This document shows, one piece after another, positions 1 through 64,000 of a stretch of DNA of 64,000 bases. The stretch's first letter is position 1. Each line of letters starts with the position of its first letter. Source of the DNA: Leptolyngbyaceae cyanobacterium (GTDB lineage Bacteria; Cyanobacteriota; Cyanobacteriia; Phormidesmidales; Phormidesmidaceae); NCBI GenBank assembly GCA_965263355.1, contig CBDHHL010000049.1, positions 96,001 through 160,000 on the forward strand. The letters are read 5' to 3'. A program made the position numbers and the translations under genes. A model generated the notes under the pieces. The model worked only from the letters and a program-made list of their open reading frames with translations, made no database searches and was not told the DNA's origin.

Positions 1-2800
1 TCAGCAGCTGGCCCAGCGCCTTACCCAGTTAGGTCAGACCGTGTGGACCGTTGCTGTTGGTAATCAGTGGGAAATTTTGGGCGATCGCACCCTGGCCCTC
101 AATCCCGAAAATCCAGAGGACTTCGACCAGCTGATCACTCACCTACAACAGCAAGATCAGCTGCCCAACAAGATTCTCCACGGCTGGGGGCTTTCCCATA
201 TAACCCAGAGAAATCTGGACCTGGAGCAAGCCAACTACCACCAAACCCTGGGGCTACACACCCTGATTTCTCTAGCCCAGAGCCTGGGCAAACTACCCCG
301 ATTCCCAGACATTGAACTGTTTACCATCGCCAATGGTCTCTATAGCGTCACTGGCGATGAAACCATCCACCCCACCAAGGTGACTGCCCTGGCTCCAATC
401 AAGATATTGCCCATTGAATATCCTCACATCCATTGTCGCAGCATTGATGTGATTCCCTCAGGCTTAGGGGTGACCGATAAGCTAGTTACCCAGGTGCTGG
501 CGGAATGTTGCCATCCTAGCGATGCCCTGGAAGTGGCCTACCGGGGGAGCTGCCGCTGGACCCCCACCTATATTCCCAGTGCTATTCCCAGTACAGCTAA
601 CGATGTCCCCGCAATGGCTCGCTTGCAGCCCCAGGGGGTATATCTAGTGACCGGTGGTTTAGGTGGCATTGGTTTGACTCTGGCCCAGTACCTGGCCCAG
701 TCGGTGCAGGCGCGGCTGGTACTGGTGAAGCGTTCCCCCTTTATTCCCAAGGACCAGTGGGCCGCCTGGCTCGATAGCCATGACACCGAGGATGCTACAG
801 CCGAGACTATTCGACGTCTCCAGGCATTGGAAACCGCTGGCGGAGCGGTTGAAGTGATGGCTGCCGATGTGACCGACCAGTCGCAAATGCAGCAGGTGGT
901 AGATGCCACCCTTGAGACCTACGGTGCCATTAATGGTGTGCTGCACTGTGCGGGTTTGGCGGACTTTGGTGGGATTGTACAAGGCCGGACGCGGGCGGAT
1001 AGCGATCTCATCCTCGCTGCCAAACTCCAGGGCACCCTCGTACTACAACAGGTGCTGGCCCAGCAGCCTCTGGACTTCTTTGTCCTTAGCTCCTCCCTCA
1101 GCGCCACCCTTTACAAAACCTTATTTGGCCAGGTAGCCTACTGCGCTGCTAACGACTTCCTGGATGCCTTTGCCCATCACCACACTGCCACTACTGGCAC
1201 CTTTACCTTAGCCATCGACTGGACCGAATGGCTGGAAGTAGGGATGGCAGTCAATAGTCAGGCCCAACAGGCTGATGACAATTCCATGGCGGCCCAGCTG
1301 GCCCTCGACGATGTTCTGCTAGGCATTACCCCCAGCGAAGGACAGCAGGCATTTCACCATTTGTTGTATCAGCCAGCTCCCCGCATCGTGGTCTCCACCC
1401 AGGACCTCACTGCCCTACTGCGACAGCAGGCTGCCTTTAACCCCCACGAGTTTCTCCAACAGTTCATGATGCAGGAACCCGACCCAGATGCGGTCAAATA
1501 TCCTCGCCCCGATTTGGGGGTGGACTATGTGGCTCCCCAGACACCCTTACAGCAATTTGTTGCTGAACTGTGGCAAACTTTCCTAGGACTAGAACCCGTC
1601 GGTTTGGACGACAACTTTTTTGACCTGGGTGGAGATTCTCTTAGCAGCCTTGGTTTGACTACCCAAATCGAGGCCAAGCTAGACATTGAGCTAGGCAGCA
1701 ATGTGTTGTTAACCAATGCCACCTTGACAGAATTTGTCAGCTATCTGGAAAGCAACTATGACGCATCCCTTGCCCCATTTCTGACCAAGACCAGCACTCA
1801 CCAAACCAGCACAACCCAGACTAACAAAACAAAATCAGGTCAGCCTCCAGAAGTCAGAGAGTCTGTACAGGCACCCTCGTCTCCCTCCATTGGTGCTGCA
1901 GTAGTGCCCCAGGGCAAAATAGACCCTTTAGTGCCTGTTTCCCAAAAAGCAACCATTACCGCCGCTACTCTGGTCAGGATGCAACGGGGTAGCTCGGATC
2001 AGCCCCCTTTGTTCTTTGCCCACCCCATTGGTGGTGGGGTCGCCTGTTATACCACTTTGGGGCGTCATCTCAATTCAGACCGACCTTTTTACGGACTGAG
2101 AGCCGTGGGTATGGACGATGGCCAAACACCCTACACCGATATCCGCACCATGGCGGCCAGTTACCTGGAAGCCATCAGAACTATTCAACCTCACGGCCCC
2201 TACCACCTGGGGGGATGGTCCATGGGAGGTGTGATTGCCTATGAAATGGCCCAGCAACTGGGACACGATGTGGCCACGGTGATTATGGTAGATAGCCCCG
2301 CCCCTATCCGCAAAGACGACCCAGACCCGTTGATGACCCAGCTATTTGTGTTTGCCCGCAGTCTGGGTATTCCCCAACTTCAGGCTGGCATTCTAGTAGA
2401 GTCTGAAAACTTCCAAGCTCTAGAGCTGAGGGCTCAATTGGAAAGTATTTTGCACCAGGGCATTGGCCTTAGATTATTACCCAAGTCCTTTGAAGCCGAG
2501 AGAATTACAGCTCTATTTGAGGTGTTTAGAAGCAACAACGTTGCCCTTAAGCAGTATGTCGCTAGCCGAGACATCACCTCAGCTTCTATGCTCTATGTGC
2601 GGGCTGATGATAGCCGCACCGCGATTACCAGCGACCACGATGAACAGGGCTGGCATCAGCTAGCTGGCGATGTTGTCAATTTTACCTATGCTCCTGGTGA
2701 CCACTACAGTATGGTGCTCAAACCCCATGCTACAGCGCTCGCCCAACAGATTGAACAACATTTGCTCAATCTGCGGAGGTTGCCCCTGGCCCAGTGTTAA
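1..2800 (+). CDS. C-terminal part of a type I PKS (KR-ACP-TE); 5' end lies outside the window
   Basis: KR motifs TGGLGGIG and GQVAYCAAN; carrier motif FFDLGGDSL; thioesterase motifs HPIGG, GWSMG and GDHYSM; frame is open from the window edge. Confidence 0.93.
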   Translation, partial: QQLAQRLTQLGQTVWTVAVGNQWEILGDRTLALNPENPEDFDQLITHLQQQDQLPNKILHGWGLSHITQRNLDLEQANYHQTLGLHTLISLAQSLGKLPRFPDIELFTIANGLYSVTGDETIHPTKVTALAPIKILPIEYPHIHCRSIDVIPSGLGVTDKLVTQVLAECCHPSDALEVAYRGSCRWTPTYIPSAIPSTANDVPAMARLQPQGVYLVTGGLGGIGLTLAQYLAQSVQARLVLVKRSPFIPKDQWAAWLDSHDTEDATAETIRRLQALETAGGAVEVMAADVTDQSQMQQVVDATLETYGAINGVLHCAGLADFGGIVQGRTRADSDLILAAKLQGTLVLQQVLAQQPLDFFVLSSSLSATLYKTLFGQVAYCAANDFLDAFAHHHTATTGTFTLAIDWTEWLEVGMAVNSQAQQADDNSMAAQLALDDVLLGITPSEGQQAFHHLLYQPAPRIVVSTQDLTALLRQQAAFNPHEFLQQFMMQEPDPDAVKYPRPDLGVDYVAPQTPLQQFVAELWQTFLGLEPVGLDDNFFDLGGDSLSSLGLTTQIEAKLDIELGSNVLLTNATLTEFVSYLESNYDASLAPFLTKTSTHQTSTTQTNKTKSGQPPEVRESVQAPSSPSIGAAVVPQGKIDPLVPVSQKATITAATLVRMQRGSSDQPPLFFAHPIGGGVACYTTLGRHLNSDRPFYGLRAVGMDDGQTPYTDIRTMAASYLEAIRTIQPHGPYHLGGWSMGGVIAYEMAQQLGHDVATVIMVDSPAPIRKDDPDPLMTQLFVFARSLGIPQLQAGILVESENFQALELRAQLESILHQGIGLRLLPKSFEAERITALFEVFRSNNVALKQYVASRDITSASMLYVRADDSRTAITSDHDEQGWHQLAGDVVNFTYAPGDHYSMVLKPHATALAQQIEQHLLNLRRLPLAQC

Positions 2801-2818
2801 TTTCAAGGAGATACTTTT

Positions 2819-3073
2819 ATGACTACCACCCCCAGACCAGACTACCTAACTACCAATACCGAACTCGTTTTAGGGTTTGTTCCTGGCTTGGCGAGCAGCA
2901 GCATGTTATTAAACCCAACCGGTGGATTTACCGAACTAATTTTTAACTTGACGGTGCCTAGGATCCTCGAAGTTTATAGCTTTACCCTGGCTATGGCCAT
3001 TGTTTCTGGGTCGGCCTGCTGTATTTCGAGTACAGCAGGCCGACCCAGCAGAAGTCTTTTAATCAACAGATAA
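2819..3073 (+). CDS. Small hypothetical protein (84 aa), uncertain
   Basis: AAGGAG ribosome-binding site just upstream of the ATG; lies between co-oriented genes; 3' part overlaps a strong hairpin; no recognisable motif. Confidence 0.35.
   Translation: MTTTPRPDYLTTNTELVLGFVPGLASSSMLLNPTGGFTELIFNLTVPRILEVYSFTLAMAIVSGSACCISSTAGRPSRSLLINR
3006..3060 (+). terminator. 18-bp perfect inverted repeat hairpin, possible terminator, attenuator or mRNA stabiliser upstream of the MFS gene
   Basis: CTGGGTCGGCCTGCTGTA (3006-3023), 7-nt spacer TTTCGAG, TACAGCAGGCCGACCCAG (3031-3048); short T run at 3057-3060. Confidence 0.5.
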
Positions 3074-3082
3074 ACAAACAGG

Positions 3083-4396
3083 ATGGCTACTTTTCTTATT
3101 GTATGGATTGGCCAATTATTATCTCTGATTGGCTCAGAGTTAACCGGATTTACGTTGGGGGTGTGGGTCTATCAACAAAATAATTCTGCCACCCAGTTTG
3201 CCCTGATTTCCATTTGTACCCTATTACCCTCGATTCTGCTATCGCCCATGGCCGGGGTACTGATTGACCGATGGGACCGTCGGTTAGTAATGCTGATGAG
3301 CGACATTGGTGCTGGTCTGACCACCCTCACCATAGCGATCTTATTAGCCACGAATCAGCTCAGTATTGTCCATATTTACGCCCTGATGGCCATCGCTTCC
3401 GTGTTTAATGGCTTTCAGCATCCTGCCTTTGTCGCCGCGAGTAGTTTGTTGTTGCCTAAACATCAGCTAGCCAGGGGCAGCGGTCTAATCTCCATGAGTG
3501 AAGCAATTTCACGCCTGGTAGCTCCAGTCTTGGGGGGAGTCCTACTCTTTCTGATTGACTTAAAGGGTGTGATGATGGTGGACTTCACCACATTTTTGTT
3601 TGCTGTAGTTACATTACTGGTAGTGCGATTCCCTGCAGTTCCCACCAGTAATGTAACTGATCAAGATAAAGACTCTTTTTGGGTTGAAGCGACAACGGCC
3701 TGGCGCTTTTTGAGACAACATCCTGGCCTGATGGCATTACTGTCGTTCTTCTGCGTCAAAAATGTGTTTCAAGGTACCATTTTAGTGCTAATCACTCCCC
3801 TGGCACTCTCCTTTAGCACGCCAAAAGTCTTAGGAATGGTGCTGTCTATGGGCGGTGTAGGGATGATTCTTGGTAGCAGCCTTTTGACCCTGACTAACGA
3901 CCGGCAACGCCGCACCCACTTAATTTTTACGTTTACTACTCTATTAGGCATGTCTGTATTTGTTGCTGGGTTTAGGGTATCCGTTCCCCTATTTACCGTT
4001 GCTACTTTCCTATATTCCGTGGGGCTGCCCCTGATTCATGGGTCTGGACAAGTTATCTTCCAGTTAAAAACGCCGCCCCAGATCCAGGGGCGGGTATTTA
4101 GCTTTAACAATGCGGTGGCAGGGCTGGCAATTCCCCTGGGTTATCTCCTGGGAGGTCCCCTATCGGACTATGTGTTTGAACCACTGATGGTCTCTGATGG
4201 TTTGTTTGCAAGCACTGTAGGGGCTATCATCGGTGTTGGACCGGGTCGGGGCATTGGCTTAATGTTCATGTTACTGGGCTGTCTCCATGTGCTGTTGGCC
4301 TTAATTGCCAGTCGCTATATACCCCTGGTTAAGGTGGAAACACTACTGCCCGACCAGCTTGAAAATATAATTCCTCAGGAAATTGTTCAGATGTAA
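3083..4396 (+). CDS. MFS transporter (DHA3/macrolide-efflux type), likely exporter for the upstream cluster
   Basis: About 12 hydrophobic segments; GQLLSLIGS start; motif A GVLIDRWDRR; QGRVFS. Confidence 0.9.
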   Translation: MATFLIVWIGQLLSLIGSELTGFTLGVWVYQQNNSATQFALISICTLLPSILLSPMAGVLIDRWDRRLVMLMSDIGAGLTTLTIAILLATNQLSIVHIYALMAIASVFNGFQHPAFVAASSLLLPKHQLARGSGLISMSEAISRLVAPVLGGVLLFLIDLKGVMMVDFTTFLFAVVTLLVVRFPAVPTSNVTDQDKDSFWVEATTAWRFLRQHPGLMALLSFFCVKNVFQGTILVLITPLALSFSTPKVLGMVLSMGGVGMILGSSLLTLTNDRQRRTHLIFTFTTLLGMSVFVAGFRVSVPLFTVATFLYSVGLPLIHGSGQVIFQLKTPPQIQGRVFSFNNAVAGLAIPLGYLLGGPLSDYVFEPLMVSDGLFASTVGAIIGVGPGRGIGLMFMLLGCLHVLLALIASRYIPLVKVETLLPDQLENIIPQEIVQM

Positions 4397-5720
4397 AGGG
4401 ATTATCCCTAAACACTTTATTGTTCAACTGATTCCATCGGGTGAATTTGAAGACATCCCCAAGAAAAATAGCGGAGTCGAAGTCCAGCTAAGTCGGAAGT
4501 TAACTTAAGCGATATAGCCTCTTTTAACTGGGAAAGTTACGATCACAGCTAATCCCAGAACAAAATCAGAGAAAAAAATAGCATAAACAAACTCTAAATG
4601 ACAGAATATTACTAACATGGAGTTTTTGTACGGCAAGGCTATCCTTAATTGAATGAGACTTTTTAGCTGAGCAAACCCTACCTTAACCATACAAGGCAAT
4701 ACAAGATATCTGTGCCAGGGTTATAAGTATTACCAGAGAACCATGCAGGGACTATGTATGGAGTAATGATTCGATTAATTATGAATTCGTTCGTTCTAAT
4801 CAGAAAGTTTTCTCTTGAGAAATAAAAAGAGGCTGTTTCATACGGATCATTGCCAACAAAATGTTACTGACGAACCTATGAGCTTTAGATATACTTAGTA
4901 GCGTGATGGATATACCTGGAGGTTAGATAGATTTTTTAGAGATTGTTAACACTGTTGTTAATATGTTAATTAATCTCCATGATCTATGTGATCTATATTT
5001 AGCTAAGGTAGCCAACACAAGATTTTGGGGGTTAGCGTATTATCTGAAGCTGTTGTTCCTATGTCTAAAGTGTTTCAACGGTTTTAGTTATTACCTGAGA
5101 TAATTTTTTGAGTTGTGCATAGGATCTCGATAAATCAGTATTGATAAAAATCTCCACACATGGCTGATTGTTTCTGGAGAATCCTTTAGTTCGAAGCACC
5201 CTAGGTCTCAAGCTTTCTTGAGTGAGGTACTGATGTCTAGTAGAGTTATATCTTCTGGCCACAATATTTTGTAGAGTTTTTTATTTCTACAGAAGACTGT
5301 CTCCTCTGTTTAAATGCCTTGATTTGGGTTTATGCTTTCTGACTTTTCCTGGCACATAGTTAAAAAGAGAACTAAAAAGAGATTAGCCTTAACAATCTTT
5401 TTGCAAGTTCTACTATAGATAACTGTGATTATCATTACTGTTAAGGTAGATATGTAAAGTTACCTGCAAACGGCTTCTTTTCAGATGTCTAAGTTTAAGG
5501 TTAAGTGAGCATCCACAGAAATGTTGTGCGAGCTATTTTGCATGGCCTCTTATCTATGTGATAACTCAGAAAAATAACTCAGAAAAATCGCATCTTGATA
5601 GCCAGCAATTAGATACCTCGTTCGCTAATTGCTTGGGTAAAACTGAATATTCATGGCTGACAGCAGCTGTTGTTGCGGCTGCGGTTGTTTGTTGTAGTAT
5701 AATTTATCGGGCAGAAATCA

Positions 5721-8552
5721 ATGGGTTATTACGGCAAAATTGGCGATAAAGTTTTCTTTGATGCTAATAATAATGGTCTCCAAGATTATGGTGAAGCTGG
5801 CGTTGAAGGGGTAACAGTTACTCTCCTGGGTGCTGGTTCTGACTGGCGTTTTGGCACCAGCGATGACATCACTCTGACTCAAGTAACTAACTCTAACGGT
5901 AATTACAAATTCTCTGGTCTGCGTTCAGGCAAGTATAAGGCTTTCTTCACTGACATCCCCGCTGGTTTTCAATTCACTACTCCTGACGTAGGTAAATACA
6001 AATACAGCATTGACTCCGATGTAATCGATTTTGCTACCGGAGGCACCGATGTCATCTATCTAAAGTCATACGAGTCTAACCTCAAAATTGATGCTGGTCT
6101 CATAGCACTCCCCAACGCTAACCCGGATGCAGTTGATAATTTTTACACTGTGTCAGCTGGCAACATCATCAATATTCCGGCAGGCAATAACACCAATCCC
6201 CTGGGCAATGACATCGATGCCGATGGCGATGCATTATTTGTTCAAGCCCTCAACGGTGAAGACTTGACGATTGGTGGCGATGACTTTGATTTTGCCGATG
6301 GTAGCACTGGCGGTCAGTTTACTATCTTCCAAAATGGTCAATTTAGCTTTGATCCCCAAGGTGACTTCAATGACCTATTTATAGGCGAATTCCGCGACAC
6401 GACCGTTCAATACACCATTGCTGATGGTAAAGGCGGTACTGATACTGCAAACATTACTGTCCGAGTCGAAGGGCAACAAGTTCGTAATAACGACCCCAAT
6501 GCCGCTGATGACATTGCCACTGCTGCGTTCAATAGCCCCGTTGTATTCAATGTGTTAGGTAATGACAGTGACCCCGATGGTGACCCCTTGAGTGTTACCT
6601 CCATCAATGGTCAGTCCGTTTCCCCTGGCGATTCCGTTAATGTTGGCGATGGTATCGTAACTCTGTTTGGCGACGGTTTCTTAGACTTTACGCCTAATGC
6701 AGGTTTTGTTGGTGATGCCACCTTCGAATATCATGCTGACGATGGCAATGGCGGTGAAGACACGGCTAATGTGACGGTGACGGTTAACGGTCCGGTTAAC
6801 AATGATCCCAATGCCAATGATGACAGTGCTACCACGCCTCTCGACACGCCGGTTCTGCTCAATGTGTTGGGTAATGACAGTGACCCCGATGGTGACCCCT
6901 TGAGTGTTACCTCCATCAATGGTCAGTCCGTTGCCCCTGGCGACACGGTTGATGTTGGCGACGGTACTGTATCCGTGCTTAACAACGGCTCATTGTTCTT
7001 TACGCCGGATGCTGGCTTCACAGGCGATGCCACCTTCGAATACCATGCCGATGATGGCAATGGCGGTGAAGATCTGGCTAACGTGACGGTCACGGTTAAC
7101 GGTCCGGTTAACAATGATCCCAATGCCAATGATGACAGTGCTACCACGCCTCTCGACACGCCGGTTCTGCTCAATGTGTTGGGTAATGACAGTGACCCCG
7201 ATGGTGACCCCTTGAGTGTTACCTCCATCAATGGTCAGTCCGTTGCCCCTGGCGACACGGTTGATGTTGGCGACGGTACTGTATCCGTGCTTAACAACGG
7301 CTCATTGTTCTTTACGCCGGATGCTGGTTTCACAGGCGATGCCACCTTCGAATACCATGCCGATGATGGCAATGGCGGTGAAGATCTGGCTAACGTTACA
7401 GTGACGGTTAACGGTCCGGTTAACAACGCAAGTGTTGGCGATACGGTTTTCTTGGATGCTAATGGCAATGGTATTCAGGATGCTGGTGAATCTGGTGTTC
7501 AAGGGGTACAGGTTACCCTGACTGGTGCTGGCAATGATGGCGTAATTGGCACCGCTGATGACACCACGGCTACCGAGTTCACCAATGGAACTGGTAACTA
7601 CCAATTTGGCAACCTTGCTGCTGGCGACTACAAAGTTACCTTCTCTGGCCTACCGGCTGGTTTTGAGTTCACAACACCTAATGTGGGCAGTGACAGCCTC
7701 GACTCCGATGCTGACCCCTTCACAGGTAAGACTGACGTCTTTACCCTGGCAGCGGGTGAGAGTAATCAGACTATCGATGCTGGTTTGGTGCAAACAGCAC
7801 CGCCCGCTGGCGATAAAGACCGTGACTGCGTCTTCTTGGATGCCAATGGCAATGGTGTTCTTGATGCCGGTGAGTCTGGTGTCGCAGGTGTAACCGTTAC
7901 CCTAAACGGTGCGGGTGCTGACAATCTCTTTGACACTGCTGATGATATCACGGCCACGGATGTCACTGATGCTAATGGCTATTATCAGTTCGCTAACATC
8001 ACGGCTGGTGACTATCAGGTGACCTTCTCTAACTTGCCCTCTGGTTTTGAATTTACCACGGCTAATGTTGGTGATGACAGATTCGATTCTGATGCTGACC
8101 CAGCTACTGGCAAGACTCAAATTGTTGGCCTCGCTGACGGTGCTACTATTCTGAGTCTAGATGCGGGTCTAGTGGCGGTTTCTGGTGGTGTCAATATCAT
8201 TCCAGGTACATCTGGCAACGATGACCTCATCGGTACATCCGGTGCTGATCGTTTAGTTGGCTTCGGTGGCATTGATAGACTGACGGGTAACGACGGTCCT
8301 GATATCTTTGTGCTTGGTGATGAGACAGGTGGCTTCTACGATAAGCACGGTTATCAAGACTTCGCTGACATTATTGACTTCGCAGCGGGGCAAGATACTA
8401 TCCAACTGAACGGTTCTATGGGTGATTACGCCTTTAAGGCTGTCAATGGGGGTACTTGGATCTTCCAGGGTGATGAGCATAGCGGAGAGTTGGTGGCTGA
8501 TGTCTTCAATGCGTCCGTCAGCGATGTAAAGGCGAGTGTTCAATTTGTCTAA
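5721..8552 (+). CDS. Secreted repetitive adhesin-like protein: SdrD B-like domains, cadherin-like/Ig (tandem-95) repeats and an RTX-like C-terminus
   Basis: Three GDxVFxDANxNGxQDxGExGVxGVxVTL-type domains; VLGNDSDPDGDPL repeats; Gly/Asp-rich C-terminus. Confidence 0.85.
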   Translation: MGYYGKIGDKVFFDANNNGLQDYGEAGVEGVTVTLLGAGSDWRFGTSDDITLTQVTNSNGNYKFSGLRSGKYKAFFTDIPAGFQFTTPDVGKYKYSIDSDVIDFATGGTDVIYLKSYESNLKIDAGLIALPNANPDAVDNFYTVSAGNIINIPAGNNTNPLGNDIDADGDALFVQALNGEDLTIGGDDFDFADGSTGGQFTIFQNGQFSFDPQGDFNDLFIGEFRDTTVQYTIADGKGGTDTANITVRVEGQQVRNNDPNAADDIATAAFNSPVVFNVLGNDSDPDGDPLSVTSINGQSVSPGDSVNVGDGIVTLFGDGFLDFTPNAGFVGDATFEYHADDGNGGEDTANVTVTVNGPVNNDPNANDDSATTPLDTPVLLNVLGNDSDPDGDPLSVTSINGQSVAPGDTVDVGDGTVSVLNNGSLFFTPDAGFTGDATFEYHADDGNGGEDLANVTVTVNGPVNNDPNANDDSATTPLDTPVLLNVLGNDSDPDGDPLSVTSINGQSVAPGDTVDVGDGTVSVLNNGSLFFTPDAGFTGDATFEYHADDGNGGEDLANVTVTVNGPVNNASVGDTVFLDANGNGIQDAGESGVQGVQVTLTGAGNDGVIGTADDTTATEFTNGTGNYQFGNLAAGDYKVTFSGLPAGFEFTTPNVGSDSLDSDADPFTGKTDVFTLAAGESNQTIDAGLVQTAPPAGDKDRDCVFLDANGNGVLDAGESGVAGVTVTLNGAGADNLFDTADDITATDVTDANGYYQFANITAGDYQVTFSNLPSGFEFTTANVGDDRFDSDADPATGKTQIVGLADGATILSLDAGLVAVSGGVNIIPGTSGNDDLIGTSGADRLVGFGGIDRLTGNDGPDIFVLGDETGGFYDKHGYQDFADIIDFAAGQDTIQLNGSMGDYAFKAVNGGTWIFQGDEHSGELVADVFNASVSDVKASVQFV
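6486..7425 (+). repeat. Three tandem 312-bp (104-aa) coding repeats; copies 2 and 3 nearly identical
   Basis: NNDPNA(A/N)DD units begin at 6486, 6798 and 7110. Confidence 0.9.
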
Positions 8553-8591
8553 GACAGTTTGTCTTTGACAAAACCACTAGTCATTAGTTAA

Positions 8592-8627
8592 AAAACAGGC
8601 AATCTCTCATCAGAGATTGCCTGTTTT
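8592..8627. terminator. Bidirectional rho-independent terminator between convergent genes
   Basis: AAAACAGGCAATCTCT-catc-AGAGATTGCCTGTTTT, a 16-bp perfect stem with A/T tails. Confidence 0.85.
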
Positions 8628-8681
8628 GGTTTTTATGTCCTCATCTACCCAGCCTCACTCAGGACTGAGATTATTACCTAC

Positions 8682-10121
8682 CTATGGCGTCGGCGCCCAA
8701 ATTCCCTGGAAACCCAAGGGCACTACCTGGAGTAAGGCTAACCGACACACGGGGTCGTGATCTAAATGAGCGGCGTCAAAAATCCATAGTTCACTGCGAT
8801 CGCAATCACCATTGAAAACCACCGTCAATATCCAGCCTGGGTCTGTTGTATTGGGCCTTGGCGCATAGATTGGCAGCGAGGGCCAACAGTTCTCCTCAAA
8901 GTGGGTTTCTTTAAGAGTGCCTGTTTGATGGTCAAACTGGGCGATCGCCCCAGGCAAATCGTCACCACTGATCGAATCAGGTCGTTGCACCGATAGATAC
9001 GTATATCGCCAGGGTCTACCCACATCAGTGGGGGCAGTTGTGGGAAACTCACAGCCGCGATCAAAAAGTTGCTGCTTTTCAATTACCTTGGCTGATTGTG
9101 GATCAATCCGAATCTGCCAAAGAGTACCTGGAGCTGTTGTCTGGGTTTGGCCAGTAAGCACCTCCTGTAAAAACTGATTAATATCAGGAAAGTTTGGATA
9201 ACATACAATATTGGTGAGAATTGAGCCATCGCTATCGTCACAACTATTACCAAATCGCCATTGAAACCAGGTATCAGCCGTACTCCGACTGACCACCGAA
9301 AAGGTCTGACGATCAATCACCAAAACCTGTGTTCCTTTGTTAGGCTTCCAACTCAGCGCTTGACTAAAGCTTTTTTGCTTTGTGAGAAATGGCAATACAT
9401 TCAACGAAACCGGAGGGATGAAAAATATCAGATAGTTCTGAGTCAGGGCAAAATCATGGATCAGGGGTTGTTGCTTGAGACTGTGGTTAGCCTTTTGTAG
9501 TAACTTTCCTGTGGAACTATGACGATATAGATGTAACTGCGCCTGGGGGCCATAGCTGATGCCAAAATTAAAGATTTCTCCCGTCTCTGGATCGATTTTA
9601 GGCAGAACAGCATAGGGCGCATCTGCAGATAACCCCAATGACCTTTCTAGACCAACCGTTTTGAGTGTGTGCCGATGGAGCGCGTGGGGAGCACCAATCC
9701 CCCAAAGTGCCAGCAACCTATCTGGCAGGACTAGCAGTCCAGAATTAGCACTATTCTTGACGGGTAAACTAACCTGTTGCCACAATGAGCCCGACGGTGT
9801 TCGATCATATCCACCAAAAAGAAAGCGTCCGGCCTTTTCTTCCGCCTGGTAACCATCCGTTTGAACATAGCGATAAACACCCGTAGCCCCTGCGTCGGCA
9901 AATCGCACCCCCAACACAGCACCATCGCCGTCGAACCAGTGTCGAATACGTTCGCCAGAGCGTTCCAGCAGGCCAGCCCCATTTTGATATAAGCTTCCTC
10001 TCAATTCCAGGGGAATCTCTCCAGAAATCACATCAAGGGAAGCTGACGAAAACTCGACACCAGAATAAGCCATGAGGGCTTCCCAGGGCCGATTCTTTTG
10101 CAATTGGGTCGAAGGGATCAC
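8682..10121 (-). CDS. Carotenoid oxygenase (RPE65/CCD) family protein with a degenerate iron-binding site
   Basis: HWFDGDG, YRYVQT, PKIDPETG, IHDF, CEFP and ELWIFDA motifs; three of the four canonical His are substituted. Confidence 0.85.
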   Translation of the reverse strand: MIPSTQLQKNRPWEALMAYSGVEFSSASLDVISGEIPLELRGSLYQNGAGLLERSGERIRHWFDGDGAVLGVRFADAGATGVYRYVQTDGYQAEEKAGRFLFGGYDRTPSGSLWQQVSLPVKNSANSGLLVLPDRLLALWGIGAPHALHRHTLKTVGLERSLGLSADAPYAVLPKIDPETGEIFNFGISYGPQAQLHLYRHSSTGKLLQKANHSLKQQPLIHDFALTQNYLIFFIPPVSLNVLPFLTKQKSFSQALSWKPNKGTQVLVIDRQTFSVVSRSTADTWFQWRFGNSCDDSDGSILTNIVCYPNFPDINQFLQEVLTGQTQTTAPGTLWQIRIDPQSAKVIEKQQLFDRGCEFPTTAPTDVGRPWRYTYLSVQRPDSISGDDLPGAIAQFDHQTGTLKETHFEENCWPSLPIYAPRPNTTDPGWILTVVFNGDCDRSELWIFDAAHLDHDPVCRLALLQVVPLGFQGIWAPTP

Positions 10122-11326
10122 GAAACAGGTCTCCTTATAAATAAATAAATAAATTAATTAATCAATCAATCAACTGGATATTCCCTTTTCAAACGTCCAA
10201 CTCATTCAAGGGGCACTTTAAGCCCTGAATCACCTCAGGTCGAAAATTGAGCCTTCGCCAAATGTTCAGAATAAGCAGCTGGGGATCTGTTTTAAGAGGG
10301 GTACCTTGTTCACTCAATATACAACCAAGAATTCATGACAAACAAGCTAAATTGCAATCACTCCAAACAGTATTTTATAAAAATTTGATATGGAGTAGAT
10401 CCCTACAAGAAAATTGTTTTGAAGGTAATATTTTTGTATGCTACATAACAAAAATATTACAGGTGCTTGTACAATTAAGAGTAAGAATAAGTAGGAATAA
10501 GTAGGAAGAAAAATTAGTTTTGGACTTTAAAGAAAATAGTATGTTAATAAAAGTCAATGCCCTGGAAAGCCTTTTTGGCTAATGAATTAGCTCATATGCT
10601 CATATTTATATTTTAGTTTTATGTGCATCTCTCCTAACTTATCTATTTAATTAAACCAATTTCGATAATTGACTGCACACACTTCAAAACTAATTTTTGT
10701 CAAGTTTTCTAGATGGTTTTAAGTTTTATCTAACAAAGTTCTATGCTAAGCTTCTTACTATTAATTACAAAAGACACTTGAAGGCGTTTTTTGACCATGG
10801 TAAATATTTAAATATGCCTAGCCGGGGAAATGAGTATAGGTTTTATTTGTTGAATTAGTGTTTTCCTAGCTTGGGGTCCATGAGTCTTTGATAAAAGAAA
10901 TTTTATCGCTGAAATAATGTATTTAACATTGTTTGTTGAGGATTAACTATATTTCGACTGTTTTTTATGTTTTTCGCTGATTTCATAAATAAGGAATTTG
11001 ACGTCCATCCAAAGTGCCTAATCTATTCATGCTTTAGTTTTAGGACTTGAATTAGAACTATTTCGGTTACAAAAGTAACCTTATGGGTCAGTTTTTGATA
11101 AACAGCATACACATAATTAGGAAGAAATTGATGAGCGGTATCTCCATCCAAAATTGAGACTTGATTCAAAGGCAACATTCTGTTTGCGATCTCTTCAAGT
11201 AAATTACTTTGAGGTGTTTTTGAAATCCTCCTACTGAAGCCGCTGTTGATTCCATAGGTTTTCTCACTGAGAGCACCTATGCCTATGGGTAATGCACTAA
11301 ACATTTTTTAATGGGGATAATTCTTG

Positions 11327-14300
11327 ATGATTCATTCACCTGAAGGGCAATCAGTTTTAACTAATGATGCCCCTGCGATCGCAATTGTTGGCATGGGTTG
11401 TTATTATCCGGGTGCTAGTGATTTACGCACCCTGTGGGAAAATATTTTGTCTAAGCGACAACAGTTTCGTCGGTCCCTCGACAGCCGGTTGCCTATCGCA
11501 GAGTACTACGATCCAGATCCTGCTACCCCTGACAAAACCTATGGCGATCGGGCGGCAGTGATAGACGGATTTGCATTTGATTGGGTGAAACGGCGAATCC
11601 CAAAGATATCCTTTGAATCTACCGATGTGGTGCATTGGTTGGCCCTAGAAACAGCCCTAAAAGCAATTGAAGATGTTGGCTACACTCGAAAAACTGTTCC
11701 CACTGAACGCACTGGCTTTATTCTGGGGAACACCCTGACGGGAGAACAAACACGTTCCACTACAGTGCGTTTACGTTGGCCGTTTGTCAGGCGGGCTTTG
11801 CAGGCCGCTGCTGCTGCCAAGGGCATGACTGAGGCCACCATAGACGAGTTGGTCTCTTTTATGGAAGGTGTGTATAAATCTGCATTTACCCCCATTACCG
11901 AAGATTCTTTGGCAGGAGGCCTTTCCAATACGATTGCCGGACGAGTTTGCAATTTCTTTGATTTTAAGGGGGGAGGCTACACTGTCGATGGGGCCTGTTC
12001 ATCATCCCTGATTGCCATTGCCACCGCCGCCAATGCTCTGGTCAGTGGTGATCTAGACATGGCCCTGGCTGGAGGGGTCGATATTAGTCTCGACACCTTT
12101 GAACTCATTGGGTTTGCCAAGGTAGGGGCGTTAACAGCCCAAGATATGACGGTTTATGATCGGACCGCCAGTGGATTTATCCCAGGTGAAGGCTGTGGCT
12201 GTGTGGTCATGAAACGTCTGGAAGATGCCCGGCGGGATGGGGATTATGTCTATGCCGTTTTAAATGGCTGGGCCATTTCTTCGGATGGTAAGGGAGGGAT
12301 TACGGCACCGTCCAAGGTGGGACAGTCCAATGCCCTCCAGTGGGCCTACAATCGGGCGGGCTATAGTAGCCATCAACTCGACTTTATTGAAGGTCATGGG
12401 ACCGGCACACCTGTAGGTGACCGCACCGAAATTGAGGGCATCGCCTTAACATTAGCTGCTGATGGTAAGTTGTCTCCCCGCCAGGTAGGGTTGACATCTT
12501 TTAAATCTCTGGTGGGACATACCAAGGCGGCAGCGGGTGTGGGCGGATTTATCAAGACTGTTATAGCGGTCAATCAGCGTGTTTTGCCACCCACCTGTGG
12601 CTGTAAAGAGCCCAACCCTATCTTTGATACGGTGGCCCAAGCCGTTTACCCCATTCTGCAGGGAGAAGTGCGCAGCTCAGATGACACCCTGACAGCAGGA
12701 ATCTCGGCTATGGGGTTTGGTGGCATTAACTGCCATGCCACTATTACCTCCGGGGATACTCCTCGCGATCGCTTAAAGCCCACCCTGCCTGAACGCGCCC
12801 TGATGGTGTCCCATCAGGAAACAGAATTATTTATTTTTAGCGCTGGTACTATCCCTGAGCTGTTGTCACAGGTAAGCGCTGTAGCTAAGGATGCTAGGGA
12901 TATTAGTCTAGCGGAAATGGTGGATTTGGCGGCTCATCTTGCTAAGCAGATAACCCCTCAACAACCTATCAGGGCGGCTGTGATTGCCAATTCTCCTAAG
13001 ACGTTGGTGCAACGGCTGGCCCAATTACAAGATTTAGCCCAGGACCGTCCCTGTGGTCCGGGAACAGTCTTGACAGCCCACCAGGATGGTTTGCCCCAGG
13101 CGGTGTGGCTAAGTCATTCGGCCCGACGAGATCGCGTTGCCTTTCTCTTCCCAGGGCAGGGGTCACAACAGCTGAATATGGCCAGGGTTTTGGTGGAACG
13201 CCATGGCTGGGCTCAAGAGCTACTTCAGCAAACGGATCAATGGTTGGCGGAGATTGACTGTGAGCCCATTAGTACCTACATGTTCCGCTCGACTGATCGG
13301 GCGGCCAATACAGACGAATTAGGGAACTGGATGAAGTCCTTGACCCGAGCTGATATTGCCCCAGCGGCCATCTGTTTTGCGTCATTGTTATGGCACCAAT
13401 ATTTGACCCGATTGGGGATCACCCCCGTTGCGGTGGGGGGCCATAGCTTGGGAGAACTGTCGGCGTTCTATGCGGCGGGTGCCTACGATGCCAAAACCCT
13501 GATTCAGTTTGCAGCAGTGCGCGGTAAAGCGATGCTCTCACCTCAGGGACAAGCGGGCTCGATGGTGAGTTTGGGGTGCGATCTCACCACAGCAGAAAAT
13601 CTTTTGAAACAAATCTCAGGCTATGCCGTTGTCGCCAACATCAACCATCCCCAACAAACCGTAATATCGGGCCATGCCGAAAGTATCAAGCAAGTGCTCC
13701 TAGCAGCAGAACGAGACGTGTTATATGCCCGTCAGCTAGCCGTTGCCAATGCATTCCACTCAGCTCTGGTGGAAGAGGCAGCAGCCCAGGTAAAAGAAAA
13801 GGCACCCATTCCGACAGAACTAACGTCAATTAACATGCCCATTATCTCCGCTATGACAGGTCAGCCTGTCAATGTCGGACTCAAATTGCCTGATTACTTT
13901 GCCCAACAAATCACATCCCAGGTCGACTTTATTTCATTGATCAACACCATCAACCCCCTGTGTGATCTGATGGTCGAAGTGGGAACCGGAAAAGTATTAT
14001 CCAAATTGGCGCAAACCAATTTAGATGGACAACCTGACCGATGCTTTGCAGTGGAAGCAAAGGTGGGAGAAGCCCTGAGTTTGAATACGTTTCTAGGTAA
14101 CTTTTTTGTTCAAGGGGGTGCGATTAAATGGGACATAGTCTATGAAAATCGTATGGTGCGCCCTTACATTTCCCCGTCAGACCGGGTATTTATCGGCAAT
14201 CCCTGCGAAAATCCACTCCAGGTTCCAGAAACCAAACCATTTACCACTGCTCCCTATTCGGGGGCTGTTAACGGCAATACCATGCCTCAAAATGCCTATC

Positions 14301-14434
14301 AACTCTCTGATGATGAGTTAGTTAATGTGCTTTCAGATTACTTTACTCGCCGTGGAGACTTTCTGGCCGAAATTATCCAGGCAGATATGCAGTTTGTTCC
14401 CCTTTCACTAACAGTTAAGCAATATCATGAATAA
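11327..14434 (+). CDS. Enediyne-type (PKSE-like) iterative type I PKS, subunit 1: KS-AT
   Basis: DGACSSS, HGTGT and GHTKAAAG triad motifs; PKSE-like GNTLTGE..RLRWPFVRR segment; AT motifs GHSLG and AFHS. ORF track starts at TTG 11324; ATG at 11327 chosen. Confidence 0.9.
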   Translation: MIHSPEGQSVLTNDAPAIAIVGMGCYYPGASDLRTLWENILSKRQQFRRSLDSRLPIAEYYDPDPATPDKTYGDRAAVIDGFAFDWVKRRIPKISFESTDVVHWLALETALKAIEDVGYTRKTVPTERTGFILGNTLTGEQTRSTTVRLRWPFVRRALQAAAAAKGMTEATIDELVSFMEGVYKSAFTPITEDSLAGGLSNTIAGRVCNFFDFKGGGYTVDGACSSSLIAIATAANALVSGDLDMALAGGVDISLDTFELIGFAKVGALTAQDMTVYDRTASGFIPGEGCGCVVMKRLEDARRDGDYVYAVLNGWAISSDGKGGITAPSKVGQSNALQWAYNRAGYSSHQLDFIEGHGTGTPVGDRTEIEGIALTLAADGKLSPRQVGLTSFKSLVGHTKAAAGVGGFIKTVIAVNQRVLPPTCGCKEPNPIFDTVAQAVYPILQGEVRSSDDTLTAGISAMGFGGINCHATITSGDTPRDRLKPTLPERALMVSHQETELFIFSAGTIPELLSQVSAVAKDARDISLAEMVDLAAHLAKQITPQQPIRAAVIANSPKTLVQRLAQLQDLAQDRPCGPGTVLTAHQDGLPQAVWLSHSARRDRVAFLFPGQGSQQLNMARVLVERHGWAQELLQQTDQWLAEIDCEPISTYMFRSTDRAANTDELGNWMKSLTRADIAPAAICFASLLWHQYLTRLGITPVAVGGHSLGELSAFYAAGAYDAKTLIQFAAVRGKAMLSPQGQAGSMVSLGCDLTTAENLLKQISGYAVVANINHPQQTVISGHAESIKQVLLAAERDVLYARQLAVANAFHSALVEEAAAQVKEKAPIPTELTSINMPIISAMTGQPVNVGLKLPDYFAQQITSQVDFISLINTINPLCDLMVEVGTGKVLSKLAQTNLDGQPDRCFAVEAKVGEALSLNTFLGNFFVQGGAIKWDIVYENRMVRPYISPSDRVFIGNPCENPLQVPETKPFTTAPYSGAVNGNTMPQNAYQLSDDELVNVLSDYFTRRGDFLAEIIQADMQFVPLSLTVKQYHE

Positions 14435-17400
14435 TATCGATTCTGATCAAGAGATGCTGCAATTGCTCTCCCAATATTTTGCGACGAGGGGTAATTTTTT
14501 AGCCCAGGTGATTCGTGCTGATATGCGCACATTACCTGGGCATCAGTTGGCCCAGACCCATAGTGTGAATGGGAGCAATGGCTATAACAACAGCCATAAC
14601 GGCAATGGCTATAACCATCAATTCAACGGTTTATCGACCAATGGTGCGGTCAACAACGGTGCGGTCAACAACGGTGCGGCCAATAACGGTGTACCTCATG
14701 TTCAGGTCGTTACTCCCGTTGCCCCCTCTGTGGTACCTGAAGTAGTACCGAGCCAGACGACGACCCACGACCAGGTGGTAGGTACGTTAGTGAACCTGAT
14801 TGTTGAGAAAACTGGATATCCTCAAGAAAGTATTACATTAGACTCCCGGCTGCTGGATGACCTAAATTTAGATTCCATTAAAGCCGGGGAAGTAGTCGCA
14901 ACAGCAGCCAAGCAATTTGGCGTAACCGGGGACTTAGATCCAACGGCCCTAGCCAATGTCACCCTAGCAGAAGTAGCCCAGGCTATTTGCGACACCCTGC
15001 CCGACGCAGGCCCATTACCAGAGACATCTATCGGTAACAACAACTCTGCCCTGGTGCCCTCGGTTCCCGAGACGAAAAATGTCTCCCAAATGCTGCTGAA
15101 CTTGGTGGAAGAAAGCACTGGCTTTCCCAAATCATCCTTGGCGATGGACATGCGGTTGTTGGATGATTTAAACCTAGATTCCATTAAGGCAGCTGAGCTA
15201 GTGGGACGAGCCGCCAAACAATTGGGCATTGATGGTCAGCTAGACCCCTCCACCCTGGCCAATGCCACCTTAACCGACGTGGCGACTACCCTGGAGAATG
15301 CCGCCACCATGACGGTGCCTGCGCAAGCAGTGAATCCAGCCCTTAAGCCCGCTAAACCGACTGCGATCGCCTTGAGTAAATGGGTGAGAAACTTTGCCGT
15401 TGACTATATAGAAGCGGCCCTGCCCGAACGCACCCCTGAGACCTGGTCTAACGCCAAGGTGAGATTGGTGGCCGATACCTCAGACAGTCCCGTGGTCGCT
15501 GCCCTAGCTGCTCAAATCACCTCCCTGGGTGGAGAGATTGTTCACTCCACATTCACCGAGATTCTATCGGCAGCGGCGGAAACCGGCTATAGCCATATTA
15601 TTGCCGTTTTACCGCAGCCTGCCGAGGCCGCAGAATTATCGTCTCTGCCCCTAGCCGAAATGACCGTGCGGCTAAAGGGCATCACCACCCTGGCCGATGC
15701 CGCTAAGACAGCTTGTGTGGCCTACGTCCAGTTTGGCGGCGGCCAGTTTGGCACAGACTCAGCCCTGGCACCCGAATCCTGTTGTGCCGCCGCCTTTGCC
15801 CGCAGTCTGCATCTGGAGCGTCCCTCTTTGCGAGTTCGGGTGGTAGACCTGGCGTCTGCCCTGGTTCCAGAACAAAGTGCTGAGCTGGTAATCTCAGAGC
15901 TCTCAGGTGAAGAGACTATTGTCACAGCGGGCTACGATGCTGAACAAGTGCGTCGGGTTCCCCAGTCGCGACTGCACCAACCTGCCACCTACACCCCCCG
16001 TGAGCAAAGCTGGTCTAATACCGATGTAATTCTGGTGACCGGTGGTGCTAAGGGAATTACGGCGGAATGTGCCCTGGCCATTGCTGAATCGACAGGGGCG
16101 AAAATGGCCTTGGTGGGTCGCTCGGCAGCGCCTGCCCCCGGCAGCCAGAACGAGATTGCTAAAACGTTGGCTCGATATGGCCAGCAGGATCTGAAGGCTG
16201 AGTATTATTCCTGTGACATTGCCAATCCTGAGGCAGTGGTCACCTTGGTTGAGACTATCACTAAAGAGCTTGGCTCGGTAACTGGCGTTATCCATGGGGC
16301 TGGCTTAAATACCCCCCGTCGGGTAGAACAGGTGAGTTTAGAGGAGGCCCAAAAGGAAGCGGGTCCAAAATTAATCGGAGCGCAAAATCTTCTTCAGGCC
16401 CTCGCTGAGCATCCGCCCAAACTGTTCCTGGCCTTTACCTCCATCATTGGTATCACTGGCATGCCGGGCAACAGCTGGTATGGCTTTGCTAATGAATCTC
16501 TGGCGCTGTTGCTGCGCCGCTTTAATCATCTGCATCCAGAAACTCAGGTGGTCTCCCTGGCCTACAGCGTCTGGGATGAAGTGGGTATGGGGGCTCGCAT
16601 GGGCAGTGTGAAGAACCTGGAACGCATGGGCATTGGGGCCATATCGCCCGAGGAAGGGATTGAGCGCTGTGTCAGACTCTTCCATAATGATCCAGGTGTG
16701 CAGCAGGTGGCCATAGCTGCCCGTCTTGGTGGTTTAGATACCTGGATTCCCATCCCGCAGATTCCCATCGATCAGCTGCGATTTATGGAACGGGTCACCT
16801 ATCTTGAGCCCGGTGTAGAACTCACCGTGCGCACCCATCTCACCCAGGAGAGAGATCTCTATGTCAAGGATCATATCTGGCGAGGGTCCTACCTGTTTCC
16901 CACCGTCTTTGGTTTAGAAGCCATGGCCCAGGCGGCAGCAGTGATATCGGCAGACCCTGAGCCCACCATTGTGCGACTGGAAAATATCTCCCTGCGGCGT
17001 CCCATTGTGGTTAGTCCAGAGACTGGTGTTGAGATTGAAATCCACGCCGAGATGACCGAACTCAACAGCGCTGGTGAGAGGCAAATTAAAATCGGCATTC
17101 GTACTGAACAAACCGGCTTTAACACCGACCACTTCTCTGCCACCCTGGTATTGGGGGAGCGTCAACCCAGTCAAACCCTGAAGCATCAACTTGGTGCGCC
17201 ATTGGCCATTGAGCCCAAACGGGATCTCTACGGCAGTTTACTCTTCCAAGGGGAGCTGTTCCAGCAGATGGATAGTATCTACTCCCTCAGTCGAGAGCAA
17301 AGTCTGCTAGAATCCCATGCCCAAGCCTCAGCCGACTTAACGGAAACCGGCTTCCCCGTTGGCCAGGGCAGTGACTTCCTGCTAGGTGACCCCTATTTAC

Positions 17401-19484
17401 GGGATGTGTTGTTGCAATGTATGCAGCTGAATATTCCTCAAGATATCTGTCTGCCTGTTGAGATTGAACGTATAGACCTGTTTGCAAATCCGCTAACCGG
17501 AGCAGGGCGACGGATCATCACCGCAATTTTGAATGAAAAAATCGACAAAGAATACATTTGTGAGGTAGTTGCCACCGATGAGGTAGGCACCATCATTGAG
17601 CACTTGCACGGCTACCGATTACGGGTCCTAGAAGAACATCCCGAAAACCCCAGCGCAGTAGAATTGGCATCTCCGGAACGGCGGGACCAACAAACCTTAC
17701 AACAAACTCTGACAGTTGCCTGTAGTCAGGTGGGTGTGCAAACACCCACTGTCGCCCTGGGCTACGCCCCTGGACTGGGCGCACAAGCTAAGAAAAAGCG
17801 TCGGCAGATAGAAAAGGGACTTGTTGATCGGGTTATTAAGCGCACCCGTAATCTTGCACCAGACTCTGCGGCTCTCACATTTACTATCCGCACCCACAGC
17901 TCGGGTAAACCCTATCTGAGTGGACAGGCGTTTCAGGATCTGGAGGCTCCTCCAGAGCTTTCTCTGTCCCACGACGATCACTACTGTCTCTGTACGGTGG
18001 CTGATACTCCCCAGGGGTGTGATATCGAATCGGTTAACCATCGCTCTGAGGAAGATTGGGTAGCGCTGTTGAGCAATGCCCGCACCGACATTGTTAATCA
18101 GCTAGTGGCCTCGGGGGACGAGCGAGATGTGGCAGGTACTCGGGTGTGGTCAGCCTTAGAGGCGCTGCATAAGGCTTTTAATGGTATTGATTTCACCCTA
18201 TACCTTCAACAGCGTCAGGACAGCACCGTGTTATTGCATGCCCAAACAGACCAGGGAGATAACTATTATGTTTTGACCCTGCCAGTGCAGCTGACCCGCT
18301 ATCCACAGCGCATGGTGGCGATGGTAGTGAACCTGTCCCCTGAGACATCCACCGTGGGTTCGCCTGTAGGTTCGCCTGGTTCACTCCTGGTAGACGAACA
18401 GCCTGATCCCTATGGCATTATCCGTCCTGGAGAACATCGCACCCGCATCACGGAAGATGGTCCCCAAAATCAACCGGTGTACGAAAAACGGTTCCCAGTT
18501 ACCTTTAAGGAGGGGTGTAGCATAAGCCGTAAAGTAACGGTGTCACAGTATATCAGCTGGGTGGGCAAGATTCGAGAACTGCCATTGAGAAGCATGGCAG
18601 AACAGATGGTGCCCGATTTCCTAAGCGGTGAGTTTGGCATGGTGACTAATAGCGTTACCCTGCGAGTCTTAGGAGAGGCCACTACCTATGACACGATCCA
18701 GGCTCGGTGTTGGTTAGGCAATTTAGTCAACTCGTCCTTCTCCACATATATGGAATTCTGCAAAGTGTTACCCGATGACACCTTAGAACGGGTAGCCATG
18801 GCAGAAGTCCGGGCAACTTGGGTGCGGTTAATCAGCTATGGTATTCCGGCCCCTGAGCCCATGCCAAATTATCTGCAGGCCTATATGGATCAGTTCTGTG
18901 CCAAATTACCTGCCACCATCGATCTAAAAGAATCTCCCACCGATACCTTACAGGTGTTACCCGAAAGTCTATCGGCGATGCAACCAGGGGGTATCCAGTA
19001 TCAGTCTTCTGCAATCCCCCATGGTGATTTAGTGTTTACTGAGGTTTTCCAAACCACCTTAGAAGAGTCCAACCTGGTGGGGAATGTCTACTACGGCAAT
19101 TACTTCATCTGGCAAGGACGGGTGATCGATCTCTTCCTTTACTCCTTGGCCCCCAACTACTTTAGAGTGTCAACAGCGCAGGGAGAAGCGGTCTCACTTT
19201 ACAGCCATATGAACTTTATGCGAGAGGCCATGCCCTTTGATAAAATCCGCGTCAATCTCTATCTCCATAGCGTGACTGACTGTGGAGCAGTATTTAACTT
19301 CGAGTTTTTCCGAGAAATGCCCGGCGACAAGCAAGAAAAACTGCACACAGGACAGCAGGAAGTAATTTGGGCCAACCGTCAAGCCGACGGGTCCCCCATC
19401 CCTGCCTCCTGGCCTGAGGCAATTCGTAAAGCCCTAATTCAACAACAATCCACCTCAAACACCATGGGTTACGCCATGGCGTAG
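14427..19484 (+). CDS. Enediyne-type iterative PKS, subunit 2: ACP-ACP-KR-DH-PPTase plus two hot-dog thioesterase domains
   Basis: Two LNLDSIK ACPs; KR motifs TGGAKGIT and WYGFANE; DH motif DHIWRGSYLFP; PPTase motifs SLSH..GCDIE..WSALEALHKA; TE motif EESNLVGNVYY; overlaps subunit 1 by 8 bp. Confidence 0.9.
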   Translation: MNNIDSDQEMLQLLSQYFATRGNFLAQVIRADMRTLPGHQLAQTHSVNGSNGYNNSHNGNGYNHQFNGLSTNGAVNNGAVNNGAANNGVPHVQVVTPVAPSVVPEVVPSQTTTHDQVVGTLVNLIVEKTGYPQESITLDSRLLDDLNLDSIKAGEVVATAAKQFGVTGDLDPTALANVTLAEVAQAICDTLPDAGPLPETSIGNNNSALVPSVPETKNVSQMLLNLVEESTGFPKSSLAMDMRLLDDLNLDSIKAAELVGRAAKQLGIDGQLDPSTLANATLTDVATTLENAATMTVPAQAVNPALKPAKPTAIALSKWVRNFAVDYIEAALPERTPETWSNAKVRLVADTSDSPVVAALAAQITSLGGEIVHSTFTEILSAAAETGYSHIIAVLPQPAEAAELSSLPLAEMTVRLKGITTLADAAKTACVAYVQFGGGQFGTDSALAPESCCAAAFARSLHLERPSLRVRVVDLASALVPEQSAELVISELSGEETIVTAGYDAEQVRRVPQSRLHQPATYTPREQSWSNTDVILVTGGAKGITAECALAIAESTGAKMALVGRSAAPAPGSQNEIAKTLARYGQQDLKAEYYSCDIANPEAVVTLVETITKELGSVTGVIHGAGLNTPRRVEQVSLEEAQKEAGPKLIGAQNLLQALAEHPPKLFLAFTSIIGITGMPGNSWYGFANESLALLLRRFNHLHPETQVVSLAYSVWDEVGMGARMGSVKNLERMGIGAISPEEGIERCVRLFHNDPGVQQVAIAARLGGLDTWIPIPQIPIDQLRFMERVTYLEPGVELTVRTHLTQERDLYVKDHIWRGSYLFPTVFGLEAMAQAAAVISADPEPTIVRLENISLRRPIVVSPETGVEIEIHAEMTELNSAGERQIKIGIRTEQTGFNTDHFSATLVLGERQPSQTLKHQLGAPLAIEPKRDLYGSLLFQGELFQQMDSIYSLSREQSLLESHAQASADLTETGFPVGQGSDFLLGDPYLRDVLLQCMQLNIPQDICLPVEIERIDLFANPLTGAGRRIITAILNEKIDKEYICEVVATDEVGTIIEHLHGYRLRVLEEHPENPSAVELASPERRDQQTLQQTLTVACSQVGVQTPTVALGYAPGLGAQAKKKRRQIEKGLVDRVIKRTRNLAPDSAALTFTIRTHSSGKPYLSGQAFQDLEAPPELSLSHDDHYCLCTVADTPQGCDIESVNHRSEEDWVALLSNARTDIVNQLVASGDERDVAGTRVWSALEALHKAFNGIDFTLYLQQRQDSTVLLHAQTDQGDNYYVLTLPVQLTRYPQRMVAMVVNLSPETSTVGSPVGSPGSLLVDEQPDPYGIIRPGEHRTRITEDGPQNQPVYEKRFPVTFKEGCSISRKVTVSQYISWVGKIRELPLRSMAEQMVPDFLSGEFGMVTNSVTLRVLGEATTYDTIQARCWLGNLVNSSFSTYMEFCKVLPDDTLERVAMAEVRATWVRLISYGIPAPEPMPNYLQAYMDQFCAKLPATIDLKESPTDTLQVLPESLSAMQPGGIQYQSSAIPHGDLVFTEVFQTTLEESNLVGNVYYGNYFIWQGRVIDLFLYSLAPNYFRVSTAQGEAVSLYSHMNFMREAMPFDKIRVNLYLHSVTDCGAVFNFEFFREMPGDKQEKLHTGQQEVIWANRQADGSPIPASWPEAIRKALIQQQSTSNTMGYAMA

Positions 19485-19540
19485 GGTGTGTTTTAACGCA
19501 CCGTCCAGAGGCGTAGGGTGCGTTAAAACGCACCGTCCAG
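19478..19540. repeat. Two tandem GTAG-type REP-like short palindromic repeats (32-bp period)
   Basis: GGCGTAGGGTGTGTTTTAACGCACCGTCCAG and GGCGTAGGGTGCGTTAAAACGCACCGTCCAG; each has an internal GGTGYGTT/AACGCACC stem. Confidence 0.75.
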
Positions 19541-19571
19541 TTAACAGCACTTAAATCAAAAAACAATACCC

Positions 19572-19802
19572 ATGACTCAGTCCAAAGGCACCTTAAGAAA
19601 CCAACTCCGCAATATCCATATCCTGGCCTCTGTTGCCTTGGGGGCATTTATCTATTCCCCCTGGCGCAACAGTGCTGGCTTTCCCATGATCATGGGGGCT
19701 GTTGTTTTTCCCATCCTGTCATTGACGGGGTTATGGATGTGGCAGGGACACCGTATCAGTCGCTGGTTTAAGAACAAAAAAAATACAACCCCAGCCGCTT
19801 AA
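19572..19802 (+). CDS. Small two-helix membrane protein (76 aa)
   Basis: Two hydrophobic segments (HILASVALGAFIYSPW and GAVVFPILSLTGLWMW); operonic position between the PKS and the halogenases. Confidence 0.7.
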   Translation: MTQSKGTLRNQLRNIHILASVALGAFIYSPWRNSAGFPMIMGAVVFPILSLTGLWMWQGHRISRWFKNKKNTTPAA

Positions 19803-19873
19803 GCGTGAGGCGTCGCTACCCCTCAGCATGATTCCATCGAGAGCTTTCTATCCTTTCACTATCCAACCTTAAG

Positions 19874-21700
19874 ATGACCACTATGCAATGTACTGAAACC
19901 TACGATGTTGTGATTATGGGGGCAGGATTTGCGGGTCTTTGTCAGGCTCGGCATCTCATGCTCAAAATTCCGAACATTAAGATTGCCCTGGTTGATCCGC
20001 GTTCTCCAGAAAGAAGTCCTGAGAAAGATTTGAAGATTGGAGAATCAACGGTGGAAGTTGCGGCGTTGTTTCTCGCTAAGGAACTGGGGCTATACGAATA
20101 TTTGGTAGAAAAACAAGTGCCAAAATTTGGCCTAAATTTTCACTGGCCGAAGACGCCTAAAAACACCCAGAAAATCGACGATTACTATCATATTTGGACC
20201 AATCGCCAGCCAGAAATTGCATCTTTCCAGGTGGATCGGTCTGAATTTGAACAGGACCTGCTCAAGATGAATATTGAGCAGGGTGCCCACTTTATTAATG
20301 GTCGGGTGGTCGATATCGATTTACCCCAGGGAGATGGCATTAATACCGTTAAAGTTCGGGCAAATGGTGAAATCCGAGACCTGAAAGCCAAGCATGTGAT
20401 TGATGCTGCTGGACGTAAGTTTTTGATTGGTAAAAAGACAGATAATCTGTTGTTTGGTCCCGAAAACCTCTACGGATTAAACAATGGCGCAGCCTGGGTC
20501 AGGGTAAAAAATGTTGACCGTGATCTTTTCCACGATGGCTACGATCCGGAGAATACTTCTGTCAGTCATTACTATGCCACCAATCACTACTTTGGTCATG
20601 GCCATTGGCTATGGATGATCCCCATCGACACAGAGAACCAACAACTGTCCATTGGGGTAATGCACCACCATGATGTGCTGGCGGCAAACCAGGTTAACAA
20701 GCAAGAGAAGTTCCTGGCGTTTTTGAAGGCCAATCATACGGTTTTGTACGATCTTATTAAAAGTGGTGAAACCGTTGACTTTCACTATTGGCCCAGGGCT
20801 GCCCACAAATCAAAGACAATGTTCTCCGAAGATAACTGGTATGTGATCGGGGATGCGGCCTGTATCTTTGATGCCTTTTATTCCCAGGGGTCCACGTTAA
20901 CCACCTTTGCCATTGAAGGGGCCACGGAGATTATTCGCTCAAAGCTGGCCCAGGAACCCGATGCTGAGCAAAAACGCGTTGCCTACAACAGCTTTACTCT
21001 GGGATATAACGACTTAGTCAACAGTCTTTATCGCGATCATGACAAACAGCTAGGTGATGCCAGCATTATGAGCTGGCGCATTTACTTTGAATACATTTGG
21101 TGGTTCGGTGTGGTGGTGCCGCTGTATATCGGCAAGTGGCATTTGGACATCGACGTTTGCAACAGAACCGTGAAGATCTTTAACGGTCTATCGAAGCTAT
21201 GGTTCGATGTGTACGATCAGTTTAATGAACTGATTGAGAAACAAGTCAATCTTGGGTTTTTGGACTGTTATCGGGCCGATCAATTAATTTTTGGCTATAC
21301 CACGGCTAAGCATTTTGACGATTTCACTCAGAATGCTAAGTATGAGCCCTTCCGAGTGAATGTGTTTGGCAGTTTGAAGAATGCCTGTTTTTATGCGATC
21401 GCATGGTTAATTAAGTTCAAATGGAAAGGCTTTGGCTTAGCAGGATTGCTCAGCCCTAAAACCATTGGCAATATTGCTTGGGTCTCATCGATTATGGGGC
21501 TAGCCGCTATGGGGGAAATTGTTTTCAAGATTAAAACCATGGGCACCCCTGACAATAGCGACATTGAGCAAATGCGCAAAGAGTTCAAGAGCTATCAGTA
21601 TATCCCTGAACTCCAACCCTCGCTCTTTGAAAAACGTAAGCCTGAAGAGTTATCTGCAGGGGCTGAAAACATCTCTTCAGCAGAACTGGTTAGGAATTAA
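19874..21700 (+). CDS. Flavin-dependent halogenase 1
   Basis: GAGFAG FAD motif, KIGES with the catalytic-type Lys, WLWMIP (WxWxIP) and GDAA..FDAFYSxG. Confidence 0.85.
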   Translation: MTTMQCTETYDVVIMGAGFAGLCQARHLMLKIPNIKIALVDPRSPERSPEKDLKIGESTVEVAALFLAKELGLYEYLVEKQVPKFGLNFHWPKTPKNTQKIDDYYHIWTNRQPEIASFQVDRSEFEQDLLKMNIEQGAHFINGRVVDIDLPQGDGINTVKVRANGEIRDLKAKHVIDAAGRKFLIGKKTDNLLFGPENLYGLNNGAAWVRVKNVDRDLFHDGYDPENTSVSHYYATNHYFGHGHWLWMIPIDTENQQLSIGVMHHHDVLAANQVNKQEKFLAFLKANHTVLYDLIKSGETVDFHYWPRAAHKSKTMFSEDNWYVIGDAACIFDAFYSQGSTLTTFAIEGATEIIRSKLAQEPDAEQKRVAYNSFTLGYNDLVNSLYRDHDKQLGDASIMSWRIYFEYIWWFGVVVPLYIGKWHLDIDVCNRTVKIFNGLSKLWFDVYDQFNELIEKQVNLGFLDCYRADQLIFGYTTAKHFDDFTQNAKYEPFRVNVFGSLKNACFYAIAWLIKFKWKGFGLAGLLSPKTIGNIAWVSSIMGLAAMGEIVFKIKTMGTPDNSDIEQMRKEFKSYQYIPELQPSLFEKRKPEELSAGAENISSAELVRN

Positions 21701-21824
21701 TTCACACTTGCACCTGCTTGCAGGCTAGCCGGTTCAAACCCATCGTTTTCAAGTTTTTCATCTTGTTTTCAAATAAACTTCCGTCGTTAAACATTTCACT
21801 TTCTATCGAGGGAAATCTCAAACT

Positions 21825-23666
21825 ATGACCAGCACGTTAATGCGAGAGACAACATATCACGAGACTAAAAACCATAACTACGACGTGGTGATCATAGGGG
21901 CAGGGTTTGCTGGTCTTTGTCAGGCTCGTCACCTGATGCTCAATATTCCTAATCTCAAGATTGCCCTCATCGATCCTCGCCCCATTGAGCGAGGTGATAA
22001 GGACCTCAAAATTGGTGAATCTACCATTGAAATTGCCGCCTTGTTTTTGAGTAAGGAACTGGGTCTGTATGAATATCTGGTGGAAAACCATGTTCCCAAA
22101 ATCGGCTTGAATTTCCACTGGCCAAAGGAGGGCGACAAGACCGAAAAACTTGAGGACTACTATCACATCTGGTCTAACCGTCAGGTATCGATTCCAGCGT
22201 TTCAAATGAATCGAGCTAAGTTAGAGCGTGATTTACTCAAGATGAATCAAGAGATGGGGGTAACATTCTATAACGGTCGCGCCAAAGATGTTGATCTTAC
22301 CCCTGGCGATGCAACTAAGCAGGTCACGGTGAAACTCAAGGGTGAAGAGGTTACCCTCAACTGTAAGCATGTGATCGATGCAGCCGGTCGTAACTTTATC
22401 ATTGGCCGTAAGAAAGATAACGTACTGTCTGGCCCAGAGAATCTCTTAGGTCTGAATAATGGCTCTGCTTGGATGCGGGTTAAAGGCGTAGATCGCTCTA
22501 TTTTTCATGACGGGTACGACCCCAACAATGCCTCCACCAGTCACTATTACGCCACCAATCACTACTTTGGCCATGGTCACTGGCTATGGATGATTCCCAC
22601 CGATAGCAAGACCATGGAAGTGTCCATCGGCATGATGCACCACCACGATCAGCTGCCCGCTGAAGAGGTTAGGACCCAGGAGAAGTTTACTAACTTCTTA
22701 AAGCACAACCACACGATGCTTTATAGGCTGATCGAAAGTGGCGAAGCCATTGACTTTAACTATCGTCCTAAGGTGGCCCACAAGAGTAAGGAGATGTTCT
22801 CCAAAGATAACTGGTATGTGATTGGAGACGCGGCCTATATCTTTGATGCGTTCTACTCCTACGGCACGTCCACGGTAGCGCTGGCGATTGAAAGTGTCAC
22901 CGAAATTATCCGCTCCAAGGTAGCTCAAGAACCCGAAACAGAAGCAAAGCGAGATGCCTTTAACAAGTTCAACCTGATCTTTGCCCTCACCGTTAACTAT
23001 CTCTATCGCGATCACGGTAAGCAGTTGGGCCATGCCAGTGTGATGAGCTGGCGCATCTATTGGGAATATATGTGGTGGTTCGGCATGATGGTGCCCATGT
23101 ATGTCGGTAAGTGGCATATTGACCAAACCTTTATTGACATTTTCTTAGGCATCAACAAGAAAATTGACGGCATGTTCTCCCATATCAACAAGCAGTTCAA
23201 TGAACTGGTGGAACGGGATGCCAACCTGGGGTTAATGGATTGTTATCGGGCAGACCAGCTGATCTGGGGCTACTATACTCCCAAACAGTTTGATAATTAT
23301 CTGGCCAATACAAAGCTGGAACCCCTTCACTGTAATGTCTTTGCCTGCATCAAAAACACCTGTTTCTTTGTGGCAGTGTGGTACGCCAAGTTCCTTTGGA
23401 AGGGCTTTGGTCTCAAGGGCGTGCTGAACCCTAAAAACCTTTACTATCTGATGGTGCTGATGGGCTTTACCATTCAGTCGGCGATTGGTGAGATGGTCTA
23501 CAAGTTTAAGACTAGAGGTCTTTCCAACAATAGTCAGATTACTCAGATGCGTGAGGAGTTTAAGTCTTATCAATACAAGCCTGAACTCCGCTCCTGGATG
23601 ACAGATGTGGCTGCCAAAACTCAGACGATGGCAGACAAAGAATCTGCAGAATACGCGTTCAAATAA
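21825..23666 (+). CDS. Flavin-dependent halogenase 2
   Basis: Same motifs as halogenase 1; close paralogue. Confidence 0.85.
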   Translation: MTSTLMRETTYHETKNHNYDVVIIGAGFAGLCQARHLMLNIPNLKIALIDPRPIERGDKDLKIGESTIEIAALFLSKELGLYEYLVENHVPKIGLNFHWPKEGDKTEKLEDYYHIWSNRQVSIPAFQMNRAKLERDLLKMNQEMGVTFYNGRAKDVDLTPGDATKQVTVKLKGEEVTLNCKHVIDAAGRNFIIGRKKDNVLSGPENLLGLNNGSAWMRVKGVDRSIFHDGYDPNNASTSHYYATNHYFGHGHWLWMIPTDSKTMEVSIGMMHHHDQLPAEEVRTQEKFTNFLKHNHTMLYRLIESGEAIDFNYRPKVAHKSKEMFSKDNWYVIGDAAYIFDAFYSYGTSTVALAIESVTEIIRSKVAQEPETEAKRDAFNKFNLIFALTVNYLYRDHGKQLGHASVMSWRIYWEYMWWFGMMVPMYVGKWHIDQTFIDIFLGINKKIDGMFSHINKQFNELVERDANLGLMDCYRADQLIWGYYTPKQFDNYLANTKLEPLHCNVFACIKNTCFFVAVWYAKFLWKGFGLKGVLNPKNLYYLMVLMGFTIQSAIGEMVYKFKTRGLSNNSQITQMREEFKSYQYKPELRSWMTDVAAKTQTMADKESAEYAFK

Positions 23667-23707
23667 GCCCTTTTTATACCACTAATACCGATTCCCTAGA
23701 CAACTCC

Positions 23708-25492
23708 ATGAATACAACACCAGTACTTGAGAAACCCTCTACTAAACCGGGCCAACATGATTACGATGTAGTCATCATGGGCGCAGGCTTTGCCGGAATT
23801 TGTCAGGCTAGACATCTGGCCCTCAATATTCCTAACATCAAAGTTGCTCTCGTTGACTTTCGCCCCGAGGAGAGAGACGTCAAGGATATGAAAATTGGCG
23901 AATCCATGGTGGAAGTTGCCGCTCTTTTTGTTTGTAAAGAGCTGGGTCTGCATGAGTACATGATCGAAAATCACACCCCTAAGGCAGGGCTTAATTTCCA
24001 CTGGCCCAAGGAACCAGAAGATACGGACCAGCTGGATGATTATTACCATGTTTGGTCCAATCGTCAGACTGCGATCGCATCTTTCCATATGAACCGGGCC
24101 AAATTTGAGCGCGATGTGCTGGCCATGACCCGCGAGATGGGTGTAGACTTTTACAACGGTCGCGTCATAGATGTGGAGTTGCCCGCAGGCGACAGTCTTA
24201 ACACCGTTAAAGTGAAGCTTAACGGTGAGTTGATGGCACTTACTGCCAAGCATGTAGTGGATGCTGCGGGTCGACAATGCATGATAGGCAAGAAAAAAGA
24301 CAATGTGATTAGCGATCCTGAAAATTTATATGGCCTCAAAACAGGATCTGCTTGGGTTCGGGTCAAGAATATTGACCGTAAGCTGTTTGACGAAGGATAT
24401 AATCCTGACCGTGCCACTAGCAGCAGTTACTATGCCACCAATCACTTCTTTGGTCAGGGGCACTGGCTGTGGATGATTCCCACCGATCGCGAATCGATGG
24501 AACTTTCCATTGGCATCATCCATCACCATGATGTGATTCCATCTAATTCAATTAATTCCAAAGAAAAGTTTTACGCGTTTCTAAAGTCCAATCACAAGAT
24601 TCTTTCCAATTTAGTAGAATCCGGTGAAGACATTGATTTCCGTTATCGTCGTAGCATTGCCTACAAGAGTAAGGAAATGTTCTCTCCCGATAACTGGTAT
24701 GTACTAGGGGATGCTGCTTACATCTTTGATGCTTTTTACTCCTATGGCACCACCACCGTTGCCTTTGCAGTAGAAGGTGTCACCGAAATTATCCGGGCCA
24801 AGCTAGCGGGCGAATCTGACGCTGAGACCAAGCGTGATGCCTACAATAAATTTAATCTCGCCTACGCCGAAAATGTAAACCACCTGATCCGCTACCATGA
24901 CAAGCAACTGGGGCATGCCAGTGTGATGAGCTGGCGGGTTTACTTTGAGTATATGTGGTGGTTTGGTGTCCATGTACCGATGTATGTGGGTAAGTGGCAC
25001 CTCAATCTTACCTTTGTCAACAAGTTCCTGAAGCTGTTGCCAGCCAATATGAAGGGACTGTTTGTTGATGTGTATGGACAGTTTAATCAGATTGTGGATC
25101 GCGGTGGCAATATTGGCTTAATGGATGCTTATCGGGCCGATCAGCTCATTGGTGATTATAGTCCCCTGAATCACTTCGATCATTTTTTGGAGAATTCAAA
25201 GCTTGAACCATTACGCTGTAATGTCTTTGCGGGCATGAAGCATGCCTACTTCTTTATTGCCATTTGGTATTTGAAGTTCCAATGGATGGGCTTTGGTCTG
25301 CTAGGGGTGCTACATCCCCGCCATGTATACCATTTCTTCCGTCTGTTGAGTCTGTCATTCCAGGCAATTATTGGTGAGAAAATCTATCAGTCCAAGACCA
25401 AGCACTTGCCTGAAAATACAGATACCGAGAAAATGCGCGAGGAATTTAAACAGTATACGTATCAACCAGTCTGGCAGTCTGGTAAGGGATAA
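23708..25492 (+). CDS. Flavin-dependent halogenase 3
   Basis: Same motifs as halogenase 1; close paralogue. Confidence 0.85.
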   Translation: MNTTPVLEKPSTKPGQHDYDVVIMGAGFAGICQARHLALNIPNIKVALVDFRPEERDVKDMKIGESMVEVAALFVCKELGLHEYMIENHTPKAGLNFHWPKEPEDTDQLDDYYHVWSNRQTAIASFHMNRAKFERDVLAMTREMGVDFYNGRVIDVELPAGDSLNTVKVKLNGELMALTAKHVVDAAGRQCMIGKKKDNVISDPENLYGLKTGSAWVRVKNIDRKLFDEGYNPDRATSSSYYATNHFFGQGHWLWMIPTDRESMELSIGIIHHHDVIPSNSINSKEKFYAFLKSNHKILSNLVESGEDIDFRYRRSIAYKSKEMFSPDNWYVLGDAAYIFDAFYSYGTTTVAFAVEGVTEIIRAKLAGESDAETKRDAYNKFNLAYAENVNHLIRYHDKQLGHASVMSWRVYFEYMWWFGVHVPMYVGKWHLNLTFVNKFLKLLPANMKGLFVDVYGQFNQIVDRGGNIGLMDAYRADQLIGDYSPLNHFDHFLENSKLEPLRCNVFAGMKHAYFFIAIWYLKFQWMGFGLLGVLHPRHVYHFFRLLSLSFQAIIGEKIYQSKTKHLPENTDTEKMREEFKQYTYQPVWQSGKG

Positions 25493-25533
25493 ATCAACCA
25501 TTTTTTGCTAGAACAGACCTAATTTATCCTAGG

Positions 25534-25581
25534 ATGCGATCGCACCTTTTCTGTTAATACGGGAAGGTGCGATCGCGTTTA
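25534..25581 (+). terminator. Long hairpin after the halogenase operon, with HIP1 octamers in both arms
   Basis: ATGCGATCGCACCTTTTCTGT-taat-ACGGGAAGGTGCGATCGCGT, followed by a few T. Confidence 0.6.
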
Positions 25582-26032
25582 AATTCCATACAATCTAAAA
25601 AGAGAATCATTGTAATACAACCTTTGGAAACAAAATATTACTATACCTAAATCTTCCTTACAGTATAGAAGTAACTTAATTAAATAAGAGTCTTAAAGCG
25701 CTCATTCAATTAATCTGTTGATTTGTATTGTTATCTTTATAAGATTTCTAAAACCATATAAGAGTTTGACAAAGAACTCTCTTTCATTCTGCTGTAACGA
25801 CCAAAACAATATTAGAGTTCAATTGGCTGAGCATCATAAATTACCTGGGTAATCAGGTATGACCAAAATTGAGTGTAGGGTAGTGTGTTGACACTCCTCA
25901 GCTATGGGGGATTCAAGTCATAGTGATTTACCACCCAAGAGCTTCACCTGACCCCTTTCAACCGTTATTGGGATAGGTCTGGCCCTATTAGGGTGTTGTT
26001 GACACAACAAACCTTTATTCTTTGCTAACTTC

Positions 26033-28990
26033 ATGACAACCAATAATATCGTCACTCCAGGAGTATCAAACCCCCTTAGCATTGCCTTTGTCGATGGTAA
26101 TGTCGCCCAGGCAGATGAACTCTTAGCCAGTCTGCAGACCGACAAAGTGTTCCTGTTAAATGACCAGTCCAGTGGGATTGATCAAATTACCCAGACTCTT
26201 GCAGATTATACAAACCTAGAAAGTGTTCATATCGTTTCCCATGGTAGCCAGGGAGCACTCCAGCTGGGTAACAGTATTTTTAGTCAGACCAATCTAACTG
26301 AGTACCAAGCAGACTTAGAAAGCTGGCAAACTGCCTTCTCTGACCATGGCGATCTATTGTTTTATGGCTGTAATCTAGCCGCTGCTGACGCCACGTTTGT
26401 CAACCAAATTAGTCAACTCACCCAGACCGATGTCGCCGCATCCAATGACTTGACAGGCACTGGCGGTGACTGGGACTTAGAAGTCACCACCGGTAGCATT
26501 GAAGCCACCATTGGCCTGAGTGCAGCCGCCCAAACAGCTTACCAGGGACAATTAAACCTATTGATTGAGGGCAGCACGGGCACGATTGACATCCTCAACG
26601 GCACTGCAGGCGCTGATATGTTTGTGCTTGGGGATGAAACCGGTAGCCTCTATGCCCAACATGAATACGGTGACTATGCCGACATTCTTAACTTCTCTGC
26701 CGGGGAAGATACCATTCTCCTCGCTGGCTCCATTGACGATTACACCCTTAAAACAGAAGGCAATAATACCTGGATCTTTGTCGGCGATGCCTACAGCTCA
26801 GAACTGGTAGCAGATGTCTTTAATGCTTCTATCGATGAGGTCACTAGCAACCTTGCCTTTGTCGAGGCTAGCGGTGCTGATCCAGACCCTACGCCCAATC
26901 CAGACCCTACACCCGATCCTGGCGACTTAACCTTAATTAAGGGCAGCACGGGTACGATTGACATCCTCAACGGCACTGCAGGCGCTGATATGTTTGTGCT
27001 TGGGGATGAAACCGGTAGCCTCTATGCCCAACATGAATACAGTGACTATGCCGACATTCTTAACTTCTCTGCCGGGGAAGATACCATTCTCCTCGCTGGC
27101 TCCATTGACGATTACACCCTCAAAACAGAAGGCAATAATACCTGGATCTTTGTCGGCGATGCCTACAGCTCAGAACTGGTAGCAGATGTTTTCAACGCAT
27201 CCGTGGATCAGGTGATTAACAGTCTTACCTTTATTGGCGATACACCTACCCAGCCAGAGGGGACAACTATTGATTTCTCCAATGCGATCACCATTAATGT
27301 TGGGTTTGACCCAACTAACAATAATCCCGCCTTTACAACGGTGATCACAGGTACCAGTCAATTTGCTTTTGGCGCTCCTCAAGATGCCATCATCAACGAC
27401 CCGTTACTGGGCAGCGTTGGCACCGTTGACGGCAATGGTGATGTGATCTTGAGTGAGATTGTTAGCTCAGTCTCTGAAGGACCCGGATTTGCAGGCGCAG
27501 ATATCAGCGTTACCATTGGTGACGGCACCCCCGATCTTATCTTTGAACCCGGCAGTGCAGAGCTGTCATCTGTCACATTAGAGTCTGGCGGAGCCGTTGT
27601 TGAAGATACTGATGGGCTTAAAGCGTTTTACCAGATTTCCTTACAAATCCAGGATGCCCCCAATGGCACCCTGCGTAATCTGAATCCGATTACCGTCGAA
27701 AGTGATTTTATTGGACCGATCTCTTCCTTCGACCAGTTGGATTCTTTCGACCAGCTAAATCTACAATTTTCCACCAATGCTGTAGTGCCTCTATTTGCAG
27801 CTGGACCTGACGGTGTCTTTTGGACCGGGGATGAAGTTGTTGCCGCTAAATTAGTTCCTGGAGTTGATGGTAAGTCCCTAACGGTCAATCTGCAATCACC
27901 CTCCACTGAGCCTCCGGTTGGCACCTCCAATGGCATCATAAATGGTTCCTTTGAAGCTAACCAAATTAACCGTAGGCAGAAAATGGTGGATGCGTCGCAG
28001 GTTGATGGCTGGAAATCCCTTAACGGTGAGCCTCTTGAGATCTGGAGAAGCGGTTTCAATGGTGTTGAATCAGACAACGGGTCTCAGCATCTGGAATTAG
28101 ATGCTGACAAAGGCAAGATCGACGGCATCTATCAGGATGTTCAAACAGCAGCCGGTCAGATCTATGAGCTGACCTTTACCGTCCGTTCTCGCGGTGAACA
28201 CTTCAATTCTAACGATGAAGCCGTTGTTGTGGAATGGAATGGCCAGAAGTTGAAAGTCGATGGCTTCAGAGCTGAAAAAGCCGGTGAGTGGAGCACCATC
28301 ACGGCTAGAGTGATCGGTACTGGCGGCATGGATCGTCTGTTGTTCCGTGAGTCGACGTCTTACGGTGCCAACGATAGCACTGGTCCATTCCTAGACAACA
28401 TTACCCTACGGGCCATCGCTCAGCTTAACCTACCCACCCCACCTGGATTTAATGCCGTATTTGGTGGCCCCGGTAATGATCAGCTAAGCACCAGCGAAGG
28501 GAATGACTTTGTTCTTGGAGACGATGGAGACGATATCTTATCTGGCAACGGTGGTGTCGATCTGCTCCAGGGTGAAGCCGGTAACGATATCTTAAATGGC
28601 GGCAATCAAAACGATCAGCTCAATGGTGGTATTGGCAACGACACTCTCAACGGCGGACACGGCAACGACCAATTGCTCGGTGGAGAGGGCAATGATTTGC
28701 TGAGCGGTGATCGTGGCGATGATCAACTCGACGGTGGAGCCGGTGATGATGTCGCTGTATTCCGTGGGGTTAAGGTTGTTGTTCGTCAAGACGATGGCCA
28801 AATCGGTGTCCAAAGTAAAGATGGTGAAGATGTATTGTCCAATATCGAATATATCGAATCGAACGGTACACGGTACACGGTTGACGAAGCACTGAAAAAG
28901 TTTGCGCTGCCCACTCCCACCAAGCCTGTCTACCAGACAATTGGGGGCATTATTTGGGCTCCATTCAAGTTAATCGGATCAATTTTCTAA
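26033..28990 (+). CDS. Secreted DUF4347 + duplicated module + carbohydrate-binding-like (DUF642-type) + RTX Ca-binding protein
   Basis: [17 protein letters not shown] and GGDWDLE (DUF4347); INGSFE...GPFLDNI domain; many GGxGNDxL nonapeptides. Confidence 0.85.
26569..27205 (+). repeat. Near-identical internal duplication, 372-bp period
   Basis: GGGCAGCACGGGYACGATTGAC at 26569 and 26941; copies separated by a PDPTP linker. Confidence 0.9.
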
Positions 28991-29014
28991 AATATCCGAT
29001 TAATTTTTACATTC

Positions 29015-29053
29015 AAGCGATGGGTGAAACTTGTTCACCCATCGCTTCTTTTT
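29015..29053 (+). terminator. Rho-independent terminator
   Basis: AAGCGATGGGTGAA-acttg-TTCACCCATCGCTT followed by CTTTTT, between convergent genes. Confidence 0.85.
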
Positions 29054-29131
29054 GCGAACTATCCTCACCGGAATAGGTTTCTCGTTTATCCACTCACTAT
29101 TTCAACCCTAGTTTTTAATCTTGACGCGGCA

Positions 29132-32100
29132 CTAGGCTTGAAGCTTTTGCAACAGACTAGCAATGTTCTTACGGACTACCGATTCAGACGATACATCTCC
29201 TAAAGCACCATAAATATCAGCAGCCTGTCGGTAGAAGTTCACCGCCTCTTCCGGCTGATCTAGGTTGTTATTGTAAAGATTGCCCAACCCATTTAAGTTC
29301 TTAGCCTGGCCTGCCAAATTGTTGGTCTCGACCGCAATATTCAAGGAGTGAAGGTAGGCGACTTCCGCGTTGTCATAATTGCCTGCATTTTTTTGCACCT
29401 CACCGATTTGGTACCAGATACCAGCTACTAATAAGGGTGAATCCTGCTGTTCAAATAGGGAGCGGGCATCTTGATAGAGTGCGATCGCATCACCATAATT
29501 TTCCTGGGAAATTCTAATCGCAGCCAGGTTAGCTTTAGCAACCGCCACTCCCCGCACATTGTTGAGTTTTTCACTCCAGGTGATGTACTCTACACATTTT
29601 TGGGCTGCCTCATCCAACTGACCCAACAGCTGAAAACAGTTTGCTTGTTCATGGAGTACTACAGACATAGCTACGGGGGCCATACCGCCTTTCCGATTCC
29701 CCAACGACTCGAATAATCGCTGGGCTTTTGCTAAAAACTCAAGTGCCAAAGCCAATTGATCAGACGCTTTCAGAACCTGTCCCATCAAGCTGTAGGCCAT
29801 GGCCAGATCATAGTCCACCTCACGATAAGCCCCTGCTCCCACTGCCTTAGCATTTTCTAAAAGCCGCTGAGCCTTTTCGTAGGCCAATTGCCATTGCTCC
29901 TGCTCCAACAGTTGCTCAATCAAATATCGCTCACGGTTAAACTGGGTATGCCCCCACTCCGATGGCAATGTTACCGCTGGGGTGGGCAAGTTTACCGAAG
30001 TACTACCCTTGCTAGGATAACCAATGGGAGACTTTATCCACAGCGGTTGGGCTGTTTCATGGGCTGGTTTCCGTCGCTGTTGCTCTTGTTGTGGCGACTG
30101 TTGTTGTGGCTGGTTAAATCGCCCATTTTGTTCCTCCATCGGCAATGTCACAGCCTGTTCCGAAATCCTATCCGCAGATTTTACGACGGCCCCTTGGGAA
30201 CGATAAATTAACAAATAAGCGGACGGGATAAAATATAAGGCCAACAGGGTTGCCCCCCCCAGCCCCCCAGCGATCGAAATCGCCAACGGCGGCCAAAACC
30301 CAGTACTATCAAATAATAAAGGCGTAAATCCAATAATCGTTGTAACCGTAGTCGCCACCACATGGCGGGTGGACTTAACCACGACCTGTTGGATCGCAGC
30401 CGCATCCCCCTGGCGAGCTAAGGGATGCTCTCGCAAAGCGGCTAAGACCACAATGGAGTCGTTAATGGCTAGGCCAATCAATCCCAGGGTGCCAAGAATA
30501 GCCGTAAAGCCAAACAATGAATTAAATACCCACAACGCCATTGCAGCCAGACCGACTGCGGCCAAGGCCACCACAAACAGTAGCCCAGCTAAGGCAAATG
30601 AGTTAAACGACAACACCAGGGTGGCGGTCATTAATACCACTAAAATGCCCACGGTGGATAACAAGTTGCCCACGGCGGACCCTCGGGCATCGGCTTCACC
30701 GCCATAGCTAAGGCGATACCCCAACGGCAACTCAAATCCTTGATCGTCGAGAGCTTGCTGAAACTCAGCTAAGACGATACTGGGCAGCGACCCCGCCGTA
30801 ATAAAGGCCTGGACCGTATTCACCCGTTCTCCATCTTGTCGTGCGATCGCACTCTGGTCTGGACGCAAGTTAACCGACGCCACAGCCGAAAAGGGAACCG
30901 TTGTGCCATCGGCACTGATCAGATCAATGGACGTAATACTGGCCAGGTCGCCCCGCTCATATTCCGGTAGCTGCACACGCACCGGAATATCTTCCGTATC
31001 TTCCAGAATTGATCCTCCTAGCTGACCATCTAGAAGGATACTGAGTTGAGATGCGATCTCACTATTACTCAACCCCACCCGTTGAGCCGCTGCTTCATCC
31101 ACCTCCAACGCCAGTTTTGGAGATAATTCCGTTAATGTGGAGCGCGTATTAGTAACCTCATCCAATTGAGATAAAATCAGCTGCAACTGATTTCCTAATG
31201 CCCTTAACTCTTCTAGATTAGGACCGTAAATACTAACCTCAATGGGAGCATCCACCGGAGGTCCCTGCTCCAGCTGCTTTACCAGGATTTGCGCATCAGG
31301 AAAAGCCGCATCCAATTCCGTTTGTAGCGTTTGAATGGTGCCACTGAGATCATCCGTTGACGATAACTGCACAATTCCCTGGGCATATTCAGAAGCATTG
31401 CGCAGAGTACCCACCACATTGTAGAAAAATGACGGCGCGGTTTCACCTAAAAACCAATGAATATCTTCAACCGCCGGATGCTGCCGAATCAACTTACGCA
31501 TGGCCAAGGTTTGGGTGCGGGTGGCTGCAATCGAGCTAGAGGCCTGTCGCTGTAGCTCGATTTGAAACTGATCACGGTTGGTCGGCGGAAAAAATTGTTG
31601 TGGCAAACTACCAAACTGAACAAACCCCACCACCGGCAACACCATGGCAATCACTACACCCAGGATAGGTCGACGAAAAACGTCCCTCAAACTGTCTTCA
31701 TAGAGACGAGAGAGCCATTCATTGGTCCAGCCAGTCACTAGCCAATGTGGTGGTTCAGCCCCTGACTGAGAAGCCCCTGATTGAGTCCCCGATTGAGCCT
31801 CTAATGGCCGCCAGCGATACATCAGACCGGCAAACGCTGCAATGATCGTCAACGATAAGGTCAGCGAACTCACCAGGGCTAAAATCACCGTACTGCCAAT
31901 GGTGCCAATAAACTCCCCTGTTCCTCCTGGCGACGTAGCAATCGGCACAAATGCCAATACAGTGGTCAGGGTGGATGCCAACAGGGGGACCGTCAAATGC
32001 CTGACCGTATGACTCACCGCTTCAGCCGGATGAACGCCATTTTGCAAATGCACCCGCACTTCATCTACGACCACAATGGCATTGTCAATTAATAATCCCA

Positions 32101-33286
32101 GGGCAATAATCAATCCCGTCACCGACATTTGATGTAGGGGAATGCCCAACATCTTCATGCTGCCAAATACCATCATTGTAGAAAGCGGTAACGCCATACC
32201 TACAATCAATGCCGACCGCCACCCTAGCACCACCAATGAGATACCGATAACTAAAACAGAACTCAATAAAAGATTGCCAATGACACCATTCAGACGCTGC
32301 TGCACATATTGACTTTGATCGAGAACCACGCTGATGCCCAAGCCATCTGACAGATTGGCTCCAAAGTTCTCGATCACCTTTCTGGCCTGTTGGGCCCATT
32401 GATCCACACGGTAGTCAGACTCCACTGTTGCGGCTACCACTATCGCTGGCTTTCCTTCCACCAGAGCCAGGTCAGATACCGGCGTTCGCACCCCCTTACG
32501 CACCTGGGCAATATCTCCTAACTGGGCAATCTGACCCGCTCCACCCACTCGAATCGGAATTTCCCTGATTCGATCTAATGAATCTAGCGCACTATCTACT
32601 TCCAGTAACAGTTCAGTGGACCCACTGCGCAACTCTCCTGTGGAAATTTTTGCATCACTGGCGGCGATCTGTTGCGACAGCTGTTGAGCACTGATTCCTA
32701 ATCGCAACAAGTCCGCCTGACTAATCTCCACCTGAATTTCTTCGTCCGGCTCCCCAAACAGCTCCACACTGTCTGTCCCCGGTAAATTCCGCAGATCTGT
32801 CTCTAGCCCTTCTATCACTCGCCGTAAAATAGTATAGTTAACCGGCTCATCCAGCTCCCAGGTCAATCCCACAATCATGGCACTGGCCTTAACTTTGATA
32901 TCCTCATACTCTGGGCGACTAGCACCAACAGGCAGCTGTGGAATCACATCATCAATCTGACTACGCACCTTTGCCCACACGGGGTCAATATTAGTAACGG
33001 TCTCTTTGATTTCTACCGTCACGGATGACACCCCCGGACTGGAAAACGAGATAATCTCCTCTACTTCCTCAATGCTGGACAGCTCTTCCTCCAGTCTGTC
33101 AGTTACCAGGGACTCAATCCGTTCAGCACTGGCCCCCGGAAAAATTGTAGTAATGGTTGAGAACCGCTGTGCAATCTCAGGATCCTCCAGCCGCGGCAAC
33201 GTAAAAAATGAGGATACCCCCCAGACAACAACCAGTGTCAGTGTCAAAAATAAAAGCTGTCGATTCCGAAAGAAAAGATTGAACAT
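29132..33286 (-). CDS. RND (AcrB/AcrD/AcrF family) permease with a C-terminal TPR domain fused in frame
   Basis: LPRLEDP, IDNAIVVVD, FFPPTNR and FWPPLA motifs, then a Q/P-rich linker and about 270 aa of TPR-like repeats. Start chosen at MFNLFFRN (matches the paralogue); ORF track extends to 33385. Confidence 0.88.
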   Translation of the reverse strand: MFNLFFRNRQLLFLTLTLVVVWGVSSFFTLPRLEDPEIAQRFSTITTIFPGASAERIESLVTDRLEEELSSIEEVEEIISFSSPGVSSVTVEIKETVTNIDPVWAKVRSQIDDVIPQLPVGASRPEYEDIKVKASAMIVGLTWELDEPVNYTILRRVIEGLETDLRNLPGTDSVELFGEPDEEIQVEISQADLLRLGISAQQLSQQIAASDAKISTGELRSGSTELLLEVDSALDSLDRIREIPIRVGGAGQIAQLGDIAQVRKGVRTPVSDLALVEGKPAIVVAATVESDYRVDQWAQQARKVIENFGANLSDGLGISVVLDQSQYVQQRLNGVIGNLLLSSVLVIGISLVVLGWRSALIVGMALPLSTMMVFGSMKMLGIPLHQMSVTGLIIALGLLIDNAIVVVDEVRVHLQNGVHPAEAVSHTVRHLTVPLLASTLTTVLAFVPIATSPGGTGEFIGTIGSTVILALVSSLTLSLTIIAAFAGLMYRWRPLEAQSGTQSGASQSGAEPPHWLVTGWTNEWLSRLYEDSLRDVFRRPILGVVIAMVLPVVGFVQFGSLPQQFFPPTNRDQFQIELQRQASSSIAATRTQTLAMRKLIRQHPAVEDIHWFLGETAPSFFYNVVGTLRNASEYAQGIVQLSSTDDLSGTIQTLQTELDAAFPDAQILVKQLEQGPPVDAPIEVSIYGPNLEELRALGNQLQLILSQLDEVTNTRSTLTELSPKLALEVDEAAAQRVGLSNSEIASQLSILLDGQLGGSILEDTEDIPVRVQLPEYERGDLASITSIDLISADGTTVPFSAVASVNLRPDQSAIARQDGERVNTVQAFITAGSLPSIVLAEFQQALDDQGFELPLGYRLSYGGEADARGSAVGNLLSTVGILVVLMTATLVLSFNSFALAGLLFVVALAAVGLAAMALWVFNSLFGFTAILGTLGLIGLAINDSIVVLAALREHPLARQGDAAAIQQVVVKSTRHVVATTVTTIIGFTPLLFDSTGFWPPLAISIAGGLGGATLLALYFIPSAYLLIYRSQGAVVKSADRISEQAVTLPMEEQNGRFNQPQQQSPQQEQQRRKPAHETAQPLWIKSPIGYPSKGSTSVNLPTPAVTLPSEWGHTQFNRERYLIEQLLEQEQWQLAYEKAQRLLENAKAVGAGAYREVDYDLAMAYSLMGQVLKASDQLALALEFLAKAQRLFESLGNRKGGMAPVAMSVVLHEQANCFQLLGQLDEAAQKCVEYITWSEKLNNVRGVAVAKANLAAIRISQENYGDAIALYQDARSLFEQQDSPLLVAGIWYQIGEVQKNAGNYDNAEVAYLHSLNIAVETNNLAGQAKNLNGLGNLYNNNLDQPEEAVNFYRQAADIYGALGDVSSESVVRKNIASLLQKLQA

Positions 33287-33341
33287 AGTCTGAGATGGGT
33301 AACGGAGGGGGGAGGTGGTGTGGACAATTGTCCGAGTATTT

Positions 33342-34634
33342 CTAATTTTGAACAAGCTGTCCTGGCACAAGCCGATGGGTGCCACTTGTGATCACCTTCT
33401 CCTCTGGCTGTAATAGTCCCCTGACAAACGCTCTATCACCTTCGGTGTAAAGCACCTCTACTTCTCGACGGCTCACTTCATAGAGATTTTCAGCTGACTT
33501 ACCGATGGGGGCGTTTAACACATAGGCTGACCATAGTCCCCTTTCACCCGCAACCAGAGCACTGGTGGGGAGCCAGTAGCCAATTTCTTCCTGTTGATCC
33601 TGCAATGTTAGTCGGGCCGTAGCTCCAATGGTGGGCTGAGCTTCCGGTGGTAATGTCATCACCACGGTCACCGTTTGGCTGTCATCATCCAGTTCTGGCA
33701 GCAGGGATGTCACGTTTCCCCTAAACGATTGCCCATTCACGTCAATCGACTGCGGACTACCCAGGGTAATCCGACTGGCCATGGAACTCGGCACACCGAT
33801 ACGCGCCTCCAGAGCATCTCCTTCTACCAGGCGCATAACGGGTTGCCCTGGACTGACCACTACTCCCTCATCCACCAGTCGCAGTGACACTCGCCCATCA
33901 AAAGGAGCGTAAATAATGCTTTTTGCTATCGACACATCCAGATTTTTTAGACTGGCGTCGATTTGATCAATCTGAGCATCCTGGGCACTTACTTGTTCAA
34001 TACGGGTCCCAGCATTAAGTTCGTTTAACTGACTCTGGGCCTGATTTAGACGCGCCTCTAGGGCATCGGCATTAAATACAGCTGAATCTTTCTCCTCTAG
34101 GGAAATGGCACCTTGGGTATAGAGATTTTCGCGCCGTTCCTGCTGTAGACGGGCCAACGCAAGCTGGGCTTTCAAGTCTTGAACGGCAGCAGCGGCAGCA
34201 GCAATATCTTCCTGGCGTGGCCCCCGCTGTAATTCCTGAAAAATTGCCTGGGCCTGACGCTGTTGGGCCTCAAACTGCTGTCGCTGGGCTTGCAAACTGC
34301 GAGTATCTAACTGAGCAAGGGGGGTGCCCGCTACCACCCGATCTCCTTCATCCACAAACACATCCACCAAGGTACCCGCTTGTTCAAAGCCCAGATCACT
34401 ACTGCGACGAGCAACAATTTCTCCGGTAAAGGTGCGCTTTACTTGATAGTCAGTAACTTGCTCTAGGACCTGGGTTTGGACGGATAATGACGCCACCACA
34501 TCCTCAGTTACCGCCGAATTAGATCGAATTCGCCACACCCAAAAGGCAGGTGCTGCCAGCAACAGTAGCAATAACAGCCATCGCCAGTTAATGCTTCGAA
34601 CACCGTTAGTGTTATTAGACATTGATGAAACCAT
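33342..34634 (-). CDS. RND periplasmic adaptor (membrane fusion protein)
   Basis: N-terminal TM helix, lipoyl half-motif VDEGDRV, coiled-coil hairpin, APFDG, GTHRLVPGQ. Confidence 0.9.
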   Translation of the reverse strand: MVSSMSNNTNGVRSINWRWLLLLLLLAAPAFWVWRIRSNSAVTEDVVASLSVQTQVLEQVTDYQVKRTFTGEIVARRSSDLGFEQAGTLVDVFVDEGDRVVAGTPLAQLDTRSLQAQRQQFEAQQRQAQAIFQELQRGPRQEDIAAAAAAVQDLKAQLALARLQQERRENLYTQGAISLEEKDSAVFNADALEARLNQAQSQLNELNAGTRIEQVSAQDAQIDQIDASLKNLDVSIAKSIIYAPFDGRVSLRLVDEGVVVSPGQPVMRLVEGDALEARIGVPSSMASRITLGSPQSIDVNGQSFRGNVTSLLPELDDDSQTVTVVMTLPPEAQPTIGATARLTLQDQQEEIGYWLPTSALVAGERGLWSAYVLNAPIGKSAENLYEVSRREVEVLYTEGDRAFVRGLLQPEEKVITSGTHRLVPGQLVQN

Positions 34635-34694
34635 TGGCTACTATACAAATAGTTTATATTCAACATATTGGGCAACTTTCCCTTATGGGGAATC

Positions 34695-34850
34695 CTCTAG
34701 AGAATTTCCAGGCTAAAGAAGCCTACTTTGGTGAGGCTAACGCTTCCATAGAACAACAGTTTAAATACCTCACCATGAAACGGATAATTGCCTATGAAGA
34801 GAGCTGGTTAAAGTGGTGTTCGAATGTACTTGCATTTTTGGATAAGCATC
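34695..34850 (+). pseudogene. Remnant of a PadR-family regulator (C-terminal helix only)
   Basis: QQFKYLTMKRIIAYEESWLKWC resembles the PadR C-terminal YLTL..GI.YE..W..WC motif; no N-terminal winged helix is present. Confidence 0.55.
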
Positions 34851-34905
34851 CAGCGTCTGATGACACTTCTCATAACCTTGCTCAATGGATGCAAAAAGCT
34901 CACTC

Positions 34906-35307
34906 TCAATATCGATACCATCTAAAGCTTTTTCCCATCAGACCCATAGCATCAATCGACGCTCTTAAATTCAGGGTATCTTTATTGTCAAGGAACCACA
35001 CTTTTAGATGATAGGTTTTCCCGTCTTCAGGGCTATAAAGCTGGCCACATTGCCATTCCTTCTTTTTCTCATTAAATTGCAATCCAGTAATAAAATCCAA
35101 ACCAGCGATGGGCCGTTGCTTAAGGTTGTTATCTGGATTCAGCGCATCTAATACCGGACCATCAGGATTGGTTTCATCTTCAATGACCCAGGTTATTTTT
35201 CCAGTAAAACAACTGGAATCAGTATTTTCATAAATCCGTATTTTTACTTCTTTATTTTCACTAATCCAGTTGCCTGAAAGATCGCTTTTTGCTATCATTC
35301 TCTTCAT
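34906..35307 (-). CDS. DUF2147 family protein
   Basis: GxW start, GKITW, LDxxNPD..L.xRP..GL and GQLYSPEDGKTY patterns. Confidence 0.8.
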   Translation of the reverse strand: MKRMIAKSDLSGNWISENKEVKIRIYENTDSSCFTGKITWVIEDETNPDGPVLDALNPDNNLKQRPIAGLDFITGLQFNEKKKEWQCGQLYSPEDGKTYHLKVWFLDNKDTLNLRASIDAMGLMGKSFRWYRY

Positions 35308-35386
35308 TTTTAATCTTTGTAGATTACATTTGAAAGGCTTATTGATAACAATTGCCCACTTTATGAGTTATGTCGGAATACTTTAA

Positions 35387-35495
35387 CTAGTACCGAAAAT
35401 AATAAACAATGCAACATAACAAAATCTGAAAACCTTTCCAGGATAAAGGCTTTTAATTTCAGCTGTGTTTCACTGTTTTATAATCACTGTACTAG
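35387..35495. repeat. 109-bp MITE-like element with imperfect 34-bp terminal inverted repeats
   Basis: Ends CTAGTAC...GTACTAG; arms CTAGTACCGAAAATAATAAACAATGCAACATAAC versus reverse complement CTAGTACAGTGATTATAAAACAGTGAAACACAGC. Confidence 0.55.
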
Positions 35496-35877
35496 CATAC
35501 CTTTAGATTAAACTTAAGACCTTTTCAGATAGAGAAAAACCGTATGTGTCTAACTAAATACCACATAATCTAACCTAATCTTATTTACCTAAATTTAGGC
35601 CAAATAACGGGCACGATGCTCAAGCCCGAATCGCTGACCGTATTGCCAAAATAGGAAAGGTGATGGACGCTTGAAAAAAAAACATCATTTTCAAGGTGCA
35701 TCACAATGGATACCTTACAGTCTACCTCCCGTCTTGCCGTCCGCCAACGAGTTAGACCGTCACTATTCGGCAGGGCATAGCCAGGTGTTGTTGGACCCTC
35801 TACAGATAAGAAAAAAGGGATAGGATAATAGGCCTATGGTTAACCTAAGCCAGGGAGTCGCCTCCCCGACTCGGCTT

Positions 35878-38296
35878 GTCGGGTAAGGGAGAATAAGTCG
35901 CCTTATCACCCTCCCCTCAGAACCGGACGTGGCACTTACATGCCATCCGGCTCAAGCCTTCTGCGATTCAGATGGTTATGTCCCATGTGTAGGTGCTGAT
36001 GACAAACTTTGTGGAGGTGGAGCAGGTTTTCAACTTTGTCCGTCCCTCCATCTGCCACGTTGAGAATATGGTGGGTATGCAGTTGCTCTCCGTTGAACAG
36101 GTGTTCTTTACATACCGGACATTGCCAATTTTGGTTCTCAGCCACTTGGTAGTGTTTCGAGCCTTTGGCCCAGTAAGTTTTACCTTGCCGAGTTTGACGC
36201 TGTTGCCAGTATGTTTTGAGCTTAGGGTCATCTGGTGAAGCCTTGCCAATCACTTTGACATGGCGTTCGATGGGGATGGTTGCCAATTGAGTCAGAGAGT
36301 AGTTGATGACTCGACCGTCTCGGCTTATGGCCGGAGCAGTAAAGTACCATTTCTTTCCCCGAATCGTTTTGAAGTATTGGTTCACAACCCATCGTTTCCC
36401 TTTTCTGGGATGCCTTCTCCTGCACCATTTGAAGATGGCCTGCCAGATGTAATGGTCGAGGGAAGAGAAGACCCTGGCACTATTGACATGCCTGTAGTAA
36501 TTGGCCCATCCTCTGAGAATTGGATTGAGGTGTTCGATGACAACCTCTGGCTTATGCGAGGGATTGGCTCTGAGCCAGTCTCTGATTCGCTGGAGGAAGT
36601 CGTTCACCTTCTGTTTCGCCGGGGTGATCAGGCATTTGCCCTTGAATTGTCTGACATTAAATCCGAGGAAGTCGAAGCCCTGTTCGATATGAACAATTTT
36701 CGTCTTTTCTAGGTTGAATGTCAGTCCCCTTTGCTTTAGCCAGTCCTCTAGGATCGGTTTGATAGCTTCAATGTCTTCCTTAGAAGGCGCGGTCACGATG
36801 ATGTCATCCGCATAGCGGATAAATCCATACTTATTGCTCCGTACGCGTTTGGTTTGATATCTCCCTGTTTTCTGGTTGAAATTGTGATATTCCTTTACCT
36901 TTTTGAATTGAGATAAAAGTTCTTCTATTCCATCCAGTGCGATATTCGCTAGTACAGGTGAGATAATTCCACCCTGCGCAGTTCCGCTTTCTGTCGGATG
37001 AAACACTTCTGCTTCAATATACCCTGCTTTCAGCCATTGTTTGATTAGTTCTCTGCCAGGGATTAGTCCGATAGCGTTGAGGATATAATCGTGGCTGATA
37101 TTGTCAAATGCGCCTTTTATATCGGCATCTAAAGCCCAAGTATCGACTCCTTTTCTCAGTCGATGATGACATTGTTTTATGGCATCTTGACAACTGCGAC
37201 CAGGGCGAAAACCGTAGCTATGAGCCTCAAATCGAGCTTCCCAGCTGGGTTCGAGCGCATTTTTCACAATTGCTTGTGCGATTCGATTTTTGATTGTAGG
37301 AATGCTTAATGGACGACGTTTCTTGCCGTTATCCTTGGGGATATAGACCCTTCGAGCAGGGTGAACTTTCCATAAGCAGTAAGCCTGCATCTCATTAACC
37401 AGATTGACCCTTGCCTGAGGGGTCAGGGCTACCTGGCCATCAATGCCAGCTGTCTTTTTCCCTCGATTTTGCTGGGTCACTCGTCGCACTGCTAGCAGTA
37501 AGTTAGAGTAACTGCGAAGCATCAGTTTCATCAGGCTTCTCACCCGATTCCATTGATGTTCCTGAGTCGCACGATAAATCCGCAGTCTTAGATTTCGTAC
37601 CTTCTTCTTGACGCGTTTCCAATTGATGGAAGCCCATTCTTGAAGACGGCCCACCGCTCCGATGTCTGAGTTGACTCTATCTTTCACGTTGGCTCGATTT
37701 CTTTACGTTAGTTTATCGTTGAAGACCTGTTGAAAGTCAGCTACCTTTTCGGTATCGGGTAAAGTTTGAGCCCGTATCTCCCGCATTACCAGGAGCGTTC
37801 GCTTTTTCCAACCTCCCTTACCCTCTAGGTAATTGTGTCGTCCTTGCGGTTGACCTACTCTGGTTATCGACCTTTGCCAGAGAACCTATAGGGCTTACCG
37901 TGTTCCGTGCGTTTGACCTACGACTGAATTAGGTTCCATCTATACCCCGGTGGGACTGTTGTCCTTTCGCTTTGAGCGTTCTGAAACTCATCGCCTACCC
38001 ACTTACCATTTTGGTTAAGGTGTGTCAGCCTGATTTCACCTTTCACGCATCACGAGGCTTAGGATGATTCACTTGCGTTAACCCGTTTCAGTCTTCCCTT
38101 TGCTCTCCATATCAACTTGGGCTGTCAATATCGTGAGCTTTCGTGCTTTGCTTCCCGCCAGTTTCATTACTTACTCCTGGCGTAAGCAGAGTCGGTGACT
38201 CTTTTACGTAGGGACAGAGAGAAAGGCTCCTCTGGGGAAGTCGGCTTCCCAATCAAATGCGCCACTGGCGCTGAACGCACGACTTTCACGTCGCAC
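35878..38296 (-). mobile_element. Inner, apparently intact group II intron (2419 nt)
   Basis: 5' GTGCGACGTGAAAGTCG; DV GAGCCGGATGGCATGTAAGTGCCACGTCCGGTTC (35953-35920); DVI ending TTACCCGAC; full-length RT ORF. Confidence 0.93.
35936..37687 (-). CDS. ltrA: Group II intron reverse transcriptase/maturase with HNH endonuclease
   Basis: TAGIDG, RPLSIP, YGFRPGR, DIKGAFD, QGGIISP, RYADD, GFDFLG; X domain LRGWANYY; CPVC..HH..GG..NL.LH..CH. Confidence 0.95.
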   Translation of the reverse strand: MKDRVNSDIGAVGRLQEWASINWKRVKKKVRNLRLRIYRATQEHQWNRVRSLMKLMLRSYSNLLLAVRRVTQQNRGKKTAGIDGQVALTPQARVNLVNEMQAYCLWKVHPARRVYIPKDNGKKRRPLSIPTIKNRIAQAIVKNALEPSWEARFEAHSYGFRPGRSCQDAIKQCHHRLRKGVDTWALDADIKGAFDNISHDYILNAIGLIPGRELIKQWLKAGYIEAEVFHPTESGTAQGGIISPVLANIALDGIEELLSQFKKVKEYHNFNQKTGRYQTKRVRSNKYGFIRYADDIIVTAPSKEDIEAIKPILEDWLKQRGLTFNLEKTKIVHIEQGFDFLGFNVRQFKGKCLITPAKQKVNDFLQRIRDWLRANPSHKPEVVIEHLNPILRGWANYYRHVNSARVFSSLDHYIWQAIFKWCRRRHPRKGKRWVVNQYFKTIRGKKWYFTAPAISRDGRVINYSLTQLATIPIERHVKVIGKASPDDPKLKTYWQQRQTRQGKTYWAKGSKHYQVAENQNWQCPVCKEHLFNGEQLHTHHILNVADGGTDKVENLLHLHKVCHQHLHMGHNHLNRRRLEPDGM

Positions 38297-38339
38297 CAGA
38301 ACCGTACGTGAGACTTTCGACCTCATACGGCTCCTCTCT

Positions 38340-39196
38340 AACCGGGCTCTTGTCATAAGTACCAGTCATCGACGGAGTGTTTGCTGAGTGTACCTGGTCA
38401 TGGCAGTGACGATGCAGCAACGCCAGGTTTTGACATCGGTGCCTAAGCGTTTGATATGACGTTCGAGTCCTTGGAGCGCAATCAGCGCGAGGAGGGGTGA
38501 GACGACTCCCCCCTGCGGACTTCCTCGTTCAGTGCGATGAAAGCCATTGTCGAGAACACCACATTTGAGCCAGCCTTTGATAAGCCTTTTCATCCAGGTT
38601 GGCGTTCGACTTTTCTTCAAGATGGCGTCATGGGAGATGTTATCAAAGCAGCCTCGAATATCAACGCTCAGCACGTATTTTGGCTGGCGGAAGATTGTTC
38701 GATAAACAGCTTCAATCGTATCTTGACAAGACCGTCCTGGTCGAAACCCATACATATTGGGGTCTAGCTTAGCTTCCCATTGGGGTTCTAGCGCTAGTTT
38801 GATGAGAGCCTGAGTGGCTCTATCCCGCATGACCGGAATCGAAAGCGGACGCTTTTCTGTTTTCCCTGGCTTGGGAATCCAGATACGGCGCAGGGGGCGG
38901 GGATTAGAGAAGTCTCCTAAGGTTTGAGCCATCTCTAACCGCTGGGGTGGCGGCAAATTCTTGATGCCATCGATACCAGCGGTACGCCTCCCTTTGTTAT
39001 CCTGGGTCACTCGCCTGACGGCCAGTAACCTCGCATACCAGGACTTTGCTAACAGACGTTGCAGTTTGTGAACCAACTTCACTTGACGACGACGACTGGC
39101 TTTGTAAATTCGACGTTGGAGCTTAAAGACCTTGACCTGGATTCGTTTCCAGGGCAGTGTCTCCCATCTATACCTCGTCTGAAGTGACGGGCTCAT
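38340..39196 (-). pseudogene. Group II intron RT with a large internal deletion (RT0-RT4 joined out of frame to the end of the HNH domain)
   Basis: Motifs present through QGGVVSP, but no YADD and no X domain; an alternative frame from about 38429 downward reads NLALLHRHCHDQVH. Confidence 0.88.
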
Positions 39197-39766
39197 AACG
39201 TGTGCACTCTACTAAACGGCTTTACATCCCAGTTACAGTGTGTACGTCAGCGTATCTTGGGCATTACCCCAAGCGTTGGCTTCTTACACAATCCCAATCC
39301 TTCATCTCATTTGGTTAGCACCTACTCTCGGTATCGACCTGAGCCGAGAGAGACATGAAGGGTTCCTACGTTCCGATATCCGATAATCGCTATACTTAGG
39401 GCTCCACTCTAGACCGGGTTTATTGAGGGTAGTTCTTGGTCACCGGGGTCATGCCAAGCTCATATCCTTAGCCTTTTGGCCGTGGTGTATCAGCCTGATT
39501 TCACCACTTCACGATAACGATCCGTTAACATGGATTCCTTGCGTACCCGTATATAGCTTGCTAGACGGGATTCCAGCTTAGGCTGCCAGTTACCGCCGTT
39601 TATTCCCGCTTCAGGCGTTGATGGCTAGTCGCGAACCTGGGGAATAGGCTGCCACTCCACTACCGGGAGGGAGGGACTTTCATCCTCATCGAGATATCAG
39701 TTATCAAGGTTCTATCCTTGTCTCCCATCCCCCAGACTGAGCTGGTTTCGGAAGAACGCATCACAC

Positions 39767-39796
39767 GCCCCGACTCGTGCGAAACTGGGCCACAAG
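39767..39796. repeat. Inner 30 bp of a Tn3-type terminal inverted repeat (outer 8 bp at 35831-35838)
   Basis: Joining the intron flanks gives the 38-mer GGCCTATGGCCCCGACTCGTGCGAAACTGGGCCACAAG, with CGAAA at positions 22-26 and a terminal AAG as in Tn3 IRs; it lies just downstream of tnpA. Confidence 0.65.
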
Positions 39797-39877
39797 GCTA
39801 AAATCCTTACCTAGAAAAGGTTACAGGGCTCAAAATCAAGCGGCCTCAGAAAAAGTACTAACTGACAGACATTCGGT

Positions 39878-40296
39878 TTATGAATCTGCCTGGTTTTCGA
39901 CATCAAGCCCCGTCATGAAGGGCAAGTCATAAAAGATAGGTGGAGGCTGCCGATTGACATCCAGATTGTATTGTTCCAACCGGATAACATGCTTGGTAAT
40001 GTAGGGATTTAACCCAGGGATTGCCTCTGGATCGATCTGATATCCCTCTTGTGTCAACTCATGGAGGATTCGACTCATCTCAAATACGTTGTAGAGAATC
40101 AAACAGTTGGCAACAAGATGATTATACTTGATGAGCTTCCGCTGTTCCTCACGATTGTTGGTTCTTAAAATTCCTTCACCCCCAAAGGCAAGCCATTGAA
40201 CAAAGGCATGAACGACTCGCTTTTGTTCGTGGCTCCTTGAATGGTAGAGCGCAGCTTGACGTCATGGATATACTGCATCAGAAAGCCCATTCTGAC
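39878..40296 (-). pseudogene. tnpA: Tn3-family transposase C-terminal fragment (frameshifted, truncated by IS66)
   Basis: VRMGFLMQYIHDVKLRSTIQGATNKSESF, then a 1-nt frameshift, then AFVQWLAFGGEG..EEQRKLIKYNHLVANCLILYN..LNPYITKH. Confidence 0.85.
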
Positions 40297-41950
40297 GTAG
40301 CTGTCTATTTCTCCGTCAGGAGAGATGCTGAGAGGCAGTATAATAAAGAAGCCCCCAACCCCGATAATTTATTGGATTCAAGGTTAGCGTTAGATGCCTT
40401 CAGATGCTCTGACCCTACTCATCACTCAGCTCGGACTACGTCTCGAAGAACAAGGACGTCAGCTTCAGTGTCAGGCAGAGCAGCTCGAAGAGCAACGCAC
40501 TCAAATTAAGGAGCAAGCAGACCGGATAAAGGAGTTAGAGACTGAGAATAGTCGTTTGAAAGACCTTTTGAAGCAGCAAGGGGATTCCAAGGGGTCAAAA
40601 GCCCCGAAATTCAACGAGAACTATAGTGTCGATACGCATCAGGGTAATAAAAAAAGCAAACGATGACGTCAAGCGACAGGACGACGTTCTCATCAAAGCA
40701 AGTTATCGTTAATCGATGTTTACCAGGACGTGTATGAGCCAGGGGTGGATGCATCAGAGTGCATCGAACGGGGTCACCAGTATGTGTGGCGAATTATTGA
40801 TGGGAAGGCGACCTATGTGTGCTATCGGTTATTTGCTCGTCCGCAGACTCAGGAGTTACCAACCATTACCGGAGTTCGCAATCGCCTGAGTGAATACGGT
40901 ATCGAGATTATTGTGACAGTGGCGTTCTTGCACTATTGGGTGGGGATATCGTTGGATAATAGCTGTGGAGTGATTGGCTTCTTTACCGGATTAGTGTTGT
41001 CCAAGTCGCAAGCCAATTCCTTGCTTGAGCAATTGAGTCGTGACTGGCAAGCCCAATACGATACGATAGCGGAGTTACTGGCCCATCAATTGGTGCTCTA
41101 CATTGACGAGACCGGGTGGAAAGTGGGCAATGGGAGTTGTTACACTTGGGTGTTTTCAACGACAATGCATGTGTTGTTCCGATGTGGTGTAAGTCGGGGC
41201 AAAGCAGAAGCTCAGGCCGTGGTCGGAGAGCAGTTTTCTGGCATTGGGGTGAGTGATGATTATGGAGTGTACCAATCGTTATTCACCGAACACCAATTGT
41301 GTTGGGCACATCTACTGCGTAAAACAATTAAGTTGATGCTTCAGCATCCAGAGCAGACCGCATACAAGCCCTTTTTGGACAGTCTTTATCGAATTTATCA
41401 ACAGGCCGTTCGTTGGCAAAAGGACCAACGCTTAAGCTCAGGACGTGCCGACAAAGTTAAGCAGTTACAACACCGTATTCGCAAATTATGTTGTGAGGCA
41501 GGTACTCCCATTGACAAGGAGACGATGGACACTGATCAGCAGACTTTTATTCGGTTACAAAATGAATTGATCAATGGACTTGAGTCCTTATTTGTATTTG
41601 TGATTCATCCGGACGTGGAATCCACCAACAATCGTAGTGAACGGAATATCCGACGGGAGGCTGAAGTCAGAAAAGGGGGACGGACCAGTAAAACCCCACA
41701 AGGGGCAAAACGTCGAGGTATTATTATGACGGTATTAGCTACCTTGAATACTCGATTCGAGCACTTTACCCTCAACCTCCTGTTAACTGAAATTAACCGA
41801 TGGATAGAGGACGGACAATCTCTGTTTCAGTCTGAATTGGATAATATCTATCAGGCTCAGCCTCCACCCATTGCTTAATCTCTTAAACCAACGCTAATTA
41901 CCTTGGTCTCTCTGTAGAGGCAACAGTTAGTGGTTTAAATAGACACTTAC
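40297..41950 (+). mobile_element. IS66-family insertion sequence (single-ORF, ISBst12-like)
   Basis: Terminal IRs GTAGCTGTCTATTT (40297-40310) and AAATAGACACTTAC (41937-41950); no target-site duplication seen. Confidence 0.85.
40394..41878 (+). pseudogene. IS66 transposase with one in-frame TGA at 40664-40666
   Basis: N-terminal coiled coil; DETGW, SDDYGVY, QLCWAHLLR and TNNRSERNIR motifs; the 40394 and 40730 ORFs are in the same frame. Confidence 0.88.
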
Positions 41951-42044
41951 GTTTGATAGGGTGTTCCTGGGGAGATTTCACTTAGAGCAGCGAGGAGACT
42001 TTTTTGAGGCGTAAGGAATATAGCTGCATTGAAGCTAGAAAGGC

Positions 42045-43184
42045 TCATGTGTAATGTGAAAACTCTACTTCCGCTAGGGCTTCATCGGGCAACACATAGG
42101 AATTTTTGAGAAATTCATTTTCTTCGATAAACAGTTCAGGGAAGCGGATATTAGGGAGCACTTGAACCGCAAAAATTTCTTGTACCGCGTCCTCAAATTT
42201 TAAAAATGCTACTATTTCTTGAGTTTCAAGGTTAATTACCCATACTCCGCAGGTTCGTTCGGTTAGCCGCTCGGTCAGAGGCAACCCGCTAAATATTGCT
42301 GATTCTCTCACTTGGGATAGACCGATAAAGGCCAAAGGACCGAAGAAATCCAGACCTCGGGTAAATCCTGGTAGTTGGATAAAGGCCAAAGGACCGAAGA
42401 AATCCAGACCTCGGGTAAATCCTGGTAGTTGGATTATGGGTTTAACTTTTCTGGTAGCGACATTCACCTTTGCTAGGGTACCTTCTCCGGACTCTAGTAC
42501 CCATAGCTGATCGCGATACCATCGTGGGGAATGGGGCATCGATAACCCTTTGATGAGAATTTCATTAGTGGTGACATCCATCAAGATGCCACCACTAGCT
42601 TTTTGCTCTCGCCAGCCGCCAACTGTATTTGTTGTACCCAAAGCGGTCACGTATTTGGGCATACCGTCTATCAGTTCCAGCCCGTTGAGATGACAGCGGT
42701 CTTCAGGAGCATAGGCGCTGACAAAGGGAGGCCGCCAGCGGGGTACAAAACTATGATCGAGATCCTGCGTACACAGGCATGAAAATCGCGTATTGACAAA
42801 CCACAGACCGTCATCTCCCCAGGCCATTTCATGGATATCAATATCTCCTGTGACATGAATGTTACGAGGTAAAAAGCAGGCATCGTGCTTACCAAAAGGC
42901 TCAAGCTTGGCAGCGGCGGCAGGTACATTACGCAATTCCCAGATATAGGCACTGGTGCCAATGGCCATGCGTCCGGTGTGATCGGTGGCCAATCCCATGG
43001 GTTTTTGAAAGATCCGAAAATGGGTATTCAGCGTATTCCCATCGGCACGAATCAAGACGACTTTGCCAGCCTGATATGTCGAAACAACAAGGGATATTCC
43101 CAGGTGATTAAGTAAGGCTGGAAAATTATTAGTGTGGATGCTTCGTAGAGAGGCTTGTCCACTAGGGGCATCAAAATTTGTCAA
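42045..43184 (-). CDS. TIGR03032/DUF4915 family protein
   Basis: STYQAGK, TGDIDIHE, VNTRFSCL, EDRCHLNG, MPHSPRW and LPGFTRGL motifs. Confidence 0.85.
   Translation of the reverse strand: MTNFDAPSGQASLRSIHTNNFPALLNHLGISLVVSTYQAGKVVLIRADGNTLNTHFRIFQKPMGLATDHTGRMAIGTSAYIWELRNVPAAAAKLEPFGKHDACFLPRNIHVTGDIDIHEMAWGDDGLWFVNTRFSCLCTQDLDHSFVPRWRPPFVSAYAPEDRCHLNGLELIDGMPKYVTALGTTNTVGGWREQKASGGILMDVTTNEILIKGLSMPHSPRWYRDQLWVLESGEGTLAKVNVATRKVKPIIQLPGFTRGLDFFGPLAFIQLPGFTRGLDFFGPLAFIGLSQVRESAIFSGLPLTERLTERTCGVWVINLETQEIVAFLKFEDAVQEIFAVQVLPNIRFPELFIEENEFLKNSYVLPDEALAEVEFSHYT
42324..42434. repeat. Exact 54-bp in-frame tandem duplication (IQLPGFTRGLDFFGPLAF twice)
   Basis: Units start at 42324 and 42378; GAT microhomology at the junctions. 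Confidence 0.92.
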
Positions 43185-43253
43185 TGGATATCTTCAATAA
43201 TTGAATAGTATCAATTGAATCAGTTTAACCATTTTTACGAGAGAATTAGCTCT

Positions 43254-44165
43254 TTAATGTGAAATTTTGGTTCCCAGCTGATTGCCAGCCTGAACCTGAA
43301 CCTCTAGGTGCTGTTGTGAGTCTTGAATTAAGTCTTCATCAAAAATGATTGCACCAGGCTCAAAAAGTAGCACTATCGTAGAACCCCCATATTGGAAATA
43401 GCCCTTCTCTTGACCCCTATCAACTATGCCGGGAGTATAGGTTTGAATAATACTGGCCACTGTAGTTGCTCCTATTTCAACATACGTAATTCGCCCAAAG
43501 TTTTGGGAGTAGAATTCGGTTACGGCTCGTTTATTTTGATACAAAATTCCAGGGACTCTGGACAAGGCGATGGGGTTAACTGAGTGATATGTTCCTCTAA
43601 TATATCGTGCACGATTCGCCTTTCCTTGATCGGGAAAATGAAAGCGATGGTAATCGCGGGGAGCCAGACGAAGAATCAGTGCGCTTCCGTCTTGATATGT
43701 CTGGGCCGCACTTTCAGAAGCTAACAGGGCCTCCACGGTGATTGCGGACCCCTTAACAGGGATTTGGGTTTGTTTGGTTAGTTTAGGGTAAACTAAAACC
43801 TTTCCATCGCCAGGGGAACAAAATATGTCTGCGTTCTTGATAAAAGGACGAGCATGGGATTTTAAATGACGTGAGAAAAAGGCATTAAAGTTCTGATAAT
43901 ATTCTAGGGGAAATTCGACTTCCTCAAGATTGATAGAGTATTCTTTGACAAACTCGAAAATTTTGCGACGACTGCTGGGTAGATCTTGTAATTTACCAAA
44001 AAGCCAACAGAAAGCTTGATTATTAAGAAAACAATTAAAAACTGTGAAACCTAGAGTGTCTTCATATAACCAGCGCAATAGATCTTCCGCAAAGATTTTT
44101 TCAGCCGTAATCTTCCCAGTTAGGCGATCGCGATAGCAAATTTCAGTTTTTGTAGTTGTTTCCAT
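43254..44165 (-). CDS. psd: Phosphatidylserine decarboxylase proenzyme
   Basis: FNAFFSR, SPGDG, RLAPRDYHRFHFP, SVNP and the GGST self-cleavage motif. Start chosen at METTTK; ORF track extends to 44192. Confidence 0.9.
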   Translation of the reverse strand: METTTKTEICYRDRLTGKITAEKIFAEDLLRWLYEDTLGFTVFNCFLNNQAFCWLFGKLQDLPSSRRKIFEFVKEYSINLEEVEFPLEYYQNFNAFFSRHLKSHARPFIKNADIFCSPGDGKVLVYPKLTKQTQIPVKGSAITVEALLASESAAQTYQDGSALILRLAPRDYHRFHFPDQGKANRARYIRGTYHSVNPIALSRVPGILYQNKRAVTEFYSQNFGRITYVEIGATTVASIIQTYTPGIVDRGQEKGYFQYGGSTIVLLFEPGAIIFDEDLIQDSQQHLEVQVQAGNQLGTKISH

Positions 44166-44170
44166 TTCTG

Positions 44171-44809
44171 TCAACCTAAAGCGATTACCCAACTATAGAA
44201 TCCTGTCAGTACAATTGCGCCTGACGCAAACACGCCATACCAAACACCTCGAATTTTAATCATTTTGAAGTTGCTTACCATAGCGATCGCAAGCATTAAA
44301 TAGACGCCATCTAGAACCCATTTCATCATCGAGTCAGATAACATAAAACTGGCTGTAAACGTAAGCGGAATAAACAGAGCTGCATAGGTAACAGGTAAAC
44401 CAGTAAAGTATTCTTCGTTTGTCTCACTAATGAGTCCCACGCTGTTAAAGTACGACAACCGTAAAGCATTTACTGAGACATAGAACATCAGCATCGAAAC
44501 AGACAAAAAATCCTGTAATCCGAAACAATAAGCGAAAATAACCGGAGCAAACCCGAAAGAACAAACATCCACAATGCTGTCAAGTTGCTTGCCAATTTCA
44601 GATTGGAGGTGAGTCCGCTCCATTTTTCTAGCAACTACACCATCTAACATATCAGTCAATCCTGCATACATCATGCAGATAATAGCGATGTAGAAATGCT
44701 CTTGAATAGCCAAAATAGCTGATGCTGAGCTAAATATCAATCCAGCTAAAGTTAAAAGGTTTGGCAGATCAAGTTGTTGCAGGATTGGATTTTTCATAGT
44801 TTCTATCAC
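44171..44809 (-). CDS. pssA: CDP-alcohol phosphatidyltransferase, PssA-like
   Basis: DMLDGVVAR...GKQLDSIVD signature; PNLLT, SFGFAP, LRLSYFN and FTGLP; adjacent to psd. Confidence 0.75.
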   Translation of the reverse strand: MIETMKNPILQQLDLPNLLTLAGLIFSSASAILAIQEHFYIAIICMMYAGLTDMLDGVVARKMERTHLQSEIGKQLDSIVDVCSFGFAPVIFAYCFGLQDFLSVSMLMFYVSVNALRLSYFNSVGLISETNEEYFTGLPVTYAALFIPLTFTASFMLSDSMMKWVLDGVYLMLAIAMVSNFKMIKIRGVWYGVFASGAIVLTGFYSWVIALG

Positions 44810-44864
44810 GCTAAATTTTACTGAAATAATTTCTCGAAAACAAAATCTTGTCTTGAAATCACTA

Positions 44865-45752
44865 TCAAAAAATAGGAAACCCGTGATTTATAAGAATATA
44901 GAAAAATGGTGCGGCGAATAAAATACTGTCAAATCGATCCAAGATTCCACCATGCCCAGGTAAAACCTCACTAAAGTCTTTGATTTCCAGCTTTCTTTTG
45001 AGTGAAGAAAACAATAAATCCCCCAAATTCCCAACTATCCATATAACGAGCAATAGGATAGCGTCTTGCAATAGATTGGTATGCAGGACAGGGATAAATG
45101 TATGTAGTAAGATGATTGCTAGAATAAGCCCTATACCTGCAAAAAGATATCCCTCTAATGTCTTGCCAGGACTGATCTCTGGGAATAGGTATGTCTTGCC
45201 GAATTTTTTCCCAAAAATATACCCAATATTGTCGTTAAACTGTATTAAAAAAAGAATAGCTAGTAATGAGCCTGGACTAATTTTTATGAGATTCGCTAAA
45301 AATGTTGAGCTAAGAACTAAAACAAATAAAGAAAATGCTAACAGGTAGCGTGGTTTTTGAATCAGCTCTTGTTGACTGTTGAAGGTTATAAAGCCCATTA
45401 AAATAAAACCAGGTGTCGCAAGCTCAATAAATTGGCTTTGAGTATAAAGACCAGTTACGAATACGATTAAAGTAACAACCCCTAAAAATATCTTATTAAT
45501 TGGATACTGCTGGCTTAATTCATAAATGCCGAGCATCAAAACACATCCGACAAAAATATTCCAACCCAATACCCCTTGGTAGATAGCCAGGAGGATTAAA
45601 TGTAACAAAATTGAAAGGCTGAATGCTCTCATGATTACCTCTTTATTTCCTTGAATGATGGAAACGATCAGAAAAGATAAATAACAAATCAATCCAACGA
45701 GATAAAAATGCAAGAGGTTTTGAGTGTCCATAACAATCTTGATAGGTTTCAC
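44865..45752 (-). CDS. cdsA: Phosphatidate cytidylyltransferase (CDP-DAG synthase) family protein
   Basis: ISPGKTLEG and KDFSEVLPGHGGILDRFDS; polytopic membrane protein. Confidence 0.85.
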   Translation of the reverse strand: MKPIKIVMDTQNLLHFYLVGLICYLSFLIVSIIQGNKEVIMRAFSLSILLHLILLAIYQGVLGWNIFVGCVLMLGIYELSQQYPINKIFLGVVTLIVFVTGLYTQSQFIELATPGFILMGFITFNSQQELIQKPRYLLAFSLFVLVLSSTFLANLIKISPGSLLAILFLIQFNDNIGYIFGKKFGKTYLFPEISPGKTLEGYLFAGIGLILAIILLHTFIPVLHTNLLQDAILLLVIWIVGNLGDLLFSSLKRKLEIKDFSEVLPGHGGILDRFDSILFAAPFFYILINHGFPIF

Positions 45753-45791
45753 ACAAGGGTTTCTTGTGTTTAGGGTGCCGGGATATAGAGG

Positions 45792-46718
45792 CTATTGAGT
45801 CGTGCAGTGATAGCTGCCCGACCAGTCATAGAGAGAATTGAGTGACAACAACGAACGATCTCTCTGTTGAAATGTTTTTCCTTTTAGTAGCTCAGCCAAT
45901 ACTAAAATGGGATAGGTATGGCTAGATTTGAGAGCCATGATGCCGCTTGCGCCGGGTTGCTTGCTGTTAAGCCAATCGTTAAGAAAAATGTCGACATCGC
46001 CTATCATCTCACTGTAGCCAAAAATGGTGGTTGAATGGAACGCAATTACATGTTCTGCATCGCCGTCATCTAACCGTTGACACTTGCTTGTATCTTTGAA
46101 TAATGGGCCAGCTGGCTCTAGGGCAATAATGGTGTTGATTGCACTGCCTGTTTGTTCTGCATAGCTAGCACCTGCATTACCTAAGATATGGGCACCAAGA
46201 CTATGGCCAATCAAGATGATTTTTGATGAGTGAACTCCTAAATCAGCCAGAAAATTTCCGAGCAAAGCCCCCACTTTCAGAGTGTTTTTCTTCACAAATG
46301 TGTAATTGAGATGATTGGCATATTCTGTCCAATCAACAAAAATTACATTGGCATTAGGGATATGGTGTTTAATTGCAATCAATAGATCTTGAAAGTCGCC
46401 ATCTCTTGCTCCACCGCTGCACCAACCATGGGTTACAACATAGGTTGTCCGATTGACATCAAAACTGGTATTTTGCCACAGATAATATGTAACTCCGTTC
46501 TTTTTCTCTAAAAGAGCGCACTGACTTAAATCTCTTAAGCCAAAGAAGCTATCGTATTTTTGCCTGACTTTCTGGTCAACCGGGTGAATGATCTCATCTT
46601 TAATCCAATTTTGTATATTGCTAACGCTATAAAATAATTGTCGATATATTTTCTGAGTAAAAGAAGCTGAGCTATTTGGTGGTTGATTTGTATAATTCAA
46701 GTTCGAAATATTGATCAT
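45792..46718 (-). CDS. Lipase, pancreatic-lipase-like alpha/beta hydrolase
   Basis: THGW, VDW, GHSLGAH nucleophile elbow, LEPAGP (Glu where Asp is usual), DAEHVIAFHS. Confidence 0.8.
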   Translation of the reverse strand: MINISNLNYTNQPPNSSASFTQKIYRQLFYSVSNIQNWIKDEIIHPVDQKVRQKYDSFFGLRDLSQCALLEKKNGVTYYLWQNTSFDVNRTTYVVTHGWCSGGARDGDFQDLLIAIKHHIPNANVIFVDWTEYANHLNYTFVKKNTLKVGALLGNFLADLGVHSSKIILIGHSLGAHILGNAGASYAEQTGSAINTIIALEPAGPLFKDTSKCQRLDDGDAEHVIAFHSTTIFGYSEMIGDVDIFLNDWLNSKQPGASGIMALKSSHTYPILVLAELLKGKTFQQRDRSLLSLNSLYDWSGSYHCTTQ

Positions 46719-46804
46719 TAGTTGATTGTGTAAGTCATATAGAACCTATACACCTCGATATTGCCATTATCGTGAATCTTGAGGGCAGACAAAAGACTGA
46801 AAAG

Positions 46805-46832
46805 ATCAGTTTTTGTCAGGTAAATGTTCAGG
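46805..46832 (-). promoter_or_regulatory. CCTGAC-type direct-repeat operator (3 boxes) oriented toward the lipase operon
   Basis: Minus strand reads CCTGAA, CCTGAC, ACTGAT with 12- and 10-bp spacing. Confidence 0.5.
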
Positions 46833-46963
46833 TATTGCCTAAAAAAAGATTTATAATGATGCCGACCTCGGTAATTCGATTGCATGTAATAACCTAACTC
46901 GTTGCAAAATCAGGCTAACTTCAACCCCTGATCCACATGTAACTTTTAGAACCTTCACAGTGA

Positions 46964-48151
46964 GTGCAGTTTATGACTCGTGAATTAATACCGTTTTATC
47001 CACCCCAATCCAATCGTTGGATAACCTGGTTAATCCAGCACTTTGCCAAGCCAATCACTTACGCTCTTTATAAGTTTGATATTCGGGTGTCTCCAGCAGA
47101 TATCGTCAAGTTAAAAGCACTAGAGGAGAATCGGTTAGTCTACATCTGCAACCATCCATCTATGGAAGATGGACCAGCCATGTTCTGTTTATCCGCTCAG
47201 CTTGGCCAACAATTTAACTACATTGTGACATGGAACCTTTTCAGAGGGTTACAAGGTAAATTGCTTCAGGCATTAGGCTGTTATTCTATCCGTCGAGGTC
47301 TGGGCGATCGCGCAAGTATTATTCATACCTTAAATTTATTGAAATCACCTCGTTGTCGTCTGGCGATTTTTCCAGAGGGTGGCTGCACCTATCAAAACGA
47401 TAAAATAATTCCTTTCCTCTCAGGCGCAATCCAAATGCCATTAAAGGCGATGGATCAGTTAACCAAACGGGCGGATACTCAAGAAAATCATCTCAATCTG
47501 TATCTAGTGCCCGTCAGCTTAAGGTATAGCTATGTTCAGCCGCTAGAATCTATCATTGAGCGGAGCCTACAGGCTTTAGAAGCTGAATTGAATCTGCAAT
47601 TCTCTACCCATGCGTTTTATGACCGCTTGATTGCGATTGAAACACGCATACTTGAGCAGCTAGAAAGCGAATATAGCTTTGCAAGCGACAACCGACTTAC
47701 CCTGAACCAACGTATTGCTCGCCTGCGCCAACATGCTATGGCACAGTGCAAACAAAGACTTAGGCTTGACCTTCCCGATAATAGCTCCCTGCGTGAACGG
47801 GTTTACAAAATTCAAGCCATCTTGCAAGCAAAGTTACCGCAGACTCAAGATGATAAAGCTCTCTACTGGCAAACTGTTCGTTTGCTAAACTTTGATTCTA
47901 TCTATGATGATTATATTGACAAACACTCTTCCCTTGAGAGGTTTCTCGATACCCTGATGCGGCTGGAAAGTGAAACTTACAAAGCTGAGTATCTGAAGCC
48001 TAAAGCCTTTCGTCGAGCCAAAATCAGAATAGGAAACCCCATTAACCTTAAAGCTTATGTCGATGCCTATCGCGCTGATAAAACTGGCACAGTAGAGAAA
48101 CTCACTCAACAACTTCAAACAACGGTTCAGAATAATCTGTTGAACCTATGA
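46964..48151 (+). CDS. PlsC-like 1-acylglycerol-3-phosphate acyltransferase
   Basis: NHPSMED (HxxxxD), YSIRRG, IFPEG and VPVSLRY motifs. Confidence 0.88.
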   Translation: MQFMTRELIPFYPPQSNRWITWLIQHFAKPITYALYKFDIRVSPADIVKLKALEENRLVYICNHPSMEDGPAMFCLSAQLGQQFNYIVTWNLFRGLQGKLLQALGCYSIRRGLGDRASIIHTLNLLKSPRCRLAIFPEGGCTYQNDKIIPFLSGAIQMPLKAMDQLTKRADTQENHLNLYLVPVSLRYSYVQPLESIIERSLQALEAELNLQFSTHAFYDRLIAIETRILEQLESEYSFASDNRLTLNQRIARLRQHAMAQCKQRLRLDLPDNSSLRERVYKIQAILQAKLPQTQDDKALYWQTVRLLNFDSIYDDYIDKHSSLERFLDTLMRLESETYKAEYLKPKAFRRAKIRIGNPINLKAYVDAYRADKTGTVEKLTQQLQTTVQNNLLNL

Positions 48152-48248
48152 TGGAAGAATATTAAGAGCGAAAGTTGTTGCATCCACTACAAATTTTAGA
48201 GGCTCAAGGCTGCGATAGATTCTGGGTTCACTGTCTGAGCCTTGTTTA

Positions 48249-48286
48249 CCTGACAAAACCTGACTATTGACCAGACAAAACCTGAC
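48249..48286 (+). promoter_or_regulatory. CCTGAC direct-repeat operator (4 boxes)
   Basis: CCTGAC 48249, CCTGAC 48259, CCAGAC 48271, CCTGAC 48281 (10-12-10 spacing). Confidence 0.65.
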
Positions 48287-48561
48287 TGTTTATGTCTAGT
48301 TCCTGCTTAAAAGGATCACTACATTGGATTAAGCCTATAAGTCACTTAAGTTTAAATCACAGAGTAAGCAAACCAATTGGATGACAAATAATGAGAAACC
48401 AATAATATCACAGATTCTTTTAAGGGAGGAGAGTTGTGATATTCCCGAGGCCAGAGCCTCAAAAATCATTGGCAATAGCATCAGGCAAAAAGTGAGGGTC
48501 TGGATGTGGTCAAGGTGTATCACCTACTCAAAGGTATATTACCCGTTCAAAGAACCAAGAC

Positions 48562-50325
48562 ATGACTAAAACCGTCGTTCCCGAAAATCAAAAATTTAAG
48601 CAGAGAATTTTAGGGGTAGCCTTTGTCAGCGTCTTCATTGATTATATGGGTATCGGCCTTGTTGTCCCACTCTTACCCTTCTATGCTAAAGCCTTTGGGG
48701 CGTCTGCCTTTGAAGTGGGGGCACTATTTGGTATTTACTTTTTATTTGGAATTCTGGCCCCTGTAATCTGGGGGAGTTTAAGCGATCGCATCGGTCGTCG
48801 TCCAGCACTCCTTTTCAACATTGCGGGAACAGCCCTGTCATATCTATGGCTAGGTTTAGCGAACTCACTATGGATGCTTTTTATGGCCCGGATTTTAGCT
48901 GGAGCTTCTGGGGCCAGTATCGTCATTGCCCAGTCCTACGTTTCTGACCTAACCACCACTGAGAACCGCAGAAAGGCCCTAAGCCTTATCGAAGCAGCTT
49001 CGGTCATTGGTCTGGTGATTGGTCCCGCAATCGGAGGATTCTTGCTAGGAAACGAGCCGAACCAACCCAATTTCCGCTTGCCTGGTTTGGTTGCTGCAGT
49101 AGCCTCGGGGCTAATCTTTGGCCTTGCGTTGATAGCGTTACCCCCTGGAGGACCCCGTATACATACTTCATCGCCAGCAATGCCAACATCCCCCCGACAG
49201 GTCTTGGCTGACGTGAACCAGGTGCTTCAACGACCACTCATGGGGGCACTTTTGATCGTGGTCTTTCTAGCAGTGCTAGCTTTCACAGGCATTCAGGCGA
49301 TTTTTGCCCTGTGGTGTGAACAACGATTTGGTTGGGGGCCACAACAGTTTTGTTATTTCGTCATTTATTACTGTATTTGTGTTGTTACGCTACAAGTGGC
49401 TTTGACAAGGCCTCTTTCAAGGCGATTTGGTGATATTGGATTACTTTTATTCAGTCTCATAGTGGGGAGCTGCGGATTATTTATGGTGCCCCTCTCGCAG
49501 ACACTACCACAATTTCTAATACTAGTATTTGCAACAGCAACGGAGGCTCTATTTCATACGGGACGTGCCACTTTAGTAACACAGCTTGCAGGCACCAATC
49601 AACAAGGTAAAACCCTGGGTTTAATGCAATCGGTGATGGGATTATCTCGATTTTTGGGAGCCCTCCTGGCCGGGTATCTATTTGGTGCATTCGGTGCAAA
49701 CTGGCCCTATTGGGTGGGTGCCATTTTAATGATAGCTACCACTGTTATTTGTTGGCAGAAACTTACACAATCGAGCCTAGCTGCGGTAATGCGACAGCGG
49801 CGACGGCAAAAACTCATGCACCTATTTAACCTACTAGATCGAGATCAGAATGGCACAATTGAACGACAGGATTTACAACGAGTCGGTCAGGATTTAGCCA
49901 AACTTAGAAACTGGCTACCGGATACAGCTAAATATCAAAGGTTGCAAACTGCTTTTATGGAATTGAGTGACCGCTTGCAAACATTGGCGGATCGCGACAG
50001 TAACCAGCAGATTGATCAAATCGAATGGCTACATTGCTTGGAACAACCACAACAAGTAGATAATGAGTTTGCCCACCATTTCCTACAAATCATTGACGCG
50101 AATCAAGATAATCAGGTAACGCTGGAAGAATTGAGCACCTTCTACCAAGCATTGGGCATCGATACACCAGCACTCAAAGAAATTTTTGATACCCTTGATC
50201 TCAATCAGGATGGACATCTTTCGCAGACCGAATTCGAGGCTATATTTGCCCAGTTTTTATATAGTGATGACGTCCAGGTACCGGGGAACTGGATGTTTGG
50301 GGCGAGCTTGCCTCTGAAGTTGTAG
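48562..50325 (+). CDS. TetA-like MFS transporter fused to a C-terminal four-EF-hand domain
   Basis: GSLSDRIGRR motif A and GPAIGG motif C; EF loops DRDQNGTIE, DRDSNQQID, DANQDNQVT, DLNQDGHLS; terminal PGNWMFG. Confidence 0.9.
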   Translation: MTKTVVPENQKFKQRILGVAFVSVFIDYMGIGLVVPLLPFYAKAFGASAFEVGALFGIYFLFGILAPVIWGSLSDRIGRRPALLFNIAGTALSYLWLGLANSLWMLFMARILAGASGASIVIAQSYVSDLTTTENRRKALSLIEAASVIGLVIGPAIGGFLLGNEPNQPNFRLPGLVAAVASGLIFGLALIALPPGGPRIHTSSPAMPTSPRQVLADVNQVLQRPLMGALLIVVFLAVLAFTGIQAIFALWCEQRFGWGPQQFCYFVIYYCICVVTLQVALTRPLSRRFGDIGLLLFSLIVGSCGLFMVPLSQTLPQFLILVFATATEALFHTGRATLVTQLAGTNQQGKTLGLMQSVMGLSRFLGALLAGYLFGAFGANWPYWVGAILMIATTVICWQKLTQSSLAAVMRQRRRQKLMHLFNLLDRDQNGTIERQDLQRVGQDLAKLRNWLPDTAKYQRLQTAFMELSDRLQTLADRDSNQQIDQIEWLHCLEQPQQVDNEFAHHFLQIIDANQDNQVTLEELSTFYQALGIDTPALKEIFDTLDLNQDGHLSQTEFEAIFAQFLYSDDVQVPGNWMFGASLPLKL

Positions 50326-50337
50326 CATTTCAGGACC

Positions 50338-51798
50338 ATGACGTTACCAAAACGACAAAGTACTAGCTCTCAGTCCAACCCGTTTCCTACCTCGGAAGGA
50401 AATAAAAATCTTCGTTCAACTCGAGTTTCTGTCAAAAAAACATCCAAAAAAGCACCTAACCTTAGGTTTCTCTGGCGTGGAATAATTCTAGCAGTATCAA
50501 GTTTTGGAATTTTTTTCTTTAGCCCAACTATCAAGGAGATTTTATCGCAAAATAAAGAGATTTTATCGCAAAATAGAAAGAGCACAGTCCAAGATACCGT
50601 ATCCTCTCTCAGTATTCTACCTGTCGAAGTAACCACTACCAACGCTGTTGACTCTTATCAAGTAGAGCACACCTATGCAGGAACAATTATTCCCCGTAAT
50701 AGCAGTGTGCTAAGTTTTGAACGTGCGGGTAAATTAGCCAAAATCGTGGTTGATGAAGGCGATTATGTTGAAATGGGGACTCCCATTGCGTTCCTTGACA
50801 CCCGTACCTTAAAAAACCAGCAATGGGAATTATCAGCGCGGCGCAAACAAATGGTTGCGCAACTGCGGGAAATGGAGGCAGGTGCTAGGGCCGAAACAAT
50901 TGCTGCAGCTGAGGCATCCGTAAGACAATTAAACGAGCAGCTTCAATTAGCTCGTCAAAAAAGCGAGCGTCGCGAGGCTTTATACAATCAAGGAGCAATT
51001 TCTCAAGAGCAAAGAGATGAAGCCTTTAATGAAACGAGCACATTGCAAGCTCGCCTAGATAATGCACAAAGTCAATTAGATGAACTACTGGCAGGAACCC
51101 GTTCAGAACAAATCGAAGCACAGCAAGCCCTGATCGAACAACAAGATGCCAAAATTGCCAATCTAGATATTGAACAAGAGAAAAGTATCCTCAAGGCTCC
51201 TTTTTCGGGCACGATATCTGACCGTTTAGCTGACGTCGGCACAGTTTTAGACGCGGGCCAGGCAATGTTTAAGCTAGTAGAAGATAATCAATTGGAAGCC
51301 CATGTTGGGATTCCCAGCAAGACAGCGTCAGCGACTCAAATTGGTGATATTTTCACCTTACAGGTTGAACAGAACACCTATCAAGCACGAGTCACTTCAA
51401 TTCTTCCAGAACTCGATCCGCAAACTTTAACAGTCACTATCGTCCTCAAACTAGACCAGACAGACTCAACCGCGATTTCGCTGGGGCAAGTGGTCAAATT
51501 ACAACTCACTGAAACAATTAATCAGCCTGGTTACTGGTTACCGATTACGGCCTTAGTAGAAACCGAGCAAGGGTTATGGTCTTGTTATGTATTAGGGAAA
51601 CAGCAAGACGTGACTACTGACAATCAACCAGTCTTTCAGGTTAACGAAAATATTGTGGAAATCTTACATACACAAAGCGATCGCGTCTTAGTTCGAGGAA
51701 CAATCCAGCCCAATCAAAAAGTAATTGTCGATGGCATTCACCGTATTGTCCCAGGCCAACAAGTTCGCATTAGTAATGGCAACCTAACCCCTGAGTAA
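50338..51798 (+). CDS. RND periplasmic adaptor (membrane fusion protein)
   Basis: VDEGDYV, APFSG and GIHRIVPGQ; paralogue of 33342-34634. Confidence 0.9.
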   Translation: MTLPKRQSTSSQSNPFPTSEGNKNLRSTRVSVKKTSKKAPNLRFLWRGIILAVSSFGIFFFSPTIKEILSQNKEILSQNRKSTVQDTVSSLSILPVEVTTTNAVDSYQVEHTYAGTIIPRNSSVLSFERAGKLAKIVVDEGDYVEMGTPIAFLDTRTLKNQQWELSARRKQMVAQLREMEAGARAETIAAAEASVRQLNEQLQLARQKSERREALYNQGAISQEQRDEAFNETSTLQARLDNAQSQLDELLAGTRSEQIEAQQALIEQQDAKIANLDIEQEKSILKAPFSGTISDRLADVGTVLDAGQAMFKLVEDNQLEAHVGIPSKTASATQIGDIFTLQVEQNTYQARVTSILPELDPQTLTVTIVLKLDQTDSTAISLGQVVKLQLTETINQPGYWLPITALVETEQGLWSCYVLGKQQDVTTDNQPVFQVNENIVEILHTQSDRVLVRGTIQPNQKVIVDGIHRIVPGQQVRISNGNLTPE

Positions 51799-51803
51799 TT
51801 CCC

Positions 51804-54800
51804 ATGTGGACTCTATTTTATCGTAATTCTAGACTCCTAATCCTGACAATTTGTCTCATTTTGATTGTGGGAATTTCTTCCTGGCAGTTAATTCCTCGCA
51901 TGGAAGATCCGGCACTGAGCCAATGGTATGGTTTTGTCTTAACCCCCTATCCTGGAGCCAGTGCTCAAAGAGTGGAATCGTTAGTAACGGAAAAAATTGA
52001 GCAGGAATTATTAACCATTGACTCTATTGAAACAATTAACTCCACGTCTAGTATTGGCAATTCGTTTATTGCTATCAACCTCAAAAATACAGTAACAGAT
52101 TTCGAACAAGTTTGGAGTCAGGTGCGAGATCGCCTTGCCGATGTCACGCCTCAACTCCCCCAAGGTGCTTTCGCCCCCGAATACCAGGAAGTTAACCAAA
52201 GAGCCTACACGCTGATAGTTGCCCTCACCTGGAATCTGGATACTCCAACTAACTATGCTGTCCTACGTCGCTTAGCTGAAGCACTCCAAAATGAATTGCG
52301 TCTTATGCCGGGTACGGAAGCAGTTGATTTAATCAGTGACCCCCTTGAGGAAATTGTGGTCGCCATTAATCCGACCCATTTAGCAGCTTTAAACCTCTCA
52401 CCTCAAGAACTCTCGCAACAAATTCAACTGAGCGATGCCAAAGTGGCAGCTGGTCAACTGCATGAAACCAACAATGAGCTACTTCTGGAAGTCGAAAGCG
52501 AACTTGAGTCTTTACAGCGGATTAGACAGATTCCTATCCGTTCAGGTAATCCAGGACAAGTCGCTTACTTAGGAGATATTGCCTCTGTCACCAAAGGTAT
52601 CAGAGAACCGCCAGCCGAGTTAGCAATTATTAATGGCAAGCCCGGAGTCGCTTTAGCGGTTCGCATGGAAGCTAATCAACGCATCGAGCAATGGACAACC
52701 GATGCACATCAAACATTACAACAATTTCGTCAACGGCAGCCCGCTGGCATTGAGTTGGAAACAGTTTTAGAACAGAGTCGTTATGTCGCCCATCGCCTCA
52801 ATAGTTTGTTCAAAAATCTGCTCCTGGGTGCCCTATTTGTCTTTGCCAGCACCTTGTTGATGATGGGATGGCAACCTGCCTTGGTAGTGGGGTCTGCCTT
52901 ACCTTTATCCATACTAATGGTGCTTGGAAGTATGCAGTTTCTGGGCATTCCTCTACATCAAATATCATTAACGGGTCTGGTAATTGCCCTAGGCATGCTA
53001 ATTGATAACCCAATTGTGATTGTCGATGAAATACAGCATCAACTTAAACAAGGGATACCGATTCAAAAAGCCCTTTCCAACAGTGTAAGTTACCTGGCCA
53101 TTCCTTTATTAGCCTCTAATTTAACGACCATTTTGACATTTGTTCCCATCATTTTACTGCCTGGGGATGCCGGAGAATTTGTGGGTACAGTTGCCCTCAG
53201 TGTTATCCTTGCTTTACTCAGTTCTCTATTCTTATCACTGACCATCATCCCTGCATTGCTGGGCAGGCTATTCTCAAAATCATCCCGACGTAAAAATTCA
53301 AGAAAAAATCCCTTAAACCATATCCAAGTCAGAAACTGGAGTTTCTCCTTTTGGAATCAAGGATTTTCCCACTCCAGCTTAAACCGAATATACAGTTTAA
53401 GCCTGGATTTTATTTTGGCAAAACCTATCTTAGGCATATTACTCGCGTTAGTTTTACCGATCACAGGATTTCTAATGGCGACAAGTCTAACAGAACAATT
53501 TTTTCCCCCAGCCACTAGAGATCAGTTTCATATTGAGTTGGAATTATCATCGTCTGCCTCACTGGAGAAAACTCAGGGTGTTGTTCAAGACGCCCGTGCC
53601 ATTATTTTGAATCATCCTGAAGTGACTAACGTCCATTGGTTTCTCGGGAATGAAGCCCCTGAGTTTTATTACAATCTGCCCAGAAGAAGTGAATCTCGGT
53701 CTAATTATGCCCATGGGATTGTCCAACTCACGTCTGAAAAACATCTCAACCAACTTATCAAGACATTACAAAATGACCTGAATCAAGGGTTGCCCTCCGT
53801 GCGTGTATTGGTCAGAAGACTTGAGCAGGGACCTTATATTGCGGCACCGATTGAACTGCGCCTGTATGGTTCTGATTTGCAAGTTCTTAGAAGACTAGGC
53901 AAACAGATTCGTTTGATTTTAGCCCAAGTGAACGGTATTACCTATACTCGTGCTAGTCTGGCTGAGGCTTTGCCTAAGTTAGCTTTACGTTTAGATGAAG
54001 AACACACTAAATTAACAGGCCTTGATAATACTGCCATTGCCGAACAACTCAATACCAGTCTTGAAGGGGCTTTGGGAGGCTCTATTCTAGAAGATACAGA
54101 AGAGTTACCCGTACGCGTTCGTTTGTCAGATCGCGATCGCAGTGACCTTGATCAAATCACAACTCTAGATTTACTTCCCAGAAACATTGCTGAGAATCGA
54201 TCGCCCATTCCTCTAGCGACTGTTGGTGACATCGAACTTGTCCCAGAGTTGGCAAAAATTACCCGACGCAATGGTCAGCGCGTCAATCGTATTCAGGGCT
54301 TTATTGCCCCTGATATTTTGCCTGCGCTCGTCCTCGAAGATTTCCAACAAAAATTTAGTTCGATTGACCTTCCATTACCCCCTGGCTATTCCTTAGAAAT
54401 TGGGGGAGAATCGGCAGAGCGTGATAAAACTGTGGCAAATCTCATGTCCATTGTGAGTGTCTTGCTGGTGGTAATGTTAGCCACGTTGGTGCTTTCTTTT
54501 AACTCTTTTCGGGCAGCAGGTATTATTACCCTGGTAGGTATCTGTTCGATTGGGTTGGGCCTGTTCTCCCTATGGTGTTTTGGGTATCCCTTTGGGTTTA
54601 TGGCTATCCTGGGTACGGTGGGTCTAATTGGTGTCGCTATCAACGATTCTATTGTGGTGCTTGCCGCTTTACGTACCCAACCGGCAACCTACCAAGGGAA
54701 TCCCCAAGCAATCAAAGGTGTTGTCTTGCGATCTACGCGCCATGTTCTGACCACCACAATTACAACGGTCGCCGGATTTATGCCTTTACTATTTTCAGGC

Positions 54801-54920
54801 AGTGATTTCTGGGCTCCGTTGGCGATTTGTATTGTTGGCGGCATTGGTGGTGCCACACTTCTAGCTCTCTACTTTGTTCCTTGTATTGTCATGTATACCT
54901 TCAAATATCGGAGCCACTAA
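51804..54920 (+). CDS. RND (AcrB/AcrD/AcrF family) permease
   Basis: IPRMEDP, IDNPIVIVD, FFPPATR and FWAPLA; 1038 aa. Confidence 0.92.
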   Translation: MWTLFYRNSRLLILTICLILIVGISSWQLIPRMEDPALSQWYGFVLTPYPGASAQRVESLVTEKIEQELLTIDSIETINSTSSIGNSFIAINLKNTVTDFEQVWSQVRDRLADVTPQLPQGAFAPEYQEVNQRAYTLIVALTWNLDTPTNYAVLRRLAEALQNELRLMPGTEAVDLISDPLEEIVVAINPTHLAALNLSPQELSQQIQLSDAKVAAGQLHETNNELLLEVESELESLQRIRQIPIRSGNPGQVAYLGDIASVTKGIREPPAELAIINGKPGVALAVRMEANQRIEQWTTDAHQTLQQFRQRQPAGIELETVLEQSRYVAHRLNSLFKNLLLGALFVFASTLLMMGWQPALVVGSALPLSILMVLGSMQFLGIPLHQISLTGLVIALGMLIDNPIVIVDEIQHQLKQGIPIQKALSNSVSYLAIPLLASNLTTILTFVPIILLPGDAGEFVGTVALSVILALLSSLFLSLTIIPALLGRLFSKSSRRKNSRKNPLNHIQVRNWSFSFWNQGFSHSSLNRIYSLSLDFILAKPILGILLALVLPITGFLMATSLTEQFFPPATRDQFHIELELSSSASLEKTQGVVQDARAIILNHPEVTNVHWFLGNEAPEFYYNLPRRSESRSNYAHGIVQLTSEKHLNQLIKTLQNDLNQGLPSVRVLVRRLEQGPYIAAPIELRLYGSDLQVLRRLGKQIRLILAQVNGITYTRASLAEALPKLALRLDEEHTKLTGLDNTAIAEQLNTSLEGALGGSILEDTEELPVRVRLSDRDRSDLDQITTLDLLPRNIAENRSPIPLATVGDIELVPELAKITRRNGQRVNRIQGFIAPDILPALVLEDFQQKFSSIDLPLPPGYSLEIGGESAERDKTVANLMSIVSVLLVVMLATLVLSFNSFRAAGIITLVGICSIGLGLFSLWCFGYPFGFMAILGTVGLIGVAINDSIVVLAALRTQPATYQGNPQAIKGVVLRSTRHVLTTTITTVAGFMPLLFSGSDFWAPLAICIVGGIGGATLLALYFVPCIVMYTFKYRSH

Positions 54921-55018
54921 CATTTAGTCAGAGATAGCTAAAACTGGTTTCTTCGTATCTGCTTGACGTTATTACTAATAACGCTTCACAAACAATCTAC
55001 ATCACTCTTGTGGAAAGA

Positions 55019-55056
55019 CCTGACTAAACCTGACATTAAACCTGAATAAACCTGTA
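55019..55056 (+). promoter_or_regulatory. CCTGAC direct-repeat operator (4 boxes)
   Basis: CCTGAC 55019, CCTGAC 55029, CCTGAA 55041, CCTGTA 55051 (10-12-10 spacing). Confidence 0.65.
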
Positions 55057-55145
55057 TTTTCACCACTGAAAATTTGCGTGATTATGGTGGAAACACAAAA
55101 TACAGCGACACTAACACAAGTTCTCCTAGAAAGGACAGAGTCAAC

Positions 55146-57266
55146 ATGTTGTTATCGCACACGAACCAGAGAAATCTTTTGCAGGATGGTTTAAGCTTGA
55201 GCCTGATTGATGTATTCCTGAGGCAGATACAGGAGCAACCTGGTCAGCTTGCTTACACATTCCTAAAAGATGGCGAGGTTGAAACAACCCAGCTAACCTA
55301 TGGGAAACTGGGAACTCGGGTGCAGGCGATCGCAACCCATCTACAGTCCACACTATCGTCGGGAGAACGTGTCCTACTGTTGATTCCACCGGGTCTTGAG
55401 TTCGTTACAGCATTTTGGGGCTGCCTGTGTGCCAAGGTGATTGCGGTACCGGCCTATCCACCCCGACGTAATCAGCATCTGGAAAGAATTTTAGCGATTG
55501 TGCAAGATGCACAGCCCAGTCTGATTCTCACAGTCTCTGATCTGCTTGAGAGTCTTCGTTCAAAGTTTCCAGACTCCCCCCTAAGCCAACTACGCTTTCT
55601 CACCATTGATACGCTGCCCGATCACCTCGCCAGCGATTGGCAGCCAGTCGCCGTGAGTCCAGATACGTTAGCGCTTTTGCAATACACCTCAGGGTCAACT
55701 GGCTTACCTAAAGGCGCAATGGTTGCCCATGATAACTTGATGCACAATTGCCAGCTCATTCAAAATGCGGTTGAGCTCTCTGCTGAAAATCGGTCAGTTT
55801 CATGGTTACCGCCTTATCACGATATGGGGTTAATCAATGGACTCATTCAACCCCTATATACAGGCTGTTCGTCGATTTTAATGTCACCCACGGCCTTTCT
55901 GCAGAAGCCTATTCGTTGGTTGCAAGCGATTAGCACATTTCGTGCCACCCACAGTGGTGCCCCTAATTTTGCCTATGAACTCTGTGTTCAACGAATTCGT
56001 CCTGAACAGAAAGAGACCCTGGATTTAACCTCGTGGAAAGTTGCGTTTAATGGGGCAGAACCCATCCAAGCTCACGTCATGGAGAGGTTTGCTGATGCTT
56101 TTGGCGACTGTGGTTTTCAAAAACAAGCCTTTATGCCCTGTTATGGCTTAGCGGAATCTACGCTCATGGTGAGTTGGCAACCTATTCACCAAGCGCCCAA
56201 ATCCGTTACAGTTAGCACCCCTAATTTGGCGGACGGATATATTGAGCTGGTGAGTAACCGCTCTACTGATTCGACTCAATCCCTGGTGAGCTGTGGTGCT
56301 CCAGCAACAGACCTAACGGTACGGATCGTCAATCCTCAAACAGGACAAAGGTGTGCAGCTGGTACTATTGGCGAGATTTGGGTCGCGGGTGCTAGCGTTA
56401 CGCAGGGGTACTGGCAGCAACCAGAATTGACCCAAAAGACATTTCAGGCTTACTTGAGCGATGTCAAAGAAGGCCCCTTTTTACGTACCGGCGATTTGGG
56501 CTGCTTGCTCGCAGGTGAACTTTTTATCACGGGTCGCCTCAAAGAGTTGATTATTATCCGAGGTCGCAATTACTATCCTCACGATATTGAGCGGGTTGCA
56601 GAAAACAGTCATCCAGCCTTGCAACCCCAGAGTGGCGCTGCATTCTCAGTAACGATGGATGGTCAGGAGCAACTCATTGTCATTTACGAGGTAAACAGGA
56701 GCTATCTCCGCAAACTGAATGTGGCTGAAATTGCCAAAGCTGTTCGGCAAGCGGTATCGGTTCAGTTTGAACTTGCGGTTCACACTGTCGTACTGCTGAG
56801 ACCCAATAGTCTCTTAAAGACCTCAAGTGGCAAGGTTAGACGGTTGGCATGTCGTCAGGCATTTTTACAAGAAAGCCTTACCGTGGTGGGTCGGGATCAG
56901 CTAAAAACTTCAGAAATTCCCAGCGATACAGAGGTACCCCTTTTAGGGGCACGTTCATCGAGATCAGTTAAGGTGCCTGCTCAAATGACTGAGCATGACA
57001 TCCAAGATTGGTTGCGATCACGCGTAGCCCATTACTTAAAGATTGACCCTCATCAAGTTGCTTTGGAAGAGCCCCTAGCCTCCTATGGTTTAGAGTCTGC
57101 GGTAGTGGTCACGGTCACTGCAGAATTAGAAGAACTCTTGGGGTATGAGCTAGATCCAGCCTTTTTATTCTGGGAATATCCAACCATTCAAGAGATGGCC
57201 ATTTACCTTTCAACAAACGCGGTTTCCGAAGCAGCGCCGCGTCATAGTCACGCAGACGTTATTTGA
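55146..57266 (+). CDS. Fatty acyl-AMP ligase (FAAL) fused to an ACP; starter unit loading
   Basis: LQYTSGSTG, SWLPPYHDMGLI, CYGLAE, LRTGDLG, GRNYYP and KTSSGK; ACP motif YGLES. ATG at 55146 chosen; ORF track starts at TTG 55074. Confidence 0.92.
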   Translation: MLLSHTNQRNLLQDGLSLSLIDVFLRQIQEQPGQLAYTFLKDGEVETTQLTYGKLGTRVQAIATHLQSTLSSGERVLLLIPPGLEFVTAFWGCLCAKVIAVPAYPPRRNQHLERILAIVQDAQPSLILTVSDLLESLRSKFPDSPLSQLRFLTIDTLPDHLASDWQPVAVSPDTLALLQYTSGSTGLPKGAMVAHDNLMHNCQLIQNAVELSAENRSVSWLPPYHDMGLINGLIQPLYTGCSSILMSPTAFLQKPIRWLQAISTFRATHSGAPNFAYELCVQRIRPEQKETLDLTSWKVAFNGAEPIQAHVMERFADAFGDCGFQKQAFMPCYGLAESTLMVSWQPIHQAPKSVTVSTPNLADGYIELVSNRSTDSTQSLVSCGAPATDLTVRIVNPQTGQRCAAGTIGEIWVAGASVTQGYWQQPELTQKTFQAYLSDVKEGPFLRTGDLGCLLAGELFITGRLKELIIIRGRNYYPHDIERVAENSHPALQPQSGAAFSVTMDGQEQLIVIYEVNRSYLRKLNVAEIAKAVRQAVSVQFELAVHTVVLLRPNSLLKTSSGKVRRLACRQAFLQESLTVVGRDQLKTSEIPSDTEVPLLGARSSRSVKVPAQMTEHDIQDWLRSRVAHYLKIDPHQVALEEPLASYGLESAVVVTVTAELEELLGYELDPAFLFWEYPTIQEMAIYLSTNAVSEAAPRHSHADVI

Positions 57267-57317
57267 AGACTAAATCCCAAGCTGAGTTGATGCACAGATT
57301 GTTGGCCAACGCGTTTA

Positions 57318-60300
57318 ATGAACAATTCTAAAATGACACACGCTTCTGACCCCATCGCAATTATTGGTACAGCCTGCCGCGTCCCAGGTGCTTGTAATCT
57401 AGATGATTTTTGGCACCTATTATCGACAGGTCAAGATCAAATTTCGATTTTATCTCCTCAACGTTGGTCACTTGCGCGTCCTCATCTTTCAGCACAGGAT
57501 CTGGAGAGTATTCGAAAACAATCACCAGTCTGTTGGGGTGGATTTCTCAGTCAAGTTGATCAGTTCGACCCATCATTTTTTGGTATCTCAGCCCGCGAAG
57601 CTGTGAGCATGTCTCCTCAACACCGAGTGTTATTGGAGGTAGCTTGGGAAACATTGGAAGATGCTGCTCTGAGACCGGATCAACTCAATAAAACAAATAC
57701 AGGTGTCTTTTTAGGATTAACGAATCGGGATTATTCTCACTTGGCTTGGAATCATCATGATCTAAAGGATCCTTATTTAACAACAGGAAACAGTTCAAGC
57801 ATTGCCGCTAACCGAATTTCTTATTTGTTGAATCTGTCGGGACCTTGTGTTGTTGTTGATACGGCTTGTTCCTCATCATTAGTTGCCATTCATCTGGCCT
57901 GTCAAAGCATACGAGCCGGTGAATCAACCATGGCGTTTGCCGGAGGCGTTAACTTAACGCTCGATCCCGATCTGATGTTTAACCTGGCTGCAGGTGGATT
58001 TCAGGCACCCGATGGGCGCTGTAAAACCTTTGATAGTCGTGCCGATGGCTATGTGCGGGGGGAAGGTGCAGGTCTTGTATTACTAAAGCCACTGGCTCAA
58101 GCCTTAACCGATGGGGATCCGATTCATGCCCTGATCTTGGGCAGTGCCGTAAACCAAGATGGACGCACTCAGGGGATTACAGCCCCTAAGCCAACAGCAC
58201 AAGAAGCCGTTGTAAGGCAGGCGTATCAACAAGCCGGTGTCTCTCCAGGTCAAGTGCAATATGTGGAAACCCATGGGACAGGAACAAAGCTGGGTGACCC
58301 TATCGAACTAGGGGCTCTGGGTAAAGTTCTTAAAGATGGGCGTAACCCTGACGATGTCTGTTTAGTGGGTGCGGTCAAAACCAATATTGGCCATCTTGAG
58401 GCGGCGTCAGGGATTGCCGGACTAATTAAAGTTGTCCTATCGCTCCAGCATCGTCAAATACCGCCCAACTTACATTTTCAATCCCCAAATCCCTATATTC
58501 CCTTTGGTAAGCTCCCGGTCGAGGTTCCTCAAGCGCTTACGGCCTGGCCTAGTTATGGAGATGATGCGATCGCAGGTGTAAGCGCCTTTAGCTTCGGTGG
58601 CACCAACGCCCATGTTGTTTTACAAGCAGCGCCCCATCGTGAGAAACCTGTAATTCAGATCGAGCGGCCGCTACATCTTCTCACTCTCTCAGCCAAAAGC
58701 ACAACAGCCCTCAAGGACTTTGCCCAACGCTATGAAAAGCATTTGCAATACCATACAGAGCAAACGCTAGGCGACATTTGCTATACCGCCAACATCGGGC
58801 GGGCTCATCATGATTGTCGCCTTGCGATTGTGAGCACTTCAAAAACCGACTTAATGGCAAAGTTAAAGGCTTTTGAACTTGGAGAAGATAACTCAAGTTT
58901 TCTTGAAGAACAGCGATCACCCAATACTCAATCTAATATCGCCTTTCTCTTTACCGGTCAAGGCTCCCAGTATGTAGATATGGGCCGAGAACTGTATGAA
59001 ACCCAACTCACCTTCGGGCGAGCATTGGATCAGTGTGCCGATATTTTGCATGAGGTCAATGTGCCTCTGTTAGAGGTGCTGTATGACCAGGCAGAAGGCG
59101 ATGAGCAGAAGATAAATAACACTGCCTACACTCAACCCGCCTTGTTTGCCCTGGAATATGCGCTGTATAAGCTATGGCAATCATGGGGGATCAACCCTTC
59201 TGTCGTGATGGGGCACAGTGTGGGGGAATATGTAGCGGCCTGTGTGGCGGGTGTCTTTAGCCTGGAAGATGGCCTTAAGCTGATTGCGGCGCGGGGTCGT
59301 CTGATGCAGCAGTTGCCCAGTGGGGGTGGCATGGTATCGTTGATGGCTTCGGTGGAGCAGGTTAAAACAGTCATCGCGGATCAACCAGACGGAACCATTG
59401 CAGCAATAAATGGTCCACAGAGTACGGTTATCTCAGGGCCGATACCAGCGCTTCAAACAATGGTTGAGCAGTTCGCGAGAGCGGGCGTTAAAGGTAAGTT
59501 TTTGTCTGTTTCCCATGCTTTCCATTCGCCGTTGATGGCACCGATGCTGGCTGAGTTTGAGCAAGTAGCCAAGCAGGTCAGTTATTCACCCCCCAAACTC
59601 AAACTGATTTCCAATGTTACCGGCCAGGTGGTTACCGAGGCTGTTGCTACCCCTGACTATTGGTGTGAGCATATTCTGGCCCCGGTTAATTTTGCGGCGG
59701 GAATGGAGCGTCTACAACAAGAGGAGATTAATATTTTTCTCGAATGTGGGCCTCAACCGGTTCTGTTGGGTATGGGTCGGCAATGTCTATCTGAAGATGA
59801 GGAGATAGCCTGGCTACCGTCTCTCAGACCAGGTCAAAACGATTGGCAACAAATACTATCTAGTCTAGGCAAACTCTATATCTGTGGGGTAAACATTGAC
59901 TGGATAGGCTTTGATCAGGACTATCCCAAACGCCGTAAAGTCACGTTGCCGACTTATCCCTTTCAACGGCAACATTACTGGATTGAAGCTGTTAAACAAT
60001 CAATGATTGGTCAGCGGGCTGATAAGCTAATCCATCCTCTTTTGGGACAACAGCTCTTTCTGCCAACGTCTCAAGAAATCCACTTTGAGGCAAATCTGAA
60101 TAAGAATTCACCCGCTTATCTAGGAGACCATCTAGTTTTTGATCAACTGGTTTTTCTCGGCGCAGGTTATTTGGAGATGGCTCTAGCAGCTAGTCTACAG
60201 ATTTTCCAGTGTCAAACTCTAGTGTTAGAGGACGTCAGCTTTGTTAAAGCTCTCGTTTTACCCAGCAACGGTGAAGATGTATCGTTGCATCTGGTCATGA

Positions 60301-63300
60301 AGTTAGAGAGCGACCAGTTTGAAAGGTCCATAGCTACCTGGCAGATTTTTAGTCTGAATAATCAATCTGGCACTGAAGAGTCTGATTGGATATTACATGC
60401 TCGTGGCAAAGCAATCCCACAACAAGCTGATGTAGCAACGGCACCAACTTGCGATTTAACTGCTCTCAAGGCCCGTTTTCCAGAAGAGTTTAACCAGAAT
60501 GTATACGATCAGGCACTAGGTTTATCTTATGGTCCTTTATTGCGCCACATCAAACAAATTTGGCTGGCCCAAGGTGAAGCTCTAGGCCATATTCAACTAC
60601 AAGATATGTTAGCTCTGGAGACAGAGCAGTATGTCTTGCACCCAGCTCTGTTGGATAGTTGTTTTCAAACCATGTTTACTCTAGTGGGAAACCACGATCA
60701 GAGTTTCCACATCTCAGAGAATCCTTACTTGCCAGTTGGTATCTCTCGTCTAACGCTACACCGTATGCCAACAACAGAGGTTTGGAGTCAAGGTCTACTA
60801 AACACCACCGATCTTGCCAACTCCCAGCAATCATCAACCGACATTAATTTATTTACACCCCAAGGTGAGGCAGTTGTAACCATTGAGGGTCTAAAGGCAC
60901 GTAAAACTTCAATTCAGGAGTTATTTAGTCACCAGCCCCAGGAGCCCCAGCCAGTTTATCAGGTTGAATGGCGCTCCCAGGCTCGTTTCGGTCGGTTGGC
61001 ATCTCCTGCATTCCTGCTGTCCTCGACTGAACTCAACACAGCCTTAGCTCTGCAGGTGCAAACCCTTTTGTTGGAAAATTCGACTCTGCATCAGCAGTAT
61101 GCGGATCTTTTCCCATTCTTAGAGTCAGCCAGTTTGCACTTCATTGTGAATGCTCTGAACACACTGGGCTGGACCTATCCACCGGGCGAACAGTTGCAAC
61201 TTAAACAGGTCGCCCAACGCTTGGGCATCGTGCCTCAACATCATCGTTTGTTGGGTCGTCTATTGGAAATACTGGTAGAAGCAGATATCCTCACTCACCA
61301 GCAAGGCCAATGGCAGGTTCTAAAATCGTTACCCACTGCCGAAACAATCCCCCCTTCTAGTTCGCTGGTGACAGAGTCTGCTGAATGGCAACTGCTGGAG
61401 CGCTGTGGCAGCCAATTGGCCGCCGTCTTACGGGGTGCTATTGATCCTGTGCAACTGGTCTTTCCAGGTGGTGACTTGAGTCATGCCACCCGGCTCTATC
61501 AGGACTCACCCACCGCTCAAAGCTTCAATCGTCTGGTGCAGCAGGTTGTGACGACAGCTGTGGCCAACTGCCCGGCCAATAGAGGCTTACGTATCCTTGA
61601 AATTGGTGCAGGCACTGGTGGTACCACCAGTGCTCTCCTACCCCATCTATCTGCTGAAAAAACCTGTTATTGCTTCACCGATATCGGTGCAATGTTTACC
61701 CAAAAAGCGCAAGAACGGTTTTGGGAAGCGTATCCTTTTGTCACCTATCAAACCCTTGATATTGAACAAAACCCCAGCGATCAGGGATTTGAGATGCAGC
61801 AACAGGATATCGTGATTGCGGCCAATGTGCTGCATGCTACCCGTGACCTTAAACAGACCTTAAGTCATGTGCGACAGCTCTTGGCACCGGGGGGGCTGCT
61901 GGTGCTGCTGGAGGGGACTGCCCGTCAACGCTGGGTAGATTTGATTTTTGGCTTACTCGATGGCTGGTGGCGCTTTAGCGATCGCGACCTACGACCGGAC
62001 TATCCCCTACTCAATCGTGCTCAGTGGCAACAGACCTTAACAGAAACTGGTTTTGAGTCGGTCACGGTACTACCGAGCGAGGGTGTGGGAGATGATCTGG
62101 GACAAGCGGTCATCGTTGCCCAAACAGACTTATCAGCAGCTGTTGAATCTGAGCTTGAGCCTACTAAGGGGTGGCTGCTTCTTGCAGACCAGCAAGGTGT
62201 GGCGCAACAAATAGCACAGCAATTGGAAGCTAAAGGCGAACGCTTTATCGTGGTGTCGCAGGTGCCCCAGGACATGGCAGGGTATCAGCACTTGGTAGCC
62301 CAGATACAGACGCCAGAGACTGAACTAAAGGGCGTGATTCATTGTTGGGGATTAGAAACAGAAAATATCCAGACAATGGATACCCAGACCTTGGCAGACG
62401 CATTTCGGTTAGGCTGTGGCACTCTGTTGCCTTTAGTTCAGGCGTTGGTCCAGCAAGAAGCAACCCCCAGACTTTGGATTGTTACCCGTGGCGCACAAGC
62501 GGTGGGGACTGTCTCAGAAAACCTATCGGGTGTGAGTCAGGCTTCGCTGTGGGGCATGGGCAAAGTCATTGCTTTGGAGCATCCTGAATTCCACTGCACC
62601 TGTATTGATCTAGATGTGGACACAGCGGTTGAAGATCAAGCCGAGCAGCTCTGGGCTGAGGTCTGGTCAGGCGAGAGCGAAGATCAGGTAGCCCTGCGAC
62701 AAGATGAGCGCTTTGTTGCCAGGCTAACTAGAAGTGAGCCATTGGTACCTGCTGAAAATGAAGATGCGATGACCCTATCTGAGGGGACTTATCTAATTAC
62801 TGGAGGGCTGGGTGGCTTAGGGCTATTGGTTGCCGATTGGTTTATTGACCATCAGGCCAAGCATCTAGTCCTAGTCAATCGAAGCGCTCCCAGCGAATCT
62901 GTCCAGGCTCAACTGCAGAAATTTAGAGAGAAAGGCGCTCAGATAACTGTTGCCCAAGCCGATGTCACTGATACATCAGCGATGGCCACGATTATTGATA
63001 GCATCCGACAATCAGATTTTCTGCTCAAAGGCATCATCCATGCCGCTGGGGTGCTCGATGATGGCACCTTACTGCAACAAAGTTGGTCTAAGTTTGCCAC
63101 GGTTCTAGGTCCCAAGGTGCAGGGTGCTTGGAATTTGCATCAGCTCACCCAGTCAGAGCCGCTGGACTTTTTTGTTTCATTCTCATCAGTTGCGGCGTTG
63201 CTCGGGTCTCCTGGTCAAGCCAATCATGCCGCTGCCAACGCCTTCCTGGATCGTCTGGCTCACTACCGGCAATCCTTAGGGTTAGCAGGTCAAAGTTTTC

Positions 63301-64000
63301 AGCTTGGGGCGATTACTCAAATCGGAAAAGTAGCCGAACGCGGGGCTGATATCCGAGCCCAGCAACAGGGCATGGGTATCATTAGACCGCAACAGGTGTT
63401 AGAAGTTCTAAAGCAATTATTACGGCACTCTGGTATAACCCAAATTGGATTGGTGCCCGTTGATTGGGCATCTGCTCAGTTGCCCCCCCAGTGGCAAAAT
63501 TGGTCCTATCTCTCCGATTTGACTAAGGTGGCTCAAGAGACATCCCTGGGCTCGTCCTCTGCCTTTATGCAGCAGTTGCAAGCAACGGCTGGGCCGGAAC
63601 AAAAATCGCTATTGACAGCCTTTGTGCGCAAACAAGTAGCGCAGGTATTAGGCATTGCCAATCCTCAAGAGATTAATGAATCCGCTAGCTTCTTCGACTT
63701 AGGCATGGATTCGCTCACTTCAGTGGAGTTCCGCAATCGATTGCAACAACAATTGGGCAATTCCTACGCTGTTTCCAGTACTCTTGCCTTTGACTATCCC
63801 ACCGTCAATCGTTTAGCCACCTATCTAGCAGAACAACTGGGCGCTTTGCCTGCAGCAGCTCCGAAACAGAAACCAATCATTGCTCGTTCGCTGGAGACCG
63901 ATGCCGTGGCCATTGTGGGACTAGCCTGTCGGTTTCCCGGTGCACCGGATAAGGACGCTTACTGGCAATTGCTCACAGACGGGATTGACGCCATTCGCGA
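57318..64000 (+). CDS. Modular type I PKS: KS-AT-DH-cMT-KR-ACP and the start of a second KS; runs off the window (absent from the ORF track)
   Basis: Manual translation: DPIAIIG, DTACSSS, HGTGT, GHSVG with HAFH (malonyl-type AT), HPLLG, LEIGAGTGG, TGGLGGLG, GMDSL, then DAVAIVGLACRFPG at 63900; frame spot-checked at several motifs. Confidence 0.92.
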   Translation, partial: MNNSKMTHASDPIAIIGTACRVPGACNLDDFWHLLSTGQDQISILSPQRWSLARPHLSAQDLESIRKQSPVCWGGFLSQVDQFDPSFFGISAREAVSMSPQHRVLLEVAWETLEDAALRPDQLNKTNTGVFLGLTNRDYSHLAWNHHDLKDPYLTTGNSSSIAANRISYLLNLSGPCVVVDTACSSSLVAIHLACQSIRAGESTMAFAGGVNLTLDPDLMFNLAAGGFQAPDGRCKTFDSRADGYVRGEGAGLVLLKPLAQALTDGDPIHALILGSAVNQDGRTQGITAPKPTAQEAVVRQAYQQAGVSPGQVQYVETHGTGTKLGDPIELGALGKVLKDGRNPDDVCLVGAVKTNIGHLEAASGIAGLIKVVLSLQHRQIPPNLHFQSPNPYIPFGKLPVEVPQALTAWPSYGDDAIAGVSAFSFGGTNAHVVLQAAPHREKPVIQIERPLHLLTLSAKSTTALKDFAQRYEKHLQYHTEQTLGDICYTANIGRAHHDCRLAIVSTSKTDLMAKLKAFELGEDNSSFLEEQRSPNTQSNIAFLFTGQGSQYVDMGRELYETQLTFGRALDQCADILHEVNVPLLEVLYDQAEGDEQKINNTAYTQPALFALEYALYKLWQSWGINPSVVMGHSVGEYVAACVAGVFSLEDGLKLIAARGRLMQQLPSGGGMVSLMASVEQVKTVIADQPDGTIAAINGPQSTVISGPIPALQTMVEQFARAGVKGKFLSVSHAFHSPLMAPMLAEFEQVAKQVSYSPPKLKLISNVTGQVVTEAVATPDYWCEHILAPVNFAAGMERLQQEEINIFLECGPQPVLLGMGRQCLSEDEEIAWLPSLRPGQNDWQQILSSLGKLYICGVNIDWIGFDQDYPKRRKVTLPTYPFQRQHYWIEAVKQSMIGQRADKLIHPLLGQQLFLPTSQEIHFEANLNKNSPAYLGDHLVFDQLVFLGAGYLEMALAASLQIFQCQTLVLEDVSFVKALVLPSNGEDVSLHLVMKLESDQFERSIATWQIFSLNNQSGTEESDWILHARGKAIPQQADVATAPTCDLTALKARFPEEFNQNVYDQALGLSYGPLLRHIKQIWLAQGEALGHIQLQDMLALETEQYVLHPALLDSCFQTMFTLVGNHDQSFHISENPYLPVGISRLTLHRMPTTEVWSQGLLNTTDLANSQQSSTDINLFTPQGEAVVTIEGLKARKTSIQELFSHQPQEPQPVYQVEWRSQARFGRLASPAFLLSSTELNTALALQVQTLLLENSTLHQQYADLFPFLESASLHFIVNALNTLGWTYPPGEQLQLKQVAQRLGIVPQHHRLLGRLLEILVEADILTHQQGQWQVLKSLPTAETIPPSSSLVTESAEWQLLERCGSQLAAVLRGAIDPVQLVFPGGDLSHATRLYQDSPTAQSFNRLVQQVVTTAVANCPANRGLRILEIGAGTGGTTSALLPHLSAEKTCYCFTDIGAMFTQKAQERFWEAYPFVTYQTLDIEQNPSDQGFEMQQQDIVIAANVLHATRDLKQTLSHVRQLLAPGGLLVLLEGTARQRWVDLIFGLLDGWWRFSDRDLRPDYPLLNRAQWQQTLTETGFESVTVLPSEGVGDDLGQAVIVAQTDLSAAVESELEPTKGWLLLADQQGVAQQIAQQLEAKGERFIVVSQVPQDMAGYQHLVAQIQTPETELKGVIHCWGLETENIQTMDTQTLADAFRLGCGTLLPLVQALVQQEATPRLWIVTRGAQAVGTVSENLSGVSQASLWGMGKVIALEHPEFHCTCIDLDVDTAVEDQAEQLWAEVWSGESEDQVALRQDERFVARLTRSEPLVPAENEDAMTLSEGTYLITGGLGGLGLLVADWFIDHQAKHLVLVNRSAPSESVQAQLQKFREKGAQITVAQADVTDTSAMATIIDSIRQSDFLLKGIIHAAGVLDDGTLLQQSWSKFATVLGPKVQGAWNLHQLTQSEPLDFFVSFSSVAALLGSPGQANHAAANAFLDRLAHYRQSLGLAGQSFQLGAITQIGKVAERGADIRAQQQGMGIIRPQQVLEVLKQLLRHSGITQIGLVPVDWASAQLPPQWQNWSYLSDLTKVAQETSLGSSSAFMQQLQATAGPEQKSLLTAFVRKQVAQVLGIANPQEINESASFFDLGMDSLTSVEFRNRLQQQLGNSYAVSSTLAFDYPTVNRLATYLAEQLGALPAAAPKQKPIIARSLETDAVAIVGLACRFPGAPDKDAYWQLLTDGIDAIR

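Follow-up and report, generated by a model that had tools for sequence, protein, structure and literature searches.

A cyanobacterial group II intron apparently specialised on the junction of domains V and VI of other group II introns

We describe a twintron in which an intact mobile group II intron lies precisely at the junction between domains V and VI (DV and DVI) of a second, degenerate group II intron. The twintron very probably arose by retrohoming of an intron whose lineage is tuned to the DV 3' strand and the adjoining linker (J5/6) of other group II introns. It was found in a stretch of cyanobacterial DNA of 64,000 nucleotides (the window), for which an earlier note, made from the sequence alone, had proposed an intron-targeting intron. 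Intron-into-intron homing is already known, with the YADD motif and domain IV as targets. Judged from the sequences compared here, the inner lineage appears to live as a parasite of introns.

Anatomy of the twintron

The inner and outer introns consist of the following parts.

35878..38296, minus strand: inner mobile group II intron, intact, 2419 nt, with ends GTGCG..GAC
35936..37687, minus strand: inner intron-encoded protein (IEP), 583 aa, open with no stop, recognised by Pfam profiles and a YADD motif
35878..35955, minus strand: inner DV and DVI (RF00029, 54.3 bits, full model; DVI folds with a bulged A)
35839..39766, minus strand: outer group II intron, interrupted and degenerate, recognised by its 5' end, DI-DIII relatives, DV and DVI
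38366..39196, minus strand: truncated outer reverse transcriptase (RT) ORF, 276 aa, RT0 to about RT4 (Pfam RVT_N 2.2e-32, RVT_1 5.2e-26)
38299..38333, minus strand: outer DV (RF00029, 47 bits; RF04357, a DV-only model, 50.8 bits)
35839..35877, minus strand: last J5/6 nucleotide (A 35877, IBS3) and outer DVI, from a joint fold with the outer DV

The boundaries proposed in the earlier note, namely the end of the outer DV, the inner 5' end GTGCG at 38296, the inner 3' end ..CCCGAC at 35878 and the outer 3' end GGTTAAC, were all recovered on the minus strand. The inner ends follow the GUGYG (5') and AY (3') pattern and are identical in three related introns (L001, L003 and L095). The inner protein combines RT, maturase (X) and endonuclease (En) domains in one open frame, with Pfam matches to RVT_N (2.8e-31), RVT_1 (2.4e-43; full length, profile positions 1-205 of 205), GIIM (5.7e-26) and HNH (6.3e-07), all above cut-offs. 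This protein is under purifying selection, with dN/dS values of 0.10-0.11 at dS values of 0.39-0.44 when compared with L001 and L095. At the RNA level, RF00029 (the DV/DVI model) matches the locus twice above its gathering score of 40, which together with the folds bears out the claim of an intact intron set precisely at a DV/DVI junction. One match covers the inner DV with its AGC triad and the inner DVI with its bulged A, and the other (38335..38265, 47.0 bits) consists of the outer DV and, misread as a "DVI", the 5' end of the inner intron. The Rfam group-II-D1D4 models gave no match to the inner intron at E values up to 0.1.

Two sequence features hint that the inner intron is of type IIB: a IIB-type IBS2a at position -14, and a 5' 19-mer common to 63 other metagenomic introns. 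The metagenome scan with these 19 bases returned 64 matches, of which L095 is the sole member of the lineage; the remaining 63 represent other intron lineages with unrelated flanks, as judged by eye. A narrower assignment of the inner intron to IIB2, suggested by two stem-loops near its 5' end, was withdrawn because the B2-type 5' consensus belongs to the outer intron.

The outer intron begins with GTGTGATGCGTT.., which aligns with the GTGCGATTCGTT.. starts of five related cyanobacterial introns, and its DI-DIII part has relatives at 66-76% nucleotide identity in 15 of 401 cyanobacterial genomes. Its RT, 45% identical to the inner RT, is a remnant in which the RVT_1 match covers only profile positions 1-143 of 205, without YADD, maturase or En part. 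The outer DV folds as a canonical hairpin with a 2-nt bulge and keeps the AGC triad. UG (38298..38297) follows directly; beyond the inner intron, the outer sequence picks up again at 35877 and runs to GGTTAAC at 35839. Folding the outer DV together with the outer DVI, with the inner intron left out, gives a DV hairpin that a linker of 3 nt connects to a DVI whose bulged A (35846) stands 8 nt before the 3' end; in uninterrupted relatives the linker is also 3 nt (TTA or TGA). The outer 5' end, DI-DIII, IEP remnant, DV and DVI, with the canonical structure obtained on removal of the inner intron, identify the locus as a twintron.

Pairing between the inner intron and its target

The insertion point lies 2 nt past the last base pair of the outer DV, and IBS1 is made up of the last 4 nt of this domain and the first 2 nt of J5/6. 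The target and the recognition elements of the inner intron are located as follows.

38297..38310, minus strand: 5' target site with IBS2a (38310), IBS2 (38309..38305) and IBS1 (38302..38297), defined by pairing with the inner EBSs
37978..37983, minus strand: EBS1 (CAGAAC), in the 8-nt loop of the hairpin 37989..37974
38044..38049, minus strand: EBS2 (TGCGT, 38049..38045) and EBS2a (G, 38044), pairing with -13..-9 and C-14
37942..37942, minus strand: candidate EBS3 (U, inner position 355), the column that best covaries with the +1 nucleotide

EBS1 is carried by the hairpin GAGT-TTCAGAAC-GCTC. As the earlier note had claimed, its CAGAAC is complementary to GTTCTG at -6..-1, with six of six pairs, all Watson-Crick. 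The note's EBS2, TGCGTG against -14..-9, does pair, but a better arrangement is a 5-bp helix between TGCGT and -13..-9 (5/5, one of them G-U), with the final G serving as EBS2a and pairing with C-14. IBS2 and IBS2a were positioned by the IIB scheme as laid out in PMC8643678; the supplement of that paper yielded no DV-like IBS strings. For EBS3, two variable columns picked by eye showed no pairing with the +1 nucleotide, and a column-by-column search led to inner position 355. At this candidate position, 9 of 12 combinations with the +1 nucleotide are Watson-Crick and two more are G-U; here U faces A 35877.

These pairings are accompanied by covariation. The loop homologous to EBS1 pairs 6/6 with the intron's own flank in 10 of 14 related introns, compared with 16 of 170 mismatched intron/flank combinations; the pairing is therefore more than chance. 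In out-group introns the flanks are unrelated, and the homologous loop pairs with the flank of its own intron (CACACG with CGTGTG in L084), which places CAGAAC in the target-recognition loop, as the earlier note had required. Within the lineage, L003 shows a compensatory change in EBS1 (TTGAAC with flank GTTTGA, from CAGAAC/GTTCTG) and L001 shows one in EBS2 (G:C to U:A). The IBS2 pairing is imperfect in three of four members (4/5 in L001 and L095, and possible only with a bulge in L003), and L001 is mismatched at the candidate EBS3. Among 102 DV contexts, a biased sample, 28 fit EBS1 6/6. The DV end of the inner intron itself also fits the inner EBS, so self-invasion is possible.

Based on these observations, we propose that the recognition loops of the inner RT-maturase-HNH intron are fitted to the DV 3' strand and the two linker nucleotides next to it in other group II introns. 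The inner RNA would reverse-splice into DNA after ..GGUUCUG, with recognition through EBS1/IBS1 (6 bp), EBS2/IBS2 (5 bp), EBS2a/IBS2a and probably EBS3/IBS3; the analogy with studied IIB introns leads us to infer reverse splicing and the En/TPRT pathway. No other stretch of group II ribozymes is as conserved in sequence as this target, and landing sites would therefore exist in many introns. A landing site of this kind would be dispensable for the host cell.

Recurrence of the insertion and alternative explanations

We compared five members of the lineage: the window copy, L001, L002, L003 and L095. Nucleotide identity of the inner intron to full or partial copies is 92% for L001, 91% for L002 and 77% for L003, a decayed copy in which a stop interrupts the reading frame and YCDD replaces YADD. 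The DV/DVI junction is occupied, 2 nt past the last DV pair, in all four members with a readable 5' flank, and a DVI-like hairpin is present at the 3' side in all five with a readable 3' flank. None of the five sits at another kind of site. Related inner introns thus occupy one conserved motif of different host introns, as in the known intron-homing lineages, and this recurrence, with the compensatory changes in EBS1 and EBS2, supports the specialisation on other introns that the earlier note had put forward. Only about three clearly different host lineages are represented in this small sample, which comprises five sequences and some indications from assembled reads.

The earlier note had also held that insertion of homologues at unrelated sites would speak against specialisation. 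Only distant RT homologues were found off DV ends. A scan of 77 distant RT loci found no DV followed by an intron start, the one exception, L077, being a DVI by eye; DVs were detected by a rough, loose pattern plus a folding filter, a stricter pattern having given one sequence only. Because the distant RT homologues are absent from DV ends, DV-end homing appears to be specific to this lineage. The closest RT beyond the clade, L154, was rejected as uninformative: its 5' third is unrelated DNA, and its 3' flank is not clearly a DVI.

Copy number in the source genome was judged from assembled contigs of public runs (X1, X3, X4 and X22). In X1, a 2422-nt contig spans exactly 35877..38298 at a depth of 51, compared with 20-31 for the flanks, and loose ends place the 3' strand of a further DV and the start of a further DVI beside the intron ends (9 and 17 nt, single contigs). 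X3 contains two 150-nt variants at depths of 19 and 19.7. These contigs suggest that the organism has a second, near-identical copy lodged in a different intron. The RNA run X22 gave nothing but short contigs that differ at many positions and presumably belong to other organisms.

We considered whether the outer and inner introns might instead move or be passed on as one composite, so that their common position reflects a single ancient insertion. Composite mobility is named as a possibility for twintrons in the account of Mohr et al. (PMC2882425), and the host DVI sequences of the window, L002 and L095 are alike, 35839..35877 matching the L002 3' flank at 91% identity along 35 nt. However, the inner RTs of the window and L001 are 92% identical whereas their host RTs are only 55% identical, host DNA is alignable over just 170 nt at 68%, and the DV upper stems differ across all four 5' flanks. 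In the RT tree the inner RTs form a clade with support of 100 and the host RTs a separate one with support of 99. The apparent second copy, which the organism would carry next to another DV, also argues against a composite, which we judge very unlikely. A one-off ectopic retrotransposition into a look-alike of a normal non-intron site, involving no specialisation on introns, seems to us extremely unlikely. Ectopic retrotransposition is established for group II introns, and L084, a relative at 69% nucleotide identity, is inserted at an unrelated non-intron site. Against this explanation stand the uniform location of all five lineage members, the covariation of EBS1 with DV-end variants and the perfect EBS1 pairing seen here, whereas ectopic sites usually pair worse.

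A further explanation accepts the specialisation and concerns the fate of this locus, which may be a graveyard: with the outer intron dead, sequential splicing would not take place, no gene would be affected, and the inner copy would only have found a safe place to land. The outer intron looks defunct. Its RT ends after about RT4, its IBS1/EBS1 match is imperfect as judged by eye, and its flanks are non-coding, in a neighbourhood of Tn3- and IS66-family transposase remnants. Since its RT is truncated and coding exons are absent, the outer intron may have lost splicing altogether, and the outer copy in the window may be only a dead landing pad. On the other hand, its DV and DVI still fold canonically with AGC triad and bulged A, related proteins can splice ORF-less introns in trans according to PMC2882425, and one X3 contig skips exactly 2419 nt and joins the outer halves, although one side is only 20 nt and the contig could be DNA. 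We regard the graveyard explanation as evenly balanced. It is structurally reasonable to predict that outer splicing would occur only once the inner intron is gone.

Specialisation by retrohoming, our preferred reading, may extend beyond this lineage. In relatives at 64-70% nucleotide identity, flank motifs read by eye include RT0 (..G/KKTAGIDG), RT2 (CFD./I.HD), RYADD, the DV GNRA loop, the DV/DVI linker and a DI site about 63 nt in. From these flanks and from host-clade RT ORFs adjoining inner introns, we consider there to be an even chance that the lineage is one branch of a two-clade host-parasite system among cyanobacterial group II introns, in which a parasite clade of protein-coding IIB introns, found mainly inside members of a second clade with a GUGCGAUUC-type 5' end, has radiated by EBS1/EBS2 retuning to several of the most conserved motifs of its hosts.

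Known intron-in-intron systems and significance

The RYADD-homing introns B.th.I3, M.a.I5, UA.I3 and P.l.I2 insert in the RT genes of other group II introns (Tourasse & Kolsto 2008, PMC2504315). As in the present case, their IBS1/IBS2 target is a conserved retroelement motif, and twintrons arise repeatedly in different hosts; by the description in that paper they are set apart by a protein-coding target at the RT active site and the absence of En, whereas here the target is the DV 3' strand plus J5/6 and the protein carries HNH. In Thermosynechococcus elongatus, TeI3 (F3) introns lie inside DIV of TeI4 (F1) introns (Mohr et al. 2010, PMC2882425). These too are cyanobacterial IIB introns at one conserved site of another family, with near-identical inner and diverged outer introns. 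As described there, however, they differ from the window twintron: TeI3 introns enter DIV between the first and second ATG of the IEP ORF and are themselves ORF-less, whereas here an intron encoding its own protein occupies the DV/DVI junction. Methanosarcina acetivorans contains nested introns that home into group II introns, in nests up to five deep (Dai & Zimmerly 2003 via PMC4424553; PMC2504315), with the RT catalytic motif named as the target of M.a.I5 (review PMC4424553 / PMC2504315). Those nests, as summarised in PMC4424553, resemble our case in repeated site-specific homing with no coding exons around, but the window holds no deep nesting. The Trichodesmium erythraeum twintron has a B2-type host intron with the inner intron in domain I (Pfreundt & Hess 2015, PMC4649490). 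It is likewise cyanobacterial, and its host has a GUGCGAUUC-like 5' end as in our outer intron; unlike the window twintron, it is reported in that paper to interrupt a conserved gene, with sequential splicing shown by experiment.

Our literature search found no description of the DV/DVI junction as a landing site. Copertino and Hallick reportedly described, in 1991, a psbF twintron of Euglena gracilis whose internal intron lies in domain V of the external intron. The catalytic end of the host is reportedly split there as well, but that twintron is a single organellar case, ORF-less, and is not known to belong to a lineage that targets the site repeatedly.

Group II introns pick their targets by base pairing, which in principle opens any conserved sequence to specialisation. 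Published lineages target the RT active-site codons of other introns; the window lineage appears to be aimed at the catalytic heart of the ribozyme. If it is aimed at the DV end, its potential hosts include every intron whose DV end is standard. Insertion at this point parts the catalytic hairpin of the host from its branch-point hairpin, and host splicing would therefore depend on guest splicing. The twintron may thus offer a natural system for hyperparasitism among selfish RNAs and for intron proliferation in non-essential DNA, and possibly for the control of one ribozyme by another.

Anatomy and setting of the nested introns

The earlier note, made from the sequence alone, had described an intact group II intron homed into the junction between domains V and VI (DV/DVI) of another, and this twintron observation is confirmed. 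The Rfam DV/DVI model RF00029 gave two matches above the gathering score in the whole 64-kb window, one for the DV of each intron. In the match at 38335..38265 the DV is genuine, whereas its apparent "DVI" was rejected because a second intron begins there, with GTGCG at 38296. All features of the twintron lie on the minus strand:

39766, minus strand: outer intron 5′ end; first 21 nt align with five related cyanobacterial introns
39196..38366, minus strand: outer RT ORF, 276 aa, stopping after about RT4
38335..38265, minus strand: Rfam DV/DVI match 1, 47.0 bits
38333..38299, minus strand: outer domain V, within match 1
38296..35878, minus strand: inner intron, 2419 nt, GTGCG start and ..CCCGAC end
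38049..38045, minus strand: EBS2, TGCGT pairing with −13..−9, one G-U
37989..37974, minus strand: EBS1 hairpin, 8-nt loop containing CAGAAC
37687..35936, minus strand: inner intron-encoded protein, open, 583 aa
35955..35878, minus strand: Rfam DV/DVI match 2, 54.3 bits
35877..35839, minus strand: outer DVI stretch, a hairpin directly after the inner intron, ending ..AAC

The inner protein carries RVT_N, full-length RVT_1, group II maturase and HNH nuclease domains, each above its Pfam cut-off. Folded jointly, the outer halves form a textbook DV, a 3-nt linker UG/A (slash, insertion point) and a DVI hairpin with a single bulged A at 35846, 8 nt from the ..AAC end; a 3-nt linker, TTA or TGA, is also found in uninterrupted relatives.

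The five introns that align with the outer 5′ end start GTGCGATTCGTT.., and relatives of outer DI-DIII at 66-76% nucleotide identity occur in 15 of 401 sampled cyanobacterial genomes. Because the outer RT ORF stops at about RT4, without YADD, maturase part or nuclease, and because the flanks of the outer intron are non-coding and adjoin an IS66 transposase and a fragment of a Tn3-type one, the host intron looks defunct. The surroundings comprise a mobile-element patch (39878-41878) and, upstream, two ORFs that by eye resemble an RND-type efflux pump, whose C-terminal tail is long and rich in repeats, and the membrane-fusion partner of such a pump:

within 39878-41878: Tn3-family transposase C-terminal fragment, 74 aa, E 3.5e-05, narrowly short of the Pfam cut-off
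within 39878-41878, plus strand: IS66-family transposase, E 3.6e-33
29132-34634, minus strand: 1417-aa pump-like ORF and overlapping 430-aa partner-like ORF

Contigs of four public runs were compared with 35700..39900. In run X1 the inner intron forms a separate contig (35877..38298) at depth 51, versus 20-31 for its flanks, and run X3 holds two 150-nt variants of 37592..37741 at depths of 19 and 19.7; together these fit two inner-intron copies within the source organism. The loose ends in X1, where the DV 3′ strand ahead of the inner intron and the DVI start beyond it both differ from those in the window, are a weak sign of a second host intron. A single X3 contig has 35877 next to 38297, with precisely 2419 nt left out between them, and in X4, from another organism, a DV 3′ strand continues straight into an outer-type DVI. 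All these observations from the runs are weak hints; the loose ends and joints have sides of 9-20 nt in one contig each.

Target recognition and landing sites of the lineage

As the earlier note had proposed, CAGAAC in the EBS1 loop pairs at all six positions with GTTCTG at −6..−1 of the 5′ flank. This assignment is independent of the intron in the window alone, since the homologous loop pairs 6/6 with the last six nucleotides of its own flank in 10 of 14 related introns, compared with 16 of 170 mismatched intron/flank combinations; in the out-group L084 the loop CACACG lies opposite its own unrelated flank, CGTGTG. The proposed EBS2 pairing with −14..−9 held for that region but is better drawn as TGCGT with −13..−9 plus the neighboring G with C-14, in agreement with the IIB layout (5-bp EBS2-IBS2, IBS2a at −14) in excerpts of PMC8643678. 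When each alignment column was tested for its ability to pair with nucleotide +1, inner position 355 (window 37942) was selected, with 9 of 12 Watson-Crick pairs plus two G-U; it is U in the window, opposite A at 35877, and is a candidate EBS3.

In one genome per species, a peptide pattern matched 80 loci, among which the only close relatives were L001 (92% amino acid identity), L002 (91%; 5′ part lost to an insertion) and L003 (76%). Scanning metagenome contigs for the inner intron's first 19 bases gave 64 exact matches, of which L095 alone was assigned to the lineage, by the next 11 bases; the other 63 were judged by eye to be other introns with unrelated flanks. Where the 5′ flank is readable (window, L001, L003 and L095), the intron is located 2 nt past the last DV base pair in 4/4, and a DVI-like hairpin comes next in 5/5 readable 3′ flanks. 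The upper stems of the host DVs differ in every case. The insertions are independent: the inner proteins of the window and L001 are 92% identical and their host RTs 55%, host DNA aligns over just 170 nt (68%), and a quick maximum-likelihood analysis of 43 RTs places the inner copies (support 100) and host RTs (support 99) in separate clades. EBS1 follows its target across the lineage: CAGAAC lies opposite GTTCTG or GTTTTG, L003 has TTGAAC opposite GTTTGA, and in L001 one EBS2 G:C pair is replaced by U:A. The earlier note's reading of an intron specialized on other introns is supported, as is the rest of its interpretation apart from the claim that outer splicing hinges on inner removal.

With dN/dS of 0.10-0.11 at dS 0.39-0.44, the inner protein is under purifying selection. 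The L003 copy is decayed: a stop codon lies in its frame and it has YCDD in place of YADD. The 3.2-kb contig carrying it was binned into a MAG labelled Puniceicoccaceae, thus in a different phylum, which reflects either mis-binning or horizontal transfer. On their 5′ sides, L002 (3700-4004) and another locus, L154 (3640-3990, minus strand), are truncated by unrelated DNA, which in L002 has an opposite-strand reading frame whose product resembles a transposase or an HTH protein. In both cases an IS-like insertion has hit an intron copy.

L084 (69% nucleotide identity) has its landing site elsewhere, not at DV/DVI. Among 77 distant RT loci, a rough detector picked out only L077 as having an intron start behind a DV, and this one was rejected as a DVI by eye. 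Among these loci, DV/DVI-linker targeting is confined to the lineage.

Proposed pathway and host range

Judging by those IIB introns that have been studied, the excised lariat and its protein would most likely reverse-splice after ..GGUUCUG into the top strand of the DNA; the opposite strand would be nicked by the HNH domain, and the RT would copy the inner intron. No other primary sequence of group II ribozymes is as conserved as the stretch recognized. In a biased sample of 102 DV contexts, those picked by the rough detector in all fetched loci, 28 would pair 6/6 with the inner EBS1; 14 of these also suit EBS2 at at least 4/5 and carry +1 A, among them the inner intron's own DV end. Since the insertion separates the host's catalytic hairpin from its branch-point hairpin by 2.4 kb, a live host would plausibly, and probably, need the guest removed first, a prediction from structure that may be moot for the defunct host in the window.

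Relatives in other introns and known systems

Relatives of the inner intron at 64-70% nucleotide identity occur in 18 of 401 cyanobacterial genomes, and many of them, with flanks read by eye, likewise appear to lie inside other introns at different conserved motifs, adjoined by RT ORFs of the clade that holds the outer-intron RTs (host clade). Two relatives at about 68-69% interrupt the RT0 motif in the RT gene of a different intron: L152 (5′ start at about 1399 when the locus is reversed) between ..AVRRVTQDNRG and KKTAGIDG.., and L159 before KKTAGVDG... The flanks of L153 (G255:C172), ..DISKCFDR and INHDALL.., are the RT2 motif, and the 5′ flank of L176 (G255:C279), ..RYADDMV, is the RT active site, a landing already described for B.th.I3 and M.a.I5 in excerpts of PMC2504315.

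In L161/L175 (G315:C95) and L165/L177 (G399:C18) the 3′ half of a DV directly follows the intron and the L161 5′ flank is GAGCCGTGTGAGGTGAA, so these introns appear to sit within the DV GNRA tetraloop (GAA/A). L161 seems to start GCGCG instead of GUGCG, and L167 has an uninterrupted DV of the type split in these loci. L156 (G277:C1) and L157 (G005:C132) share a homing site in two genomes, ..GACTAGCC[AC]T before and CAATC.. after the intron; the L156 site is ~63 nt downstream of a GTGTGA resembling another intron's 5′ end, and a host-clade RT ORF comes after the L157 copy. Most of the 63 other metagenome introns sharing the 19 bases (L088-L151) are found at a single conserved coding site, where the flanks end in ..GGnCTGGAyCAnTAyGArGT[GA]. 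They are another lineage, whose homing site is fixed, and L117 has the intron's first 14 nt duplicated ahead of it.

In the Euglena psbF twintron the internal intron is located in domain V. Excerpts of published accounts place other nested introns at the RYADD motif of RT genes (PMC2504315), in DIV of TeI4 introns for TeI3 (PMC2882425), in DIV in Porphyridium (PMC4476101), in domain I in Trichodesmium (PMC4649490), in nested arrays in Methanosarcina (review PMC4424553) and in DIV and DI in plant mitochondria (PMC7049729). Excerpts of PMC8919778, PMC12584367 and PMC5572947 contribute nothing further on such nesting, and the full-text literature searched, outside which lie bioRxiv supplements and most subscription journals, contained no description of a lineage aimed at the DV/DVI linker. 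Intron homing into introns is already known; the DV/DVI-linker target site is new, clean and testable, and it may belong to a wider pattern in which relatives of the inner intron inhabit other introns at various conserved motifs.
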